This document shows positions 1 to 64,000 of a stretch of DNA of 64,000 nt, piece after piece. The stretch is from an uncultured archaeon (GTDB taxonomy: Archaea > Aenigmatarchaeota > Aenigmatarchaeia > CG10238-14 > SCSR01). Every line of letters starts with the position of its first letter. Within the stretch, counting starts at the first letter, position 1. The notes under the pieces are model-generated. The model was not told the origin of the DNA. It was given only the letters and a program-made list of their open reading frames with translations, and searched no databases. A program made the translations under genes and the position numbers. The stretch is from the NCBI GenBank assembly GCA_964601215.1, contig CAZRMN010000001.1, positions 334 through 64,333 of the forward strand, read 5' to 3'.

Positions 1-605
1 AGGAAAAAATTAAAGCAAGTAAGAAAAGAATTTTGGATTCGATGGAAAGAGCAAGCTTGATGAATGCAGAAATAGTATGCGTGCATGCTGGCTATTATGG
101 AAAGCTAAGCAAAGAAGAAGCTTATGAGAAAATAAAAGAAGCTTGCGAAGATATAATAAAAAAAGCTAAATCAAGAGGCTGGGATAATACTTCTTTAGCT
201 CTAGAAACTACTGGAAAAGTTAGTCAGTTTGGAACTCTTGATGAAATAATTAAAATTTGTAAGGAAGTAAAGGGTTGTAAAATTGTAGTGGACTTTGCCC
301 ATATTTATGCAAGACAAGCAGGGAGAATAGACTATAAAGAAATATTTGACAAGCTTAAGATTTTAAAGTTTAAGCATTACAATTTTCATTTTTCTGGAAT
401 CAAGTTTTCTCCTGTTAAAGCTACTGGAAAAGGAAATGAAAGGTATCATTTACCCATAGCTTCAAATTCTCCTCCTTTTGAACCACTGGCAAAAGAAATC
501 CTAAGAAGAAAAATTAGTGCAACAATAATTTCTGAATCGCCCTTGCTTGAGCAGGATAGTTTAAAAATGAAAAAAATATTTGAAAAGCTTGGTTATAAGT
601 TTTGA
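1..605 (+). CDS. Endonuclease IV-like AP endonuclease (xylose isomerase-like TIM barrel). The 5' end is truncated by the window edge; the frame is open from nt 3
   Basis: Motifs VCVHAGYYGK, LALETTGK and VVDFAHIYA resemble the Nfo metal-binding motifs. No stop precedes the first Met in this frame. Confidence 0.5.
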   Translation, partial: EKIKASKKRILDSMERASLMNAEIVCVHAGYYGKLSKEEAYEKIKEACEDIIKKAKSRGWDNTSLALETTGKVSQFGTLDEIIKICKEVKGCKIVVDFAHIYARQAGRIDYKEIFDKLKILKFKHYNFHFSGIKFSPVKATGKGNERYHLPIASNSPPFEPLAKEILRRKISATIISESPLLEQDSLKMKKIFEKLGYKF

Positions 606-1231
606 GATTTTTTGAGTAAAAAAGTGAAGAAATAGCCAAAAACAAAACCTCCTACATGAGCCCAAAAAGCTACTCCACTTCCTATTCCACCTAGAAAGCT
701 TATGGATGCAAAAAGGAATTGAATGAAAAACCAAAAGCCTATAACAATATAAGCCGGAATTCTAATGAAAGCATAGCCGACCCTACTTAAAACTTGTTCT
801 TTTGGGAATAAAACCATGTAAGCTCCTAAAATTCCTGAAATAGCTCCTGAAGCTCCTATGGCTGGGATTTTAGAACCAAAATTTGTAATGAAATGGAAAA
901 AAGTTGCTGAAATTCCTGAAAGGAAATAAAGTAAAAGAAATTTAATTTTTCCTAGCTTATCTTCAACATTATCGCCAAAAATCCATAAGTACCACATATT
1001 TCCGAAAATATGGTCAAAGCCTCCGTGTAAAAACATTGAAGTAAAAATTGTTAGAAGTGAAGGGAAAGCAGGAATAAAACCATAAGTTAAAATTATATTT
1101 TCAAAATCACCTAAACTCCAAATGAAAACTGAAACATTGATTACAATTAATAGTATGGTTAAAACTGGGAATTTTTCTCTTGGTGCTGAATCTGCGTATG
1201 GAAAAATCTGACCTTTCTTATTTTTTAGCAT
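593..1231 (-). CDS. Rhomboid family intramembrane serine protease
   Basis: Multi-TM protein with the GASGAISG (GxSG) motif and a downstream AHVGGF histidine. Confidence 0.7.
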   Translation of the reverse strand: MLKNKKGQIFPYADSAPREKFPVLTILLIVINVSVFIWSLGDFENIILTYGFIPAFPSLLTIFTSMFLHGGFDHIFGNMWYLWIFGDNVEDKLGKIKFLLLYFLSGISATFFHFITNFGSKIPAIGASGAISGILGAYMVLFPKEQVLSRVGYAFIRIPAYIVIGFWFFIQFLFASISFLGGIGSGVAFWAHVGGFVFGYFFTFLLKKSQNL

Positions 1232-1267
1232 ATATGAAATAAGTGTTTTAAAGAAAAATATTTTAGT

Positions 1268-1966
1268 GTGAAGGAAAAAATTAAAGCTTTAATTCAAGAA
1301 TTCCCGAAAACTTATTCTGAGGAATTAGGAATAAATTTAAAATCAAAAAAACCAAAAGAAATTTTCAAATGGTTTTTGGCTTCTATTCTTTTTGCTCACA
1401 GAATTCCAGAAAGTATAGCTAAGAAAACTTTTAAAGAATTTGAAAAAGAAGGTTTGATTTCAAGTAAAAAAATTTTGGAAGCAGGTTGGGACAAGCTAGT
1501 AGAAGTTTTAGATAGAGGGAAGTACGTAAGATATGATTTTTCTACTGCTTCTGCTTTGCTTGCTATAATGAAGCAACTAGAGGTTGAGTATGGTAGCTTA
1601 GAGAATTTAAGAAAAAAAGCTAAAGATCAAAAAGATTTGGAAAGAAGACTTAAAAGTTTTTTTAGAGTAGGTGAGATTACGGTAAATATTTTTTTAAGAG
1701 AATTGAGAAATTTGTGGAAAGTTGAAACTTTACCTTCAAGATTTGTGATAGAAGCTGCGAAAAACTTAGGATTAGTAAAAACTAGAAATCCTGAAAAAGT
1801 TTTGAAAAAATTAAAAGAAGTTTGGAAGAAGAATAAAGTTAAAGGTAAAACTTTTGTTAATTTTGAGTGTGCGTTACTACGTCTTGGTAAAAACTATTGC
1901 TTAAAGAGAAGGTGTAAAATTTGTAGGTTTTCAAAGTATTGTACTAAAAAAACAAAAGCTTTTTAA
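1268..1966 (+). CDS. HhH-GPD superfamily base-excision DNA glycosylase, endonuclease III-like, with a C-terminal Cys cluster
   Basis: EndoIII-like N-terminal pattern (FLASILFAHRIPESIAKKTF). C-terminal C-x4-C-x2-C-x5-C resembles the FeS-cluster loop. Confidence 0.45.
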   Translation: MKEKIKALIQEFPKTYSEELGINLKSKKPKEIFKWFLASILFAHRIPESIAKKTFKEFEKEGLISSKKILEAGWDKLVEVLDRGKYVRYDFSTASALLAIMKQLEVEYGSLENLRKKAKDQKDLERRLKSFFRVGEITVNIFLRELRNLWKVETLPSRFVIEAAKNLGLVKTRNPEKVLKKLKEVWKKNKVKGKTFVNFECALLRLGKNYCLKRRCKICRFSKYCTKKTKAF

Positions 1967-1998
1967 ATATTTCCGTTTAAATTTGTATAGGATAGCAG

Positions 1999-2637
1999 AT
2001 GTACGTGGAATCTTTTACAAAAGAGTTAAAGAAGCTTGGAATAGAACCTTCATTGATTTCAAAATTTGAAATAAAAGGAAAAGAACTAGTCCTTTATGTA
2101 GAGGATAAACAGATAAAAACAAAAGACCCAAGGTTAGTTGAGTTAGCAAGGATTTCTTACGAAAATACTGACAATAGGATACTTCAGAAAAAACATCAAA
2201 TAGTTACTGAAATAGCTCATATGATAAACGAATACCAGAAGGAAAAAGGAATAGTAATTTGGCATAATGTAGAAGATCTTTATAATCTTGTGTGGAGTAC
2301 ACCTCTTTCACGCTTGGAAAAACTAAAAAGAAAGGTTAATGATGAGTTAACACAAATTCCAGATGCAGATTATGTAAGTATAGCAAAACCAAGGTATACA
2401 TTCAACCTACAGAAAGATGAAAATGGTATAGTAATTGGTTGTAACCTTGAGATAGATATGCCAAAATATGAAAGAACCTTGGATATGATTCCTCCAAGTA
2501 GGCTGGAGGACATGGCAAGAGGCATACCTTTAGGAGCTTTATACATAGAACCAATACCTTTAAAGGAAGAAGATATAAAGCAAGAAATAGAAGAAATCGA
2601 ACGTGAAAAGTTAGAAGAAACAGTAGAAGGTTCTTGA
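1999..2637 (+). CDS. Hypothetical protein with an acidic C-terminus
   Basis: ORF only; no recognisable motif. Confidence 0.3.
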   Translation: MYVESFTKELKKLGIEPSLISKFEIKGKELVLYVEDKQIKTKDPRLVELARISYENTDNRILQKKHQIVTEIAHMINEYQKEKGIVIWHNVEDLYNLVWSTPLSRLEKLKRKVNDELTQIPDADYVSIAKPRYTFNLQKDENGIVIGCNLEIDMPKYERTLDMIPPSRLEDMARGIPLGALYIEPIPLKEEDIKQEIEEIEREKLEETVEGS

Positions 2638-2644
2638 AGTTCTG

Positions 2645-3535
2645 CTAAGCGATGTAAGTAGTGCCCTTAGATTTGGGTCTTTCTATATACCCAACCATTT
2701 TTATAAAAGTACTAATTATTTCATAATCTTCCTCAATTACAAATAAATGAGACATAGCGGGAATGCATAAAGATTCCAAACCATATTTTGAGATATAAAA
2801 CCTAAGGGCTCCTGGTCTTGCTGTTTTTCTTTCTAGCGTTAGAGATATGTAATGCAAGACTTGTGGGTTTCCAGAAATTATTCTTTCATAATTCCTTTCA
2901 TTAAGGTTTGGTAATAATGGTTTGGCCAACTTAAGAGATACTACCTCATCATAAGCAAACTTTAATTGAGCTTGTCCTAAAGAGCTAGTATCATAAATTC
3001 CCTTGGGTGGAATCATACCCGCTTCTTTACTTCTTCTGTAAGAAGAAATATATCTGTTTAAAGCATACCCTATATCCCGTTTGTCCCTTCTTATTTCCCT
3101 TCTTAATATTCCTCTTCCTTTTTTTCTTTCTATATATCTCCAACGATCCGCGAGTATTACCCTATAACCTATGTCCATAAGAGCGTTTGTAACTTCATAT
3201 CCATACTTAACCATGAGAGTTGTATCTGGTTTTTTGAGTGTGTTTGCTTCGTTTATTTTTTCATCTATGTTAATTAAATAAGTCATTGCTTTCTTGTCTT
3301 GAGGAGGTATTACTTCAAAAAGTGTGGTAATCGCTTCCTTGAACATGGGTAAGGTTGTATTTTTGAAATGGGAAAAAGCAGTTTCAACATCCATTCCTAA
3401 CTTTCTTCTTTGAGCCCAATTTGACCTAAGCGGAGAAATTACATCTTCAAAAACCCTTTTCCCATCTTCTAACACTCCATTTTTTATTCCCTTATTGAGA
3501 AGATAAGTAAGCCTCGTCATACTCATTTTCTCCAC
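2645..3535 (-). CDS. Hypothetical Arg-rich protein (RWRYIERKKGRGILRREIRRDKRD)
   Basis: ORF of 296 aa with codon usage consistent with neighbours; no family recognised. Confidence 0.3.
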   Translation of the reverse strand: MEKMSMTRLTYLLNKGIKNGVLEDGKRVFEDVISPLRSNWAQRRKLGMDVETAFSHFKNTTLPMFKEAITTLFEVIPPQDKKAMTYLINIDEKINEANTLKKPDTTLMVKYGYEVTNALMDIGYRVILADRWRYIERKKGRGILRREIRRDKRDIGYALNRYISSYRRSKEAGMIPPKGIYDTSSLGQAQLKFAYDEVVSLKLAKPLLPNLNERNYERIISGNPQVLHYISLTLERKTARPGALRFYISKYGLESLCIPAMSHLFVIEEDYEIISTFIKMVGYIERPKSKGTTYIA

Positions 3536-3622
3536 CTTTTTAAATTTCCTGAGCTAGAATAATATATCCCATCATATTTTTAAATGTTTCCTTTTAAAAT
3601 TTTAGAGTTTTAATAGTTTTTT

Positions 3623-4456
3623 ATGAAAAATTTGAAGTCTAAGCTTTTAGAAAAGATTTATGAAGTTGTAAAAGATTGCGAAAAAGAAGTTGGAATAGCG
3701 TATTCTTCAGGAGTGGATAGCTCCTTGCTTACAAAAGTTTGCTTGAATTTGGGGAAAAAGGTTTTCTTGCTAACTGTTGGCTTTAAAGGTTCTCCTGATA
3801 TAGAAAGGGTAAAAGAATATAATTTTGGTTTGCCTGTTTTTATTAAAGAATTAGATAAGAAAGATGTAGAAGAAGGGATAAAATTTTTGATTTCAAGGTT
3901 TGAGTTTCCTTCCTTAATAGACCTTGAAATTTCCTTAGCTTTTTATTTTATTTTTAAACTTGCAAAGGAAAAAGGAATAAAAACTGTTTTGTCTGCAAAT
4001 GGTTTGGACGAATTGTTTTGTGGTTATAGAAAATACAAGAAAATTTTGGAAAAAGGAAGGGGAGAATTAGAAGAAGCGATAAAAAGCGATATAAAAAAAG
4101 CAAGGGAAATTAATGAAAGAAATAGAAAAATTGCAAAATTTTTTGGAGTAAATTTTATCGAACCTTTTCTTGATGAAAAATTCGTAGAATTTGCTCTGAA
4201 AATTCCCTTGGAGTATAAGATTAAAAGTCCAAAGGATGAAATTAGAAAACATTTGACTAGAGAAATAGCTTTTGAGTTAGGTGTACCAAAGGAAATTGCC
4301 TTTAGAAAAAAGAAATCTATGCAGTATAGCTCGAGAATAGATAAGGCTATAGAAAAACTCGCAAAAGAAAAGGGAATTACAAAGTTTAAAGCTAGAAAAA
4401 TGGGATTTTTGGGAGTAAAAGAAGCTTATGTAAAAAGTTTAAAAAATTCCAGCTGA
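3623..4456 (+). CDS. PP-loop superfamily ATP pyrophosphatase (asparagine synthase-like or QueC-like adenylation domain)
   Basis: SGGxDS-type PP-loop motif AYSSGVDSS near the N-terminus. Confidence 0.5.
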   Translation: MKNLKSKLLEKIYEVVKDCEKEVGIAYSSGVDSSLLTKVCLNLGKKVFLLTVGFKGSPDIERVKEYNFGLPVFIKELDKKDVEEGIKFLISRFEFPSLIDLEISLAFYFIFKLAKEKGIKTVLSANGLDELFCGYRKYKKILEKGRGELEEAIKSDIKKAREINERNRKIAKFFGVNFIEPFLDEKFVEFALKIPLEYKIKSPKDEIRKHLTREIAFELGVPKEIAFRKKKSMQYSSRIDKAIEKLAKEKGITKFKARKMGFLGVKEAYVKSLKNSS

Positions 4457-4457
4457 T

Positions 4458-5108
4458 TTATTCTTCAAAAAGTTTTTCAATCTTTCTTACTATGTTTTTG
4501 GGGAAAATTTTTTCTTTTTTATTTATTTCATAAATTGAACCTAAGAGAAACCATACTGGCTTGTGATCTTTTTTATAGTATTTTTTTACTCTTATGACAA
4601 ATTCGCTCCAATTTATGCTTAAATTTTTAACTATTCTTTTAACATCTTCCAAATCTACTGGCCTTCCTGAAACACATTTCAAAAAAATAAAATCTTCTGG
4701 TTCTACAAGTTTGAGTTTGAGCAAGTCAAATCTTATACTTCTTTTTGATTTTTCTAGCATCTCTTTTGTATCTACTGAAAACACATATCTATAAAACAGG
4801 TCGAACCTTGGAAGATCAGAATTACCTATAACTGTAGGTTTTCCCTTTTTTAAAAGCCCTTCGTTTAGCTTGTAAGGAAGCTTGACTAAAACTTTAGCTT
4901 TTTTGTATAATGGATGGGATAAAATTATTTGAACTATTCCTGCCAAGTCTTTTCTTTTAAAAAAAACTAGATCAAGATCCTTTGTTTGACCTTTTAAACC
5001 ATAGTAAAGCATAGCATTCCCACCAATCAACAGGCCTTCTACTTCGTGCTTAAGCTTCTTCCCAATAAAGGATAAAATGGATTCTAAAAATTCCCTATCC
5101 GCTAACAT
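4458..5108 (-). CDS. Minimal nucleotidyltransferase-fold protein (AbiEii-like toxin candidate)
   Basis: GGNAMLYYGLKGQTKDLDLVF fits the GG...DxD nucleotidyltransferase motif. Overlaps the upstream wHTH gene by 4 nt. Confidence 0.35.
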   Translation of the reverse strand: MLADREFLESILSFIGKKLKHEVEGLLIGGNAMLYYGLKGQTKDLDLVFFKRKDLAGIVQIILSHPLYKKAKVLVKLPYKLNEGLLKKGKPTVIGNSDLPRFDLFYRYVFSVDTKEMLEKSKRSIRFDLLKLKLVEPEDFIFLKCVSGRPVDLEDVKRIVKNLSINWSEFVIRVKKYYKKDHKPVWFLLGSIYEINKKEKIFPKNIVRKIEKLFEE

Positions 5109-5611
5109 TTCAACACCTTTTCGTACCTCTTAGGTATTCTACTCAGCTTTTTGAATTTTTTCCTAGCTTTTTTATAAACTTGATAAAACTCCTTTTTGAC
5201 ATCATATGCCTTAATGTAGCGATACATCCTTTTCCAATTTTTTATTTTCCTTATTAAATTCATTGCAACTTCTAAGTACCTCCTGTTTTTTTCCTCTTTA
5301 TACTTTGAAAGGAAGAATGCTATTTTTTGTTCTGGGCGAATTTTTTCTTTTGCAACCTCTATTTCTGGAGCTATTAAGTGTGTACCTTCATACATCCCTA
5401 AAGACTTATAGGGAAGGGGAATAGAAGAAATCAAGTACATAGTTCCTCTGGGTTTTTTTATCTTTTGGATTATAAAACCTGCCTTATTAAGCTTTGAAAG
5501 ATAAACGTAAGCACTTTTCTTTTTAATTTTTAATTTTTTAGAAACATCCTCAACAGTATTCCAACCGGCTAATTTATTTGCAATACTTCTTTCTTTCATA
5601 ATTAAAGTCAC
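5102..5611 (-). CDS. wHTH DNA-binding protein (AbiEi-like antitoxin or regulator candidate)
   Basis: N-terminal HTH-like segment followed by a basic C-terminal region. Translationally coupled to the downstream nucleotidyltransferase gene. Confidence 0.3.
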   Translation of the reverse strand: MTLIMKERSIANKLAGWNTVEDVSKKLKIKKKSAYVYLSKLNKAGFIIQKIKKPRGTMYLISSIPLPYKSLGMYEGTHLIAPEIEVAKEKIRPEQKIAFFLSKYKEEKNRRYLEVAMNLIRKIKNWKRMYRYIKAYDVKKEFYQVYKKARKKFKKLSRIPKRYEKVLKC

Positions 5612-5633
5612 TAGAGCTAATATTTAAACTTTA

Positions 5634-5888
5634 CTACACCTTATTTTTTCCATACTTTCCAGATTTCAAAAGTTCTTCCAATTCTTTCTCGTATTCTTTC
5701 CTAAGCTCAGTAATTTTGCTCAAGTATTCTAGAGTTAAGTTTCTAACTTTTTCCTGCACTTCGTTATTTCCTTCAAAAAATTTTCTAAAAAGAGCATAGC
5801 CAATATTTCCAGCTAGTAAAGAGGAAATTAAATCTTCCCACATTCTTAAATAGTCTAAATCTTCTTTAATTTCTCTAAAGCTTCGCAT
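5634..5888 (-). CDS. Small hypothetical protein
   Basis: ORF of 84 aa. Confidence 0.25.
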   Translation of the reverse strand: MRSFREIKEDLDYLRMWEDLISSLLAGNIGYALFRKFFEGNNEVQEKVRNLTLEYLSKITELRKEYEKELEELLKSGKYGKNKV

Positions 5889-5991
5889 AGTTTAGGTTTG
5901 AGAAGTAAAAGATTTAAAGTTAAATCATTTTAAATTATTTTTGGAATATTCCATACATTATATTTAAATACTTTTTGGAGATATCTTAATT

Positions 5992-6288
5992 ATGGAAAAA
6001 ACTCTTGAAGAACTACTTGGAGAAGTAAAAGTAGAGAAAGTTTCCAAGCTTACAGCTAAAGTTTTTAATGTAATACACGAAAAATGGCCAGTAAATCCTT
6101 TAGAAGTGGCTGAAATTTTAGGCGATACAGGCAAGGAAAAAACTCTTTCTGCAAAGTACTTGTACCATTTCAAGAAACTGGCAAAAAAGGGCTTGGTGAA
6201 AATCAAAAAAATTGGAAATACTTACATTGCATGGCCTGCTGAAATTGAAAAGTTGAGGGTGATACATGAATTGTTAAAGGGGGTGTAA
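5992..6288 (+). CDS. Small winged-helix transcription regulator
   Basis: 98 aa, HTH-like core LEVAEILGDTGKEKTLSAKYLYHFKKLAKKGLV. First gene of a five-gene plus-strand cassette. Confidence 0.4.
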   Translation: MEKTLEELLGEVKVEKVSKLTAKVFNVIHEKWPVNPLEVAEILGDTGKEKTLSAKYLYHFKKLAKKGLVKIKKIGNTYIAWPAEIEKLRVIHELLKGV

Positions 6289-6293
6289 TTTAA

Positions 6294-6830
6294 ATGGGTA
6301 TAGCTGGTATTTTAAAAAAATTGTTATTGGGAAGAGCATTTGCTGCTGAAAATGGAAGAATAACTATTTTAGGAAGCTATAATGTAAGCTTACTGGAAAG
6401 CCATGGATTTGCGGTATTTTTACAAAAATTATATGAGGAGTTAAAGGAAAAGAAATTTTATAAGATCTTAAAAGAAGTCACAACAATCAGTATTAAAGAA
6501 ATATATCAGTCTCTAGGTGTTACTCCTTCGGTCAATGAATTAGAAAAGTCACTTCCCTTCATGGATATTTATGGTTGGGGAAAAATTGCACTAGTAAATA
6601 AAGGTGAAAATAAAAATTCTATGTTTTGGTTAGTTAAGGTTACCAATTCACCTATAACAGAATATGCAAAGAAAATGTTTGGAAAAAAATCAGAAGTATG
6701 TATTTTATATCGGAGCAATTTTGAGGCTGCATTTGAACTTGCTCTTAAAAAACCTATTAAAGTTGAAGAAATTGCTTGCTTTTGTAAGGGTGCACCTGCG
6801 TGTACATTTAGAATTGAAGTAGAAAAGTGA
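6294..6830 (+). CDS. V4R (4-vinyl reductase) domain protein
   Basis: C-terminal CFCKGAPACTF Cys motif typical of V4R small-molecule-binding domains. Confidence 0.4.
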   Translation: MGIAGILKKLLLGRAFAAENGRITILGSYNVSLLESHGFAVFLQKLYEELKEKKFYKILKEVTTISIKEIYQSLGVTPSVNELEKSLPFMDIYGWGKIALVNKGENKNSMFWLVKVTNSPITEYAKKMFGKKSEVCILYRSNFEAAFELALKKPIKVEEIACFCKGAPACTFRIEVEK

Positions 6831-8314
6831 AGTCTATGGGATTTTATGATATGATAATTAGAAAAAAAACGAATGAAGTAGCAAAACAAGCAAGGGAAGC
6901 TTTACTCTCTATACCTTTTTACCAAAAAAAACTTAAACATTATAATGTTCCAAAAAAAGAAGTTCGAAAAATTAGGGACATAGAAACTTTAAGTGAGTTT
7001 TTAGATAAATACTCTTATGTTCCATGGGTTTCAGAAAATGATCTGATGAATTATGACTTTTCTGCTAAATTGAGTAGAGTTCCTTTAGAGAAAAGAACCT
7101 GGTTACAAGCTACCTCAGGTTATTTTTTAGCAGAAAAAATTTCTTCTCCGTATCTTAAAGATTCAACAGAAGAAATATTAAAAATAATCTCAAGAAAAAA
7201 AGTTGCATTTACAAAGAAGGATGTAAAGAAAGTAGTTAATACGGTTATTAAATCGAGACTTAAAGAACTTACAGGTACTTCTACCCCTACACTTGCTATA
7301 ATTGCTAGATTTGGTGATTTGTGTGGCTCGGGTACCTACCCTCTATTGACTCTTGCTGGGAATTTTCTAAAATATAATCCTAAAGTTCTTTACTATGGTG
7401 AACCAAAAAATTCAAATCAATTACTCCAATGGGCGTATGAATTATATAAAATAAATCCTGAAGGAATTCTTACAACTCCTATCATGATTGAAAAACTTTA
7501 CAAAACTCTTGAGGAGAATCTTTCTTTTACATCCTTTTCAAATCTTAAATTTATTTCGCTAGGTGCTATGAGACCTTTAAAATCTTCTCTCGATGCTTCA
7601 TGCAAGATAGGTGCAAAAATAATTATTAATGGATATGGACTTCAAGAAGTTGCACCTTTAGGTATAGTAGCACAAGGAATTTTATTTAGTTCAATCAAAA
7701 AAATACCCCCAACTGATGGTTTAATTACTTTGGGTTCTCTTTATTTTGTTAGAATAGTAGATAAGGAAGGGAAAACCGTTAACCCTGGTGAAAAAGGAAC
7801 TATAAGAATTACATCTCCTTTTGAGGGAACAACATTAATAGACTATGACACAAAAGATATAGGGAAACTTGTTGCATTAAATAGCCTTATTACTTATCAC
7901 AACAAAAATTTTAAAGTACCATGGCCTCTTCTCGATATTAATATAACTAGAAGTATAGAACATTCTATTGATGTAGTCGAGCATAGAGTCGATACGGTAC
8001 TTTTAGAGGAATTATGTTCATCTGTTGATGGATATTCTTTTCTCGTAGGAAGTGACATAAAGAATTTATATATCTTTTTTAAGGATGATGTCCCAAATGA
8101 AAAAATAGAAAAATTCAAAAAAATGATTAATCTTTCATTACCAGAAGAGGTAGTAGCTAATACAAAAATATGTAAAATACCAAAAGAAGTAATGAACAAA
8201 TTTCTTCACCCTATAGAACATTATAAACCACATAATTTCCTTAAAGAGAGTTCAAAAATAAAAGAATTAATTAAACTATTTAACCAGCTATACAAAGAGC
8301 GTGAAAACCTATGA
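6827..8314 (+). CDS. Adenylate-forming enzyme, PaaK/F390-synthetase-like (ANL superfamily)
   Basis: N-terminal region (PFYQKKLKHYNVPKKEVRKIRDIETLSEFLDKYSYVPWVSENDL) resembles phenylacetate-CoA ligase-like enzymes; LQATSGY resembles the AMP-binding motif. GTGA/ATGA overlaps with both neighbours. Confidence 0.5.
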   Translation: MKSMGFYDMIIRKKTNEVAKQAREALLSIPFYQKKLKHYNVPKKEVRKIRDIETLSEFLDKYSYVPWVSENDLMNYDFSAKLSRVPLEKRTWLQATSGYFLAEKISSPYLKDSTEEILKIISRKKVAFTKKDVKKVVNTVIKSRLKELTGTSTPTLAIIARFGDLCGSGTYPLLTLAGNFLKYNPKVLYYGEPKNSNQLLQWAYELYKINPEGILTTPIMIEKLYKTLEENLSFTSFSNLKFISLGAMRPLKSSLDASCKIGAKIIINGYGLQEVAPLGIVAQGILFSSIKKIPPTDGLITLGSLYFVRIVDKEGKTVNPGEKGTIRITSPFEGTTLIDYDTKDIGKLVALNSLITYHNKNFKVPWPLLDINITRSIEHSIDVVEHRVDTVLLEELCSSVDGYSFLVGSDIKNLYIFFKDDVPNEKIEKFKKMINLSLPEEVVANTKICKIPKEVMNKFLHPIEHYKPHNFLKESSKIKELIKLFNQLYKERENL

Positions 8315-9015
8315 TTAACTTGTGGGACCTATATTCTTTTACTTACGATTCACTAGCCATTCTTCCTTCTTATAAAAATATGATAAATAATATTATTAAA
8401 GCTCTTGAGATAACTGAAAAAGAAAAATATCTCGACTTAGGTTGTGGAACCGGAAATTTAGCACTTGAAATCGTCAAAAGGTACAATACTTTGGAAATAA
8501 GTATCTATGGTTTGGATTTTTCAAATACATCACTTCTAATTGCAAATAAAAAAATTAAAAATTTATCCACAAAATCGAAACCCCATTTTTTTCTTTATGA
8601 TGTCAGAAAAGGTTTACCATTTCCATCTTCTTATTTTGATGGAGTATCCCTTGTTCAATTAATAAATTATTTTCCTAAAGTTAGTGATGTCATTAAACTT
8701 ATGGGAGAAGTGAATAGGGTTACTAAAAAAAATGGAAAAATTGTTATTGTAAGTGTAGCCAGACCTCATAAATTTATAAAAGGAAGTCTAGATTTTAGGA
8801 AAGCTCTTCAATGTTATCCACTTAAAACCATAAAAAATGTCCCATTTTTTATAGCAAATGCGTTTTTTAATTTACCTATGAAATTGGGAAAAAATATAAA
8901 ATTATATGATGAAAAATGTTTGGAAAAAATAGGAGAAATATTAAAATGGAAAAAAGAATATTCCCAAAGTGTTTATTATAACGACATAAATATACTTGTC
9001 AAATTTAAAAAATAA
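8311..9015 (+). CDS. Class I SAM-dependent methyltransferase
   Basis: LDLGCGTGNL motif I. Confidence 0.7.
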   Translation: MINLWDLYSFTYDSLAILPSYKNMINNIIKALEITEKEKYLDLGCGTGNLALEIVKRYNTLEISIYGLDFSNTSLLIANKKIKNLSTKSKPHFFLYDVRKGLPFPSSYFDGVSLVQLINYFPKVSDVIKLMGEVNRVTKKNGKIVIVSVARPHKFIKGSLDFRKALQCYPLKTIKNVPFFIANAFFNLPMKLGKNIKLYDEKCLEKIGEILKWKKEYSQSVYYNDINILVKFKK

Positions 9016-9072
9016 ACCAATTATATAGAATACTCCAAAATATTTATCGTTTTAAAAATAATTTTTTAATAT

Positions 9073-9660
9073 ATGCCTTCCGTTTCCAGAAAATATCTCA
9101 AATTCTGCAGGCCTACATTTTATTGTGAATCAAATTCTACAGAAATTAAAAAATTGGCAAAAAAAATAGTTAATGATTCTAAATCTTCTGAAAAAATGGT
9201 TAAAAAAATTTTCTTATGGGTAAGAGATAAAATTCAATGGGATATAACAAAAGTAGTTGGTATAAGAAGGTTACTTAAAAGAAAACCTCTAAGGGGTAAT
9301 TGCACAGATAAAGTAAATTTATTTATCGCTCTCTGTAGAAGTTTAAAAATTCCTGCAAGGTATGTTTTTCTCTATTGTTCCTTAAAGAGAAAAAAGAAAA
9401 ACTTACCTAAAAAAGTCGGTCATGTAATAGCTGAAGTTCTTATAGATGGTAAATGGGTAATTGCTGACCCTACTTTTGGAAAACATACAAAAAAGCTTGT
9501 AGAAGTAAGCCAACTAGGAAAACCTAGCTGGAAAAAAGCCTACATAATTTTTAGAACTAGAGGTTTATTTCCCCTGATGGTTTGGATTGACAATTTTCTA
9601 ATGCCATACTCTCCTAGTTCTAAAAAGCTTAAGCATGAAATAGAAAAATTAAAGAAATAA
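9073..9660 (+). CDS. Transglutaminase-like cysteine protease domain protein
   Basis: GNCTDKVNLFIALCRSLKIPAR core with Cys, then GHVIAEV...DPT His and Asp. Confidence 0.65.
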   Translation: MPSVSRKYLKFCRPTFYCESNSTEIKKLAKKIVNDSKSSEKMVKKIFLWVRDKIQWDITKVVGIRRLLKRKPLRGNCTDKVNLFIALCRSLKIPARYVFLYCSLKRKKKNLPKKVGHVIAEVLIDGKWVIADPTFGKHTKKLVEVSQLGKPSWKKAYIIFRTRGLFPLMVWIDNFLMPYSPSSKKLKHEIEKLKK

Positions 9661-9847
9661 TTATCAAATGAAACTATTCCTTTTTCTCGTGATAAAAACT
9701 TTTAACATAAGCTTTGAATTCTTCCTTTAGGTACTCAAAAAGTTTATCCGCTAATTTATCAACAAGTCTATCTAAAACATACTTCGCAATCTTTTCTTCT
9801 AGTTCTTCTTCCACAAAATTCTAATAAAAAGAAAATTATTTAAGCTC

Positions 9848-9873
9848 TTGAATGTTATACGTATAACATTCAA
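9848..9873. repeat. Perfect 26-nt palindrome TTGAATGTTATACGTATAACATTCAA in an intergenic region
   Basis: Read directly from the sequence; shares a 19-20-nt core with the palindrome at 11394..11411. Confidence 0.9.
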
Positions 9874-10028
9874 ACAATATATATCATAAAATTGTAAAAG
9901 AAAAATTTTGATATAGCCTTGTAATATGGGTACTTTTTTTGTAGAAGAAATGTAATTAAAAACTCTCAAAGAACCGTGTAATTTAACATTAGTAAAATTT
10001 AAATATTGTTAAAAATACTAATGTTAAT

Positions 10029-11315
10029 ATGGAAAAAGAAAGAATATACCCTAGAGCAATTCTACCAAAATTATTAAAATGGTTAGATAGAAGAGAAGCC
10101 TATGCAATTAAAGGCCCTAGACAATCTGGTAAAACAACTCTTTTAAGAATTTTGGAGAAAGAATTAAAAAAGAAAAAGAGAAATGTGGTTTTTTTAAACT
10201 TTGAAGATCCAGATGTACTAGAGACTTTTGAAAAAAATCCTAAAGAATACATCAACTCTTTCTTGACCAAACATAAAAAATACTACTTTTTAATGGATGA
10301 GTACCATTATGTAAAAGAACCTGGAAAGAAGCTTAAGCTATTGTTTGATACTTTTGAAAATGCAAAGTTTATAGTAACTGGTAGTTCCTCTCTAGAGTTA
10401 AGTGGAGCCATGGCAAAATTTTTAGTTGGAAGAGTTTTTTTCTTTGAATTATTCCCGTTTAGCTTTTACGAATTTTTATTAGCAAAAAATCCAAGGTTAG
10501 CTAGAATTTATAAAGAAAGAAATAAAAGAATTAAGGAATTTATCTTGAAAGGTAAATTCAAAATTAAAAAGGACATTTTTGTGAACGAGTTCGTCCCTTT
10601 TCTAAACGAATACATAATTTTTGGAGGTTATCCTGCTGTAATAAAAGCTAAAGATTTTGAAACAAAAAGAATGGTTTTAAAAAGCATTTATGATACTTAT
10701 ATTTCAAAAGATGTTGTAGAATTTCTCAAAATTAGTGATGCATTTAAGTATCGAGCTATAGTCAGGATGTTAGCAGCTCTTGTGGGAAACCTCCTAAATT
10801 ATAACGAAATTTGTTCTGCTTGTCAGAGTTATTATAAAGAGGTTAAAAGAATAATTTCTATCCTCTTTGAAACTTATATAATAAGTTTAATCTACCCATT
10901 TTATAAGAACCCTGTCACAGAACTTAAAAAAGTTCCAAAAGTATTCTTCCTCGATTTAGGTTTAAGGAATTATATAATAGATAATTTTAACCCACTCGAA
11001 AAAAGAACAGATTCAGGAGCAATGGTTGAAAACTTTGTTTTCTTAGGTTTAAGAAATATGTTTCCAGAAAAAACGATAAACTATTGGCGAACGATAGCAA
11101 AAGCAGAAGTCGACTTTGTACTCAGGTTAAACGATAAAATCGTTCCAGTAGAAGTTAAGTATCAAAGAATTGTAAGACCAAAAATTTCAAGAAGTTTCAG
11201 GAGTTTCCTCAAAACCTATAAACCAGAAAGAGCACTAGTAATTACAAAGAACTTTTGGGGTAAGACAAAAATTGAAAAAACTATTGTGGTATTTGCCCCT
11301 TTATGTTATATTTAG
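10029..11315 (+). CDS. AAA+ ATPase of the DUF4143 (AAA_14) family
   Basis: Walker A GPRQSGKTTLL, Walker B FLMDEYHY, and a C-terminal DUF4143-like region. Confidence 0.75.
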   Translation: MEKERIYPRAILPKLLKWLDRREAYAIKGPRQSGKTTLLRILEKELKKKKRNVVFLNFEDPDVLETFEKNPKEYINSFLTKHKKYYFLMDEYHYVKEPGKKLKLLFDTFENAKFIVTGSSSLELSGAMAKFLVGRVFFFELFPFSFYEFLLAKNPRLARIYKERNKRIKEFILKGKFKIKKDIFVNEFVPFLNEYIIFGGYPAVIKAKDFETKRMVLKSIYDTYISKDVVEFLKISDAFKYRAIVRMLAALVGNLLNYNEICSACQSYYKEVKRIISILFETYIISLIYPFYKNPVTELKKVPKVFFLDLGLRNYIIDNFNPLEKRTDSGAMVENFVFLGLRNMFPEKTINYWRTIAKAEVDFVLRLNDKIVPVEVKYQRIVRPKISRSFRSFLKTYKPERALVITKNFWGKTKIEKTIVVFAPLCYI

Positions 11316-11393
11316 GAATTAGTTACCAAAGACACGCTAGTTTAATCGAATTTTCCGTATTTCTCAATTCTTTTCCATTCTTTCACAAAATTA

Positions 11394-11411
11394 ATGTTAT
11401 ACGTATAACAT
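11394..11411. repeat. Perfect 18-nt palindrome ATGTTATACGTATAACAT between convergent genes (second copy of the motif)
   Basis: Read directly from the sequence. Confidence 0.9.
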
Positions 11412-11429
11412 CAAAACAAAAAAATTATT

Positions 11430-12116
11430 TCACTCTTTCTTAACTACTATTCCTTTTTTAGTAACTTCAATTGGATAAATGTCTGTACCATGATTAGTCC
11501 TTCTCATTTTTCTTATTAGTAAGCTTCTTGGAGTTCCACCAGCAGCATATTCAAGATAGTGTAAAACTATTACGCTATCAGTAACGAATTCCTCAAACCC
11601 GAATCTGCTTAAACCTTTAGACTCTTCTGGAATTTCGCCAACAAGCAAGCTAGTAACTCCGTACTTCTTCAAACGCATGATAAAATCAAAAACTTTTGCT
11701 CTTAATTCAATTGGTTCAACTCCTCTTGCACATAAAGCAACTAAAGTTAAACTATCAAGAACAAACCTAGAAGCATTAACTTCTTTTATTCTTTTAAAAA
11801 TATCAAAATCAAGCTCGTCAAAAGTTTTTGGAAAAACATACTCAACTATTAATCTTTTTTCTTCAATGTAAGGCCGGAAATCCATTCCAAATTGTAGAGC
11901 TTCAGCAATAATATCCTCAGCAGGTTCTTCTAAAGTAATGTAAACACAGTTTTCGCCACGTTTTAAACCTTCCCAGATAAACTGACAACAAAAAATTGTT
12001 TTTAAAGTACCAGTAGAGCCTGCAATCAAATTTGCAGAACCTTTTATAAAACCGCCTTGAATTAATTCGTCTAGCCCAGGAATCCCTGAAGGAATCCTTT
12101 CAGTTTTAATTTCCAT
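11430..12116 (-). CDS. KaiC-like RecA-superfamily ATPase, ArlH/FlaH-like
   Basis: GIPGLDELIQGG, then a P-loop-like GSTGTLKT with Leu in place of the usual Gly. About 230 aa, adjacent to the pilin and FlaI/FlaJ genes. Confidence 0.55.
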   Translation of the reverse strand: MEIKTERIPSGIPGLDELIQGGFIKGSANLIAGSTGTLKTIFCCQFIWEGLKRGENCVYITLEEPAEDIIAEALQFGMDFRPYIEEKRLIVEYVFPKTFDELDFDIFKRIKEVNASRFVLDSLTLVALCARGVEPIELRAKVFDFIMRLKKYGVTSLLVGEIPEESKGLSRFGFEEFVTDSVIVLHYLEYAAGGTPRSLLIRKMRRTNHGTDIYPIEVTKKGIVVKKE

Positions 12117-12229
12117 AAAATATTTTTAGAATTTCTTAATATTAAACTTTTAAAAAATGAAAAAAAATATAAATTCAATTACTTTTTTCTTGTTCTGAGT
12201 ACTTGATGAAAAATAAAAAGTTAAGAAGT

Positions 12230-12712
12230 CTAAGCAGCCTCTATTGTTCCTGTGATTTTTCCTACTGTTTCGTGTCTTACTGGAGGACTCACACTAATAT
12301 CATCGTATATAATCTTCACATCGAGAGCATAGCAGTCTCCTGCAGTAGTTGTACCTCCTGATGTCGGACCAGCAACAAATGATTTCGCAGGTCCTCCGGA
12401 AATTAATGTAACTGGTGGACTATAAGATGTATATCCATTTCCATTATTTGTTGAATTTATCTGAATTGCTGTTACGTTAATATCTCCCAGTTTTTGTCTT
12501 TGAAGGTATAATGTCAAATGACCCGTTGAATTGAACTTTATATTGGAGATTCTGACTTCACCGAATCCGGATATCTGTGTCCCTACCCATCTACAAGGCT
12601 TCGTTAGTCCTAGCGAGTATAAAGCTGCAACCACTACGATTACTATTAGTATTGCCCATCCGTAGGTCATCAAGTACTCTAACGCAGTTTGACCTTTTCT
12701 CATCATAACCAT
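12230..12712 (-). CDS. Archaeal type IV pilin or archaellin-like protein with a class III signal peptide
   Basis: N-terminal RKGQTALEYLMTYGWAILIVIVVV. Confidence 0.6.
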   Translation of the reverse strand: MVMMRKGQTALEYLMTYGWAILIVIVVVAALYSLGLTKPCRWVGTQISGFGEVRISNIKFNSTGHLTLYLQRQKLGDINVTAIQINSTNNGNGYTSYSPPVTLISGGPAKSFVAGPTSGGTTTAGDCYALDVKIIYDDISVSPPVRHETVGKITGTIEAA

Positions 12713-12752
12713 CTAAAAAAAATTTGAATTTTCTTAAATATAAAGGTAATTA

Positions 12753-13751
12753 TTAAACAATTCCACCAAACATTCCAGCTAGTAAATGTCTTGTGATTAA
12801 AAAAACACTAAGTCCAACCACTAAAAGCAAAACTACAAATCTAATACCAGCAGTTTCCCTTCCAGCTTCTATTAAGCCTAGAATCAAACCACCAAAAAAA
12901 GTGGTTATTGCTATAGCAGAAATGCAAAACCAAAAAAGCGTATCCATAGAAATTTCTGGTGCAGAAAATTTAATTGGAATTTGGGCTGCAGTTGGAACTA
13001 GTTCCTCGCCAACGCTGGCTATTGCCCCTATTTTAGTCATCATGCTAACTAGGTGCGAGGAAACTGCATATAATAAAGGAGCACCAATACCAGCAGCAAA
13101 AAATATGAAAATTATGTACATCGTAACGTTAGCCTTTATTTCCTTTCTAATAGATTGTAATTGCCTAACATCGTTTGCTGTTTCATCTAGCAAAGTAGCA
13201 AGCTCTCCACCAGATTTTAATCCTTCTGTTATTAGCCTTATAGTTCTTTTAAGAGTTTTTGAACCAATCCTTTTAGGGATTTCTTCCAGAGCTTCTTCTA
13301 TTGGCTTTCCAGCTAAAGCCTCTTTTGCTGCTCTTTTAATCTCAACTTCTAGAGGGCCAAATTCCGACCTAGCTGATAATAGCAAGGCTCGATCAGGAGT
13401 AATTCCTGCTCTAATGTTTGCGGACATTAGCTGCAAAGCATCTGGAATTACTTCCTCTACAAACTTTGCTTTTTTCTCTGCCAAAAGTATTACTATAGCA
13501 TGCCCAGAAAAATAAGTTGCAACAAAACTTAAAAGAAAAATAAAAACTATCCATGGAAAGGAAATTCCAAAAATGAAAAATGATAGAAGAAAAATACCCA
13601 GAGAAATTATTAAAGATAAGATGAGCATGAAACCTATGAAAACCTCTGGTAAAAGGCTTACATCTGAGCAAATTAAAATCTTTTCTATGTAAGCTTTATA
13701 CTTCTTTGAAGCATACCTTCCTATTCCCCTAAAAAATTTTTCTCCCTTCAT
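12753..13751 (-). CDS. Type II secretion system F-domain membrane protein (FlaJ/TadC-like)
   Basis: Polytopic membrane protein with a T2SSF-like cytoplasmic domain, in an operon with the FlaI-like ATPase. Confidence 0.55.
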   Translation of the reverse strand: MKGEKFFRGIGRYASKKYKAYIEKILICSDVSLLPEVFIGFMLILSLIISLGIFLLSFFIFGISFPWIVFIFLLSFVATYFSGHAIVILLAEKKAKFVEEVIPDALQLMSANIRAGITPDRALLLSARSEFGPLEVEIKRAAKEALAGKPIEEALEEIPKRIGSKTLKRTIRLITEGLKSGGELATLLDETANDVRQLQSIRKEIKANVTMYIIFIFFAAGIGAPLLYAVSSHLVSMMTKIGAIASVGEELVPTAAQIPIKFSAPEISMDTLFWFCISAIAITTFFGGLILGLIEAGRETAGIRFVVLLLVVGLSVFLITRHLLAGMFGGIV

Positions 13752-14642
13752 TTAAATCACCAAAGGAGGTCTTCTTGTCTTTACCAATCCCATGAACATG
13801 AACTGGAAAAAGACCAAAAAGGCTAATATTCCATAAAGCGCAAAATCTAAAGGTAAAATGGTAAAACCTATGAAAGAAGAAAGTACAATAAGAAAAGTTA
13901 TTCCTAGGGAAGGAATTATGACTGCAGACATCATATAGATTAAAGCCATTGGATTTAGTTGAGCTCCATATCTTCTAATTTCTATTCTCTGCTCGTTTGC
14001 AAGATTGTTTACTATTTCTTTTAAAGTTTCTCCTATATCAGAGCCTGCCCTCATCGCGTTAACTATTTGCCATATTACTCTTCTAAAGTGTAAAGAAGGA
14101 TTCCTAAAGGCCATGTTATCCAAAGCTTCAACTTCGGGAACGCCTCCGTGAATTTCTTTTACTGCAATTTTAAACTCATCCGAAATTAAACCATAGTCTG
14201 CAGTAGAAACAGAAACCAAAGAATTGAACAAAGGAACGCCTGAACGAATTTGAACGAGTAGATGCCTTAAAGCAAAAAGCAAATCCTTTTCCAAAGATTT
14301 GATCTTCCTTAAAGTCAAAAGTTTTGGGTAAGTAATTAAGTAGTAAAAAACAAAACCAGAAAATACCAAAGCTATTGCTAAGCTTATGTAAAAGTAGCTA
14401 GTAGAAAGCATAGCGGGCAAGGTTTTGTAAACTATCAGACCAAGAAAAAATAGGAGAAAGAAAATAATTGAGAAATAGAAAATAAAACAAAAAAGAGCTA
14501 TTGCGATGTATTCTCTAGGCCTAAAATCTAGTCTTGCTTGTTTTAATTCAAGAAAGAGAGAAGGAAAAAACCTAGTTAAATAGCTACTTATTCCATAAAA
14601 CCTTCTGGTTATTTTTTTTACAACTTCCAATTTAAAAGGCAA
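13752..14642 (-). CDS. Type II secretion system F-domain membrane protein (FlaJ/TadB-like)
   Basis: Polytopic membrane protein, immediately adjacent to its paralog. Confidence 0.5.
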   Translation of the reverse strand: MPFKLEVVKKITRRFYGISSYLTRFFPSLFLELKQARLDFRPREYIAIALFCFIFYFSIIFFLLFFLGLIVYKTLPAMLSTSYFYISLAIALVFSGFVFYYLITYPKLLTLRKIKSLEKDLLFALRHLLVQIRSGVPLFNSLVSVSTADYGLISDEFKIAVKEIHGGVPEVEALDNMAFRNPSLHFRRVIWQIVNAMRAGSDIGETLKEIVNNLANEQRIEIRRYGAQLNPMALIYMMSAVIIPSLGITFLIVLSSFIGFTILPLDFALYGILAFLVFFQFMFMGLVKTRRPPLVI

Positions 14643-14650
14643 GAATGGAA

Positions 14651-17600
14651 TTATCGTTTTAACTCCCTCGCAAATTTTCCTAAAATTAATTCGGGCGATT
14701 GATTTTCATTTATAATCTTCAAAACTTTTTCCTCATCCAAGTAATACTCAGAAACAACTCTCCCTACAGTGTTAACAGTATTTATATTGTTTTTAACCAT
14801 CCACCTCAAAACCTTCATCTTGTTCTTCAAATCCTTTTTAATTTCTTGGTCGGTCATGCCAGTGAAAAGCTTAAGTGTTTCTATGACTCTAACACTCGGC
14901 CTAAAAGGAATTATTTCATCCTTGTCTGCTCTCCATCTGTACAAAATGTTCAAACCTATTGGTCCTCTTTCTGGTGGAACTATTTCTGCAACTTGAAAAG
15001 TTCTTCTTATCCCTTTTCTTCTGTCTCTATGCATTACTGCAATCAAATGTAAAGCTTCTAGCATAGTTTCTGGTACGTTTATTGGCGGGTTAATCATTCT
15101 TCTTATAGTCTGTTCAGCAGTATCAGCGTGCAAAGTAGCATAAACGCTATGGCCTGTGTGCATAGCTTCGAATAAAACTTCTGCCTCTCTCGCTCTTCTT
15201 ATCTCTCCTACTATTATTCTATCTGGTCTCATTCTTAATGCATTCACCATTAAATCAAGCATTGTATCTTGAACTAATGTAAAATTGTTAATCCCTGCAA
15301 CGAAATATGTATGAGACTCAGGCGTTATATCATAAGTTGGTAATTTTTGAGTATTTGGCATGATTTCTACATGAGTAATTTCAACAAATTCTAGGTCAGG
15401 TCTTAATAGTAATTCAATGTTTTTTCTTTCATTCTCTGGAATATTAATTCCTCTTTTTTCAGCAATTTTTATAATTTCCAATAAACTCTTTTTTGGAATA
15501 CTTTTTCTGTCAAAAGCATGATAGAAGTGATGTTTATACTTTTCTTCTTTAGAAAGGATATTCCTGAATAGTTCTAAGTATTTTTTCACTATTACTGAAG
15601 GAATTCTTCCTCTTCTGGAAGTTTTGGTTGAAAAATCTAGTTGCAAATTTTTCATAGCCGCTTTTTTATTTTTCTCGACTTTGAACGGTAAAATTTTACA
15701 CGCTCTTTTTAGGTCTTCTCTTGTGGTTATGTTAACTTGATAAACCCTTTTTGACGGATATATCCTTGACCAAATTCCAAGTCTTAATAACAAATACTTG
15801 AACTCCTTCGCCGCTTTTTCGTTAGAGGTTGCGAGTGAAATTTTGCCTTTAGAAACCGAACCATCTCCATCTATAAACCCAGCCAAAAATGAAGCAATAA
15901 CTTTTTCAGGACTTTTCATTATGCATTTAGGTACTCTTATTTCTTTTGATTTTTTTAAACCGAAAAATTTCTTCATGAACTCTTTTACTACTTTTGAAAG
16001 AATTTGATACCTTTTATATTTTCCATTTTTTACTCTTACTCGAATACCAAAAATTTCTCTAACTAGGGATTGTAAAAATGGGACTCTCTTTTTTTGGACT
16101 ACAACAATTCCATTTTTAGAAATAGTTTTTTCTGCCAAAAGAAATCCAGCTAAGTATGCGAGCTTCTCGTCTATAATTTTTGGAATTTTAACAATTTTTC
16201 CAGCTTTTGGTTTTAAATATACAACTTTTTTTTCTATTTCTTTTGTGCTTAAATTTTCGCTTAGGTCTATTAATTTTTTCAAAATATCCAACCTAATAAT
16301 CCCAGTTTTTTTATACCAGTAAAGAGCCTGTCTTTTCACTCCACAAATTTTTGCCAAATAATTTAAGGAGTATTTTTGTGTTAATTCATTTAACACTTCT
16401 TTTACTAAACCTCCCAACTTCGCTGCATAGAAATCCTTTTCACACATATCCCAAATTCTGATAAATTGATAACAAGAATTAATTTTGAGATGGGTAAATA
16501 CAGGTAAATAAAACTTCTTATCCTTGATTTCTTTTGGTTTTAACAATTCTATTTCTCCAGACACCCCGATTACTGGTATTTTTGTATTTTCTGTTATTCG
16601 AATAGCTTCTCCATCTTCACAGAAAATTCTACAAATGAATTTTCTTTCAGTAATTTTTGAATTAAACTTTATTTTATCTGAGATATACTCAAATCTCCTA
16701 GGGTCTCCCCCAAGGACGGTATGTCCATTTCCATCTGTAACAAAAACATTCGATTTTATTTTTCTTAATCTATTCTTTTTAAAAGAGTTGTTTACATATT
16801 CTGAAATCTCATACAAGACGCCATCTCCGTCTACAAAAAAAGTACCTGGATAAACGCACACTTCTCCTTTTCCTTCAGGATTTGGTTCTCTTGTAGTCAT
16901 GGGTACCCAATGCAAGAAATCAGGGAGTCTTATTTCTCTTGTATCCTCAATAGAAATTACTCTATGATTTGGAGGGATGAAGGTAGTTAAAACATTCAGG
17001 AAAGAAGTTTTTCCAGTTCCAGTTCCTCCAGAAATTATCATGTTTAGCTCGTACTGAATTGCTAACCAGAGAAAAGCCGCAACTTCCTCGCTGATAGTAT
17101 TGATTTTAATGAAATCTGTAATTGTCCAAGGTCTTCTTGCAAACTTTCTTATGCTTATGGTATTGCCTTTTGTAGAAATTGGAAAAAGGGTTGCATTTAC
17201 TCTATCACCAGAAGTAAGCTGAGCGTCCATTAAAGGGTTTAAACTTGTGATACTTCTTCCTACCCTTCTTCCAATTAAAGCTGCATAGTTATAAATTTGT
17301 AAATCGCTTTCCAGCTTTACATTAGTTTTAAGCCATCCATACTTCCTATGGTAAACCCACAATGGCTCCTGAGAATTATTAATTACTATATCCTCAAGAT
17401 TTTCATCTACTAGTAAAAGTTCTATATCACCTAAGCCAAGCATTTCATGCACGAGCGTGCCAGCAAATATTTCCTTTTCTTCCCTAGAAACGTTTGGAAA
17501 TTCTTTTTCTATTAGTTCAAAAGCCTTTTCAAAAAACCTTTTCTTCAATTCTTCCATTATTCTTGGGTCTAAAATTTCTTGAGGTTTTACTCTTACCACA

Positions 17601-17764
17601 GTAATAAGCTTTGCTTTTATCGCATCGAGTATAGCAATAGTTGCCTCTTCAAATTTTGGTAAAATTAATTCATAGATTGGGACAAATTCTCCAGGCTTTT
17701 TAATTATATTAACTTGACCTGGAACTCCATCAGCCTCAATTTTATAAGATTCCAGGATTTTCAT
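14651..17764 (-). CDS. FlaI/VirB11/GspE-family secretion ATPase interrupted by a LAGLIDADG intein
   Basis: Walker A GGTGTGKTS, IEDTREI, extein resumes at RPDRIIVGEIR and HTGHSVYATLHA. Inserted segment CVYPG... with LAGFLLAEK and FLAGFIDGDGSV motifs. Confidence 0.8.
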   Translation of the reverse strand: MKILESYKIEADGVPGQVNIIKKPGEFVPIYELILPKFEEATIAILDAIKAKLITVVRVKPQEILDPRIMEELKKRFFEKAFELIEKEFPNVSREEKEIFAGTLVHEMLGLGDIELLLVDENLEDIVINNSQEPLWVYHRKYGWLKTNVKLESDLQIYNYAALIGRRVGRSITSLNPLMDAQLTSGDRVNATLFPISTKGNTISIRKFARRPWTITDFIKINTISEEVAAFLWLAIQYELNMIISGGTGTGKTSFLNVLTTFIPPNHRVISIEDTREIRLPDFLHWVPMTTREPNPEGKGEVCVYPGTFFVDGDGVLYEISEYVNNSFKKNRLRKIKSNVFVTDGNGHTVLGGDPRRFEYISDKIKFNSKITERKFICRIFCEDGEAIRITENTKIPVIGVSGEIELLKPKEIKDKKFYLPVFTHLKINSCYQFIRIWDMCEKDFYAAKLGGLVKEVLNELTQKYSLNYLAKICGVKRQALYWYKKTGIIRLDILKKLIDLSENLSTKEIEKKVVYLKPKAGKIVKIPKIIDEKLAYLAGFLLAEKTISKNGIVVVQKKRVPFLQSLVREIFGIRVRVKNGKYKRYQILSKVVKEFMKKFFGLKKSKEIRVPKCIMKSPEKVIASFLAGFIDGDGSVSKGKISLATSNEKAAKEFKYLLLRLGIWSRIYPSKRVYQVNITTREDLKRACKILPFKVEKNKKAAMKNLQLDFSTKTSRRGRIPSVIVKKYLELFRNILSKEEKYKHHFYHAFDRKSIPKKSLLEIIKIAEKRGINIPENERKNIELLLRPDLEFVEITHVEIMPNTQKLPTYDITPESHTYFVAGINNFTLVQDTMLDLMVNALRMRPDRIIVGEIRRAREAEVLFEAMHTGHSVYATLHADTAEQTIRRMINPPINVPETMLEALHLIAVMHRDRRKGIRRTFQVAEIVPPERGPIGLNILYRWRADKDEIIPFRPSVRVIETLKLFTGMTDQEIKKDLKNKMKVLRWMVKNNINTVNTVGRVVSEYYLDEEKVLKIINENQSPELILGKFARELKR
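15266..16858 (-). other. Intein of about 525-531 aa within the FlaI-like ATPase; C-terminal boundary approximate
   Basis: Starts with Cys after GKGEV. Two LAGLIDADG blocks. Extein homology to FlaI resumes at TMLDLMVNALRMRPDR. Confidence 0.55.
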
Positions 17765-18402
17765 TTTTTCTTCTCCCTCAGTTCAGGACTTCCTACAGGA
17801 GGATAAACCACTTCTACCAAACCATGGTCTTCAAGAATTTTCGCCCACTCTTCAATAGTATTCAAATCTACTTTAAACATCTTAGCTATCTCATCAAAAG
17901 TAATCTTTCCTTTTTTCCTAATCACATTAAAAATTTTATCAACATCAGTTTCCATTATAGCTAAATACTTCTTCTTTTCCTCGCTACTCATAAGCTTTGC
18001 AATAGAATCTATTATATCCTCTCTTGCTATTATTCCAACCAGCATATTCTTATCGTCTATGACAGGAAGTCTTTTAATCCTGTAAAGATTCATCAAAAAA
18101 ATTGCCCTATCTATGCCCTCGTTCTCATTTATTACTATAACCTTCTTCTTCATTATTTCTTTAACAGAAGAAATTCCTTTCTCCCTTAGCCCCTTTACAT
18201 CCTCTCCGTTTATTGCAATCAATTCTTTTTTTCCTAAAGCTTCTAAAATATCAGCTTCGGTAACTATTCCAACAAGTTTGCCTTTTTCAACTACAGGTAC
18301 GCCAGAAATTTTTTCCTCTCTCATGAGCCTAATAACTTCTATTATTTTTTCTTCAGGAGAAACCGTAACAACACGAGTAGTCATCACGTCTTTAACTTTC
18401 AT
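17761..18402 (-). CDS. CBS domain pair protein with a C-terminal HTH-like tail
   Basis: Tandem CBS motifs (VMTTRVVTV and IIAREDII); 4-nt overlap with the ATPase gene. Confidence 0.55.
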   Translation of the reverse strand: MKVKDVMTTRVVTVSPEEKIIEVIRLMREEKISGVPVVEKGKLVGIVTEADILEALGKKELIAINGEDVKGLREKGISSVKEIMKKKVIVINENEGIDRAIFLMNLYRIKRLPVIDDKNMLVGIIAREDIIDSIAKLMSSEEKKKYLAIMETDVDKIFNVIRKKGKITFDEIAKMFKVDLNTIEEWAKILEDHGLVEVVYPPVGSPELREKKK

Positions 18403-18446
18403 AATCTCACATTAAAAATTTCTTTTTTGTTTATTTTATACTTAAC

Positions 18447-19472
18447 TTAAGGTAAAAGCAGATTTTCTACTCCATAGATTTGTGCATGCGTTAAAGTGCC
18501 GCAAGTTTCGTTATCAATTCTAAACCAGCTTATGTCTAAACCATTAACCCTATAGCTAGTATAAGTATTGCTATCCCAGTACAAATGGTCCACAACAGTT
18601 TTGTTTTCCTTGATTTCTAAGCCTAAATCATACAAAGTTTGCAAGTTAACAAAGTGTTCTAAGCCGATTTGTCTACCAGGAGCAAGGTTTTGATACTTGC
18701 TACTAGTAGTAAGCCTACCTTCAAGTCTGTCTAAAAAGCTTGCTCCTTCCCAAGAAGGATGATAATATCCTTCTAAAACATCTTCCTTCATATCTTCTAA
18801 ACTCCAGGAAACACCTATTTGAGAAGTATTGAAAGGTGATTTTTTAATTGTCTTAGAATATAAGCCATTGGTTTCCAAAGGAGCTAAAGGATCTTCAAAA
18901 CCCTCTATTGGAACTATTATGCTTTTTTCAACAAATTTGTCTATTCTCACATAATTAGTTTTATCGCTTATGTTTATGGTTAAGTTCAGTTCAAACAAAA
19001 GGTTAAAACTATCATAAGGTTTCACTTTTACTTCACTCAAGCTAATGTTTAACTTGAAAGAAGTAGAATTCGCTGTTCTTCTTATAAAACTTGTCCAGTT
19101 TGATATGGTATTATCTTTCATGTACTGATTTTCTTCACCAAATAGAGTTCCGTTATTGGCTAGTTCTTCTAACCTTGCTTTTGCATCATCCAAACCTTCA
19201 CCACTTCCAATCGTATGATTTATTGCAGCAAGGATTGCTCTTTTTCCTGCTGTGATAACAGCTTTTTCTACATCTTTTTCCAAGTTTTTTTCAAAATAGT
19301 GGATTTGATCAGAGAGTATCTTATCTTTTATATCACTTCCCAAACTTGCGATTAAAGTATTATATATTACTACTAGTACGAAAATGTAAATGATGAAAAG
19401 CACTACCATTAAGCTATAAACAATCCCTTTTTTCAGGCCCAAATTCTTACCTCCATAATAGCAGGTCCCCAA
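18447..19472 (-). CDS. Membrane-anchored pilus-associated protein
   Basis: N-terminal hydrophobic anchor; lies within the pilus operon. Confidence 0.3.
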   Translation of the reverse strand: MGTCYYGGKNLGLKKGIVYSLMVVLFIIYIFVLVVIYNTLIASLGSDIKDKILSDQIHYFEKNLEKDVEKAVITAGKRAILAAINHTIGSGEGLDDAKARLEELANNGTLFGEENQYMKDNTISNWTSFIRRTANSTSFKLNISLSEVKVKPYDSFNLLFELNLTINISDKTNYVRIDKFVEKSIIVPIEGFEDPLAPLETNGLYSKTIKKSPFNTSQIGVSWSLEDMKEDVLEGYYHPSWEGASFLDRLEGRLTTSSKYQNLAPGRQIGLEHFVNLQTLYDLGLEIKENKTVVDHLYWDSNTYTSYRVNGLDISWFRIDNETCGTLTHAQIYGVENLLLP

Positions 19473-22210
19473 AGGGTATAAATGCTTGGGACAAAAACTG
19501 AATCAACATCGATTTCTGGTGAAATTTCGATATCGATTGGATTTGTTGAACTACCGGCTCTTCCTGTATTAAAAGGCATAACCACAAAGTTAAGTTTTTC
19601 TAAAAGTTTTAAAAAAGCATAATCTATTCCATCTTCAGTTATGTTAAGTTCATCAACTGTTATAGGAGTTGGGTCAAAATTGGAGAGATCTTTTCCTATC
19701 GCTACATAAGAATAACCATCTTCATACCCATCATGATCTTTATCGAAATAAATTGTAACGTTTTTACCTTGAATTTTTGGGAATACGTTGCTGTAAGAAG
19801 TGGAAGCTCTTAGCCTTGCAGTATAAATCACCTTGTTTTTATCACCGCACTGTTTACTCACGTTAATAGGATTTGAACCTATAGTAATCTTTATAGTGTT
19901 TGTTTCATTAGTTTTCATGTAAATTGGAGAGAACTGAATTAAAAAAGGATCGCCTAAATCTGTGAAATTCGTGTTAAATTCTGTAAGATTAAAAACACTC
20001 TTCCAGTTATACTCCGAATTATTTATAGAAATATTAATCGTCCAAAAATCTCCAGAGTAGGACAACACTTGGACTTCGTCTACAGTAAACTGGGATGGGA
20101 TGAAAAAACTACCATTACAACCTTCAAATGGATTTGTCTCAACTTTAAGAGATATTTCTCCATAGCTATAGTTGGTTACTTCAGGAGTGAAATTAAAACT
20201 TATGTAAGAATCTGGATATAGTGTAATATTTACAAGACCTGTAAGATTCATTACTTGTCTTATGAAGGATGCGTTAAGGATATTCTGAGCGATTGTATGA
20301 TATATCTGTTCTAACTTACGAGCATCGTCACTCGCGTAGTATGAACCATTTCCACATTTAGCTATTTCTATTAAAGTTTGGTTCGATTGTGGACAATTAA
20401 CTACTGGACCGAAACCTATGGAAAAAATCGTAGCGTTCGTGCGTTGATTTGCTTTGCATGCGTCATCAATAGCATTTGTAATTGCTGTATCATCAACAGT
20501 ATCACCACATTCTGGAACATAATAAGTATCCCTACCACACCATGGTGAGGGGCAAAAATAACTAGGCCAAAACCAATAACCATAGCTACAACAAGTGGTT
20601 CTATCTTCGTCTGCTTGGTAGCATCTCATGTTTGCCGTTCCGTCTGTCATTACTATTATGAACTTTTGTCTTGTTTCATTGCTTTGGTCTTCGAGCATTA
20701 ATCTTGCCATCCTAATTGCACAACAAATGCAAGTAGAACCAGAAGCAGTAAAGCTATCTATAACTGAATGTAAAGTTGCAGTATCGTTTGTAAGATTAGA
20801 TCTATTATAAGCATTATTACTAAATGTAACTAAACCCACTCTGTTGTGAGGGTCGCTTAAGATTATGTCGACAAACTCTTTGTCCAAACACTTGGCTAAA
20901 CTAATTCTTGAGGTATTTGGCCAGTAGATTGATGGATCGGAACAATCATCTCTTTGGATTCCCGTGTTACTACTATTTAATTCATTATTCATACTACCTG
21001 AGATATCGGTAATTAAAATGACATCTGCATTCCCTACTTTTCCAGTTAAGTTCCAAGCTTCTGTTCCAAACCTTACTGGAATGGTTTTTAAACTTAATTG
21101 GGAATAATTAAGAAGAGAAGACAGAGTGGAATTATCAATCTCGACTGTTTGAGGTAAACTACTCCCAGAAAAATTGAAAACTGTAACATTTCCTATGTTC
21201 AAATATATTATATAATTGCTTCGAAAGTGTAAGTGTATACTCATAGAAGTTAGGTTTCCAGGGATGTAAAACGAATCATATTGGTTTATAACACCAACAA
21301 CTCCAGGGAAGTAAAATCTAGTAGAATTAGAAATTTTTCCAACCATTTGTGAGGTCTCGTAAGATACTTTAATAAAACCACCAGCAACATACATCCTATT
21401 AATATCTCCACTCGTGAAATTGATGTTAAACTTGTTATCCGAACCCTTTGAGATATTACCCAAACAAATAGGATCTTTTATTTCCCAAGTGTCAACAGAA
21501 AACCTTCCAGGAGTTTTTGTAAATTCTTTGCAATAATTCCCGTTTATGTAAAGCTTAAAATTATCCCCAAAACTTCCCTCAACTTTTATACCAGTAATAT
21601 TTGCGTCTGAAGGTATGTCTTTAATAATTACCGTCAAATTCCCTTGGCCAATAAAACCTCCAAAATAAGCATAGGAAGATGTTGTTTTACTTTTTATTGT
21701 TTTTAAAGAAGTCCTTACCATATAACCTTCCACAGGTTTACCTATGCTATAGCCAGAAATAACAAATTCAGATTTAGAAAGAATGTCTTTTTTTGGTACA
21801 GAATTGTTTGAAACTGGAGTACCATCTATAAGTACCTCATACCCTAAGTTTTTTTGGAGAGTATAATTCATTATTCCTTCGATAATTTTCCTCGCATAGG
21901 ATATGTTATTCTGAGCCCAGAAGTAGCCTATAACATCTAGGATACTCTTATCCATATCATCTTTGGTTATTATTCCTTGTTCCAAATATTCCTTAATAAT
22001 CGAAAAATTCTCTGCATCTCTAATTCTAGTGTTTGTTAAAAGTTGTGAAATATCGTGCGATAAATGGTAAAATCTTTCATATTGCGTTTCTTGATAAATC
22101 GGACCAAAAGTCATAGAGGATATAAAGATTAAGAAAGAGACTAGTATGACTATCGCTAAAGCTGCTTCTAAACTGAAGGCGATTCCTTTCATGCTATCTC
22201 CATAAAACAA
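19433..22210 (-). CDS. Large pilin-like protein with a vWA (MIDAS) domain; candidate pilus tip or adhesin component
   Basis: N-terminal pilin-like hydrophobic segment, DVILITDISGSMNN (DxSxS MIDAS), TDG motif, Cys-rich region. Confidence 0.55.
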   Translation of the reverse strand: MFYGDSMKGIAFSLEAALAIVILVSFLIFISSMTFGPIYQETQYERFYHLSHDISQLLTNTRIRDAENFSIIKEYLEQGIITKDDMDKSILDVIGYFWAQNNISYARKIIEGIMNYTLQKNLGYEVLIDGTPVSNNSVPKKDILSKSEFVISGYSIGKPVEGYMVRTSLKTIKSKTTSSYAYFGGFIGQGNLTVIIKDIPSDANITGIKVEGSFGDNFKLYINGNYCKEFTKTPGRFSVDTWEIKDPICLGNISKGSDNKFNINFTSGDINRMYVAGGFIKVSYETSQMVGKISNSTRFYFPGVVGVINQYDSFYIPGNLTSMSIHLHFRSNYIIYLNIGNVTVFNFSGSSLPQTVEIDNSTLSSLLNYSQLSLKTIPVRFGTEAWNLTGKVGNADVILITDISGSMNNELNSSNTGIQRDDCSDPSIYWPNTSRISLAKCLDKEFVDIILSDPHNRVGLVTFSNNAYNRSNLTNDTATLHSVIDSFTASGSTCICCAIRMARLMLEDQSNETRQKFIIVMTDGTANMRCYQADEDRTTCCSYGYWFWPSYFCPSPWCGRDTYYVPECGDTVDDTAITNAIDDACKANQRTNATIFSIGFGPVVNCPQSNQTLIEIAKCGNGSYYASDDARKLEQIYHTIAQNILNASFIRQVMNLTGLVNITLYPDSYISFNFTPEVTNYSYGEISLKVETNPFEGCNGSFFIPSQFTVDEVQVLSYSGDFWTINISINNSEYNWKSVFNLTEFNTNFTDLGDPFLIQFSPIYMKTNETNTIKITIGSNPINVSKQCGDKNKVIYTARLRASTSYSNVFPKIQGKNVTIYFDKDHDGYEDGYSYVAIGKDLSNFDPTPITVDELNITEDGIDYAFLKLLEKLNFVVMPFNTGRAGSSTNPIDIEISPEIDVDSVFVPSIYTLWGPAIMEVRIWA

Positions 22211-22691
22211 ATTCCATTATTCCCATTTCCCTTCTATTTCCAAAATCTATCAAAACAAATCTTTCTATTGGAATGACAATTTTAGCATTAGTTGGTTTCA
22301 TACCAAGAAAAATACTCCCTTCTGAGAAAAATCCGCGAGTTATGTTTGTAAAATTCATAAAAAAGTTGTATTCTTCCAGACCTAAAAGAGCTCTTATTCT
22401 ATTGTTGCCCATATTTTTCAACCTTAATATTTTTGTATAGTTTAATACATTTTCTGTTTCAGCAAGTCCTACAGAAATTACATTTGTCTCATTCCAATCT
22501 TCTGGCAAACCAGTTGTCCTAACAAGGACATCACTAATTCTTTGAATTCTTTTACTCATTAAACTTATCTCATAAGAAGTTTTGAGTTGATCTATAGCAC
22601 GATTTGAAACTAAAAGTGCAATGACAAAAATACTAACAAAAATTGTTATGCTCACTATTAAATCAACTGAAATTATTTGTCCTTTATTCAA
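22194..22691 (-). CDS. Minor pilin-like protein (class III signal peptide)
   Basis: MNKGQIISVDLIVSITIFV. Confidence 0.45.
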   Translation of the reverse strand: MNKGQIISVDLIVSITIFVSIFVIALLVSNRAIDQLKTSYEISLMSKRIQRISDVLVRTTGLPEDWNETNVISVGLAETENVLNYTKILRLKNMGNNRIRALLGLEEYNFFMNFTNITRGFFSEGSIFLGMKPTNAKIVIPIERFVLIDFGNRREMGIMEFVLWR

Positions 22692-23082
22692 CTATTATCA
22701 ACCCGTTTTCATTTCTAATTGTATTTTTCCCTTTTGAAAAATTACCACTCACGTTTCTTGTTAAAATAGGAAAAAAGTAAGTGTTACCATTAATTTCAAT
22801 TTCTATTCTTCCATTTACAGAATCTATTGTTATATTGTAATCCAATCCTTGGATTTTTTCTTGCAAGAAATAGCTCTTTCTATATCCATCACCTTCTTCT
22901 AATGCTAAGTTTATCTGTCCTGCTACCTCATTCCCTATCCTTTTTGCTTCGAAATCTATGCTTTCTGTATAAACATGACCAAGATGATAATAAACAACTC
23001 CAGCAAAAGCTGTTAGAAAAATTATTAAAAAAATTATAATCAAAATCATTTCTATTGTAACCTGCGACTTAGAAAGTGACAT
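22684..23082 (-). CDS. Minor pilin-like protein
   Basis: N-terminal KSQVTIEMILIIIFLIIFL. Confidence 0.4.
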   Translation of the reverse strand: MSLSKSQVTIEMILIIIFLIIFLTAFAGVVYYHLGHVYTESIDFEAKRIGNEVAGQINLALEEGDGYRKSYFLQEKIQGLDYNITIDSVNGRIEIEINGNTYFFPILTRNVSGNFSKGKNTIRNENGLIIVE

Positions 23083-23473
23083 TCACATAACCTTCCATAG
23101 CTTCTAAAACTATAACATAATATCCCTCATTAATTGGTAAGCTCCCATTCAACTTACAATTAGATACATCATATACTGGAACAATACTCGAATCTATTCG
23201 AATATTATAAAAAATAGTATAGTTTTCAAAGCCAGCGTCAACCACTCCACTAGGTATATAAGCAGAAATAGAATGACGTGCTGGCTCTCCTTCTATGCAT
23301 AGAATATCCGAAACTTCTTTTAGTCTCTTAACCAAACTCTGAAGTTGAGAAACCTTTATCTGAGCGGAGGTATTAGAACTTATAGTTAAGGAATACCATA
23401 AAACTATTGAAATTATTAAGATAAGTACTGTTGAAAGAACTAAGTATTCTATAGCAGCTTGAGATTTATTCAT
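23069..23473 (-). CDS. Minor pilin-like protein (class III signal peptide)
   Basis: MNKSQAAIEYLVLSTVLILII. Confidence 0.45.
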   Translation of the reverse strand: MNKSQAAIEYLVLSTVLILIISIVLWYSLTISSNTSAQIKVSQLQSLVKRLKEVSDILCIEGEPARHSISAYIPSGVVDAGFENYTIFYNIRIDSSIVPVYDVSNCKLNGSLPINEGYYVIVLEAMEGYVNVTF

Positions 23474-23505
23474 ATTTTAAATTTATTTATCTTTAATAAA
23501 AAACA

Positions 23506-24078
23506 CTATACACAGTATAAAACGAAAGAAGAATTGAAGGTTGTTATGTTTTGGTCATCTTTTAAAATCAAATTAATACTCCATTCTCCTTCAGGAGGCA
23601 AAGTCATGTTGTGCGGTAAGAAAATTAACACCTTTTCTTCCTCGTTCGGATAAAGAAAAGATTTTGGGATATAAACTCCTAACATTTCATTTTCATGATA
23701 AAATTCAGCGTTTGAAAAATCAACCATTTGTGTTCCAATATTTTTAATCAGAACTTCTAAAAAATCTTTGCAATAGATAAGTTTAACTAAAAGTTTAGTA
23801 AACTTAGCTTGAGTCCCTCCCAGAGGAACTAAAAATTGGGGCGTAAAGTTCCCAGTTTCATTAATAGTTTCATTTTTACTTTCGCTTCCAAGAGTTTCGT
23901 TTGATGGTTTTGGAATGAATGAAAAAGATTCTGAAATTTTTTTACTTATGTTGTTAAAAGTTTCAGTTATTTTTGGAGGGATTTTTTCTGTTTCTTTAGG
24001 ATATAAAAACCATACAAAAACTAGAATTAGAAAAAAAGCTAAAGGAATGAGCAAAAATTTTTTTGGAATTTTTTTCAT
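23506..24078 (-). CDS. Membrane-anchored hypothetical protein; first gene of the pilus operon
   Basis: Signal or anchor segment MKKIPKKFLLIPLAFFLILVF. Confidence 0.3.
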   Translation of the reverse strand: MKKIPKKFLLIPLAFFLILVFVWFLYPKETEKIPPKITETFNNISKKISESFSFIPKPSNETLGSESKNETINETGNFTPQFLVPLGGTQAKFTKLLVKLIYCKDFLEVLIKNIGTQMVDFSNAEFYHENEMLGVYIPKSFLYPNEEEKVLIFLPHNMTLPPEGEWSINLILKDDQNITTFNSSFVLYCV

Positions 24079-24259
24079 AATTATTATTTGAATTAAAAAA
24101 GAAATAAAGTGTAGTTAAGTACGAGGTTTAGAATTTTTGAACTTTCCTTCGAACTTCCGAAGAAGTTCTTAGGAAAGTTTGTAGCTGTTAGCTACTGAAT
24201 TCTAAACTTCCTCCTTAACTACATTTAACTATTTTCTTACTAGCCTTATAAGCTTTTTG

Positions 24260-25396
24260 CTAGAAATGCCTGAACACTGCAAATCTTAGTAACTCCAAAA
24301 CTTCTCCCTTTCCTTCTGTCTCTGGTAACCTTTTGCTAACTACTTTTATTCCTTCTTTATAAAGGTTTGCTGCTAGGTTTTTTGCATCTTCTATTGCCTT
24401 ATATTCGTGCATTAACTCTATAACTTTTACCTTAATTTCATCTATACTTTCCTGAACTTTTTTGTATTTTTCAGAATTTTCCAAACTTTTATCTCTTAAC
24501 GAATCCCTAAGTGTTACTAACTTTTTCATTTTTCCGTTAACGTCGAGCATCTTTTCTAAATATTTTTTATCTTTTGGTTCAGCTGCTTTAAAAACTTTTG
24601 CTAGAGGTAAAGTTCTTTTTATTTCCTCAAGGTCACCTGCCCAATCTTTTCCAAACTTTTGAGTTCTTAGAGTTGCTTCTCCCCTTTCTTGTTCTTTCTC
24701 TACAGTCAAATCAAGCACATCATCTTGAATTTGGAAAGCTATTCCAATTTTTATAAGTGCAGACTTTAGTTCGTTTATTTCCTCATCACTTACTTCTGAT
24801 ATTATCGCTCCATAGCGATATGGGGTAAATATAGTGTAAAAAGCTGATTTGTCTTCAAGTATTTTCAAAACTTTTTCTTCAGTCATCTCAGCTAAAGGTT
24901 TTTTCCTAAGGATAAACTCTAAATCCTGACCTTCACAAGTTGTCTTAAGCATTTCTTGTCTTGCTGAAATTAACCTGGAATAAATAGAAAGACCCCATTT
25001 TTCTTTTCCTTTTTCCAAAGCCATTTCTGCCAAAGTCCTTAAATAGTCTCCATAGTTTATCGCATTATCTATTCCGTAAAGAATATGTAAGCAAGGTTTT
25101 CCCCTTCTTAAACGTGAATCATCTTCTATATCATCATGAATCAAAAACCAATTGTGATCGTACTGCAAGGAAACTGCAGCCCAAACAGCATCTTCAAGAT
25201 TTTTAACTTCATAAGCTTTTACTGTTGACAAAACCAAACCTGGTCTAAGATATTTTCCTCCTCTGCTCAAGTATTCGTCTATTGCAAGACCCATTTGTTC
25301 ATTATCCTTTGGAATATTAAAAGTTTCTATAAGATTAATTTTCATGTATTTTTCTACATTTATTAAAGCTCTTGGAATTCTTTTCATGATAACCAA
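24260..25396 (-). CDS. Trans-isoprenyl diphosphate synthase (polyprenyl or GGPP synthase-like)
   Basis: First DD motif LIHDDIEDD with RRG and K. Second Asp-rich motif FQIQDDVLD. Confidence 0.7.
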   Translation of the reverse strand: MVIMKRIPRALINVEKYMKINLIETFNIPKDNEQMGLAIDEYLSRGGKYLRPGLVLSTVKAYEVKNLEDAVWAAVSLQYDHNWFLIHDDIEDDSRLRRGKPCLHILYGIDNAINYGDYLRTLAEMALEKGKEKWGLSIYSRLISARQEMLKTTCEGQDLEFILRKKPLAEMTEEKVLKILEDKSAFYTIFTPYRYGAIISEVSDEEINELKSALIKIGIAFQIQDDVLDLTVEKEQERGEATLRTQKFGKDWAGDLEEIKRTLPLAKVFKAAEPKDKKYLEKMLDVNGKMKKLVTLRDSLRDKSLENSEKYKKVQESIDEIKVKVIELMHEYKAIEDAKNLAANLYKEGIKVVSKRLPETEGKGEVLELLRFAVFRHF

Positions 25397-25456
25397 TAAG
25401 TGTGAAAAATATTAATATTTTAAAACTTTTTTTGTTTCAAAATCAATTGTAAAAAT

Positions 25457-25873
25457 ATGAAGTTCAAGTTTTTGGACATTACTACAGCTGATGTAGCCTT
25501 TGAAGCTTATGGAAAAACTCTAGAGGAACTTTTTGCTAATGCTGCTTTAGCAATGTTTGAAGTTATGATTAATACTAAGCAAATAGAAAAAAAAGTTGAA
25601 AAAAGAATCAAGCTTAAAGGAAATGATTTAGAATCTTTAATGTTTAATTGGTTAAACGAACTTTTGTTTTTTTATGGCTCTGAAAATCTAGCCTTTTCCG
25701 ATTTTAAAGTAAAAATCGATGAGAAAAATTTAACTCTAGAAGCAAAGGTTTTTGGGGAGCCAATAAATCCAGAGAAGCATGAAACTAGAACTGAGGTAAA
25801 GGCTGCTACGATGCATAAAATGAAAGTTTGGAAAGAAGAAACTTGGAAAGCTCAAGTGATACTAGATATCTAA
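25457..25873 (+). CDS. Archease (RtcB activator)
   Basis: MKFKFLDITTADVAFEAYGKTLEELF is the archease signature. Convergent with rtcB, 4-nt overlap. Confidence 0.75.
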   Translation: MKFKFLDITTADVAFEAYGKTLEELFANAALAMFEVMINTKQIEKKVEKRIKLKGNDLESLMFNWLNELLFFYGSENLAFSDFKVKIDEKNLTLEAKVFGEPINPEKHETRTEVKAATMHKMKVWKEETWKAQVILDI

Positions 25874-27359
25874 CCCTTTACTACGCCTAAAGGAACTAAT
25901 CTTACAACTCTTTTACTTATTCCTGCTTTTTCAGTAACTAAAGCAACTTCATCTATCTCTTTATAAACTTGTGGAGCTTCCTCTGCAACTACTTTCCAAC
26001 TGGCAGCTCTTACCAAAATTCCCCTACTAGCCAAATTTCTAGCAACAACTTCTCCCCTAAAAAGCTTCAAAGCTTTTGACCTAGACTTTAACCTTCCTGC
26101 TCCATGAGCAGTAGAATAAAATGTCTCTTTTGCTGTTTTTGCAGCAACTAAAACATAACTTGCTGAACCCATACTACCAGGAATTATCACCGGCTGGCCT
26201 ACGCTTTGATAATCTTTTGGTATATCTTTAAAACCTGCAGGGAAAGCCCTTGTAGCTCCTTTCCTGTGCACATAAACCTTTTTCTTTTCTCCGTTTATTT
26301 CATGTTCTTCTACTTTTCCAATGTTATGAGCAACATCATACATAACTTCTAAACCAATCTCTTCTTGTTTCATTCCTAATATTTTCATTATACTTTCTCT
26401 GACCCAATGAGTAATCATTTGCCTATTACACCAAGCAAAATTTGCTGCACAAGCCATCGCACCAAAATAATCTTCCAGTTCTTTAGTACCAGCAGGAGCA
26501 TAGACAAGTTCTCTATCTGGTAATTTTTTAATTAAATCTCTAAACCTTGATTCGAGCAAATGCAAATAATCAGTACAAACTTGATGGCCGAAGCCTCGAG
26601 AGCCAGTATGAATCATCACACAAACTTGTCCTTTTTTTTCAATCCCGAAAACTTTTGCTATTTCTGGAAGAAAAATCTTATCCACTTTTTGAATCTCAAG
26701 AAAATGATTTCCTGCCCCTAAACTTCCAAGCTGAGGAGCACCTCTTTGCAAAGCTTTTTTTGAAACTTTATCAGCATTAGCTTGCTTCATACAGCCATTT
26801 TCTTCCAAGTGTTCTAAATCTCTTTCTGTTCCATAACCTTGTTCAACTGCCCATCTTGCTCCAGCCTCTAAAACCTCGTTTTGTAGTTGAGAAGGAGAAA
26901 GTTTAATTTTACCTCCTCTTCCAACTCCAGAAGGAACATTCTTAAAAATCGAATCTAATAATTCTTTTAGCCTTGGCCTTACTTGTTCTTCTGTTAAGTT
27001 TGTAGTTAATAACCTAACACCACAATTGATATCAAAACCTATCCCACCTGGTGATAAACCACCTTCTTCACAATCTAAAGCTGCAACCCCCCCGATAGGA
27101 AAACCTTGGCCGCTTATAAGTATACTTATAAGCTATAGCCGAAATGCATATCGGGAAGGGCGATACTGTGTTTGTAAATCCCTGGTAAAAAAGCTACATT
27201 TGCTATTTGTTCTATAGCTCCTTCTTCTACTTGTTTCAAAAGTTTTTTTGATAAAAAAAGCCATGCTGGCACACGCATTCCTGACTTTGCTCCTTTCGGG
27301 AGTTCCCATATGCATGGTCCAATTTCTTTAAGTTTTTCTTTCAGTACTATTTCAATCAC
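25870..27359 (-). CDS. rtcB: RtcB RNA-splicing ligase, interrupted by a 29-nt BHB-type intron. Exons 27135..27359 and 25870..27105
   Basis: Exon 1 ends PDMHFGY; exon 2 (different frame) begins GFPIGGVAALDCEEGGLSPGGIGFDINCGV. This collinear RtcB motif is interrupted by exactly 29 nt. Confidence 0.8.
27106..27134 (-). other. Candidate bulge-helix-bulge intron in the rtcB mRNA: AGCUUAUAAGUAUACUUAUAAGCGGCCAA
   Basis: 3-nt bulges AU|A and AA|G flank a 4-bp helix GGCU/GGCC, with a 9-bp inner palindromic hairpin. Cuts after the second bulge nucleotide reproduce the HFGY-GFPIGG junction. Confidence 0.6.
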
Positions 27360-27417
27360 CTCTAATTAACTCTCTTTAAATTAAGTTATTATAAAGTTAT
27401 AAATAAAGTTTTCTTGC

Positions 27418-27621
27418 TTATTCTTCAACTACAAAAGCAATTTTTACGTTTGCCCTGTACTCGGTTATTTTATTGTCTTTTACTTCAGCTTTTAAGCCGA
27501 CAACATCTATTCCAGTAATATTTCTTACTGTCTTTGCTGTTCTTTCCAAGGCTTTTTTAACCGCATCCTCCCAACTGTTCTCAGAAGTTCCTATTACTTC
27601 TATTACTTTAACAACAGTCAT
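27418..27621 (-). CDS. Dodecin family flavin-binding protein
   Basis: 67 aa, VVKVIEVIGTSENSWEDAVKKA...ITEYRANVKIAF matches the dodecin pattern. Confidence 0.6.
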   Translation of the reverse strand: MTVVKVIEVIGTSENSWEDAVKKALERTAKTVRNITGIDVVGLKAEVKDNKITEYRANVKIAFVVEE

Positions 27622-27663
27622 TTTCTCACCTTTATTTTTTCTTGTAGTAATACTAAATAAATG

Positions 27664-27897
27664 TTACTCTATTTTCAATGCTTTTTTCAAACCCTCTACA
27701 TTATAGCCTACAATTATTTTTCCGTCTATTTCGGTTACAGGTACACCCATTTGCCCAGATTTTTCGATCATTTCTCTTGCAGCTTCTCTATCTTTTGAAA
27801 CATCTACTTCTTCAAATTCTATCCCATGATCTTTTAAGAATTGTTTAACCAAATAGCAAAAAGGACATGTTGGTGTAGTATAGACTTTCACCTTCAT
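27664..27897 (-). CDS. Glutaredoxin-like protein
   Basis: CPFC active site, about 77 aa, thioredoxin fold. Confidence 0.75.
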   Translation of the reverse strand: MKVKVYTTPTCPFCYLVKQFLKDHGIEFEEVDVSKDREAAREMIEKSGQMGVPVTEIDGKIIVGYNVEGLKKALKIE

Positions 27898-27939
27898 GGA
27901 TCATCCCGTTTTATTAAAATTGTCCTTTAAATTTTATAT

Positions 27940-29007
27940 ATGAGTAAAATAGAAAATTATCTTTTACTCATGTTTTCTATGAAAGGTGTGGGTAAGAGAG
28001 TTGACTTAAAGCATGTAAAGGAAAAAATTTCTCGTGACATAAAAAAGATTTCAGAAAAAGAAACCAAGGAAATTCTTAGAAAGCTTATAACTCAAGGTCT
28101 ACTAGAGGAAGTTAACGGCTTGTATGGAATTACCAAAAAAGGAAAGGAATATTTTGCTAAAAGGATAAAAACAGTAGAAGAAGAGTTGAAAAAAATAAAT
28201 CGAGCATGGGTTATTGTTTACAAAGCTAAACAGTATTATCCTGTAGTAGCAAAAACAGTTTTTGAATTTTGCAAGGATAGATACGTAGGTTTTTACTGCT
28301 TGTTTACTGAAAAAAGATTTTTTAGAAGGGATTTTAGAGGCAAAAAAATAGTTTTGAATTCGATAAAAGACTTGTTATTCTTTATCAACATCCATTGTAT
28401 AGATGTAATTCCTTGCGTACATAGGATAGGAAAGGAAAGACCGGACTGGCTAGTTTTAGATATAGACCCAGGACCAAAAGTAGAGTTTGAAAAAACAAAA
28501 GAAGTTACAAGAATAGCTTTTAAAATATTTGAAAAACTTAAACTAAACCCTGCTCTTAAATTTTCTGGCTCTAGAGGTTTTCAAATATGGTCTTTAATAA
28601 AAGATTTTGAAATTCCAGAAAATTACAAACCGATAGAATTAAAGGGGGGTAGAAAAAGAGAGAAGAACTATTTTACTCTTTTTTCAGATTTCGTAAGAGC
28701 AATTCAAAAAGAGGTAGATAAGAAAATTCCAGGTTTAACAACTTCTGAAACTCTAGGGAAAAAGGAGAGAGAAGATAAGATTCTTTTTGATCCTTCTACC
28801 ATGAAACCTTTAGGTTTGGTAAGATCGCCTTATGCTGTTCATTCCAAGACTGGTCTAGTTTCTCTACCTTTAAGCCTGAAGGATTTGAAAAAATTTAACC
28901 CAGAGGATGCAAGTATAGAAGAAACGATAAGAAGATATGAAAAAAAGGGGAATGAGTTCAATTTGAAAGAATCGAACCCGAACAAACTTCTTTCTCTTTT
29001 AACTTAA
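27940..29007 (+). CDS. wHTH domain fused to an archaeo-eukaryotic primase (PrimPol/LigD-Pol-like) domain
   Basis: AEP motifs VLDIDPG (DxD), FSGSRGFQIW (SGxRG) and VRSPYAVHSKTG (motif III). Confidence 0.5.
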   Translation: MSKIENYLLLMFSMKGVGKRVDLKHVKEKISRDIKKISEKETKEILRKLITQGLLEEVNGLYGITKKGKEYFAKRIKTVEEELKKINRAWVIVYKAKQYYPVVAKTVFEFCKDRYVGFYCLFTEKRFFRRDFRGKKIVLNSIKDLLFFINIHCIDVIPCVHRIGKERPDWLVLDIDPGPKVEFEKTKEVTRIAFKIFEKLKLNPALKFSGSRGFQIWSLIKDFEIPENYKPIELKGGRKREKNYFTLFSDFVRAIQKEVDKKIPGLTTSETLGKKEREDKILFDPSTMKPLGLVRSPYAVHSKTGLVSLPLSLKDLKKFNPEDASIEETIRRYEKKGNEFNLKESNPNKLLSLLT

Positions 29008-29047
29008 CAAATACATATCTTAAAAATAAATAATAATATTAGAGAAA

Positions 29048-29338
29048 ATGCCTGTAAGTAAAGCTCCTTATAAGAGAACTTATGCCCACACCAAGTCAAG
29101 AGGAAGGGAAAGTGTAATTACTTGTGGGCTTTGTGGTAGAAAAGTCCCTAGATACAAGACTTTTGTTGTTACTAAAAGGTTTAGGATTACAGATCCGCTA
29201 ATAAGACAACAAGTTGACAAAAGGTTCATTCATCTTTTAAGTCAAAAAATTAGAGTTTGCCCAAAGTGTGCGAGATTTTTAGGTATTGCTCAGCCTGGCA
29301 AAAGCGTACGAAAAAAACACAGAAGGCTAGGAAAATGA
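29048..29338 (+). CDS. rps26e: Ribosomal protein S26e
   Basis: Two CxxC pairs (CGLCGRK and CPKCARF) with a basic N-terminus, in the S26e pattern. Confidence 0.7.
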   Translation: MPVSKAPYKRTYAHTKSRGRESVITCGLCGRKVPRYKTFVVTKRFRITDPLIRQQVDKRFIHLLSQKIRVCPKCARFLGIAQPGKSVRKKHRRLGK

Positions 29339-31044
29339 TTGAAAAATTGAAAAAATATAAAGGTATTTTGTATAAAAAACTTTTTAAAGAAAAAGAGAAA
29401 GAATTAGAACTTCCTGGATTAGTCTTTAAAAGAAGTATTATCAAAGAACTTCCAGATATAAAAGATACAAAAAAAGTTAATATCACTTATCCTTTAATCG
29501 AACCTTTTGCTTATGCCCAAATTAAATGGGATGATAAAAGAGAAGAGCTAGTTTATAATGTTATCGAACCTAAGCTAAGCAAAAAAGAAAAGGATATTCT
29601 TAAAAAAATTTCAGATGCTTTAATAGAGTTAATTGAAGTTGAGCTGAGTGCGATAAAGGATAAGAAAAAAGCAATGGAATACTTAGAAATGCACATAAAA
29701 AAAATTAATAAAGAATTCGGTCTACGTTTGGATCAACTCACATACGTTAAACTTATGTATTACATTTACAGAAACTTCATAGGTTTTAACGAAATAGAGC
29801 CCTTACTCCAAGACCCTTATATTGAGGATATAAGTTGTGATGGAGTGAATACTCCGATTTACATAATCCATAGGAAGTTTGGCTCTTTAAGGACTAACAT
29901 AATTTATGAAAATGAGGGAGATTTGAAAGAATTCATAGTAAAACTAGCTGAAAGGTGTGGAAGATATGTAAGCTATGCTGAACCAATATTGGCTGGAACT
30001 CTTCCAGATGGTTCGAGAGTTTCTGCAACTCTTGCAGGAGATGTAGCTACCCGTGGTCCAGTTTTTACAATAAGAAAATTTACAGAAAAACCTATTTCGC
30101 CAATAGAGCAAATAGAATTGGGAACAGCTTCTGCAGAGCTTTTAGCATACTTGTGGTATTTGATCGAACATAGAAGATCCATACTAATAGTTGGTGGTGT
30201 AGCAACAGGCAAAACTTCTTTTCTTAATACTTTGTGTATGTTCATCCCACCAGAAGCAAAAATAGTTTCCATAGAAGATACAAGGGAAATTAGAATTCCT
30301 CATGAGCACTGGATTCCTGTTCTAGCAAGGACTGGTTTTGGAATTCCCACACCTACAGGAATTAAATATGGTGCAGTAACTCTTTTTGATTTACTAAAAG
30401 AAAGTTTTAGGCAAAACCCTGATTATGTGATAGTTGGAGAAACGAGAGGGCCAGAAGCTTATGTAATGTTCCAGGGAATGTCTTCAGGGCATCCTTCCTT
30501 AAGTACTTTTCACGCTGGAAGTGTTGATACAGTAATCAAAAGATTAACTACTCCTCCAATCCAACTTTCCCCAACTCTCATAGAAGCTTTAGATGTAATA
30601 ATCATAATGGTTCATGCAAAAGAAAAGGGAAAATCCGCAAGAAGAATTAGAGAAGTTGTGGAAATAGAATCTGTAGATCCAAAAACTGGGGAAGTAAAAA
30701 CAAACTTAGTTTTTAGGTGGAATCCAGCTGCTGACACTTATGAAAAAGTTTACAATAGTATAAAAGTAAAAAAAATTATTGAAGAAAGAGGCGGAAATTT
30801 AGAGGATGCTCTTGCAGAAATAGAAAAGAGAAAAAGACTTTTGGAACTTATGAGAAAAAAAGGAATAAAAGATTTCTTAGAAGTTACAAGGATTATAAGT
30901 TTGTATTATAAAGAAGGGGAGAAAGTTTTTGAAAGGCTTTTAGGAAAAGAAGTGTCTCAACCAATAAAAATTAGAAAGAATATAAGAAAAAAGTTTGTGC
31001 CATTCTTACAACTTTTGGGTTTTAAGTTTTTAAGGGAAGGTTAA
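29335..31044 (+). CDS. FlaI/TadA-like type IV filament assembly ATPase (second copy, no intein)
   Basis: Walker A GGVATGKTSF, IEDTREI, DYVIVGETRGPEA, His box SSGHPSLSTFHAG. ATGA overlap with S26e. ORF-track start 29257 replaced by the ATG at 29335. Confidence 0.75.
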   Translation: MIEKLKKYKGILYKKLFKEKEKELELPGLVFKRSIIKELPDIKDTKKVNITYPLIEPFAYAQIKWDDKREELVYNVIEPKLSKKEKDILKKISDALIELIEVELSAIKDKKKAMEYLEMHIKKINKEFGLRLDQLTYVKLMYYIYRNFIGFNEIEPLLQDPYIEDISCDGVNTPIYIIHRKFGSLRTNIIYENEGDLKEFIVKLAERCGRYVSYAEPILAGTLPDGSRVSATLAGDVATRGPVFTIRKFTEKPISPIEQIELGTASAELLAYLWYLIEHRRSILIVGGVATGKTSFLNTLCMFIPPEAKIVSIEDTREIRIPHEHWIPVLARTGFGIPTPTGIKYGAVTLFDLLKESFRQNPDYVIVGETRGPEAYVMFQGMSSGHPSLSTFHAGSVDTVIKRLTTPPIQLSPTLIEALDVIIIMVHAKEKGKSARRIREVVEIESVDPKTGEVKTNLVFRWNPAADTYEKVYNSIKVKKIIEERGGNLEDALAEIEKRKRLLELMRKKGIKDFLEVTRIISLYYKEGEKVFERLLGKEVSQPIKIRKNIRKKFVPFLQLLGFKFLREG

Positions 31045-31920
31045 ATGCTAACCTACAAAGGATTAGCAACATATTTGTTTGGAGGAATTGTAGACAGATA
31101 TGGGAGTGCATTCTCTTTTGTAAAGGAGAGTCTACCAAAAGCAGGAATGAAAATTCCTTTTAGAAGTTATATGAGCATGGTTTTTTTCACTTCTGTAATA
31201 GTTTACTTTTTAGGTTTGGGAATAGTTTATTACATTTTTTTAAATATTATCCCAGTTTCTCTTGTCTTGTTTTTAATCTATTTAATTTTCATTCCAACTC
31301 TTATTTCCATGACTGTATTTTTTTCTCTCTGTTTTATTCCTTATCAAAGAAAAATAAGTAAGAAGCGTGATATAGAAACAAACTTACCTTTTGTTTTAAC
31401 TCACATGGGAGCTATAGCCGAATCGGGTGTGCCTCCAACAGTAATATTTAGAGTTATTAGTCAGTTTAAAGAATACGGAGAAATTTCAAAGGAAATGAAA
31501 AAAATAGTGAATTATATAGATGGATTTGGAATAGATCCTGTGACTGCTGTGAAAGAGGTTGCTAAAAGAACTCCTTCAGATGAATTCAGACAAGTTCTTT
31601 TAGGTTTTATCACTACAACAGAATCTGGTGGTGATATAACCGCTTACTTGAAAAATGCAGGAGAAAGAGCTTTGTTCGAATGGCGAATGAAAAGACAAAA
31701 ATTCTTACAACAACTTACTACTTATGCTGAGTTTTATACAGGTCTACTAATTGCTGCACCACTTTTTATCATAACTTTGTTTGCCGTCATGAATCTTGTT
31801 TCTGGAGCTATGCCAGGTTATAATTTACTTGAGCTCATGAAACTTAGCATTTATTTAGTAATACCTATCCTTAACATAGGATTCATCTTTCTTTTAAGAG
31901 GAGTTGAGGTTGAAATATGA
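31045..31920 (+). CDS. T2SSF-domain membrane protein (TadB/FlaJ-like)
   Basis: Polytopic; follows the ATPase directly. Confidence 0.5.
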   Translation: MLTYKGLATYLFGGIVDRYGSAFSFVKESLPKAGMKIPFRSYMSMVFFTSVIVYFLGLGIVYYIFLNIIPVSLVLFLIYLIFIPTLISMTVFFSLCFIPYQRKISKKRDIETNLPFVLTHMGAIAESGVPPTVIFRVISQFKEYGEISKEMKKIVNYIDGFGIDPVTAVKEVAKRTPSDEFRQVLLGFITTTESGGDITAYLKNAGERALFEWRMKRQKFLQQLTTYAEFYTGLLIAAPLFIITLFAVMNLVSGAMPGYNLLELMKLSIYLVIPILNIGFIFLLRGVEVEI

Positions 31921-32738
31921 ATACTAAATATATCCTGATATTAATTACTGGGATTTGTCTCGCAAGTATAATCATTTACATAAATTTTATGCTATTTTTT
32001 GAAGAAAAAAACATATTCACTCTTTTAAACGTTATTGCTGCTTTATTAATTCTTTTGCCAATAATCTTAGAAAGATATCAAGAGTATAGAAGAGTTAAGG
32101 AAATAGAGGAAATGTTTCCTGTTTTTCTCAGAGATTTAGTAGAGAATGTAAGGAGTGGAATGAGCATACCTCAAGCCTTTAAGTCTGTTTCTTCAAACGA
32201 TTACAAAATCTTAAGTGTTTACGTTAAAAAGATGGCTGCGCAGATGGACTGGGGAATAAGTGCTGAAAAAGTATTACTCAAATTTGCAAAAGAGAGTAAA
32301 TCCAAACTTATAGGGAGGATAATCTCTTCTGTTATAGAAAGTCATAGGTTCGGTGGAAATCTTACAGACACTTTAGAAGCTCTAGGTAAAACTGCAATTG
32401 AGGTAGAAAAGCTAAGAGCAGAAAGAAAACTTTACTTACAGTCACAGCTTACTACTGGTTACATAATCTATTTTGTTTTTTTAGTAGTACTGATAGTTCT
32501 TGAAAAGTTTTTAATTCCTAGTTTTGCACAAGCTGGAAGTGAAATAAAAGGACTTCAAATTTCTAAAGCTGAAGTTATCGAAGAATATAAAAATATTTTC
32601 AGGAATTTAATAATCATCCAAGGCTTTTTTGCTGGTTTAACTGTTGGTAAAATGTCAGAAGGTGCTGTAGTCGCTGGAATTAAACATAGTATTTTCATGA
32701 TAATAGTAGGACTTTTAATTTACTCAGTATTCACTTAA
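31917..32738 (+). CDS. T2SSF-domain membrane protein (TadC/FlaJ-like)
   Basis: Polytopic; 4-nt overlap with its paralog. Confidence 0.5.
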   Translation: MNTKYILILITGICLASIIIYINFMLFFEEKNIFTLLNVIAALLILLPIILERYQEYRRVKEIEEMFPVFLRDLVENVRSGMSIPQAFKSVSSNDYKILSVYVKKMAAQMDWGISAEKVLLKFAKESKSKLIGRIISSVIESHRFGGNLTDTLEALGKTAIEVEKLRAERKLYLQSQLTTGYIIYFVFLVVLIVLEKFLIPSFAQAGSEIKGLQISKAEVIEEYKNIFRNLIIIQGFFAGLTVGKMSEGAVVAGIKHSIFMIIVGLLIYSVFT

Positions 32739-33214
32739 AGAACTTCGCTTGCTTGAACCTCATCATAAATTCCGTAGGCTGAACAATTAGTAGTAACTCT
32801 TATTACATCATAGTTACTAGAAATCGAAACGTTGAAAAAATATATTTCTCTTGGTTTTATAGTTAAGTTTGAAGACGTGCAAGGGACTACAGAATTGTCA
32901 ACTAAACATAAATTTATTTTGTGGGTCGAAAAGTTTGTATAAACAATTTGTAAAGAAATATCTCCTAATGGTATCCATCTATTATTTTCAATTCTTCCAG
33001 AAAGATGGTAAGTTGAAGAATTGTAAACAAGATTAGAAAGAGAAATTCCTCCTCTTGAACATTCTAACTGTTTTAAAGCTTCCTGCTCCACACTTTCGGA
33101 AGTTGTAGTAGTAAAACTCGTAAGCCATAAACTAAGAATTGTAGCAACAGTTATAGTAAAGGCTATCAATAATACAGTAGCAATTAAGGGAGATATACCT
33201 TTTTTCATTGACAT
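32735..33214 (-). CDS. Archaeal type IV pilin (class III signal peptide). Start adjusted to MSMKKGIS
   Basis: KKGISPLIATVLLIAFTITVATI. Confidence 0.55.
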   Translation of the reverse strand: MSMKKGISPLIATVLLIAFTITVATILSLWLTSFTTTTSESVEQEALKQLECSRGGISLSNLVYNSSTYHLSGRIENNRWIPLGDISLQIVYTNFSTHKINLCLVDNSVVPCTSSNLTIKPREIYFFNVSISSNYDVIRVTTNCSAYGIYDEVQASEVL

Positions 33215-33633
33215 GGTGATTCTTTCGTTACAGTTGGACAATGAGTAGTAACGGCAATCTTGTTATATGGCCATGGAACGTTATTTACTGTAAACCCTCT
33301 GTAAGTGTTTGGGGGTAATTTCTGATTCAACGGAAAAGATTCAACATTAGGACCTCCGGTGAAAACATAAACCGTTAGGTTCTTCAATTCAACAGACATC
33401 TTATTATATAAGATCAAACTGATGTTCGCTAGATTAGTTGTGTTTGAAACCACACCACAGGAGTATATATCAAAATCTGCAGCTAAGCACTCTCCGTAAG
33501 TTTCGTTTGGAGTTTCTGGCAAGGAAACTTTTACGAATTGAGATGCCCAATAAGTCAGAACTGTTGCTATAGCCATAGTTGCTGCTATCAGTAGAACCGC
33601 TGCCACTAATGGAGAAATACCTTTTTTTGCCAT
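33205..33633 (-). CDS. Archaeal type IV pilin (class III signal peptide). Start adjusted to MAKKGIS
   Basis: AKKGISPLVAAVLLIAATMAIATV. Confidence 0.55.
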   Translation of the reverse strand: MAKKGISPLVAAVLLIAATMAIATVLTYWASQFVKVSLPETPNETYGECLAADFDIYSCGVVSNTTNLANISLILYNKMSVELKNLTVYVFTGGPNVESFPLNQKLPPNTYRGFTVNNVPWPYNKIAVTTHCPTVTKESPCQ

Positions 33634-33689
33634 AATAAAATTTTCTTTCTCTGTTAATAAATATTTACTCACTAAACAGAATTTAAATT

Positions 33690-34277
33690 GTGAGAAAGGC
33701 ACAGGCTCAATTAGTTGGATATTTAATCACTATTTTACTTGGAATAGTTCTTTTAGTGAGTACTATAGCTATAGTAGTTTATTTTTATGAAGTTTCACTT
33801 AGAGACGAAATAAGAAAAGAATTAAGAGAACTAACCCTTCAAACTTTTGATTCTATTTTAAAACTTTATGAGATAGGTAAAAATTCTAATGTAAACCCAA
33901 ATAATTACTCAAGTATATTAATCGCTGAATCATATTTAATCCTACCTTCAAGTGTTTCTAACAGAAATTATGAGATTATTTTAGTTTCTCCAGGCTTGCA
34001 TTGGCAAACTCTCTCGAATTTTTCTGTTAATGGAAAAAATACAAGCTTTGTAGAAGAAACTCAGGTAGCAAAAATAATAGCCAGAACCACTCAAGACCCT
34101 TTAGAAATTGTGGAAAAAGAATTACCAAACATTAACATAGAACTACAAGGAAAATGTGAAAATGGAAAAGAAGCAAAACTTAGGTACTATAGGTATAATG
34201 TTAATGGAAGTGTATATGATAAAATTACTTTAGGAAAAGCTGAGATTTTAATTGATATAGAAAATATAAGCTGGTGA
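33690..34277 (+). CDS. Pilin-like protein
   Basis: N-terminal RKAQAQLVGYLITILLGIVLLV. Confidence 0.4.
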   Translation: MRKAQAQLVGYLITILLGIVLLVSTIAIVVYFYEVSLRDEIRKELRELTLQTFDSILKLYEIGKNSNVNPNNYSSILIAESYLILPSSVSNRNYEIILVSPGLHWQTLSNFSVNGKNTSFVEETQVAKIIARTTQDPLEIVEKELPNINIELQGKCENGKEAKLRYYRYNVNGSVYDKITLGKAEILIDIENISW

Positions 34278-34278
34278 T

Positions 34279-35106
34279 ATGCCTTCCCAAATAGATTTTG
34301 CAATTGCAGCAGGAATTTTTATTGTTTTTCTTGTTATTTTGATTTCTTATTTGTTAAACTATTTGGGAAATTATTCAAGTGTGCTAACAAGCTCTGAGTT
34401 AAGAACAACAGCTTATAATATTTTTAATATTTTGTTTGGAACAAAAGGAGTACCAGAAAACTGGGAAGAAAAAAATTACACTCCTGTGCAAGTTGGATTG
34501 GTTACTGATCTAATTAAAGTTCCAATAGTAGTAAAAGAAATCTATGGAAAAAATTTTACAAATTTTTTGGTAAGTGTAGAAAATTTAAAGCTTGATACTC
34601 ACTTATGGAATTCCACTATTAGAGTTTATGATGAAGATGGAAATGAAGTAAAGTATGATTTTGATGAAATTTATTACGACTCTTTTGGTTTTGTTAAAGA
34701 GCTAAGCATTTCTTTTTTAACAAATTTAACCGCTTACCAAGAAAAAAAGTTTTATATTTATGGGTCAAGGGATAAGGCTATAGTTTTTAAGAATTATACA
34801 CTCAATGAATGGTGGAATTCTTCTTATGAGTATAGAAAACCTATAGTTTTAGTTGAGATGTTAGGTCAAGTTAGAAATAATGAGTTGACTAGTAAGCATA
34901 TAATTTTTGACAAAAATTGCGAACATAAAATTATAAATTCTAGTTTAAGGGTTGTAGATGATAACGGTCAAAGCATAAGTTTTTTCATTTCTAATGCAAC
35001 TTATTGTGCTGAAAATCAGTTAAAAGAAGCTGACATTTGGTTTAACGTTAGCATTTCTGCTAATACTCATACTGTTTATTGGGTTTATTTCAATACTTTA
35101 AAGTAA
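34279..35106 (+). CDS. Pilin-like protein
   Basis: N-terminal PSQIDFAIAAGIFIVFLVILI; many NxS/T sites. Confidence 0.4.
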   Translation: MPSQIDFAIAAGIFIVFLVILISYLLNYLGNYSSVLTSSELRTTAYNIFNILFGTKGVPENWEEKNYTPVQVGLVTDLIKVPIVVKEIYGKNFTNFLVSVENLKLDTHLWNSTIRVYDEDGNEVKYDFDEIYYDSFGFVKELSISFLTNLTAYQEKKFYIYGSRDKAIVFKNYTLNEWWNSSYEYRKPIVLVEMLGQVRNNELTSKHIIFDKNCEHKIINSSLRVVDDNGQSISFFISNATYCAENQLKEADIWFNVSISANTHTVYWVYFNTLK

Positions 35107-35160
35107 ACCTTTTCATGATAATTACTCTCTAATTTTTCGAAATTCTACTAAGAAGTACAA

Positions 35161-36372
35161 TTAACCTTGAGCATGAGCTCTAATTTCTTCTTCTGTCAAA
35201 GCTCTGGAATAAATTCTTACTTCATCTATTAAACCTTTGAAATATCCGTCCCATCTTCCAATTTCCAAATCTCTTTCTGGCTCACTTATCGAACCTTTTA
35301 GAGTAGTAGTTCTTGCTTGTAAGGTTCCATTTATATACATTTTCATTACTCCATTACTATCTCTTGTAACAGCCAGATGAATCCATTTGTTTAGTTCAAC
35401 AGGAGAATCAGACCATATTATTCCTAGCCCTCCTCCTTCTGTTCTAAGCCATAAGTTCCATGTTCTTGAACCATTATTTATTCCTAACAAATAACCATTT
35501 GGCCAATATTTAGCTACAATTCCAGGATATTTTCCATTCCAGCCTAATGGATAAACCCAAGCTTCTATAGTTATTTCCCCGCTTATTGTTAAGCTTGAGG
35601 AATTAGGAACAAAAACATAGTCATCTACTCCATCAAAACTTAAACAAGAACCAGAAATACAATTTGTAGACCAAGTTGCTCCATAAATAGTTCCATCATT
35701 TCCTAAGCCTGAAGAATCATAAGCTATGTTACCAGAGCCTTCATCAAACTTCCAATAAGCATTGGCTTCAACACACTTTCTTTCTACACAATAGAAAGGC
35801 GAAGCACAAAGTTTATCTAAATACTGCGTCTCGTTTATGCAACACTCAAAAGGACATTCTACTTTTGGAACGCATTGCCTATTATCACAATAATAGTTTG
35901 GATCTTCGCAAGGCTTATCATAATACCTCTCTTCATTCATACAACATTCATAAATACAATCAAATTTAAGGTAAGGATCTAGTTTTATGTATAAAGTGTT
36001 ATTAAAAGAATCATAAAACCAAGTATTCTTTTTTAATTTTTCTAATGAAGAAACATTTCCAATTTCTGACCCGTTTAAATAAACCCTTAATGGTTTTCCT
36101 GTATGGACTTGAATAATTTCACCAGTTTTAATATCAGTAGCTAAAGAAATTCTATTTGGTTCAAAAGTAATTTCTTTAATCTTTTCGTATAGGTCTGTCA
36201 AAAGGTTCAGATTTGGAAATTTAACCCAAAACTCAAAAAAGTTAAACACAATATCATACAAACTTTTTTTCACATTTACTTCATAATTACCCTGAGTATC
36301 TGTTGAATTTATAGAAACTAAATTTCCATTTTGATAAACTTCTATGTTAGCTTGTATTAACATTACTTTCAT
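35161..36372 (-). CDS. Cys-rich surface protein segment with a LamG/ConA-like domain; probably the C-terminal part of a frameshifted larger gene
   Basis: LamG-like GSCLSFDGVDDYVFVPN...IEAWVYPLG...IDEVRIYSRALTEEEI. N-terminus continues a CarbopepD_reg-like domain begun in the upstream ORF. Confidence 0.45.
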   Translation of the reverse strand: MKVMLIQANIEVYQNGNLVSINSTDTQGNYEVNVKKSLYDIVFNFFEFWVKFPNLNLLTDLYEKIKEITFEPNRISLATDIKTGEIIQVHTGKPLRVYLNGSEIGNVSSLEKLKKNTWFYDSFNNTLYIKLDPYLKFDCIYECCMNEERYYDKPCEDPNYYCDNRQCVPKVECPFECCINETQYLDKLCASPFYCVERKCVEANAYWKFDEGSGNIAYDSSGLGNDGTIYGATWSTNCISGSCLSFDGVDDYVFVPNSSSLTISGEITIEAWVYPLGWNGKYPGIVAKYWPNGYLLGINNGSRTWNLWLRTEGGGLGIIWSDSPVELNKWIHLAVTRDSNGVMKMYINGTLQARTTTLKGSISEPERDLEIGRWDGYFKGLIDEVRIYSRALTEEEIRAHAQG

Positions 36373-38080
36373 TCTTTAATCTTCCATAAATTTTTACTTT
36401 TTCTGATTCTATAATAACATCAAAGTTATTAACACTTTGAGAATAAGTAATTGGGGTTGATTTAGTTCTATAACCAAATTTTCTCACTACTAAATCACAA
36501 GAACCTGTGAACGGTAAACTTATGATATAATTTCCATCTTCATCACTAACATTTCCATAATTGTTACAAGAAACTATCGCTCCTTGTACTGGCATATAAT
36601 CACTACCGTGAAGTTCTTTTATTTTGCCAGTTATTTTAATTGGAAGGTTTCCTCCATAAGTAGTAAAATTATAGACTTTGCTAGTAACTATACCAGAATC
36701 ATCTTGACTCTGAACTCTAAAATAGTAAGTCTTTCCTGGCTGCAAATTTTTTAAAGTTATTGCATGAGTGTATACTTTTGAGTTATTTTGAACAATAAAT
36801 CCAGGTATATGTTTAATTTCCCAATAAGGAAAACCGTCTCCCCATGAACCACTTGTTAAGTTTGAGATGAATAAAGACGAAGAATTATACTCTACTTTAC
36901 TTGTAGTTGGTTTATCTGTAATCCAAGTAATAATAGCTTCTGAAGAATATGGAAAAACACTTACATCTCCTAAAGAAAAAGTTTCTGGGAGTTCTATAAG
37001 TCGGAAATAAGATCTTATGTCAGGATGATCCTCAGGACTTCCTGGTCCACCATATACCCAAATGATCCATCCGTCACATCCAACTTCTCTACATGCTTCA
37101 ATTTTAGCTTTTAATTGTTCTGGAGTTGTTGGGCTTACATCTTTAGAGGTCCATTTGACTATTGGAATTTTTCCTTCGGGTCCATCAACAAAAAATTTAG
37201 AGCTATTGGTAAAATATTGAGTATACGCGTTAACATCGTTTGTATAACCCATGGGAGCAACGAAATCTAAAAGACCTTTTCTTACCCAATTTGCAGTATC
37301 CTGTCCTATATCATATCGCCAATACGCATAAGCGTTTTGTGAAAAAATCGTAAAAACTGCGGCTGAAAATTCTAAATCTGGGTTAATTGCTAACATCCAT
37401 TTTCTTACATCTTCTACCATTTTAGTTATAGGAGTAACTCTCCATTCCATCCATTGTCTATGATATTTGCCTCCAGGGCATACATCAGTTGGCCAATTCT
37501 CAACTTTTATACCAGTATCATTTTCGAACCATTCCTTACAATAAGCGGAATAGGATTCTTGAGAGGAGTATCCAGTTTCATCATATCTTATATAATCAAA
37601 CATGAATCCGTCTATATCATAGGTTGCTAATTCTGTCGTTAAATTTTTTATTAATTCTCTTACTTTTGGATGACAAGGGTCTGCCCAATTAACTGTTTCA
37701 TTATTACAGTTCACGACTTTCCATTCTTCAGGAATCGGTTCATTTTTTGGAAAACCAGACCATATAAAAAACATAAGCATCAGAGCATGAACTTCTATTC
37801 CTTTAGAGTGAGCTGCTTGAATTGCAAGTGCTAGATCGTCTTGAGATGACTTATGAGGAACATATTTACTCGGATAAAGAGCACCGTAAAGCCATGTAGA
37901 ACCAATAACTATTGTGTTAATATTATAATCTTTAGCCAAGTTAGTTACAGTTTCCCAGTCTACATTTCCACCTATCAGAAAACCTCTTATTTCACTTCTA
38001 TTAGCTATAGCTCCTGCAAGCTTGATAAATAAAGGTGAAATTAATAAGAATCCTAAAAATAGTGCTAAAAGATTCCTCAT
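36347..38080 (-). CDS. Secreted glycoside-hydrolase-like family 10 (GHL10) TIM-barrel protein with FN3 and carboxypeptidase-regulatory-like domains
   Basis: Signal peptide, IDGFMFDYIRYDE (GHL10 motif), FN3-like TYYFRVQSQDD, and CarbopepD_reg-like GAIVSCNNYGNVSDEDGNY. Confidence 0.5.
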   Translation of the reverse strand: MRNLLALFLGFLLISPLFIKLAGAIANRSEIRGFLIGGNVDWETVTNLAKDYNINTIVIGSTWLYGALYPSKYVPHKSSQDDLALAIQAAHSKGIEVHALMLMFFIWSGFPKNEPIPEEWKVVNCNNETVNWADPCHPKVRELIKNLTTELATYDIDGFMFDYIRYDETGYSSQESYSAYCKEWFENDTGIKVENWPTDVCPGGKYHRQWMEWRVTPITKMVEDVRKWMLAINPDLEFSAAVFTIFSQNAYAYWRYDIGQDTANWVRKGLLDFVAPMGYTNDVNAYTQYFTNSSKFFVDGPEGKIPIVKWTSKDVSPTTPEQLKAKIEACREVGCDGWIIWVYGGPGSPEDHPDIRSYFRLIELPETFSLGDVSVFPYSSEAIITWITDKPTTSKVEYNSSSLFISNLTSGSWGDGFPYWEIKHIPGFIVQNNSKVYTHAITLKNLQPGKTYYFRVQSQDDSGIVTSKVYNFTTYGGNLPIKITGKIKELHGSDYMPVQGAIVSCNNYGNVSDEDGNYIISLPFTGSCDLVVRKFGYRTKSTPITYSQSVNNFDVIIESEKVKIYGRLKNESNVNTS

Positions 38081-38144
38081 GAATTAATGTTGGGTTTTAA
38101 AATAATTATTTGTATGTTATCAAGCTTAATTATATAGGGGAAAA

Positions 38145-39629
38145 ATGAACATAGAGAAAATAATTAGGATTGCCAAAAGGCGTGGATTTATTTTTCCTTC
38201 TAGTGAAATTTATGGCGGACTATCAGGATTTTATGATTATGGCCCTTTAGGATTTTTACTCAAGAAAAAAGTAGAAAATTTTTGGAGAGAATTTTTTGTT
38301 AAACAAGATAATATTTACGAAGTTGAAACTTGTATGTTAATGCCAGAAAAGGTTTGGCAAGCTTCTGGCCATTTAAAAAGTTTTGTTGATCCTTTAACTC
38401 AATGCAAAAAATGCAATTCAACTTTTAGAGCAGATGATTTAATAAAAGAAAAAACTGGAAAGAATGTTGAAGGATTGGAAGCAAAAGAATTAACTGAAAT
38501 TATAAAACAGGAAAAGATTAAATGTCCTAAGTGTAAGGGCGAACTAACTGAAGTAAGAGTTTTTAACTTAATGTTTTCAACTCAAGTAGGACCTGTAGAA
38601 GGTAATCTTGCTTACTTAAGGCCAGAAACTGCTCAGGGAATTTTTGTAAATTTTAAGAATATTTTAAATGCTACAAGAGCTAAGCTTCCATTTGGTGTTG
38701 CTCAAGCTGGTTCTTCATTTAGGAATGAAATCTCTCCTAGACATTTTCTTATAAGATTAAGAGAATTCAAACAAATGGAAATAGAATTTTTTGTTCATCC
38801 TGAAAAGTTGAATGAATGTGAAAATTTTGAAAAATTTGCTGATACAAAAATAAGGATTTTAACTAGAGAAGCTCAGCAAAAAGGTGAAGAAGCGATAGAA
38901 CTTACTGTTGAAGAGGCTTTAGAAAAAAACATTTTACCAAACCAATTCTTTGCATATTTCCTAGCAAAAGAATTTTTATGGTACCAGAAGCTTGGAATTC
39001 CTGCTCAAGCTTTAAGGTTTAGACATATGCTTCCGGAAGAAACTCCTCATTACTCTTCAGCAAACTTTGATTTAGAAATAAAGTTTGAGTTTGGATGGAA
39101 AGAGGTTGTTGGTAATGCTTATCGTACTGATTATGATTTGAAAAAGCATGCAAATTATTCGGGGGAAGATCTAAGCATAGTAGAAAATGGTAAAAAAATA
39201 ATTCCTCATGTTATTGAACCTTCTTTTGGTATGGATAGAACAATTTATGCGATTTTATTGTACTGTTTTAGAGAAGATAAAAAAAGGGGATGGGATTGGT
39301 TTGACTTTCCACCAAAAATTGCCCCTATTAGTGCAACAGTTTACCCTTTAGTTTCAAAAGATAATCTTCCTCAAAAAGCTTGGGAAATTTACGAGATGCT
39401 TAGAAAAAATTTTGATGTGATATATGATGAAGCTGGAAGTATAGGAAAAAGATATGCTAGAGCTGATGAAGCAGGAATTCCTTTTGCTATTACCATAGAT
39501 TATCAAACTCTTAAGGATAATACTGTAACTATTAGAGATAGGAATACTACTGAGCAAAGAAGAGTTAAAATAGAAGATTTAGCAAGAGTTTTAACTCAAC
39601 TAATAAACAGAGAAATAAAACTATTTTAA
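38145..39629 (+). CDS. glyS: Glycyl-tRNA synthetase (archaeal/eukaryotic type)
   Basis: N-terminus RRGFIFPSSEIYGGLSGFYDYGPLG and class II synthetase motifs. Confidence 0.85.
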   Translation: MNIEKIIRIAKRRGFIFPSSEIYGGLSGFYDYGPLGFLLKKKVENFWREFFVKQDNIYEVETCMLMPEKVWQASGHLKSFVDPLTQCKKCNSTFRADDLIKEKTGKNVEGLEAKELTEIIKQEKIKCPKCKGELTEVRVFNLMFSTQVGPVEGNLAYLRPETAQGIFVNFKNILNATRAKLPFGVAQAGSSFRNEISPRHFLIRLREFKQMEIEFFVHPEKLNECENFEKFADTKIRILTREAQQKGEEAIELTVEEALEKNILPNQFFAYFLAKEFLWYQKLGIPAQALRFRHMLPEETPHYSSANFDLEIKFEFGWKEVVGNAYRTDYDLKKHANYSGEDLSIVENGKKIIPHVIEPSFGMDRTIYAILLYCFREDKKRGWDWFDFPPKIAPISATVYPLVSKDNLPQKAWEIYEMLRKNFDVIYDEAGSIGKRYARADEAGIPFAITIDYQTLKDNTVTIRDRNTTEQRRVKIEDLARVLTQLINREIKLF

Positions 39630-39982
39630 GCTGCCCTTCCTCTAAAAACTCGAGCAAAATCAGGAGTAATTATTAAATAGTCTTCATCTACTCCTACCAT
39701 ATCCCCGTTCATTGCTAAGCAGGTTTTCTTTAGCCTGTCAACACATCTTTTTAGTTCATTTATATCCCTTTCTCTAAGCTCCCGAATTTTAACAAAAACT
39801 ACGTTGCCCTCTCTTACAAGCTGTTGAATCTTTTCTGTATCTGGAAACCCTTTCAAATGTTCAACTTTTATGTTAACCTTTCTTCTTTCAGTTAAAGCAG
39901 AAGTATCAATTTCCAAGAATTCTTCTTCAGCTTCTTCCTTTTTAGATTTTACTTTCTCGATCAAATCGGTAAGAAGCCCCAT
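39626..39982 (-). CDS. sepF: SepF-like cell division protein (DUF552)
   Basis: VVFVKIRELRERDINELKRCVDRLKKTCLAMNGDMVGVDEDYLIITP core. Confidence 0.55.
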   Translation of the reverse strand: MGLLTDLIEKVKSKKEEAEEEFLEIDTSALTERRKVNIKVEHLKGFPDTEKIQQLVREGNVVFVKIRELRERDINELKRCVDRLKKTCLAMNGDMVGVDEDYLIITPDFARVFRGRAA

Positions 39983-40026
39983 TTTCCATCTCCTAATATA
40001 AAAAATATCTTTTAAATTATAAATAC

Positions 40027-40287
40027 TTAGCTCAATTCTCTTCTCTTAGCCTCTAGTATACTAACTATATTCCAAATTTGTGTTCTTGTGTACATTGGCA
40101 TATTCGGGTCATTTATTATTTCGTCCAAAATGTGAATAGCAGTGCTAATTTTAACTTCTGGTGCATCATTCCCGAGCAAAGCATTCTTGGCTTCTTCAGT
40201 AGCCCTTCTTATATTCCTGGGTACAGTCCTATCGTTTATTATTCTTTCCAATAGTTGGACAACATCCTTGAACTCCATACGAATCAC
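40027..40287 (-). CDS. UPF0147-like conserved archaeal protein
   Basis: VPRNIRR...AIHILDEIINDPNMP pattern. Confidence 0.4.
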   Translation of the reverse strand: MIRMEFKDVVQLLERIINDRTVPRNIRRATEEAKNALLGNDAPEVKISTAIHILDEIINDPNMPMYTRTQIWNIVSILEAKRRELS

Positions 40288-40619
40288 TTTAACACAGTTT
40301 TTAATTTTTCTTGTAATTCTTTTAATTTATTGCTTAACCTCTCTTCAGTCTTTTCCAAACTTTTAATTCTTATATTAATATTTTCCTTCGTCTCATTTAA
40401 TTCTTTTTTTAGTTCTTCAACAGGTTTTAAAATCATTACTTGACCAACAATTTTATACGCTTTTTTTTCTTTATTTTCCTTTAGCTCGTTTAAAGCTCTT
40501 TCTATTTCCATAGCCTGTAGTTTTAAACTTTCTTTTTGAATTAGTACACTTTGCAACTGCTGCTGATAATTTTGGAACTGAATTACCAAATTTTTTGTTT
40601 CTTCAGATATTTCTGGCAT
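40284..40619 (-). CDS. pfdB: Prefoldin beta subunit
   Basis: Coiled-coil with a central beta hairpin YKIVGQVMI. Sits in the conserved L37ae-RpoP-prefoldin cluster. Confidence 0.7.
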   Translation of the reverse strand: MPEISEETKNLVIQFQNYQQQLQSVLIQKESLKLQAMEIERALNELKENKEKKAYKIVGQVMILKPVEELKKELNETKENINIRIKSLEKTEERLSNKLKELQEKLKTVLK

Positions 40620-40679
40620 AAAATCACTATTCTAAAAAATAGTAAACTAAAGAATTAAAGTTTTACTTTATTATTTTAT

Positions 40680-40808
40680 TCATCTTGCCCTTACTTTTTT
40701 AATAGTTTCCGGTCTCAGCTTCAAAAAAATCCTGTAACCACAATAAGGGCATCTTATTTTTTCATCAATTTTTTGCACAATTCTTTTGCATTTCACACAT
40801 CTATACAT
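40680..40808 (-). CDS. rpoP: DNA-directed RNA polymerase subunit P (Rpb12-like, 42 aa); absent from the ORF track
   Basis: Translates to [42 protein letters not shown], a CxxC...CxxC zinc ribbon. Starts 2 nt after the L37ae stop. Confidence 0.65.
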
Positions 40809-40810
40809 AC

Positions 40811-41047
40811 TCACTCCTCTTTTTTAATTTCGCTTTTAGGGTAATAAGCTCCTCCAGCAAATTTTGTTCCACATTTCTTACATTGCCATATACCAGCAGA
40901 AATTCTTTTTACATATTTCATTTTACATTTTGGGCAAACGTGTCTTTGCTTTTGTATTTTTTCTATTTCGCTAACAATTTGCCTAACCTTTTTCCCGTAC
41001 CTTGCACCAAACCTTCCTGCACTTCCTATTTTTTTCTTCCTTCCCAT
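40811..41047 (-). CDS. rpl37ae: Ribosomal protein L37Ae (eL43)
   Basis: [13 protein letters not shown]...[31 protein letters not shown]. Confidence 0.85.
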
Positions 41048-41305
41048 CTACTTCACTATCCTAAATTTCTTCTTTGAAGTTAGTGTTTCAAGTATAAATT
41101 TTAATTGCTCATCAGAAATTTCATTCTTTATTTTTCCTGCTTGATATAGTTGGACTAAATACAATTCAAGCTGGGAAGCAAGCTGAGGCTTTACTAACCT
41201 TATTCTTCCAAGTCTTTCTCTAGCTTTTTTTGAAAGGATTTTTTTGAGAATAGTTTTTTTAAGTATTGCAATTTTCTGTAGTTCTTCTAAAGTTTTTTCA
41301 TTCAT
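41048..41305 (-). CDS. PDCD5/TFAR19-like DNA-binding protein
   Basis: [32 protein letters not shown] pattern. Confidence 0.5.
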
Positions 41306-41717
41306 TCTTTTTCACCTCAAAAGCTATTCTATCCAAAAAGCTTTGCCCTTTATTTGTAATTTTTCTTCCTTTTTTTGTTTTTTCAACCAAACCAGCTTTT
41401 TCTAATTGTTGTAAAATTTTTCTTATTATATTTCCAGAAGCTTTTCTAAAGTGTGCAGGTTTATGACCACGCCTTTTTCTTCCTCCGTAGTAAGTCCTTA
41501 GTCTTTCTGTTCCAACTGGTCCGTCCAAATAAATCCTTCTTAAAATCGAAGCAGCTCTTATATACCAAAAGTCTTCTTGTTCAGGAGGTCTTTCTTTGTG
41601 CACCCCAGACTTTACAAACTTGCTCCACTCTGGAGGAGAAATTTCCTTAATTTTTTTCAATTCTTCTTTTAATTTCTCAATAAGTTTGTCAGCAGCAACT
41701 TCCCTTACTGTTACCAT
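41298..41717 (-). CDS. rps19e: Ribosomal protein S19e. Start adjusted to MVTVREV
   Basis: [31 protein letters not shown] core. Confidence 0.8.
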
Positions 41718-41965
41718 ACTAAACCCTTTGGTGATAAAAGTATATAAGTTGTTACGCAAATTATTATTATAAATCCTGAAATTATTAAAAGCGATACTAT
41801 TACTGGAAAAGTGAATCCAGTAATTCTTCTACAAACTGTTAGCTGAGTTCCAGTTTTTTTACATTCCCGAGTGATATTTTCAATATTTTGAACTACATAA
41901 ATGAGCATAAAAGTAGCTATAAAAACAGTCAATAAACCTATTATTAAATGTGTTTCGGGCTTCAT
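41711..41965 (-). CDS. Small two-TM membrane protein
   Basis: ORF with two hydrophobic helices. Confidence 0.3.
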
Positions 41966-41969
41966 TTAC

Positions 41970-42284
41970 TCATCTTTTATAAGGATATCTATAAATTTTA
42001 TTACAGTTCAAACATTTTATACTAACTGTTTTTTTATTTTTATCTAGTCTTACTTTACAGCTTACTCCTGGCAAAAGTAATGAGTTACAATTTTTGCAGA
42101 ATTTTCTTTTTTGTTCTTTCGTAAGCCTTACATTATACCTTAATCCAATTTTTCTCGCTAACTGAATGTATCTTTTACTTCTTTCAGGGTGTTTTTTAAA
42201 TTCTTTCTCTGCTAACTCAAAAAGAATTTTTATTCTTTCTTTTGCAATCTTTCTTTGCCATTCTGGTTTTCTTCCTCTTCTCAT
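41970..42284 (-). CDS. rnp4: RNase P protein component 4 (Rpp21/Rnp4)
   Basis: ERSKRYIQLARKIGLRYNVRL...FCKNCNSLLLPGVSCKVRL...CLNCNKIYRYP zinc ribbon. Confidence 0.7.
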   Translation of the reverse strand: MRRGRKPEWQRKIAKERIKILFELAEKEFKKHPERSKRYIQLARKIGLRYNVRLTKEQKRKFCKNCNSLLLPGVSCKVRLDKNKKTVSIKCLNCNKIYRYPYKR

Positions 42285-42316
42285 TAATTATAGTTTAGAT
42301 TTAAAAGAAAAAGAAA

Positions 42317-42420
42317 TGGGGACGCTGGGATTTGAACCCAGGTCTGAGCCTCCCAAGGGCCCGATCCTAGACCAAACTAGACGACGTTTGCGGTATGTAT
42401 CCCCGCAGTCAAGCGTCCCC
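42317..42420 (-). tRNA. tRNA-Pro (anticodon UGG) with a 29-nt insertion between acceptor stem and D stem (pre-tRNA nt 8-36)
   Basis: Acceptor GGGGACG/CGUCCCC plus discriminator A, T arm CUGGG-UUCAAAU-CCCAG, anticodon loop CUUGGGA. D arm matches the neighbouring tRNA-Pro only if 29 nt (plus 42385..42413) are removed, which also gives U8. Confidence 0.6.
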
Positions 42421-42586
42421 AATATATTCTCTTACTATTTTTACTAATAATTCAGTTATATCTTTATCTTCTATTAATGTTATGAATTTTTTTTGGTATT
42501 TTTACATTTCTTTTCAAGGTGCTATAAATTTTTTTAGGTATAATTAAATAGACTATGTCCCAAAAAATTTTTGCAGATTTTAAATA

Positions 42587-42671
42587 TGGGAGAGCTGGGA
42601 TTTGAACCCAGGCTACAGCCGTTCTGTACAAACCCCAGGGCCGCGTCCTAACCAAGCTAGACTACCCTCCC
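42587..42671 (-). tRNA. tRNA-Pro (anticodon GGG) with an 11-nt intron at canonical 37/38
   Basis: Acceptor GGGAGGG/CUCUCCC, D arm GUCU-AGCUUGGUUA-GGAC, anticodon stem CGGCC/GGCUG, loop CUGGGG[UUUGUACAGAA]C, T arm CUGGG-UUCAAAU-CCCAG. Intron at plus 42622..42632 with a minimal BHB. Confidence 0.7.
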
Positions 42672-42778
42672 TTGATTTTTAAAATTTTTTTATGTAAATA
42701 TAAATATGGCAAGGCTTATCTTAGATTTTATTCTAAAAAACTTTAGCTAATTTATTCTGAAAAACTAAATTATCTATT

Positions 42779-44068
42779 ATGGAGCAAAAAGTTTTCAAAC
42801 CTCATAAAACTATCGTAGGTAGGACAAGAGAAGACTTAGAAAAATTTGGAGATAGGTGCATTGGTTATATAGGAAAACATATTGTTGGCAAAGGTGAAGA
42901 TGCCCACCTTACCACAAAGGTTTTTCTTGACTTGCTAAGACCACATATAATACTAATCTCTGGAAAAAGAGGAACGGGCAAAAGCTATTCGGCAGGAATA
43001 ATAGCAGAAGAAATAGCTTTGCTTCCAGAAGAATTTAGAAATAATTTAAGTGTTGTGATGATCGATACAATGGGAATCTATTGGAGTTTGAAAAGACCAA
43101 ACGAACAGCAAAGGGATTTGCTTAAGGAATGGGATTTGGAACCAAAAGGTTTTGAAAATGTAAAAGTTTTTGTTCCTTTTTCTCAAATAGAAGAATTCAA
43201 AAAAGCGGGAATCCCAGTTGATGGAGGGATTTCTATCTTGCCTTATGAATTTTCTGGTGAGGAATGGTGTCTAGCTTTTAACCTTAAAAGAACAGAACCA
43301 ATTGCAATTTCTTTAGAGAAAAATGTTAACGAGCTTTTAGAAAGTAGGGAAAAATTTAGTATTGAAGACCTAATAACAAAAATAAGAGATGATAGAGAAA
43401 CTTCTCAAGATGTGAAAAATGCTTTAGAAAATATGCTTACTGTAGCAAAACAATGGGGGGTTTTTGGAGAAGAAGGAATTAATATCGATGAAATAATTCA
43501 GCCTGGACAAATAAGTGTAGTTGATGTTTCTCATTTAAGAGCTACTGAAGCATGGAGTGTAAGAAATTTTATAGTTGCAATTTTAGCAAGAAAAATTTAT
43601 CAAGCAAGAGTAATAGCAAGAAAAGAGGAAGAAATAGCAAAGCTTGAAGGAAAGGAAGCTAAAAAAACTTATCCGATGGTTTGGTTGATTATTGATGAAG
43701 CCCATAACTTTTGTGGAACTGAGCTAAGTGTTTCTTTAAACCCTTTGTTAACAATAGCAAAGCAAGGAAGAGAGCCTGGTATAAGTCTAGTTGTGATAAC
43801 TCAAATGCCAAATAAAATCCATCAAGATATACTAAGCCAGTGCGACTTAGTAATTTCTCATAGACTAACTTCAAAGGATGATTTACAAGCTTTGCATGCA
43901 GTAATGCAAACTTACATGGCAGAAGAGTTATGGAAGTATATAAACGCTTTGCCTAGAGGTTGGATAGGAAGTGCAATAATTTTAGACGATAATTTAGAAA
44001 GAGTATTTTTAATTCAACTAAGACCCAGATTATCCTGGCACGCAGGAGGAACTGCGATTATCTTATAA
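42779..44068 (+). CDS. HerA/FtsK-like P-loop ATPase (DUF87-type)
   Basis: Walker A ISGKRGTGKSY and Walker B LIIDEAHNF. Confidence 0.5.
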   Translation: MEQKVFKPHKTIVGRTREDLEKFGDRCIGYIGKHIVGKGEDAHLTTKVFLDLLRPHIILISGKRGTGKSYSAGIIAEEIALLPEEFRNNLSVVMIDTMGIYWSLKRPNEQQRDLLKEWDLEPKGFENVKVFVPFSQIEEFKKAGIPVDGGISILPYEFSGEEWCLAFNLKRTEPIAISLEKNVNELLESREKFSIEDLITKIRDDRETSQDVKNALENMLTVAKQWGVFGEEGINIDEIIQPGQISVVDVSHLRATEAWSVRNFIVAILARKIYQARVIARKEEEIAKLEGKEAKKTYPMVWLIIDEAHNFCGTELSVSLNPLLTIAKQGREPGISLVVITQMPNKIHQDILSQCDLVISHRLTSKDDLQALHAVMQTYMAEELWKYINALPRGWIGSAIILDDNLERVFLIQLRPRLSWHAGGTAIIL

Positions 44069-45629
44069 TTTTTGTCACAGTTCCTATTCCTTTTGTTTTT
44101 CCTTCGCGAAAAATAAATTTATCCCCTTCTTGAATGAAATGAGAAGAATATTTGAAGGTAAATCTTACTAAACCTGAATCTCCAGCTTTTAAATATTTTT
44201 TATTTAAGCATTCTATCTTTGCGGCTTCAGCTATTGTGTTGCAATGAATAACAGGTTCATAGCCTGAGGCAATTCTAGTTGGATGGTTTAAAACCAAAAC
44301 TTCTGCTTCAAAACTTTTTACTGCTTTTGGTTTTATACTCGCATCGCAAAGTATCATTCCTCTTTTTATTTCCTCATGTTTTACTCTTCTTATTGCTATA
44401 CCAACTACTAAACCAGCATTAGCTTCTTCCAAAGGCAAATAATGCATTTGTATGCTTTTTGCTTTAACTTTTTTAAATTCCCCACCTATTGGTCCTAGTA
44501 ATAGTTCAGAACCAGCCTTAAGCTTTCCTTGCTTAATAGTACCAGAAACTACTGTGCCTACACCTGAAACATTATAAATCCTATCTATAAACATGAGAAA
44601 AGGTTTCTCTACTTCCTTTTCTTTTTGAGGCAAATAGTTAAGAAGTTTTTTCAGTAACTCATAACCTTCCAAAGTTACAGAAGAAGTTTTAAGAATTGGA
44701 ACGATTATCTCTAGCTTGTCAAGGATTACTTCAATATCGCTTTCAGCCTTTACTGGAAATGGAACTCTTCCCACATTTTTAAGCAAGTTTTCAATTTCAT
44801 TTTCAACTTCTTCAACTCTTTTTTTACTTACTTTATCAGTCTTGGTAATACAAATTATTATTGGTAAATTCATCGCTAATAGCAAGCCTAAATGCTCTTT
44901 AGTAGTAGGCATTACACCATCGTTAGCAGCAACTACCAACAAACCATAATCTATGCTTTGGCCAACAAATCCTCGAATAGCAGTGTATAACCAAGCGCTA
45001 TGACCAACTGTGTCAACAAAGCTTATTATCTTGTCAGCTTCTTCAGCAATCCTTGCTCTTTCCTTTTTATCCAACGGATTTTTGAAGTGTAGTAGCTTAT
45101 TATTTTTAAAGCCAAGTAGAGCATAATGTAAATCAGCAGATAAGCCACGTTCAATTTCATGAGGCAATACATCTAAATAAAGCCATGCTTTTCCATTCTT
45201 GTCCGGCTTACCAGTCATCAAACAAGCTATTAAAGTTGATTTTCCATGGTTTACATGCCCGGCGGTAGCAATTATTACATGTTGTTTTTTTGGTTTACCT
45301 AAAACTTTTGTTATTAGAACTCTTCCAAAAACTTTTCCATTTTCCTGAAACTTTTCAACCTTTTCTATTTTCGCATTATTTTCTCGAGCTATTACTTTCA
45401 ACACGTTTAAACTTTCTTCGAATTCAAATTCACTCAAACCCTTAACCTTACCTTTATCGTCCACTCCTAAAATATAAACTGCTTTTCCCTTTCCTATTTC
45501 AAGCCTATATCTCATTTGAGAGGCTAAATGTTGCTTTTTATTTTCTTTTAAGTGCAAAGAAGAGAGTAACCTCTCCTTAAATTCTATATTTTTGTTTTCT
45601 TTTCTTGGAATTGAGATTTTCTTTTTCAT
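44058..45629 (-). CDS. EF-Tu/EF-1A-family translational GTPase paralog (GTPBP1-like)
   Basis: G1 motif AGHVNHGKSTL, DTVGH, NKTD-like TKTD, C-terminal beta-barrel domains, N-terminal extension. Confidence 0.55.
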   Translation of the reverse strand: MKKKISIPRKENKNIEFKERLLSSLHLKENKKQHLASQMRYRLEIGKGKAVYILGVDDKGKVKGLSEFEFEESLNVLKVIARENNAKIEKVEKFQENGKVFGRVLITKVLGKPKKQHVIIATAGHVNHGKSTLIACLMTGKPDKNGKAWLYLDVLPHEIERGLSADLHYALLGFKNNKLLHFKNPLDKKERARIAEEADKIISFVDTVGHSAWLYTAIRGFVGQSIDYGLLVVAANDGVMPTTKEHLGLLLAMNLPIIICITKTDKVSKKRVEEVENEIENLLKNVGRVPFPVKAESDIEVILDKLEIIVPILKTSSVTLEGYELLKKLLNYLPQKEKEVEKPFLMFIDRIYNVSGVGTVVSGTIKQGKLKAGSELLLGPIGGEFKKVKAKSIQMHYLPLEEANAGLVVGIAIRRVKHEEIKRGMILCDASIKPKAVKSFEAEVLVLNHPTRIASGYEPVIHCNTIAEAAKIECLNKKYLKAGDSGLVRFTFKYSSHFIQEGDKFIFREGKTKGIGTVTKIIR

Positions 45630-45776
45630 ATTCTCTGAGAAAGGTTTAAGTTTAGAAAACTTAAATTTAACTATTTCTTTAAACTTTCAATCTTCATTGA
45701 AATTCATATAAATAATATTTGATTTTAACTAAAACGAAAATTTTTCTTTAAATCAAACTTTTAACAAAATTATATC

Positions 45777-47627
45777 ATGAAGAAATTTATAATTTCAATT
45801 TCTATTTTAATAGTTTTTATTTTAAACATTGAAACTGTTTTTGCAGAAAGTATCGTTTCAGTTAATGTAAGCGATGTATACAAAATAACTGGAGAAAAAG
45901 TTAATGGAATAGCAAGATACATAGTTGACATAGAAAGAACAGGAACTTCAGTTGTTCAGGGAACTGCAAAAAATCTCACGGTATTTAATAAAATTTTTCC
46001 ACGTGTATGGGGAGAGGATCGTGGGTTTTATTTCTGGAATCAAAGTGGATATGTAAGTTCAAGAGATCTTACAAGTTTGATGGATGTTAAACTAATAGAG
46101 AATGGTCCAATGAGAGTTTTCGTTCATTCTGAAAATAGTTCTTCTGCTTATGGTCCAGCTTCAGATTGTTGGGAAGGGGCTGGAATATGTTGGAATGTTT
46201 CAACTAATATCTATGCATATCCGAAATATTATATAGAATTAATAAAAGTATGGGGTAATTTTTCTTTCGCACAGATGTATGTAGGAAATCCCGTCTGGAA
46301 ATCACCATACACATTCGATAAAGAGGGTAACTCTCCAGTTTTTAATGCTGTAGCATGGTATTGGTTGAATGGTACCTATATGGATGGAAACAATACTCTT
46401 GCTGTAACAATTAAGAAAAATAACTTTAACAATAGCGTAGTATTTATTTTCAACGAAACCGGACATAACAAAACAATCGCTAGGTTTCCTTTACAAACTA
46501 GTATTCAAAACCCTCCTCAATCAAGTTGGGAAACGGTTTATCCTCCTTATTACTATACATACTTAGGTTTTAATGGAGGCAAAAATCCAAGCCCTTACAT
46601 TTTCGGTTTTGGGTTTTTCTTTTCAGATTCTGGTAATAAATCTCTTCAAGAAAACTATTCAGTTTGGCTTGGCTTTAAAGACCAATGGTTTGATTTGTAT
46701 TATCCAGCTTCTATTTCAATAATAAATGGAACCTATGAAGGAAGAGATAATATTACTTTAACTTATAATTTTTCTGTTGATTCTTCAGGCTTATTAAGGT
46801 TTAATTTTTCTACTAACGGAATTAAACATTCCTTACCAGTATTTCACATAAAAAACACTTTTTCTCTCTCCAACTATAAAGACCACATTTGGATGAAAAA
46901 TTATTCAGAACCAAATCCAACTTGGAAAAAATTAGTTAATTGGACAGATTTTGTAATCCAAGAAGGTAATTCTTCTCATTTTGGTTACAATTACACTTTA
47001 CTACTAATCAATAAAACTCTTGGAAGCGACTACGAATTCTGGATTTCTAATAGTAGTGATCCATCAAACATTTATAAAGTAGAGTGTGAAACTGGTGGCC
47101 CTTATGTCAAGGGTTCTACAATTAATATAATAGGGAACACAAGCTACCTAGATGGTTCACCAGTTTCTTTAGATGTTAACATCCAACTAATAAAAAACGG
47201 AAATCTAATTCTTTCAACTAACACAATTTCTGACTCAGATGGTAAATTCCTAAAAACTATTACTCAAACCTTAGACCCAGGCACTTATTTAGTTAATATT
47301 TCTGCTGGTTTAGCTGGAAGTTACGCTTATTGTTCGGACATCCTTATAATAAATTATTCTAAACCTGAAGAGAAATGTGAGAATAAAACAATTGAAGTTT
47401 CTGGCTTTTTAGTTTACTCTGACTCTGGACAACTAGTTCCTTCTGGAAAAGTAGTTCTTTCAATACTAGAAACTAATGAAAAAAATCAAACCTCTTTTAC
47501 CCAAGGGAAATTCTCCATAAGCTTAACCTCTTGTTTATTCTTGGGTAAAAAATACACTCTTGTAGTTTATACTACTGACGAATCAGGAAAAGAAAGCTGG
47601 TTTTACAGAACTATAATTTCAACTTAG
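45777..47627 (+). CDS. Secreted N-glycosylation-rich surface protein with C-terminal CarbopepD_reg-like repeats
   Basis: Signal peptide MKKFIISISILIVFILNIETVFA and many NxS/T sites. Confidence 0.4.
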   Translation: MKKFIISISILIVFILNIETVFAESIVSVNVSDVYKITGEKVNGIARYIVDIERTGTSVVQGTAKNLTVFNKIFPRVWGEDRGFYFWNQSGYVSSRDLTSLMDVKLIENGPMRVFVHSENSSSAYGPASDCWEGAGICWNVSTNIYAYPKYYIELIKVWGNFSFAQMYVGNPVWKSPYTFDKEGNSPVFNAVAWYWLNGTYMDGNNTLAVTIKKNNFNNSVVFIFNETGHNKTIARFPLQTSIQNPPQSSWETVYPPYYYTYLGFNGGKNPSPYIFGFGFFFSDSGNKSLQENYSVWLGFKDQWFDLYYPASISIINGTYEGRDNITLTYNFSVDSSGLLRFNFSTNGIKHSLPVFHIKNTFSLSNYKDHIWMKNYSEPNPTWKKLVNWTDFVIQEGNSSHFGYNYTLLLINKTLGSDYEFWISNSSDPSNIYKVECETGGPYVKGSTINIIGNTSYLDGSPVSLDVNIQLIKNGNLILSTNTISDSDGKFLKTITQTLDPGTYLVNISAGLAGSYAYCSDILIINYSKPEEKCENKTIEVSGFLVYSDSGQLVPSGKVVLSILETNEKNQTSFTQGKFSISLTSCLFLGKKYTLVVYTTDESGKESWFYRTIIST

Positions 47628-49051
47628 CTTTTCCTCTTTACCTCTTTTATTTCAAAATATCCACACTTAGTGCACTTTCTACTCACAACATACTTTCCTT
47701 TATATGTGGTTTCAAGTCTTCCTCCGCATATAGGACATCTTTTAACTGCTATTAACAAGAACATGTAGGCTGCGACTACTATTGGTCCAATAATTCCAGT
47801 TATTATAAGCGTTGATTTTATTAGTTCAAGTCTACTTTCAATAACTTCTGGACATGTACCACAGTCTTCTGGACAAGTTTCACAACTTTCTGTGGGTTCA
47901 CATACCCCATTTCCACAAGAAATTTCAGGAGGTGGTATTGGTTTTACGTATAAGCTAACTTGAGTTTCATTAGTTAGCTCATCAGAAATTACTTTTATTT
48001 TAAATCTATAAGTTCCACTTTTTGTTGGAGAATAGCTTATGATAAAACTTTTTGTTTCTCCAGGAATAGCTTTTGAATAACTACTAGGCTGAATTGAATA
48101 CCAGCTTGCATCTAAACCCTCAACTCCTATTTTTATGTTATGTAAATCCACATTTCCTTCATTCTTCACTAGAATATTTCTTGCTGCAGTTTCATTCTCA
48201 AAAAGTTCGATATAAGTATCGATAACATAAGACCATGCTATTACTTTTTTAGGGGGCGCAGGTGTTGGTGTGGGTGTTGGAGTTGGTGTTGGAGTTGGTG
48301 TAATTGTTTGTACTTGAACACTCGCAGAATCACTACTTCCAAATCCTTCAGATGAATTTCCAATTACAGAAAAGAAATAAGTACCAGTAGAAGAAGGTGC
48401 GGCAACAGTTATATTATTCCAGAAGGATTGTCCTGGAGAAAGAGAAGCTACACTTACATTTAAGCTTCCAGAAGCTAAACTCCAGCCAGATGGTAAGACC
48501 CAAGTAAGCCAAACGTTACTTGCGTCTCCTGAACCAGTATTAGTTGCTTTTGCACTCAAACTAACTTGTTGGTCAGGAGAAACTGAACTAGGAGCATCAA
48601 CGATTTCTGCAGAAATATAAGGCTGAGGTAATGTAGAAGCAATTAAAGTGCCAGTTACAGTTTCATAAGAAGGAGAAACATCAGGGGTAGTTGCATTAAC
48701 TTTTATAGAATAATCATAAGTCCCAGCTTGTGAAGGAACTGTAGCGTTAACTTGTATATATTTTAACTCTCCTACAGCCAGCGAAAAGGTTGAGGAAGTG
48801 TTAAAAGAAATCCATGCTTGGTTTGGAATTAATTCAAAATTTATAGTTTTTGTACCAGTATTGTTAAGTCTAAAAACACCAAGTATTACTTCTGTACCTA
48901 CCATTCCAGATTTTGTCCCAAAGGAAGTGGGATAAATTTCCCAATCTAAAGGACCATATTCAATTGTAATTTCGACTACTGTTGAAAAAACTAAAGGTAA
49001 AAATAGTAAAAAGAAAGCTGATACAAATAAAATTAAAGTTTTACCTTTCAT
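47624..49051 (-). CDS. Surface protein with CARDB-like domains, a Pro-Thr linker, a Cys-rich module, a C-terminal TM anchor and a zinc ribbon
   Basis: Signal peptide, PTPTPTPTPTPTPAPP, CGNGVCEPTESCETCPEDCGTCPE, TM segment ITGIIGPIVVAAYMFLLIA, then CPICGG...CTKCG. Confidence 0.4.
   Translation of the reverse strand: MKGKTLILFVSAFFLLFLPLVFSTVVEITIEYGPLDWEIYPTSFGTKSGMVGTEVILGVFRLNNTGTKTINFELIPNQAWISFNTSSTFSLAVGELKYIQVNATVPSQAGTYDYSIKVNATTPDVSPSYETVTGTLIASTLPQPYISAEIVDAPSSVSPDQQVSLSAKATNTGSGDASNVWLTWVLPSGWSLASGSLNVSVASLSPGQSFWNNITVAAPSSTGTYFFSVIGNSSEGFGSSDSASVQVQTITPTPTPTPTPTPTPAPPKKVIAWSYVIDTYIELFENETAARNILVKNEGNVDLHNIKIGVEGLDASWYSIQPSSYSKAIPGETKSFIISYSPTKSGTYRFKIKVISDELTNETQVSLYVKPIPPPEISCGNGVCEPTESCETCPEDCGTCPEVIESRLELIKSTLIITGIIGPIVVAAYMFLLIAVKRCPICGGRLETTYKGKYVVSRKCTKCGYFEIKEVKRKS
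48252..48292 (-). repeat. Tandem hexanucleotide repeats encoding the Pro-Thr linker
   Basis: ggtgttggtgtgggtgttggagttggtgttggagttggtgt on the plus strand; coding low-complexity repeat. Confidence 0.8.
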
Positions 49052-49148
49052 AAATTTCTATAAAGAACTTGAAAATCTTTATTAATAAATATTAGTTTTG
49101 AACTATCTTTAAATTTAAATAACAAAATATATAGTTAAGTGAAGCTTT

Positions 49149-50108
49149 ATGAAGGAAATTTATATTTATGCTGAAAAATATCGACCTGAAAAGCTTAATG
49201 AAGTAATAAATCAAAAGCATGTTGTAGAAAGAGTCAAAGCTTTTGTTAAAGAAAAAAATATCCCTCACATGCTTTTTGCAGGACCTGCGGGAACGGGTAA
49301 GACGACTGTTGCTCTTTGTATTGCAAAAGAATTATATGGAAAAAAATGGAGGCAAAATGTTCTTGAGTTAAATGCTAGTGATGCTAGAGGGATAGATGTA
49401 ATAAGAGGCCAGGTAAAAGATTTTGCAAGAACAAAACCTATAGGAGAAATTCCTTACAAAATTATAATTCTAGATGAAGCAGACGCTCTAACTCCTGAAG
49501 CTCAACAGGCTTTACGTAGAACTATGGAAAATTTTACCCATGTTTCCCGTTTTATTCTAATCTGTAACTGGAGTTCTAAAATTATCGAACCAATTCAAAG
49601 CAGAGTAGCGGTTTTTAGGTTTAGAAGTTTAGAAGAAAGTGAAATTAAAAAATTCATTCAAAGAATAGTAAAAGGTGAAAAATTAAAAATTGCAGAAAAT
49701 GCAATAAAAGCAATAGTTTATATTTCTGAAGGAGATTTAAGAAAAGTTGCTAATTTATTGCAGGCTTGTGCAGCTCTCGGCAGAAGAATTACAGAAGAAG
49801 TTGTTTATGAGGTAGCTTCAAAAGCTAAACCTACTGATGTAAAAGAAATGCTGGAATTAGCTATAAAAGGTAAGTTTAAGGAAGCAAGAAAAAAATTGCA
49901 AGATATGATTTTAAGGCAAGGTTTAGCGGGAAGTGATATAATTGCTGAAATTCATAGACAAATTTATTCTTTAAACTTACCAGAAGAAGCAAAAGTTAAG
50001 CTAATAGAAAAATGTGGTGAATATGAGTTTAGAATAAGTGAAGGCTGTAATGAATTAATCCAACTTGAAGCTTTACTCGCCCAATTTTTGCTATTTTCTA
50101 AGAAATAG
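49149..50108 (+). CDS. rfcS: Replication factor C small subunit
   Basis: GPAGTGKTT, DEAD-like ILDEAD, SRC motif region. Confidence 0.9.
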   Translation: MKEIYIYAEKYRPEKLNEVINQKHVVERVKAFVKEKNIPHMLFAGPAGTGKTTVALCIAKELYGKKWRQNVLELNASDARGIDVIRGQVKDFARTKPIGEIPYKIIILDEADALTPEAQQALRRTMENFTHVSRFILICNWSSKIIEPIQSRVAVFRFRSLEESEIKKFIQRIVKGEKLKIAENAIKAIVYISEGDLRKVANLLQACAALGRRITEEVVYEVASKAKPTDVKEMLELAIKGKFKEARKKLQDMILRQGLAGSDIIAEIHRQIYSLNLPEEAKVKLIEKCGEYEFRISEGCNELIQLEALLAQFLLFSKK

Positions 50109-51323
50109 TTGATCAGCTTGACTTGGGCAGAAAAATATAAACCAAAAAGTTTAAAGGAATTTGTGAATCAAAAAGAAGCTTTAGAAGAATTTTTAAAATG
50201 GATAAAATCTTGGAAGCCTGGAAGTAAAGCTTTGCTTTTGTATGGGATGCCAGGTGTTGGTAAAACTGCCTTAGTAGAAGCTTATGCTTCGGAAAAAAAA
50301 GTTGATTTAATTGAGATGAATGCAAGCGACTTTAGGTCTTCAGTTCAAATAAAAAGAATATTAGGAAGTTCTATAACTCAAGCTTCCTTATTTAAAAAAG
50401 GAAAAATTTTTTTGATAGATGAAATAGACGGAATAGCAGGAAGAGAAGATAGAGGTGGAGTGGGAGAAATAATTAAAATAATCAAAACATCAAGGTTTCC
50501 TATTGTATTGACTTGCAATAACCCATATGACCCAAAGCTTAGAAGTTTAAGGCAATATTGCAAGCTTGTCCAATTCAAAAAAATTTATGTTTGGGATATA
50601 GTTAAGCGCTTAGCTTACATTTGCAAAAAGGAAGGAATAAAAGCTAGTAAGGATATACTCAAAAAAATCGCTTCTTTAAGTAAGGGTGATTTAAGAGCAG
50701 CTATAAATGATTTAGAAACGATAGCAAGAGGTAAAAGAGAAATAGTTGAAAAAGATTTGGAAGTCTTAAGTTATAGGGAAAGAGAGGAAAGTATTTTTGA
50801 TGCTTTAAAAATGATTTTTAAAACTAGAACTGCTCTAGCAGCTAAACTTTCGATAATTAATGTTGATAAAGATCCTGATGAAATTTTTTGGTGGATAGAA
50901 AATAATATTTTAAATGAATATGAAAAACCTGAAGAAATTGCAAAAGCTTTTGAAGCTTTGAGTAAGGCAGATTTGTTCAGGCGAAGGGTTTCTTCAAGGC
51001 AAAATTGGAGACTTAAAGGTTATATGATAGACCTTATGACTGCTGGAGTTTCTTCTGCAAAAGAAAAGGTTTACAAGAAGTTTACAAAATATCAATATCC
51101 AGAAAAACTTATAATTCTAGGAAGTACAAAACAAATGAGAAAGGAAGAAAAGGAACTTCTACTAAATCTTTCAAAAATTTTACATTGTTCAATAAGAAAA
51201 TTAAAAAAAGAGTTTTTACCGTTCATTAAAATTTGGTTCAAAAACAAGAAAATGAAAGAAAACTTGTTAAATTCCTTAGGTTTGGACAGACAACATGCAG
51301 AAATTTTAAAAAATATTAATTAA
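50109..51323 (+). CDS. rfcL: Replication factor C large subunit; TTG start immediately after the rfcS stop
   Basis: WAEKYKPKSL, GMPGVGKTA, DEIDG. Confidence 0.85.
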   Translation: MISLTWAEKYKPKSLKEFVNQKEALEEFLKWIKSWKPGSKALLLYGMPGVGKTALVEAYASEKKVDLIEMNASDFRSSVQIKRILGSSITQASLFKKGKIFLIDEIDGIAGREDRGGVGEIIKIIKTSRFPIVLTCNNPYDPKLRSLRQYCKLVQFKKIYVWDIVKRLAYICKKEGIKASKDILKKIASLSKGDLRAAINDLETIARGKREIVEKDLEVLSYREREESIFDALKMIFKTRTALAAKLSIINVDKDPDEIFWWIENNILNEYEKPEEIAKAFEALSKADLFRRRVSSRQNWRLKGYMIDLMTAGVSSAKEKVYKKFTKYQYPEKLIILGSTKQMRKEEKELLLNLSKILHCSIRKLKKEFLPFIKIWFKNKKMKENLLNSLGLDRQHAEILKNIN

Positions 51324-51341
51324 CAATTTGGTATTTTAATT

Positions 51342-54300
51342 ATGAGAGTATTGTTATTTTTTGTATTATTTTTTCTACTATTTTTACCAGTTGCTTTTGC
51401 TGCTTGTCCACCCGCTTGTCCACCTGATTACCAATGTGGAGGGTACGTAGACCCAGGTACTTATTATGGCTGTTTTGAAGGAAGTGGAAAAAATCAAAGT
51501 TGGTATAGTGATTTCTCCTCTTATACAAGAGTCAACTTTACGGTAAGTTTATCTATGAGTTCTGATGATGATTTAGATTTATTCCTTTATGATCCCGACG
51601 GGTTTCTCATAGATAAATCGAGTTCAAAAATTCCTGGAGCCCCTGAACAGATTTCAATTTGCGGCAAAAACGGTACTTGGACGAGTGATGTGTATTCCTA
51701 TAGCGTTCAAGGCGGTTATGCAAGTTATTCAATAACAATTTCAGCGATTAATCAGGAATGTTGTGATGATTCCGATTGTGAAACTGGAGAGATATGTAAA
51801 AATGGTCAATGTGTTTTTCATTGCTATCCTGAAGGTGCAGAATGTAGTGATGATTCCGAATGTTGTTCAGGAATTTGTGATGAAAGATGTTGTAAAGCAA
51901 CTTGCCCACAAGATGATTTCACTTGTTCTGGAAGTAGTATTACTTATAGAGAATATTACTGTGATGTTAATGGAGATTGTAAGTATAATGAGTATTTAAG
52001 AGATTGGAATAAACCAGATTCCAATGGATACATAAGAGATTGGCTTATATTGGGACCTTTTAAAGATATAGATTGCGGTTGTGAACCTTGTTTTTCTTCA
52101 TCTATGGAAAGACGAGGGTGCGACAATTGGTTTGATTTTTCTTCCATCTCTCCTATTGGAGGAATGAAAACAGCTGGCCAAACCTGGTTTATTCACCATA
52201 ATAGTGATGAGTTAATCGATTTTGAAAACGATGTTTTTGGTAGTGGTGTATTAAAAGATTATGTTACTGCTTTTGCTTTCGCATATATTTATTCTCCTGA
52301 AGAAAGAGATGCAAAATTAGCTGTTGGATACAATAATGGTATAACTGTTTGGTTGAATGGAAATAAAATCCTAGATAAATCATCGGAATGTAGATATGGT
52401 TATGGAGAAACTGAGGATGTTGTAAACACTCATTTGAACAAAGGAATGAATAAACTTCTGATTAGAGTGGGCGAAAAAACTGGAGTTTGGGTCTTTAAAG
52501 CTAGGTTCAAATTCTTAGATGGTAGGCCTATGACTGATGTAAATATTTCTATTCCTTCTTACAGTTATAATTGTGAAGATTTTAATGGATGGGTTACTTA
52601 CACATTTTCGTCTTCCTCGTGTTGTAGTTTATACAACTATACTTATTATGCCTCTTATTATTGTTCAGGAAAAAGTTGTAAACAAACTGCCTCTAGCGCA
52701 ACTTCAGAAAAAATATCAGACTTAAATACTGGATTGGCTTGTGGAAATAATTACTGTTCAGGAGCTTATGGATATAATAAAACATGTGCAAACGGATACT
52801 GTACCTCATTTTTAATTTTGAATTGTAGTGATAATTATGCTTGCACTTATGACAGATGCTCAGGATTAGCTTCCAGTTGTTATCATTGTGTTAACGAGGG
52901 TTATTCAACTTCTTCTCCAGGGTGTAATTATGTGTGTTGTTCTGGATTGACTTTAAAGTCATGTTCATTCGGTAGTGTTTGTTGTCCTCGAGATTATTGC
53001 TATTATTCTAGTTATTATTATCCTACTCCTTGCAAAAGATGTAGAACAAAAACTTGTTATGTCTATAGTTGTCCATCGGTTGAAGGAGAAAGATGCCCTT
53101 ATACGGTTACTCAAACAGAAGAATGTGAAAATGTAAATGAGGGTAAAATTTGTGATGTAGGAAGTTCTCAATGTATTGATGAATGTAACAAAGGAAGAAA
53201 TGTATATAAGTGTACAAGCGGTGAATGTTTACCTACAAATGAATTTGCAAGTTTAGTGGCCTATTGGAAGTTTGATGAAAATTCTGGGGATAAAGCTTAC
53301 GATAGTTCTGGATATGGAAATAATGGAACTTTATATGGGGGATTAGATACAACGGGTTGGACAAACGGAAAATTCAATTTTGCTCTTAATTTTGATGGTA
53401 TTGATGATTATGTTTCAATTCCTAATTCACCAAGTTTGCAGACTATAGCTCAATTAACTATAGAAGCATGGATAAACATAAATAAAATTCAGTCGAGGAT
53501 GACAATAGTAAGTAAACATTACAATGAGTATGAACTAATGATAGATAACTCTGGAAGCCAACTAAGGTTCTATAAATTCGATAGGAATTCCAATTATTGG
53601 GAATGTGCTTACATTTCTTTTAGTTTTGAAACACAAAAATGGTATCATCTTGGAGTAACAATGAATGGAACTAAAATAACATTTTACATAAACGGTGTAA
53701 AATATTCCCCATCAGGCTACTTTTATTCACCAATGGCTTATGGGACTATTCCTGGAACACATCCACTTTATATAGGTAGAAGAGTATGGAGTACGAACTA
53801 TTTTAATGGAATAATAGATGAAGTAAAAATTTATAATTATGCTTTGACCGATGAAGAAATTCTAAAAGAATATTTGAATGGTCCTTATTCCAATCCTAAT
53901 TCTTGTTCCCCCTTTTCCTGTTCTCAAGGGATTTGCACAGATATCTGCAAAAGTAATTGTGGTGCTGATTTAAGTTGCGATGAAAAAGCTATTGGTTCAT
54001 CTTGTGAAATTAATAAAATATGCAACGAGAGTTGTAATTGTGTACTTGATTGTTCTATCTTTGATGAGAATTCTTGCCCTGCTCCAGATTGCGAGTGGTG
54101 TAGTGGAGATAATCAATGCAAACCTGCTTCACAAGTTGAATGTCAACCAGGTCAATGTAATGGAAACGCTTTATACTGTAATGCTCATTGCACTTGGTCT
54201 TTATGTCCTGGAACAAATGCTGAATGTTCTTGTAAAAATGGTATTTGTGAGCCTTGTATAGGAGGAACATGTAACAATTTTATTTGTCAACTTCCTTGTT

Positions 54301-54935
54301 CTCCTGGTGAATGTAGTATACCTACTCCGCCTTTTTGTATTTCGAATGGACAATGTTGGGGAGATTATATTTGCAGAAACGGAAATTTAGAAGAACATAA
54401 AGGGGATGGGATTTGCAATTGTGGAGAAACTAGTTTAGATACTCCCGAAGATTGCAAAAGATATCATATCACACTATATAGAGGATGGAACCTTATTTCC
54501 ATACCTTTCAAAAAAATTTCAACAATAGAATCAGATACTTGCAATTCTGAAAATTTACCATTTTACCATTGGGATAATCAAAATAAAAAATGGGAAATAG
54601 TTTACGGAATTACTAATTTAAAATTTGGAGAAGCTTATTGGGTTAATCCTCAATGGCATCTAGGTAAAGAATATATGCCTTTGTATGAAGGTTGTGATAT
54701 AAACATATCTGCAAGTGATGCTGGCTCTCTTTCCGAGTTACCAGACTTAACTGCAGGATATAATCAAGTGGGCTCTGTTTGGAATAGGATATCACCTTTT
54801 CCTACAGGGAATTGTCAAATTTCTATTGGTCCTCTATACTGGGACCCTCACAAAAAAAGATGGTCTGAGGCATCGGATATGATAAGAGGACAGGGATATT
54901 GGATTTATACTACTAACGATTGCAGATTAGGCTAA
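51342..54935 (+). CDS. Giant secreted Cys-rich protein (1197 aa) with a LamG/ConA-like domain and many EGF-like or knottin-like Cys modules
   Basis: Signal peptide; LamG pattern YWKFDENSGDKAYDSSGYGNNG...IEAWININ...IDEVKIYNYALTDEEI; very high Cys content. Confidence 0.5.
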   Translation: MRVLLFFVLFFLLFLPVAFAACPPACPPDYQCGGYVDPGTYYGCFEGSGKNQSWYSDFSSYTRVNFTVSLSMSSDDDLDLFLYDPDGFLIDKSSSKIPGAPEQISICGKNGTWTSDVYSYSVQGGYASYSITISAINQECCDDSDCETGEICKNGQCVFHCYPEGAECSDDSECCSGICDERCCKATCPQDDFTCSGSSITYREYYCDVNGDCKYNEYLRDWNKPDSNGYIRDWLILGPFKDIDCGCEPCFSSSMERRGCDNWFDFSSISPIGGMKTAGQTWFIHHNSDELIDFENDVFGSGVLKDYVTAFAFAYIYSPEERDAKLAVGYNNGITVWLNGNKILDKSSECRYGYGETEDVVNTHLNKGMNKLLIRVGEKTGVWVFKARFKFLDGRPMTDVNISIPSYSYNCEDFNGWVTYTFSSSSCCSLYNYTYYASYYCSGKSCKQTASSATSEKISDLNTGLACGNNYCSGAYGYNKTCANGYCTSFLILNCSDNYACTYDRCSGLASSCYHCVNEGYSTSSPGCNYVCCSGLTLKSCSFGSVCCPRDYCYYSSYYYPTPCKRCRTKTCYVYSCPSVEGERCPYTVTQTEECENVNEGKICDVGSSQCIDECNKGRNVYKCTSGECLPTNEFASLVAYWKFDENSGDKAYDSSGYGNNGTLYGGLDTTGWTNGKFNFALNFDGIDDYVSIPNSPSLQTIAQLTIEAWININKIQSRMTIVSKHYNEYELMIDNSGSQLRFYKFDRNSNYWECAYISFSFETQKWYHLGVTMNGTKITFYINGVKYSPSGYFYSPMAYGTIPGTHPLYIGRRVWSTNYFNGIIDEVKIYNYALTDEEILKEYLNGPYSNPNSCSPFSCSQGICTDICKSNCGADLSCDEKAIGSSCEINKICNESCNCVLDCSIFDENSCPAPDCEWCSGDNQCKPASQVECQPGQCNGNALYCNAHCTWSLCPGTNAECSCKNGICEPCIGGTCNNFICQLPCSPGECSIPTPPFCISNGQCWGDYICRNGNLEEHKGDGICNCGETSLDTPEDCKRYHITLYRGWNLISIPFKKISTIESDTCNSENLPFYHWDNQNKKWEIVYGITNLKFGEAYWVNPQWHLGKEYMPLYEGCDINISASDAGSLSELPDLTAGYNQVGSVWNRISPFPTGNCQISIGPLYWDPHKKRWSEASDMIRGQGYWIYTTNDCRLG

Positions 54936-55351
54936 GGCCTAGTTACTGAAAATTCTGAATACAATCTTGCTTGTGAAGATTCTAAATAAATTTTGGCTTC
55001 GACTACCGCATTCATAGGTGGTGGTTCATCTGCACAAGGAGAAATTGTGTAATGAATATCTAAGATATAATTTTTTTCAGAAGCAAACCTTTCAGCAAAA
55101 TTTTTGAATTCATCTAAGTTATACTTCAAGTCTTCACAAGTTTTGCTAGTTTTAACTGTTTCTTTGAATTTTTCGACTATATTGTCAAAAACAAAAGATT
55201 CATCACTTAAAGCAACAAAAGAGGTGTCAGGAATAGTGTAAGGTTCTAACCATCTACTTACAAAAAATATTATTGTTACTATAGCAACTGCAGATAGAAC
55301 AAAAAATTGCGCTTTCCTAGAGCTTAACAAACTGAGCATGAGGGACCCCAT
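54932..55351 (-). CDS. Membrane-anchored protein with a pilin-like N-terminus (RKAQFFVLSAVAIVTIIFF)
   Basis: N-terminal hydrophobic segment following RKAQ. Confidence 0.3.
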   Translation of the reverse strand: MGSLMLSLLSSRKAQFFVLSAVAIVTIIFFVSRWLEPYTIPDTSFVALSDESFVFDNIVEKFKETVKTSKTCEDLKYNLDEFKNFAERFASEKNYILDIHYTISPCADEPPPMNAVVEAKIYLESSQARLYSEFSVTRP

Positions 55352-55607
55352 TAATTAAAATAATATTTTCTCTTGTTATAAAACCATTCTTTTCAGCTAG
55401 TTCAACAATTTTTTTACCTAAAAGATTACCAATGGTTGCTTTTTCCATAATTTTTATCGCAATTTTTTCATCAATTAGTCTTCCCCCATAGAATTCTTTT
55501 TTTGCTTTTATGTTTAGCCTTTTATCTATCGTTTTTTCCAAAAGTTCTTCATCACATATGGCTACAAGGATATCGTATTTAGTGTTAAAAATTTTACTCC
55601 AAAACAT
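55317..55607 (-). CDS. Small conserved hypothetical protein
   Basis: ORF of 96 aa. Confidence 0.3.
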   Translation of the reverse strand: MFWSKIFNTKYDILVAICDEELLEKTIDKRLNIKAKKEFYGGRLIDEKIAIKIMEKATIGNLLGKKIVELAEKNGFITRENIILINGVPHAQFVKL

Positions 55608-56017
55608 TACTTACTCCTTACAGAATATTTTGCACCACAAGCTTCACACTTTAAAAAACTTATTCTTCCTTCTTTTACAATTTTTGTGTCTGGTTGTTTG
55701 CACTCTTTACACAAAACAAATTCCTTTACATATTCTTCAAGTTTTTTTTGTAAAATTTCTTTTGATATTCTACCTTGAAAAACTAAATAACTTCCTTCCA
55801 CGCTTGCGGCAGTAGCTAATTCTTTTGAAATAAATTTAGTAAAATGTTTAACATCCCTTCTCAAAACATTTAAAATTTCGTTTAAGTTTTTAAGAATTGT
55901 TTTATTCCCATGAATTTCAGAAATAACTCTAGGCATTTCAAACCTTTTTCTCTCTTCTACCCTTTTTGGAAGTTTTTTAAGAGCTTTTTCAAGCATTTCT
56001 TCATACTTCATCTTCAC
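55607..56017 (-). CDS. eif2b: Translation initiation factor 2 subunit beta
   Basis: C-terminal zinc ribbon CKECKQPDT...CEACGA and the aIF2-beta core. Confidence 0.85.
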   Translation of the reverse strand: MKMKYEEMLEKALKKLPKRVEERKRFEMPRVISEIHGNKTILKNLNEILNVLRRDVKHFTKFISKELATAASVEGSYLVFQGRISKEILQKKLEEYVKEFVLCKECKQPDTKIVKEGRISFLKCEACGAKYSVRSK

Positions 56018-56751
56018 ACCTTCTTGAAAATTCCTGGCCTAGGTTCATAAAGAGTACCTGATGCAAGCAATTCATTAATCGCATTATCAATTACATTTTC
56101 TGGTAAATCTGAAAGTTGAAGGATTTTACTTATTTCCACACCCTCGCCTTCGTCCAAATCCTCAATAAGTTTGAGTATTTTGGGTTTATAATCTATTTCT
56201 TGGGAAACTTTTAAGTTTTCTTGAATTACTCTTAAACTTTCCCTATCTATACCAAACTTTTTTTTCACATATTCCTCCAATTCTTCTGAGTTTATTTTTC
56301 CTTGCAGTTTTTTTATTTCTTCCAAAATTTTTTTCTGTTCTACTAACTCGTTCAAAATTTCCAGTTTTCTTAAAATTTCAAGATTTTTATTCTCAACTTT
56401 TCTTACTATTTCTCCATTTATATAAACCTCGCCATTATATTCTTTTATTTTTCCTATTACTATTACCATATCACCTATTTCTATTTCTTTTAATAAATCA
56501 ACTTTTTCTCTGAAAGTCTTTACTCTTATAGTTTCAGTTCCATCATCAATAGTAATAGTAGAATAGTTTTCATCCTCGCTCAAAAATTTATCTATGACAG
56601 TTGCTACTAAATTTACCCTAGAAATTTTTTGGCCAAAAGGGGTTATCAAATAACTTGGTTTCATCCCTTCTTTTTCACCAAAGTAGAACTTCCCGTTTAC
56701 TATATCACAAATTCTAACTTTTTTTGCTGGTAGTCTTTTTTTGTCACTCAT
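56014..56751 (-). CDS. OB-fold protein with a C-terminal winged helix (RPA2-like ssDNA-binding candidate)
   Basis: OB-like segment VNLVATVIDK...IRVKTF...GDMVIVIGKIKEYNGEVYINGEIV, then coiled-coil and wH. Adjacent to MCM. Confidence 0.35.
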   Translation of the reverse strand: MSDKKRLPAKKVRICDIVNGKFYFGEKEGMKPSYLITPFGQKISRVNLVATVIDKFLSEDENYSTITIDDGTETIRVKTFREKVDLLKEIEIGDMVIVIGKIKEYNGEVYINGEIVRKVENKNLEILRKLEILNELVEQKKILEEIKKLQGKINSEELEEYVKKKFGIDRESLRVIQENLKVSQEIDYKPKILKLIEDLDEGEGVEISKILQLSDLPENVIDNAINELLASGTLYEPRPGIFKKV

Positions 56752-56795
56752 CTAACTCTTATATAATTTTCAACATTTTAAAGTTTTAGAAAATT

Positions 56796-59700
56796 TTACA
56801 TTTTTTGATATATCCCAGGACGAGGTTCGAATAAATCGCCTTTATTCTTAAGTTCATTCAGTATTTTTTCTATATCATATTCTTTTAACCCTCTACTTTT
56901 AGCAAGCTTAACTATTTCCTCTTTGGGAATGTTTTTTCCTAGAGTATTCACTAACTCTTCAATTACATCCAGCATTATTCTAATTTTCCCCCTTTGAGAA
57001 GCAGTTATGTGTCCTTCTGCTCTATCAATATCTATTTTTCCAGTTTCTGGATCAAAACCAAATTGTCTTAAAGAAGCTTTCATTAGTTTTATCGCTCTCA
57101 AAGCATCTTCCTTTGTTACTTTATCCCTAAGCTGAACTTTAGCTGAAGCCTCAGCAAGTCTTATTAATGCTTCATACTGCCTTAAGGTTATAGGAACTGG
57201 TGCTTCTTCTGAAGTAACCTTTTCTCTCAACTTTACAAAAAATTCTTTTATTGTATCTCCTGCCTCTCTTGTTAATTTAGGATGGCAATTTTTCCTTGCA
57301 TAAGCGATATATTTTTTAAGAAACTCTGGCTCGATAGCTGGTTTAATTTCCTCTTCAGCAAAATGTCTTGCTCTTAAAATGTGTTCAGCAATTTTTTCAT
57401 CTAACTCAGGATTTGGTATATCCCTCAAGGCAAACTTTAAATCAAACCTTGCTAGTAGAGTGTCTGGAATGTCAATTTGTTCTTTTATTGGTAAATATGG
57501 ATCAAACCTTCCTAATTTTGGATTTCCACCTGCTAAGATTGCTGTTTGAGCCGGCAAAGTTGCAACTATGTTTGCTTTAGCTATTGAAATCGTATTCTGT
57601 TCCATTGCTTCATGCAAAGCAATTTGATCGCTCTTATCTATTTTTTCAAATTCATCTATACAAATTAAGCTTTTATTGCACATCACTAAAGCTCCAGCTT
57701 CTAAAACCCATCCTCCCAAGAATTCTTCATCTCTTACTACAGTAGCAGTAAGACCGGCACCTGTTACTCCTTTCCCAGATACATATCTTCCACGAGGGAT
57801 TAAAGTAGAAACTACTTTCATCAAAACACTTTTTGCTGTGTTGTGACAAACTATTCCATTTGCTACAAACTTATGGTAAATAGGAACCTCTATATCATAA
57901 ACTGTTTGCGGAGGATGATAAACAATTTCAACAACTTTTTCCCATCTTTTATTTTTCCTCCTTTTTTTTAATTTTTTCACTTTTTCAAGAAGTCGTTTTA
58001 GTTTTCTTCTTTTTTTTCTGCAGTTAAAACCAATTGATTTTGCAAACTTAGCTATTGAATTAGCTTGTCTTATCATCAAATTGTTTCCATATATTCTAGA
58101 GTGAATACCAAACCTTAAAAGTAAAATTTGTATATCTCTTAATAATTCAATATCCTTAGCTTTATAAAGTATACCATTTTTTCCTCTTCCTTCTGCTATT
58201 ACTGATCCGTCTCCATCATATAACCAAGAAAGAAAAGATGCAACAACTGAATTTTTCGAACAAAGTATTAAGTCAGGTACTCTTTTAATTTTTAAAAATT
58301 GCAACAGTTTTGCAAGATTTACAGAATTAAATACCATTTCAACATTAATTCCGAACTTTTCTTTTTTATGTTCAAAGCTTGGTTTTAAGCCAAATACTTC
58401 AAAAAATAGTTTTTCCATCTTTGGCAAAAGGTCTAGTTCGTTGTAATTAAATACACATCCTACTTTATATTTAGTAACGTAACCATCTGCTAAAAGATAC
58501 CCTAAAATACTTGCAAGCTTTTCATCTACTACTTGTGGGATTTTAATTTTTTTACTTTGCTTAGCAGGGTTTTCTAATTTCCAGCCTGTTTTTACATACT
58601 TATGAATACTGCATGGTATCCAATTGATTACTCTTACTTCGTCTCCAATTTTTATCTCATCCAAGCGTTTCCATTTTTTCGGTTTTTGTTTCCCAAAACT
58701 CGTTTTTACATCTTCTTTTACAAGTAAGGGTTGATTAAATGTACCTTTTATACTTTTTCCACTTTCTGTAATTATTTCGATCACTGGATGAAATTCATAT
58801 TTGTGAAAAACTTTTGCAATACCTCTTTTATACCCTTCTGCTAAATAAACTGGGATATTAATTTTTTGTAAATGTGAAGAACCCAAAGAGGAAATTTTAA
58901 CTATGCTACCATTTCCCAATATGACTCTTTCATCCCCCACAAGACAACTGGGATCTCCTACCAAAAGAATATGAATATCTCCTCTAACTCTAGATTTGTC
59001 TTTTTGTATGTGCATTTCTCCTCCAAAAAGTTGTAAAACAATTGCTTCCTTGATTTCATCTAGACCATAAAGGGCTGGAGCGATGGAGGCAACTAATTTA
59101 TCATAAACGTTTGGGTCTCTAGCTAGCTCTAAAATCTTTTTTTCATCTTCAGGGGTTATTTCTAATTCTTCCCATTCTACTTCTATGCTTTCCACAGAAT
59201 TGGCATCAATATAAATTTCCATTTGTCTTGACCTGGTTCCCCTCACTCTTCTAGGCATTTGCTTTAGTATCCCAACAACTTTTATTCTATTACCAGGGTC
59301 GGTTTTATTCTGCATTTTAGGTGTAGTTAAATCTTCCTTTAAAAAAACCATTATTTCAGAGGGTCTTTCACCGCTAGTGATTTCAAAGGGCTCTTCTATT
59401 GCAATCCATCTTGCATCGTAAAGTTTTTGGTCTATGAGTTTGAATTTTTTTCTATTTCCACAATCGCATTCTGTAGGAGGTCTTATAACTCTTTCTGTTT
59501 GGATTACAGAAATGTGCTTTCCACAAGAAGGACACAAAAATATCGCTTCTGAAACTTCTGGTCTAATCTCGCTAGCTCTTTTAACTATTCCATCAACTGA
59601 AATAAGCTTACCTATGTGTTCGGCTCTAATATTCCTTATCCTTATTTGCCTGCTTTCTGGAAGGTTGAAAATCCTTATTTTAATTTTTGGCTCTCCTGGC

Positions 59701-59912
59701 AAGTCTATTTGCTTGATCGCTTCTTCAGCCAAGCTTAAAATTTCTTCTGGGTTTTCGAGTAGCAAATCAGCAAGCTCTGTATCAAACTTATCTAAGATAG
59801 AAAAATCCACAAGAATTGACTTTTTACCCTCATTTACTGCCAAGAGTAAATCATTATAATACTCTTCTGAAAGAAATTCAACAAACTTATCTATAATTTC
59901 CTCTTTTTTCAT
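56796..59912 (-). CDS. mcm: MCM replicative helicase with a LAGLIDADG intein in the Walker A P-loop
   Basis: Zn finger CPSCG...CDCG, GDIHILLVGDPS|C...VCHN|TAKS, Walker B ICIDEFEKI, arginine finger region. Confidence 0.9.
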   Translation of the reverse strand: MKKEEIIDKFVEFLSEEYYNDLLLAVNEGKKSILVDFSILDKFDTELADLLLENPEEILSLAEEAIKQIDLPGEPKIKIRIFNLPESRQIRIRNIRAEHIGKLISVDGIVKRASEIRPEVSEAIFLCPSCGKHISVIQTERVIRPPTECDCGNRKKFKLIDQKLYDARWIAIEEPFEITSGERPSEIMVFLKEDLTTPKMQNKTDPGNRIKVVGILKQMPRRVRGTRSRQMEIYIDANSVESIEVEWEELEITPEDEKKILELARDPNVYDKLVASIAPALYGLDEIKEAIVLQLFGGEMHIQKDKSRVRGDIHILLVGDPSCLVGDERVILGNGSIVKISSLGSSHLQKINIPVYLAEGYKRGIAKVFHKYEFHPVIEIITESGKSIKGTFNQPLLVKEDVKTSFGKQKPKKWKRLDEIKIGDEVRVINWIPCSIHKYVKTGWKLENPAKQSKKIKIPQVVDEKLASILGYLLADGYVTKYKVGCVFNYNELDLLPKMEKLFFEVFGLKPSFEHKKEKFGINVEMVFNSVNLAKLLQFLKIKRVPDLILCSKNSVVASFLSWLYDGDGSVIAEGRGKNGILYKAKDIELLRDIQILLLRFGIHSRIYGNNLMIRQANSIAKFAKSIGFNCRKKRRKLKRLLEKVKKLKKRRKNKRWEKVVEIVYHPPQTVYDIEVPIYHKFVANGIVCHNTAKSVLMKVVSTLIPRGRYVSGKGVTGAGLTATVVRDEEFLGGWVLEAGALVMCNKSLICIDEFEKIDKSDQIALHEAMEQNTISIAKANIVATLPAQTAILAGGNPKLGRFDPYLPIKEQIDIPDTLLARFDLKFALRDIPNPELDEKIAEHILRARHFAEEEIKPAIEPEFLKKYIAYARKNCHPKLTREAGDTIKEFFVKLREKVTSEEAPVPITLRQYEALIRLAEASAKVQLRDKVTKEDALRAIKLMKASLRQFGFDPETGKIDIDRAEGHITASQRGKIRIMLDVIEELVNTLGKNIPKEEIVKLAKSRGLKEYDIEKILNELKNKGDLFEPRPGIYQKM
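57840..58946 (-). other. MCM intein (369 aa, residues 323..691) with a LAGLIDADG homing endonuclease domain
   Basis: Begins CLVGDERV after GDPS and ends GIVCHN before TAKS. Endonuclease motifs ILGYLLADGYV and FLSWLYDGDGSV. Confidence 0.75.
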
Positions 59913-59982
59913 GCATTTCTTTTATTATTCTCAGTTTTTTTAAATGTTTCTAATTATTGAAAGCTTTCGGAAATCTTTCTGA

Positions 59983-60531
59983 CTAGAGCAAAGCTTTGAT
60001 ATCTTTCAACTTCTTGGAAACTTTTTTTACTGCTGTGTTTACATCTTTTATGTCTCTTGCTCCTGTGCAGACTATTTTTCCTGAACCAAAAAGTAAGAAT
60101 GCAACTTTTGGGTCATCCATTCTATAAACTAATCCTGGAAACTGTTCGGGTTCATACTCCGAATTTTCTAGGTTAAAAGCTATTGTATCCAAGTTTAAGC
60201 TAGAAGGTAATTTTGCAGAAGCAACTATATTTTCCACCTGAATTTTAAAGTTTTTAGGAACTTTTACTCCAGATTTTTCAATTACTTTTCTTATTTTTTT
60301 AAACACTTTGTTCACATCTTCAACACTTCTTGCTCCTGTACAGACTATTTTTCCTGAACTGAAGATAAGTGCTGCAGCTTTTGGAGTTTTAATTCTATAA
60401 ACTAATCCTGGAAATTGTTCGGGTTCATACTCCATTCCTTCCATTTTAGAAACAATCTTTTCAAGAGGAATTTCAATCCCAAGGGAAGCAGAAGCAACTA
60501 TATTTTCTATTCTTATTTTAAAATCAGCCAT
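59983..60531 (-). CDS. tbp: TATA-box binding protein
   Basis: Two direct repeats containing IENIVASA...YEPEQFPGLVYR...GKIVCTGA. Confidence 0.9.
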   Translation of the reverse strand: MADFKIRIENIVASASLGIEIPLEKIVSKMEGMEYEPEQFPGLVYRIKTPKAAALIFSSGKIVCTGARSVEDVNKVFKKIRKVIEKSGVKVPKNFKIQVENIVASAKLPSSLNLDTIAFNLENSEYEPEQFPGLVYRMDDPKVAFLLFGSGKIVCTGARDIKDVNTAVKKVSKKLKDIKALL

Positions 60532-60588
60532 TGCATCACCTTATTTATATTTTTTTCGAAAAATATAAATAATAGTTTTTAATTTCTT

Positions 60589-61044
60589 TTAAAAGTATTT
60601 TTCAAGCTCCAGTAAGAAGGAGTTTAATTTTCCTATCGGTACAACCCAAGTTTTATTTTTCCTTAAGATATCTTCTTCTAGAAGAGTAACAATTAGAGGT
60701 TTGATCTTTGGTTTTTCGTCAAAAAAACTATTCTTTAAGAATTTTTTGAATTCTTCAGTTCTTTTCTCTTGCTCTTTTATAGCTTTTTTCAAATCACTTG
60801 TCTTGTATCTCCCACCTCTCCATTTTTTGCAATCTATACATAGAACTAAACTATTCCTCTTAGCTACTAAATCTATCTCATACTTTCTATCAGTTTTAAA
60901 CCTGAAATTTTTCATAACTTTAAACTCATGTACTTCAAAAATTTCTTTCACCACATTTTCAAATTCTTTCCATTCAATCCTTTCAAGAATTTCTTCTATA
61001 GTCTTCCCTTTCAGAATATCTTTTTTTATTTCTTCAAGTTTCAC
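60589..61044 (-). CDS. PD-(D/E)XK nuclease superfamily protein (Hjc-like candidate)
   Basis: E...YEIDLVAK...LCIDCKKW arrangement resembles the E-D-ExK core. Confidence 0.3.
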   Translation of the reverse strand: MKLEEIKKDILKGKTIEEILERIEWKEFENVVKEIFEVHEFKVMKNFRFKTDRKYEIDLVAKRNSLVLCIDCKKWRGGRYKTSDLKKAIKEQEKRTEEFKKFLKNSFFDEKPKIKPLIVTLLEEDILRKNKTWVVPIGKLNSFLLELEKYF

Positions 61045-61052
61045 AATTATAT

Positions 61053-61433
61053 ATGAATTTTATTTATTTTTTATTCCATGGCTTTGTACATCTTTTTCTC
61101 ATTTTTTTGATTTTTCTTGTTTTTAGATTAGACTTTTTTCAAGTATTTTTAGTGTTTCTAGCTTCTGCTCTTGTTGACCTTGACCATATACCTTTAATAA
61201 AAAAGAAGGGTATTAAGCATTGGATAAAAGTTTGGAGTTCGCACTCTCCTCAAATTTATCCATTTCACAACTTTCTTTCTTTAATACTTTCTTTCCTACT
61301 TTCTTTCTTAGCTCTATTTCCTCAACTTTTTATTGTTGGTATTTGTTTTCTCTCTGTATTCCTACATTTATTCTGGGATTTTTTCGAAGATGTATTTATA
61401 TTAAAAATAGGAATTAAACATTGGAAGGTGTAG
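61053..61433 (+). CDS. Membrane protein (DUF457/YdjM-like)
   Basis: Polytopic with N-terminal H..G. Confidence 0.3.
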   Translation: MNFIYFLFHGFVHLFLIFLIFLVFRLDFFQVFLVFLASALVDLDHIPLIKKKGIKHWIKVWSSHSPQIYPFHNFLSLILSFLLSFLALFPQLFIVGICFLSVFLHLFWDFFEDVFILKIGIKHWKV

Positions 61434-61434
61434 T

Positions 61435-61902
61435 ATGGATTTAATTGCACACTTTGTTTTTGGAATTTGGTTAGCAAAAAAATTTCAAAATTTTTGGGCT
61501 ATTTTTTTAAGTTGTATTATAGATATAGACCATTTTTTTGGTTATATATATGACAAAAGAAAAAAACAAAGAATTGAAATTCCTTCCATACTTCATTTAG
61601 CTTATAGACCAAGGAGTTGGCTCCATAGCTTTACTGGAATTTTGATTCTATCTATTCCATTTTTGTTTTTCTTGCCACCAGATTTAGTGTTCATTTCTCT
61701 ACTTTCGCACCTTTTTTTTGACCTTTTAGATAAGAATGGGATATTTTTATTTCCTCCTCTACTGAACAAAAAAATTAGAGGTAGGTTACCAGTTGGCTAT
61801 TTGCCTGAAGACCCTAGATATTTAAAAGCTCATAAAAGGTCACACTTACCAAGCATTTTACTTATAATTTTTACTGGTATTTTATTATTTTATGGAATTT
61901 AG
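61435..61902 (+). CDS. Membrane-bound metal-dependent hydrolase-like protein (DUF457/YdjM family)
   Basis: MDLIAHFVFG N-terminal motif and an IDIDH segment. Confidence 0.4.
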   Translation: MDLIAHFVFGIWLAKKFQNFWAIFLSCIIDIDHFFGYIYDKRKKQRIEIPSILHLAYRPRSWLHSFTGILILSIPFLFFLPPDLVFISLLSHLFFDLLDKNGIFLFPPLLNKKIRGRLPVGYLPEDPRYLKAHKRSHLPSILLIIFTGILLFYGI

Positions 61903-61904
61903 GG

Positions 61905-62681
61905 GTGATAGAAATCCTTATTTGTGGTTTAGATGAAGCAGGTCGAGGAGCACTCATAGGCCCGATGGTAATCTGTGGAGTAGTAATAGATAAAAAAGAT
62001 GAAAAAAAATTAAAAAAGATTGGAGTAAAGGATTCAAAAGCGTTAACTCCAAAAAAAAGAGAAATGTTAGCTAAAAAAATAGAAAAAATTGCTAAATCAG
62101 TAATTATAATGCGTATTCCAGCTTGTAAAATTTTTACTTATAGGAAAAAGTACAAGATGAAACTGGATGCTCTTGAAGCTTTAAAGATGGCTCAAATAAT
62201 AGATATCTGCAATGCTGATAAGGTTTATGTTGATTCTTTGGGTAATATAAACTCAAAAAAAGTTGGAAAATTTGAAAAGCTAATTAGAGAAAACTTGGAT
62301 AACAAAAAGATAAAACTAATAGTTGAAAATTATGCAGACGAAACTTATCCTATAGTTTCTGCTGCTTCGATAATTGCCAAAGTTGAGAGGGATAAAGCCA
62401 TAGAAGAGTTAAAAAAGAAAGTAAAATTTGATTTTGGCGTAGGTTATAGTCATGATGTAAGGAGCATTAAATTTTTAGAAAAGATTTTGAAGGAAAGTGA
62501 AGAACCTCCTTCTTACATAAGATGGCACTGGGATACTGTTGAAAGCGTAGCTACAAAACTTTTTGAGATGGGAGAAAAACTTCAGCCCTGGGTTTATGAA
62601 GAAATATTAGGCAAAAAATCTTGGCAGAAAAGAATAAAAGATTTCTTTAAGAAAAAAGAAAAGTGTAAAGAGGGAAAATAA
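61905..62681 (+). CDS. rnhB: Ribonuclease HII
   Basis: GLDEAGRGALIGPMVICGVV and DSKALTPKKRE motifs. Confidence 0.85.
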   Translation: MIEILICGLDEAGRGALIGPMVICGVVIDKKDEKKLKKIGVKDSKALTPKKREMLAKKIEKIAKSVIIMRIPACKIFTYRKKYKMKLDALEALKMAQIIDICNADKVYVDSLGNINSKKVGKFEKLIRENLDNKKIKLIVENYADETYPIVSAASIIAKVERDKAIEELKKKVKFDFGVGYSHDVRSIKFLEKILKESEEPPSYIRWHWDTVESVATKLFEMGEKLQPWVYEEILGKKSWQKRIKDFFKKKEKCKEGK

Positions 62682-62929
62682 TGAAAATAGAAAAAATTGT
62701 GATTTTAGTATTTTTTGGGTTAGGAATAGTTTCTGGAATAATTTCAAACTTTTTTGTTAATTCTCAAAACTTTTTTTTATCAATAATAGTTCCTATAGTA
62801 ATTTATTTTGGTTGTTTAATACCCTTTAAAAATTTAATAAAAAAGAAAAAGTTTAAAATAATCCTAGATACTTTAATTACTTTTATTTTGTTCTGGTTGC
62901 TCGTTTGGTTTACTCTTTATGGGTTGTGA
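62681..62929 (+). CDS. Small membrane protein
   Basis: 82 aa, two or three hydrophobic helices. Confidence 0.3.
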   Translation: MKIEKIVILVFFGLGIVSGIISNFFVNSQNFFLSIIVPIVIYFGCLIPFKNLIKKKKFKIILDTLITFILFWLLVWFTLYGL

Positions 62930-62930
62930 T

Positions 62931-64000
62931 ATGCTAAAAAGAACCCATTACACTAGCGAATTAGAAAAAGCAATCGGAAAAGAAGTAGTTTTATCTGGAT
63001 GGGTTTTTGATGTAAGAATTTTAGGAGGTATAAGTTTTATTCTTCTAAGAGATAAAGAAGGTGTGATTCAAGTAACTGCTCCAAAAGAAAAGGTTTCTAA
63101 AAAAACATTAGAAGTTTGTGAAAAATTGCACCAAGAAGATGTGATCTCTGTTAAAGGAAAAGTAGTGAAGAGTAAAATTTCAAAAAGGGGTATAGAAATA
63201 ATTCCTTCGGAAATTGAAATTATAAACAAAGCTTCTGTTCCTTTACCTCTAGACCCTAGACAAGTCACGAAAGCAAATTTAGACACAAGGCTAAACAATA
63301 GATTTTTAGATTTAAGAACAAGAGAATCTTGGGCAATTTTTAGGATTCAATCGAGAATTACAAAAGCATTTAGAGATTTTTTAACATCTCGAGGATATAT
63401 AGAAATTCAACCGCCATGCATAATTTCTTCTGCCAGTGAAGGAGGAGCTGAACTTTTCTCCTTACCATATTTTGAGAAAAAAGCTTTTTTAGCACAATCT
63501 CCCCAACTTTACAAACAAGTTTGTGCGCTAGCGTTTGAAAAAGTTTTCTGTGTAATGCCTGTTTTTAGGGCTGAAAAATTCGACCAACCTACGCATTTAA
63601 ATGAGATTAGACAAATGGATATTGAACAAGCTTTTGCTGATGATAAAGAAGTGATGAAAGTATTGGAAGAATGTTTTGTGTTTATACTTAAAGAAGTTGA
63701 GAAGAATTGCAAAAGAGAGTTAAAAGTTTTGAATCAAAAGATAAAAATACCAAAGTTACCATTAAAAAGGATAACTTATTCTGAAGCAATAGAATTACTC
63801 AAGAAAAATGGAGAAAAAATTGAATGGAGCGATGACTTTACAAAAACTCAAGAAAAATTGCTCACTAGCCTAGTCAAAAAAGATGCTTTTTTCATCGTAG
63901 ACTGGCCTTCAGAGCTTAAACCTTTTTATGCTATGCCAAACGAAAAAAATCCAAAAATTGTTAAGGCTTTTGATTTAATTTATAAAGGTTTGGAATTGGC
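62931..64000 (+). CDS. aspS: Aspartyl-tRNA synthetase, archaeal type (3' end truncated by the window)
   Basis: N-terminal OB anticodon-binding domain, class II motif 1 region PPCIISSASEGGAELF, motif 2 FRAE. Confidence 0.7.
   Translation, partial: MLKRTHYTSELEKAIGKEVVLSGWVFDVRILGGISFILLRDKEGVIQVTAPKEKVSKKTLEVCEKLHQEDVISVKGKVVKSKISKRGIEIIPSEIEIINKASVPLPLDPRQVTKANLDTRLNNRFLDLRTRESWAIFRIQSRITKAFRDFLTSRGYIEIQPPCIISSASEGGAELFSLPYFEKKAFLAQSPQLYKQVCALAFEKVFCVMPVFRAEKFDQPTHLNEIRQMDIEQAFADDKEVMKVLEECFVFILKEVEKNCKRELKVLNQKIKIPKLPLKRITYSEAIELLKKNGEKIEWSDDFTKTQEKLLTSLVKKDAFFIVDWPSELKPFYAMPNEKNPKIVKAFDLIYKGLEL

Follow-up and report, generated by a model that had tools for sequence, protein, structure and literature searches.

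The gene for tRNA-Pro(UGG) on the minus strand of the archaeal DNA analysed here (a stretch of 64,000 nucleotides, hereafter the window) probably contains a 13-nt intron of the relaxed bulge-helix-loop type (hBH/BHL), located after tRNA nucleotide 4. The GGGGACG heptamer further upstream would then belong to the leader, where it is conserved and would base-pair, in the precursor, with the 3' acceptor strand. It is a second copy of the acceptor 5' strand that apparently takes the place of the genuine one until the exons are ligated.

All pieces of the tRNA are contiguous within 104 nt, and CCA is not encoded. On the minus strand, the sequence GGGGACG (42420-42414) is Watson-Crick complementary at all seven positions to CGTCCCC (42324-42318). 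Between this heptamer and U8 lie 29 nt, CTTGACTGCGGGGATACATACCGCAAACG (42413-42385), followed by U8-C9 and the GTCT strand of the D stem. The anticodon loop reads CTTGGGA, with the UGG anticodon at 42355-42353, and the T arm is normal. In full, the minus strand reads ...aatatatt GGGGACG CTTGACTGCGGGGATACATACCGCAAACG TCGTCTAGTTTGGTCTAGGATC GGGCC CTTGGGA GGCTC AGAC CTGGG TTCAAAT CCCAG CGTCCCC A tttc... The 29-nt insertion between the acceptor and D stems described in the initial annotation, with its coordinates and sequence, as well as the perfect 7-bp acceptor pairing, the normal T arm and the CUUGGGA loop, were thus all confirmed. The same annotation regarded the exon boundaries as well constrained, which turned out to be wrong. 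The triplet ACG is present at both edges of the insert (GGGG-ACG-...-ACG-UCG) and, because of this flanking repeat, junctions 4/5, 5/6, 6/7 and 7/8 yield an identical mature sequence. Moreover, the insert holds a GGGG of its own (42404-42401), directly 5' of a loop beginning with GGA, which had been overlooked.

Standard tools see only a part of this gene. On the unspliced sequence ARAGORN reported a 75-nt tRNA confined to positions 42317-42391, and the Rfam tRNA model matched exactly the same interval with 36.1 bits; the upstream strand was missed by both. The acceptor stem of this call contains three non-pairs (GCAAACG against CGUCCCC in the Rfam alignment) and is not a 7-bp stem. A match to the tmRNA model (RF00023) at 42314-42420 scored 27.5 bits against a gathering score of 47; being below the threshold and mirroring only an acceptor/T-arm-like domain with a large insert, it was dismissed. 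Nor is the gene split or trans-spliced in the sense of separate loci with their own promoters, all pieces lying within the 104 nt. Folding of positions 42317-42420 with RNAfold produced a helix between GGGGACG and the 3' strand together with a GAC-UGCGG...CCGCA-AAC-GUC hairpin, thereby recovering the internal GAC/GUC and UGCGG/CCGCA helices with an AAC bulge that had been noticed before. The elements of the locus, as we read them, are the following (cuts are marked by a slash).

42414 to 42420, minus strand: leader copy of the acceptor 5' strand (surrogate or decoy strand), GGGGACG; pairs 7/7 with the 3' acceptor strand
42411 to 42413, minus strand: spacer CTT from the surrogate strand to the outer helix; sequence not conserved in homologues
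42407 to 42410, minus strand: 5' strand of the outer helix h, GAC plus an unpaired or alternatively paired T; pairs with G7-U8-C9 in the minimum free energy (MFE) structure
42410-42408 with 42385-42383, minus strand: pairing GAC:GUC of h, which closes the 3' bulge (RNAfold)
42403 to 42406, minus strand: 5' strand of the central helix H, GCGG, its last two bases being the putative tRNA G1 and G2; covaries in homologues
42401 to 42404, minus strand: predicted exon 1, G1-G4, GGGG; start of the ARAGORN tRNA after removal of 13 nt
42400 to 42402, minus strand: predicted 5' splice-site trinucleotide B1, G3 G4 / A; first three nucleotides of the hairpin loop, a relaxed loop-type site
42388 to 42400, minus strand: predicted intron ATACATACCGCAA, 13 nt, position 4/5 (hBH/BHL cut rule)
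42390 to 42393, minus strand: 3' strand of the central helix H, CCGC (RNAfold, alignment)
42387 to 42389, minus strand: predicted bulge B2 at the 3' splice site, A A / A5; three nucleotides lying between H and h, which close it
42317 to 42387, minus strand: predicted exon 2, nucleotides 5-73, to the discriminator A; has G7U8C9 (42385-42383), UGG and CGTCCCC (42324-42318)

The intron was delimited by applying the topology 5'-h-H-B1-...-H-B2-h-3', taking H as 4 bp long and placing each cut behind the second nucleotide of the 3-nt element concerned. This rule joins the internal GGGG (42404-42401) to ACGUCGUCU..., resulting in the tRNA-Pro(UGG) that is found intron-less in relatives, and the joined product, ...UGC-GGGG-ACGUCGUCUAG..., has a complete acceptor strand. 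A scripted enumeration of the excisions that both obey the rule and rebuild a 7/7 acceptor stem plus U8 returned a single candidate in the window, and in shuffled 29-nt inserts a rebuilding excision was hidden in only 0.26% of trials. Upon removal of the 13 nt in silico, ARAGORN reported a 75-nt tRNA-Pro(UGG) starting from the internal GGGG, with 7/7 pairs in the acceptor stem. The spliced product is near-identical to the intron-less orthologues (GGGGACGTCGTCTAG...), which the mature sequence given in the initial annotation also matches.

The strict hBHBh' form was not found at this locus: the 5' site is situated in a 9-nt hairpin loop, and there is neither a closed 5' bulge nor an inner helix h'. 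The motif therefore falls into the relaxed hBH/BHL subclass. The locus is a member of the relaxed BHB-type kind of tRNA intron, displaying most of the testable defining features of that kind, and from the sequence we infer that cleavage and ligation take place at GG/A and AA/A. In the MFE structure computed by RNAfold an extra U-A pair extends H to 5 bp and leaves AAC as the bulge. This alternative register (UGCGG:CCGCA with a cut at AA/C) was rejected; it would mis-splice the tRNA to GGGG+CGUCG with a broken acceptor stem, and the extra pair has no equivalent in the homologues. No BHB had been recognized in the initial annotation, where only junctions 7/8, 8/9 and 9/10 were tried; the relaxed motif lies inside the insert. 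Of the suggestion made there, a relaxed BHL-type intron at 7/8 or else a different mode of processing, the intron at an unusual 5' position stands, whereas the motif excises 13 nt at 4/5 rather than at 7/8 and a different processing mode is not supported. A better cloverleaf drawing on the inserted sequence, named in that annotation as something that would speak against it, does exist in the sense that the internal GGGG and the downstream ACG rebuild the acceptor stem. The equal length of the 29-nt rtcB intron is a coincidence, since the predicted tRNA intron is 13 nt long.

A comparison set was collected via alignment of the RNase P subunit Rpp21, comprising 80 genome and 80 metagenome loci and a few more obtained by exact-protein look-up. 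The named Rpp21 homologues belong to Candidatus Aenigmatarchaeota, a DPANN lineage. In many of the fetched loci the genes for tRNA-Pro(GGG) and tRNA-Pro(UGG) are located just upstream of Rpp21, as they are in the window; in the closest Rpp21 relatives (L004, L005, L086 and L087; 80-81% identity) this synteny is lost, and they provided no comparison. Mini-introns are abundant in the lineage and occur in the D loop, the anticodon loop, the variable region and the T loop. The design described above was found in 11 distinct tRNA-Pro genes of Aenigmatarchaeota loci syntenic with Rpp21, namely the gene of the window (identical to those of L002, L003 and L084), the genes of L021, L007, L096, L111, L104, L117, L137 and L142, and two genes of L025 (GGG and UGG). 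A covariance model of the region (R1) recognized the same genes at 50-69 bits, with those of L025 at 30 and 17 bits, and when run over all loci found no members beyond those identified by the rule.

Across the 11 genes the intron measures 12-17 nt. B1 is GG/A in all 11, although the remaining loop varies, and B2 is AA/A, AT/T, AA/T or AA/G but always in the acceptor register. The central helix H occurs as GCGG:CCGC, GAGG:CCTC, GAGG:CCTT (with a G.U pair), CATG:CATG and GGCG:CGCT. It is 100% paired in an alignment of nine sequences (A3), where one A:U to C:G double change was observed, and RNAalifold independently predicts it in the same register. The outer helix h comprises 2-5 bp in the homologues (ACA:TGT, ACG:CGT, TGACG:CGTCG or CGACG:CGTCG) and is paired in 77% of the cells of the nine-sequence alignment, with one G:C to A:U double change; the independent changes behind the covariation in this alignment are few. 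For the GAGGGG subgroup, the helix favoured by RNAfold is two bases out of the BHL register, which receives a low probability.

The two genes of L025 differ from the others in a telling manner. They carry three G residues before the cut (CAT-GGG/A and GGC-GGG/A) and their exon 2 starts from G4 (AA/GTTG), which places the junction at 3/4; all genes outside L025 have four G residues before the cut and an exon 2 starting from N5 (ACG, TTG or TCG). Because the number of G residues and the start of exon 2 shift together, under the constraint of CCCC in the 3' strand, the internal G residues behave as tRNA positions 1-4. Such coherence of register is required if the internal G residues are exon 1 and is not required if the upstream copy is. 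As far as sequence can tell, the coherent shift in L025 is the strongest single argument for the internal G residues as exon 1, and GGGGACG upstream of the insert is most likely leader.

The leader copy accompanies the intron throughout. In each of the 11 intron-containing genes it pairs with the 3' acceptor strand at 7/7 positions, and its first G precedes the real G1 by 14-16 nt, or by 21 nt in a single gene. The leader of the gene in the window, GGGGACGCUUGACUGC, is 16 nt long and would be retained in the predicted spliced intermediate. In none of the 102 related tRNA genes lacking a 5' intron was a copy of even 6/7 found within 40 nt upstream, the best match being 5/7, and none of 20,400 shuffled upstream regions contained a 7/7 match. 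The co-occurrence of copy and intron gives a Fisher value of 2e-15, a figure uncorrected for phylogeny and shared ancestry. All members of the nine-sequence alignment keep the copy paired with the 3' strand (100%); one pair has both of its bases replaced and another a single base: the copy follows a change of A5:U68 to U5:A68, and a change of C:G to U.G also keeps the pairing. In L104, L117, L137 and L142 the copy is GGGGTTG and the real strand GGGG+TCG; because both of them pair with CGACCCC, it is the pairing and not the identity of the duplicate that is conserved. The spacers around the copy have diverged among the homologues.

RNAfold assigns a probability of ~1 to the helix between the copy and the 3' strand in all 11 genes, and in several of them destruction of the copy lowers the computed probability of H (0.99 to 0.88, 0.98 to 0.82, 0.91 to 0.32 and 0.77 to 0.52). 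In nearest-neighbour folding of the spliced precursor the surrogate helix remains strongly favoured over the real acceptor stem, albeit the cloverleaf is not predicted by this approach even for the mature tRNA; taken at face value, RNase P would have to capture a minority conformer. We give about an even chance to the further proposal that the leader copy is a functional, selected cis-acting pre-tRNA splint enabling the splicing of a 5' exon of 3-4 nt.

Promoter-like words were examined for their bearing on the start of the transcript, using TTTAWAWA with at least 7/8 matches and a histogram of positions. In normal tRNA genes such TATA-like words peak at -34 to -32 from G1. Measured from the upstream copy, they lie at -31 in L021, -32 in L096, -34 in L104, -29 in L137 and -39/-40 in L025 and L142, which suggests that transcripts would start near the copy and that the leader helices would be transcribed. 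In the window itself no clear TATA box could be assigned from the word histogram, and a position weight matrix of the upstream regions contained too little information for placing the promoter.

The same distances can be read in another way, for the heptamer sits where G1 of a normal gene sits relative to the TATA-like boxes. If the upstream GGGGACG were the true exon 1, the whole 29 nt would be removed at a junction between 4/5 and 7/8 by a very relaxed or unknown mode of recognition. Such a reading would accommodate the perfect pairing of the heptamer with the 3' strand, its strong conservation and the formation of this helix by RNAfold in every homologue, and the alternative 4-bp helix TGGG:CTCA, available to the GAGG/CCTC subgroup, would put the cuts at 5/6 of the copy. 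It would also give the same mature sequence. We nevertheless consider it quite unlikely. The upstream junction is not associated with a conserved bulge-helix: in L021, L007 and the window the alternative helix has only 3/4 pairs, and L025 lacks it. When junctions 4/5 to 7/8 were searched for a strict or relaxed BHB that would make the upstream copy exon 1, the window yielded just these 3/4 pairs (TGGG:CGCA), which are not conserved, and the candidate was rejected. The standard topology, moreover, puts the 5' cut 3' of the 5' strand of H, which here is after the internal GGGG. Removal of the entire insert would also leave unexplained why, in an otherwise variable loop, the cut is invariably preceded by GGGG, or by GGG with exon 2 supplying G4 in compensation.

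The 13-nt intron at 4/5 might, on the other hand, be real and the upstream copy a functionless leftover of a partial 5' duplication, of recombination or of integration. The copy does occupy the ancestral, promoter-proximal position. Furthermore, L032 and L165 share the tRNA body of L111 and L096, including an identical anticodon-loop intron, and lack the 28-nt insert, while their upstream flank differs; this points to a recent gain, loss or rearrangement at the 5' end. Across the 11 genes, however, in which spacers, loops and flanks have diverged widely, pairing has been lost at 0/7 positions, the only changes in the copy are the pairing-preserving ones (U.G for C:G, and A:U to U:A with a matching change in the 3' strand), and the surveyed loci include no intron-bearing gene without the copy. 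This makes a mere leftover unlikely. Finally, the gene could be a decaying pseudogene, or the 75-nt tRNA beginning with GCAAACG at 42317-42391 could be the actual gene, in agreement with the fact that ARAGORN and Rfam both report exactly this interval. That is highly improbable in view of the three non-pairs in its acceptor stem, the maintenance of the architecture with compensatory changes across ~9 lineages, and the conserved syntenic place beside tRNA-Pro(GGG) and Rpp21, where relatives carry an intact tRNA-Pro(UGG). The reading with an intron after nucleotide 4 and a pairing leader copy remains the probable one.

The cut rule on which this reading relies performs well elsewhere in the window and in its relatives. 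Applied to the rtcB intron of the window, it restores ...PDMHFGY/GFPIGG..., and applied to D-loop introns it reproduces intron-less D loops (for example, L104 GGCTAGCT/AACGAAAGTCTAGAA/TGG vs L142 GGCTAGCTTGG). Of the proteins that would process the transcript, the window encodes, on the minus strand at ~25870-27200, what we take to be RtcB on account of the motifs ...NCGVR... and ...HTGSRGFGHQ..., and also an apparent archease. The tRNA-Pro pair is flanked by genes for ribosomal proteins and for the RNase P subunit Rpp21. No EndA domain was detected among the 30 scanned window ORFs of 150-360 aa. In the structure of the ARMAN-2 EndA with RNA, cleavage falls immediately 3' of the middle nucleotide of the bulge (PMC12397907). 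Cleavage of a 13-nt hBH/BHL intron substrate by a DPANN endonuclease has been demonstrated (PMC3239211), and inserts in DPANN EndA proteins have been linked with disrupted tRNA genes (PMC5829648).

These elements can be assembled into a possible pathway. The primary transcript would start at or just upstream of the surrogate strand, which would pair with the 3' acceptor strand to give a tRNA-like precursor from which the splicing hairpin projects between the "acceptor" and the D arm. The splicing endonuclease would then cut both sites, GG/A and AA/A. The exon-1 fragment, ending in GGGG>p, would be held in place by the 7-bp surrogate helix in addition to the 3-5 bp of h; without the surrogate, only those 3-5 bp would hold it after cleavage. 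RtcB would ligate ...GGGG>p to HO-ACGUCG..., the contiguous real strand would displace the surrogate, and RNase P would remove the 16-nt leader. A second splicing event removing this leader was also considered, but no motif supports it and RNase P is favoured. Because the splicing helices are built from leader bases, splicing would have to precede RNase P, and the surrogate strand would itself force this order. The surrogate might additionally protect the G-rich splicing hairpin against invasion by the C-rich 3' strand and provide the precursor with a tRNA-like acceptor/T domain. The role thus assigned to the surrogate strand in the precursor is one that we infer.

The locus illustrates how a tRNA can accommodate a protein-spliced intron very close to its 5' end. 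On genes of this kind ARAGORN and Rfam give a truncated call with a mismatched acceptor stem, the wrong isotype or, in several relatives, no gene at all, and genes miscalled in this way feed the recurrent impression that DPANN genomes lack tRNAs. If the leader copy is indeed a functional splint, it would represent a class of cis-acting elements in pre-tRNA processing that has not been described before, and would partly explain the 'missing' tRNA genes of DPANN genomes. The tRNA bodies that occur in nearly identical form both with the 28-29-nt block and lacking it, in turn, constitute a clean system for following the gain and loss of non-canonical introns.

Non-canonical tRNA introns are well known, some of them in the acceptor stem (PMC12397907), and tRNAscan-SE 2.0 lengthens its candidates by 60 nt so as not to miss introns close to the ends (PMC8450103). 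In the literature that we searched no description was found of a 4/5 intron in Aenigmatarchaeota that goes together with a second acceptor strand encoded, and conserved, in the leader. The closest known counterpart is the pre-tRNA-Cys(GCA) of ARMAN-2, which has a 13-nt relaxed hBH/BHL intron at 59/60 (PMC3239211; PMC12397907). The two introns share the length of 13 nt, a single closed 3-nt bulge, the 4-bp helix, the placing of one of the two cuts within a loop, the rule for cutting and the enzymes presumed to act (splicing endonuclease and RtcB). They differ in that the one described here is positioned in the acceptor 5' strand, leaves an exon 1 of 4 nt, takes helix strands from the leader and is accompanied by a second copy of the acceptor strand. 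With respect to position, the introns at 3/4 in tRNAs of Thermoproteales, referred to as an 'extreme case' (Sugahara et al. 2008, as cited in PMC4090602), are the nearest. To judge from that secondary account, they likewise interrupt the first acceptor nucleotides, so that the 5' leader has to take part in the motif and RNase P has to act after splicing, and in L025 the junction is also at 3/4; those introns belong to Crenarchaeota, whereas the present ones are mini-BHL introns of a DPANN lineage. The review passages dealing with the Thermoproteales introns make no mention of an upstream acceptor copy; a prior occurrence there is possible, the comparison being with these passages.

Two further systems bear on the role proposed for the leader. 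As in the split tRNAs of Nanoarchaeum equitans and some Crenarchaeota, pairing outside the mature tRNA would hold the exon pieces together, and a relaxed BHB at the boundary of leader and exon would be handled by the same endonuclease. In split tRNAs the pieces are held by a leader:trailer duplex; here, in contrast, there is one contiguous transcript, and the tether is a copy of the acceptor strand acting on the transcript's own 3' end. The neighbouring tRNA-Pro(GGG) gene (42587-42671), whose 11-nt mini-intron lies at 37/38, the canonical site, follows the same cut rule and has the lineage-typical end AA/N. In that gene, however, the folded tRNA body holds the exons, and a leader element is not needed.

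Among the Aenigmatarchaeota loci fetched by Rpp21 homology (L-numbers), the tRNA-Pro(UGG) bodies of L111 (65-180), L096 (586-704), L032 (1884-1971) and L165 (~582-672) are identical or near-identical, and L111, L032 and L165 have one anticodon-loop intron in common. A 28-nt 5' block is present in L111 and L096 and absent from L032 and L165, and the flanks upstream of the bodies are unrelated between these two pairs. That such similar bodies occur both with and without the block, behind unrelated flanks, points at the sequence level to a recent gain, loss or recombination of the 5' end.

In the relatives of the GAGG/CCTC subgroup, named for the central splicing helix of the 5' acceptor-stem intron (L096, L104, L111, L117, L137 and L142), the upstream copy of the acceptor strand is also able to pair with the intron sequence CCTCA (TGGG:CTCA). 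The resulting fold is again BHB-like, but its cuts would fall at 5/6. It probably exists only as a side effect, since both copies of GGGG have a common complement, but it could provide these genes with an alternative processing route. For the tRNA-Pro(UGG) gene of the window, nearest-neighbour folding of the in-silico spliced RNA (42317-42420 minus the predicted 13-nt intron) assigned almost all of the probability to the surrogate helix, formed by the leader copy with the 3' acceptor strand, rather than to the real acceptor helix. As modelled, secondary-structure energetics alone give no explanation for the real acceptor strand winning before RNase P acts. The whole precursor (42314-42420, minus strand) also matched the Rfam tmRNA model, at 27.5 bits with permissive filters. 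As the gathering score of the model is 47, tmRNA identity was rejected; what the model picks up is the resemblance of the upstream strand, 3' strand and T arm to a tRNA-like domain that carries a large insert.

The neighbouring proline tRNA gene of the window is also interrupted:

42587-42671, minus strand: tRNA-Pro, anticodon GGG
42622-42632, minus strand: its intron

This mini-intron of 11 nt lies at the canonical 37/38 position and ends in AA|C (the bar marks the cut), with only three of the four positions of its central helix paired (CTGG:ACAG). ARAGORN's default mode labelled the gene tgg, its intron mode tRNA-Ser. Single tRNA-Pro genes with three mini-introns each were found in L104 (1335-1467), L117 (180-319) and L137 (989-1123), where the 5' acceptor-stem intron is accompanied by introns in the D loop/D arm, anticodon loop or variable region; for these, ARAGORN returned either no call or a wrong isotype. 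Run on the window together with the first 83 loci, this program made no tRNA call at all in 38 of the 84 sequences.

An insert also interrupts a protein-coding gene of the window:

about 25870-27200, minus strand: rtcB, RtcB ligase gene
27106-27134, minus strand: 29-nt insert in rtcB
25457-25873, plus strand: ORF of 138 aa adjoining rtcB, N-terminus MKFKFLDITTADVAFEAYG...

The insert displays a strict BHB-like context, with the central helix GGCT:GGCC, the 5' and 3' splice-site trinucleotides AT|A and AA|G, respectively, and the inner hairpin GCTTATAAG/CTTATAAGC. Its removal restores the conserved reading frame ...PDMHFGY|GFPIGGVAA..., and, judging from the sequence, the mRNA of the ligase would therefore itself need tRNA-type splicing. 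The adjoining ORF is, by eye, archease-like, archease being the activator of RtcB.
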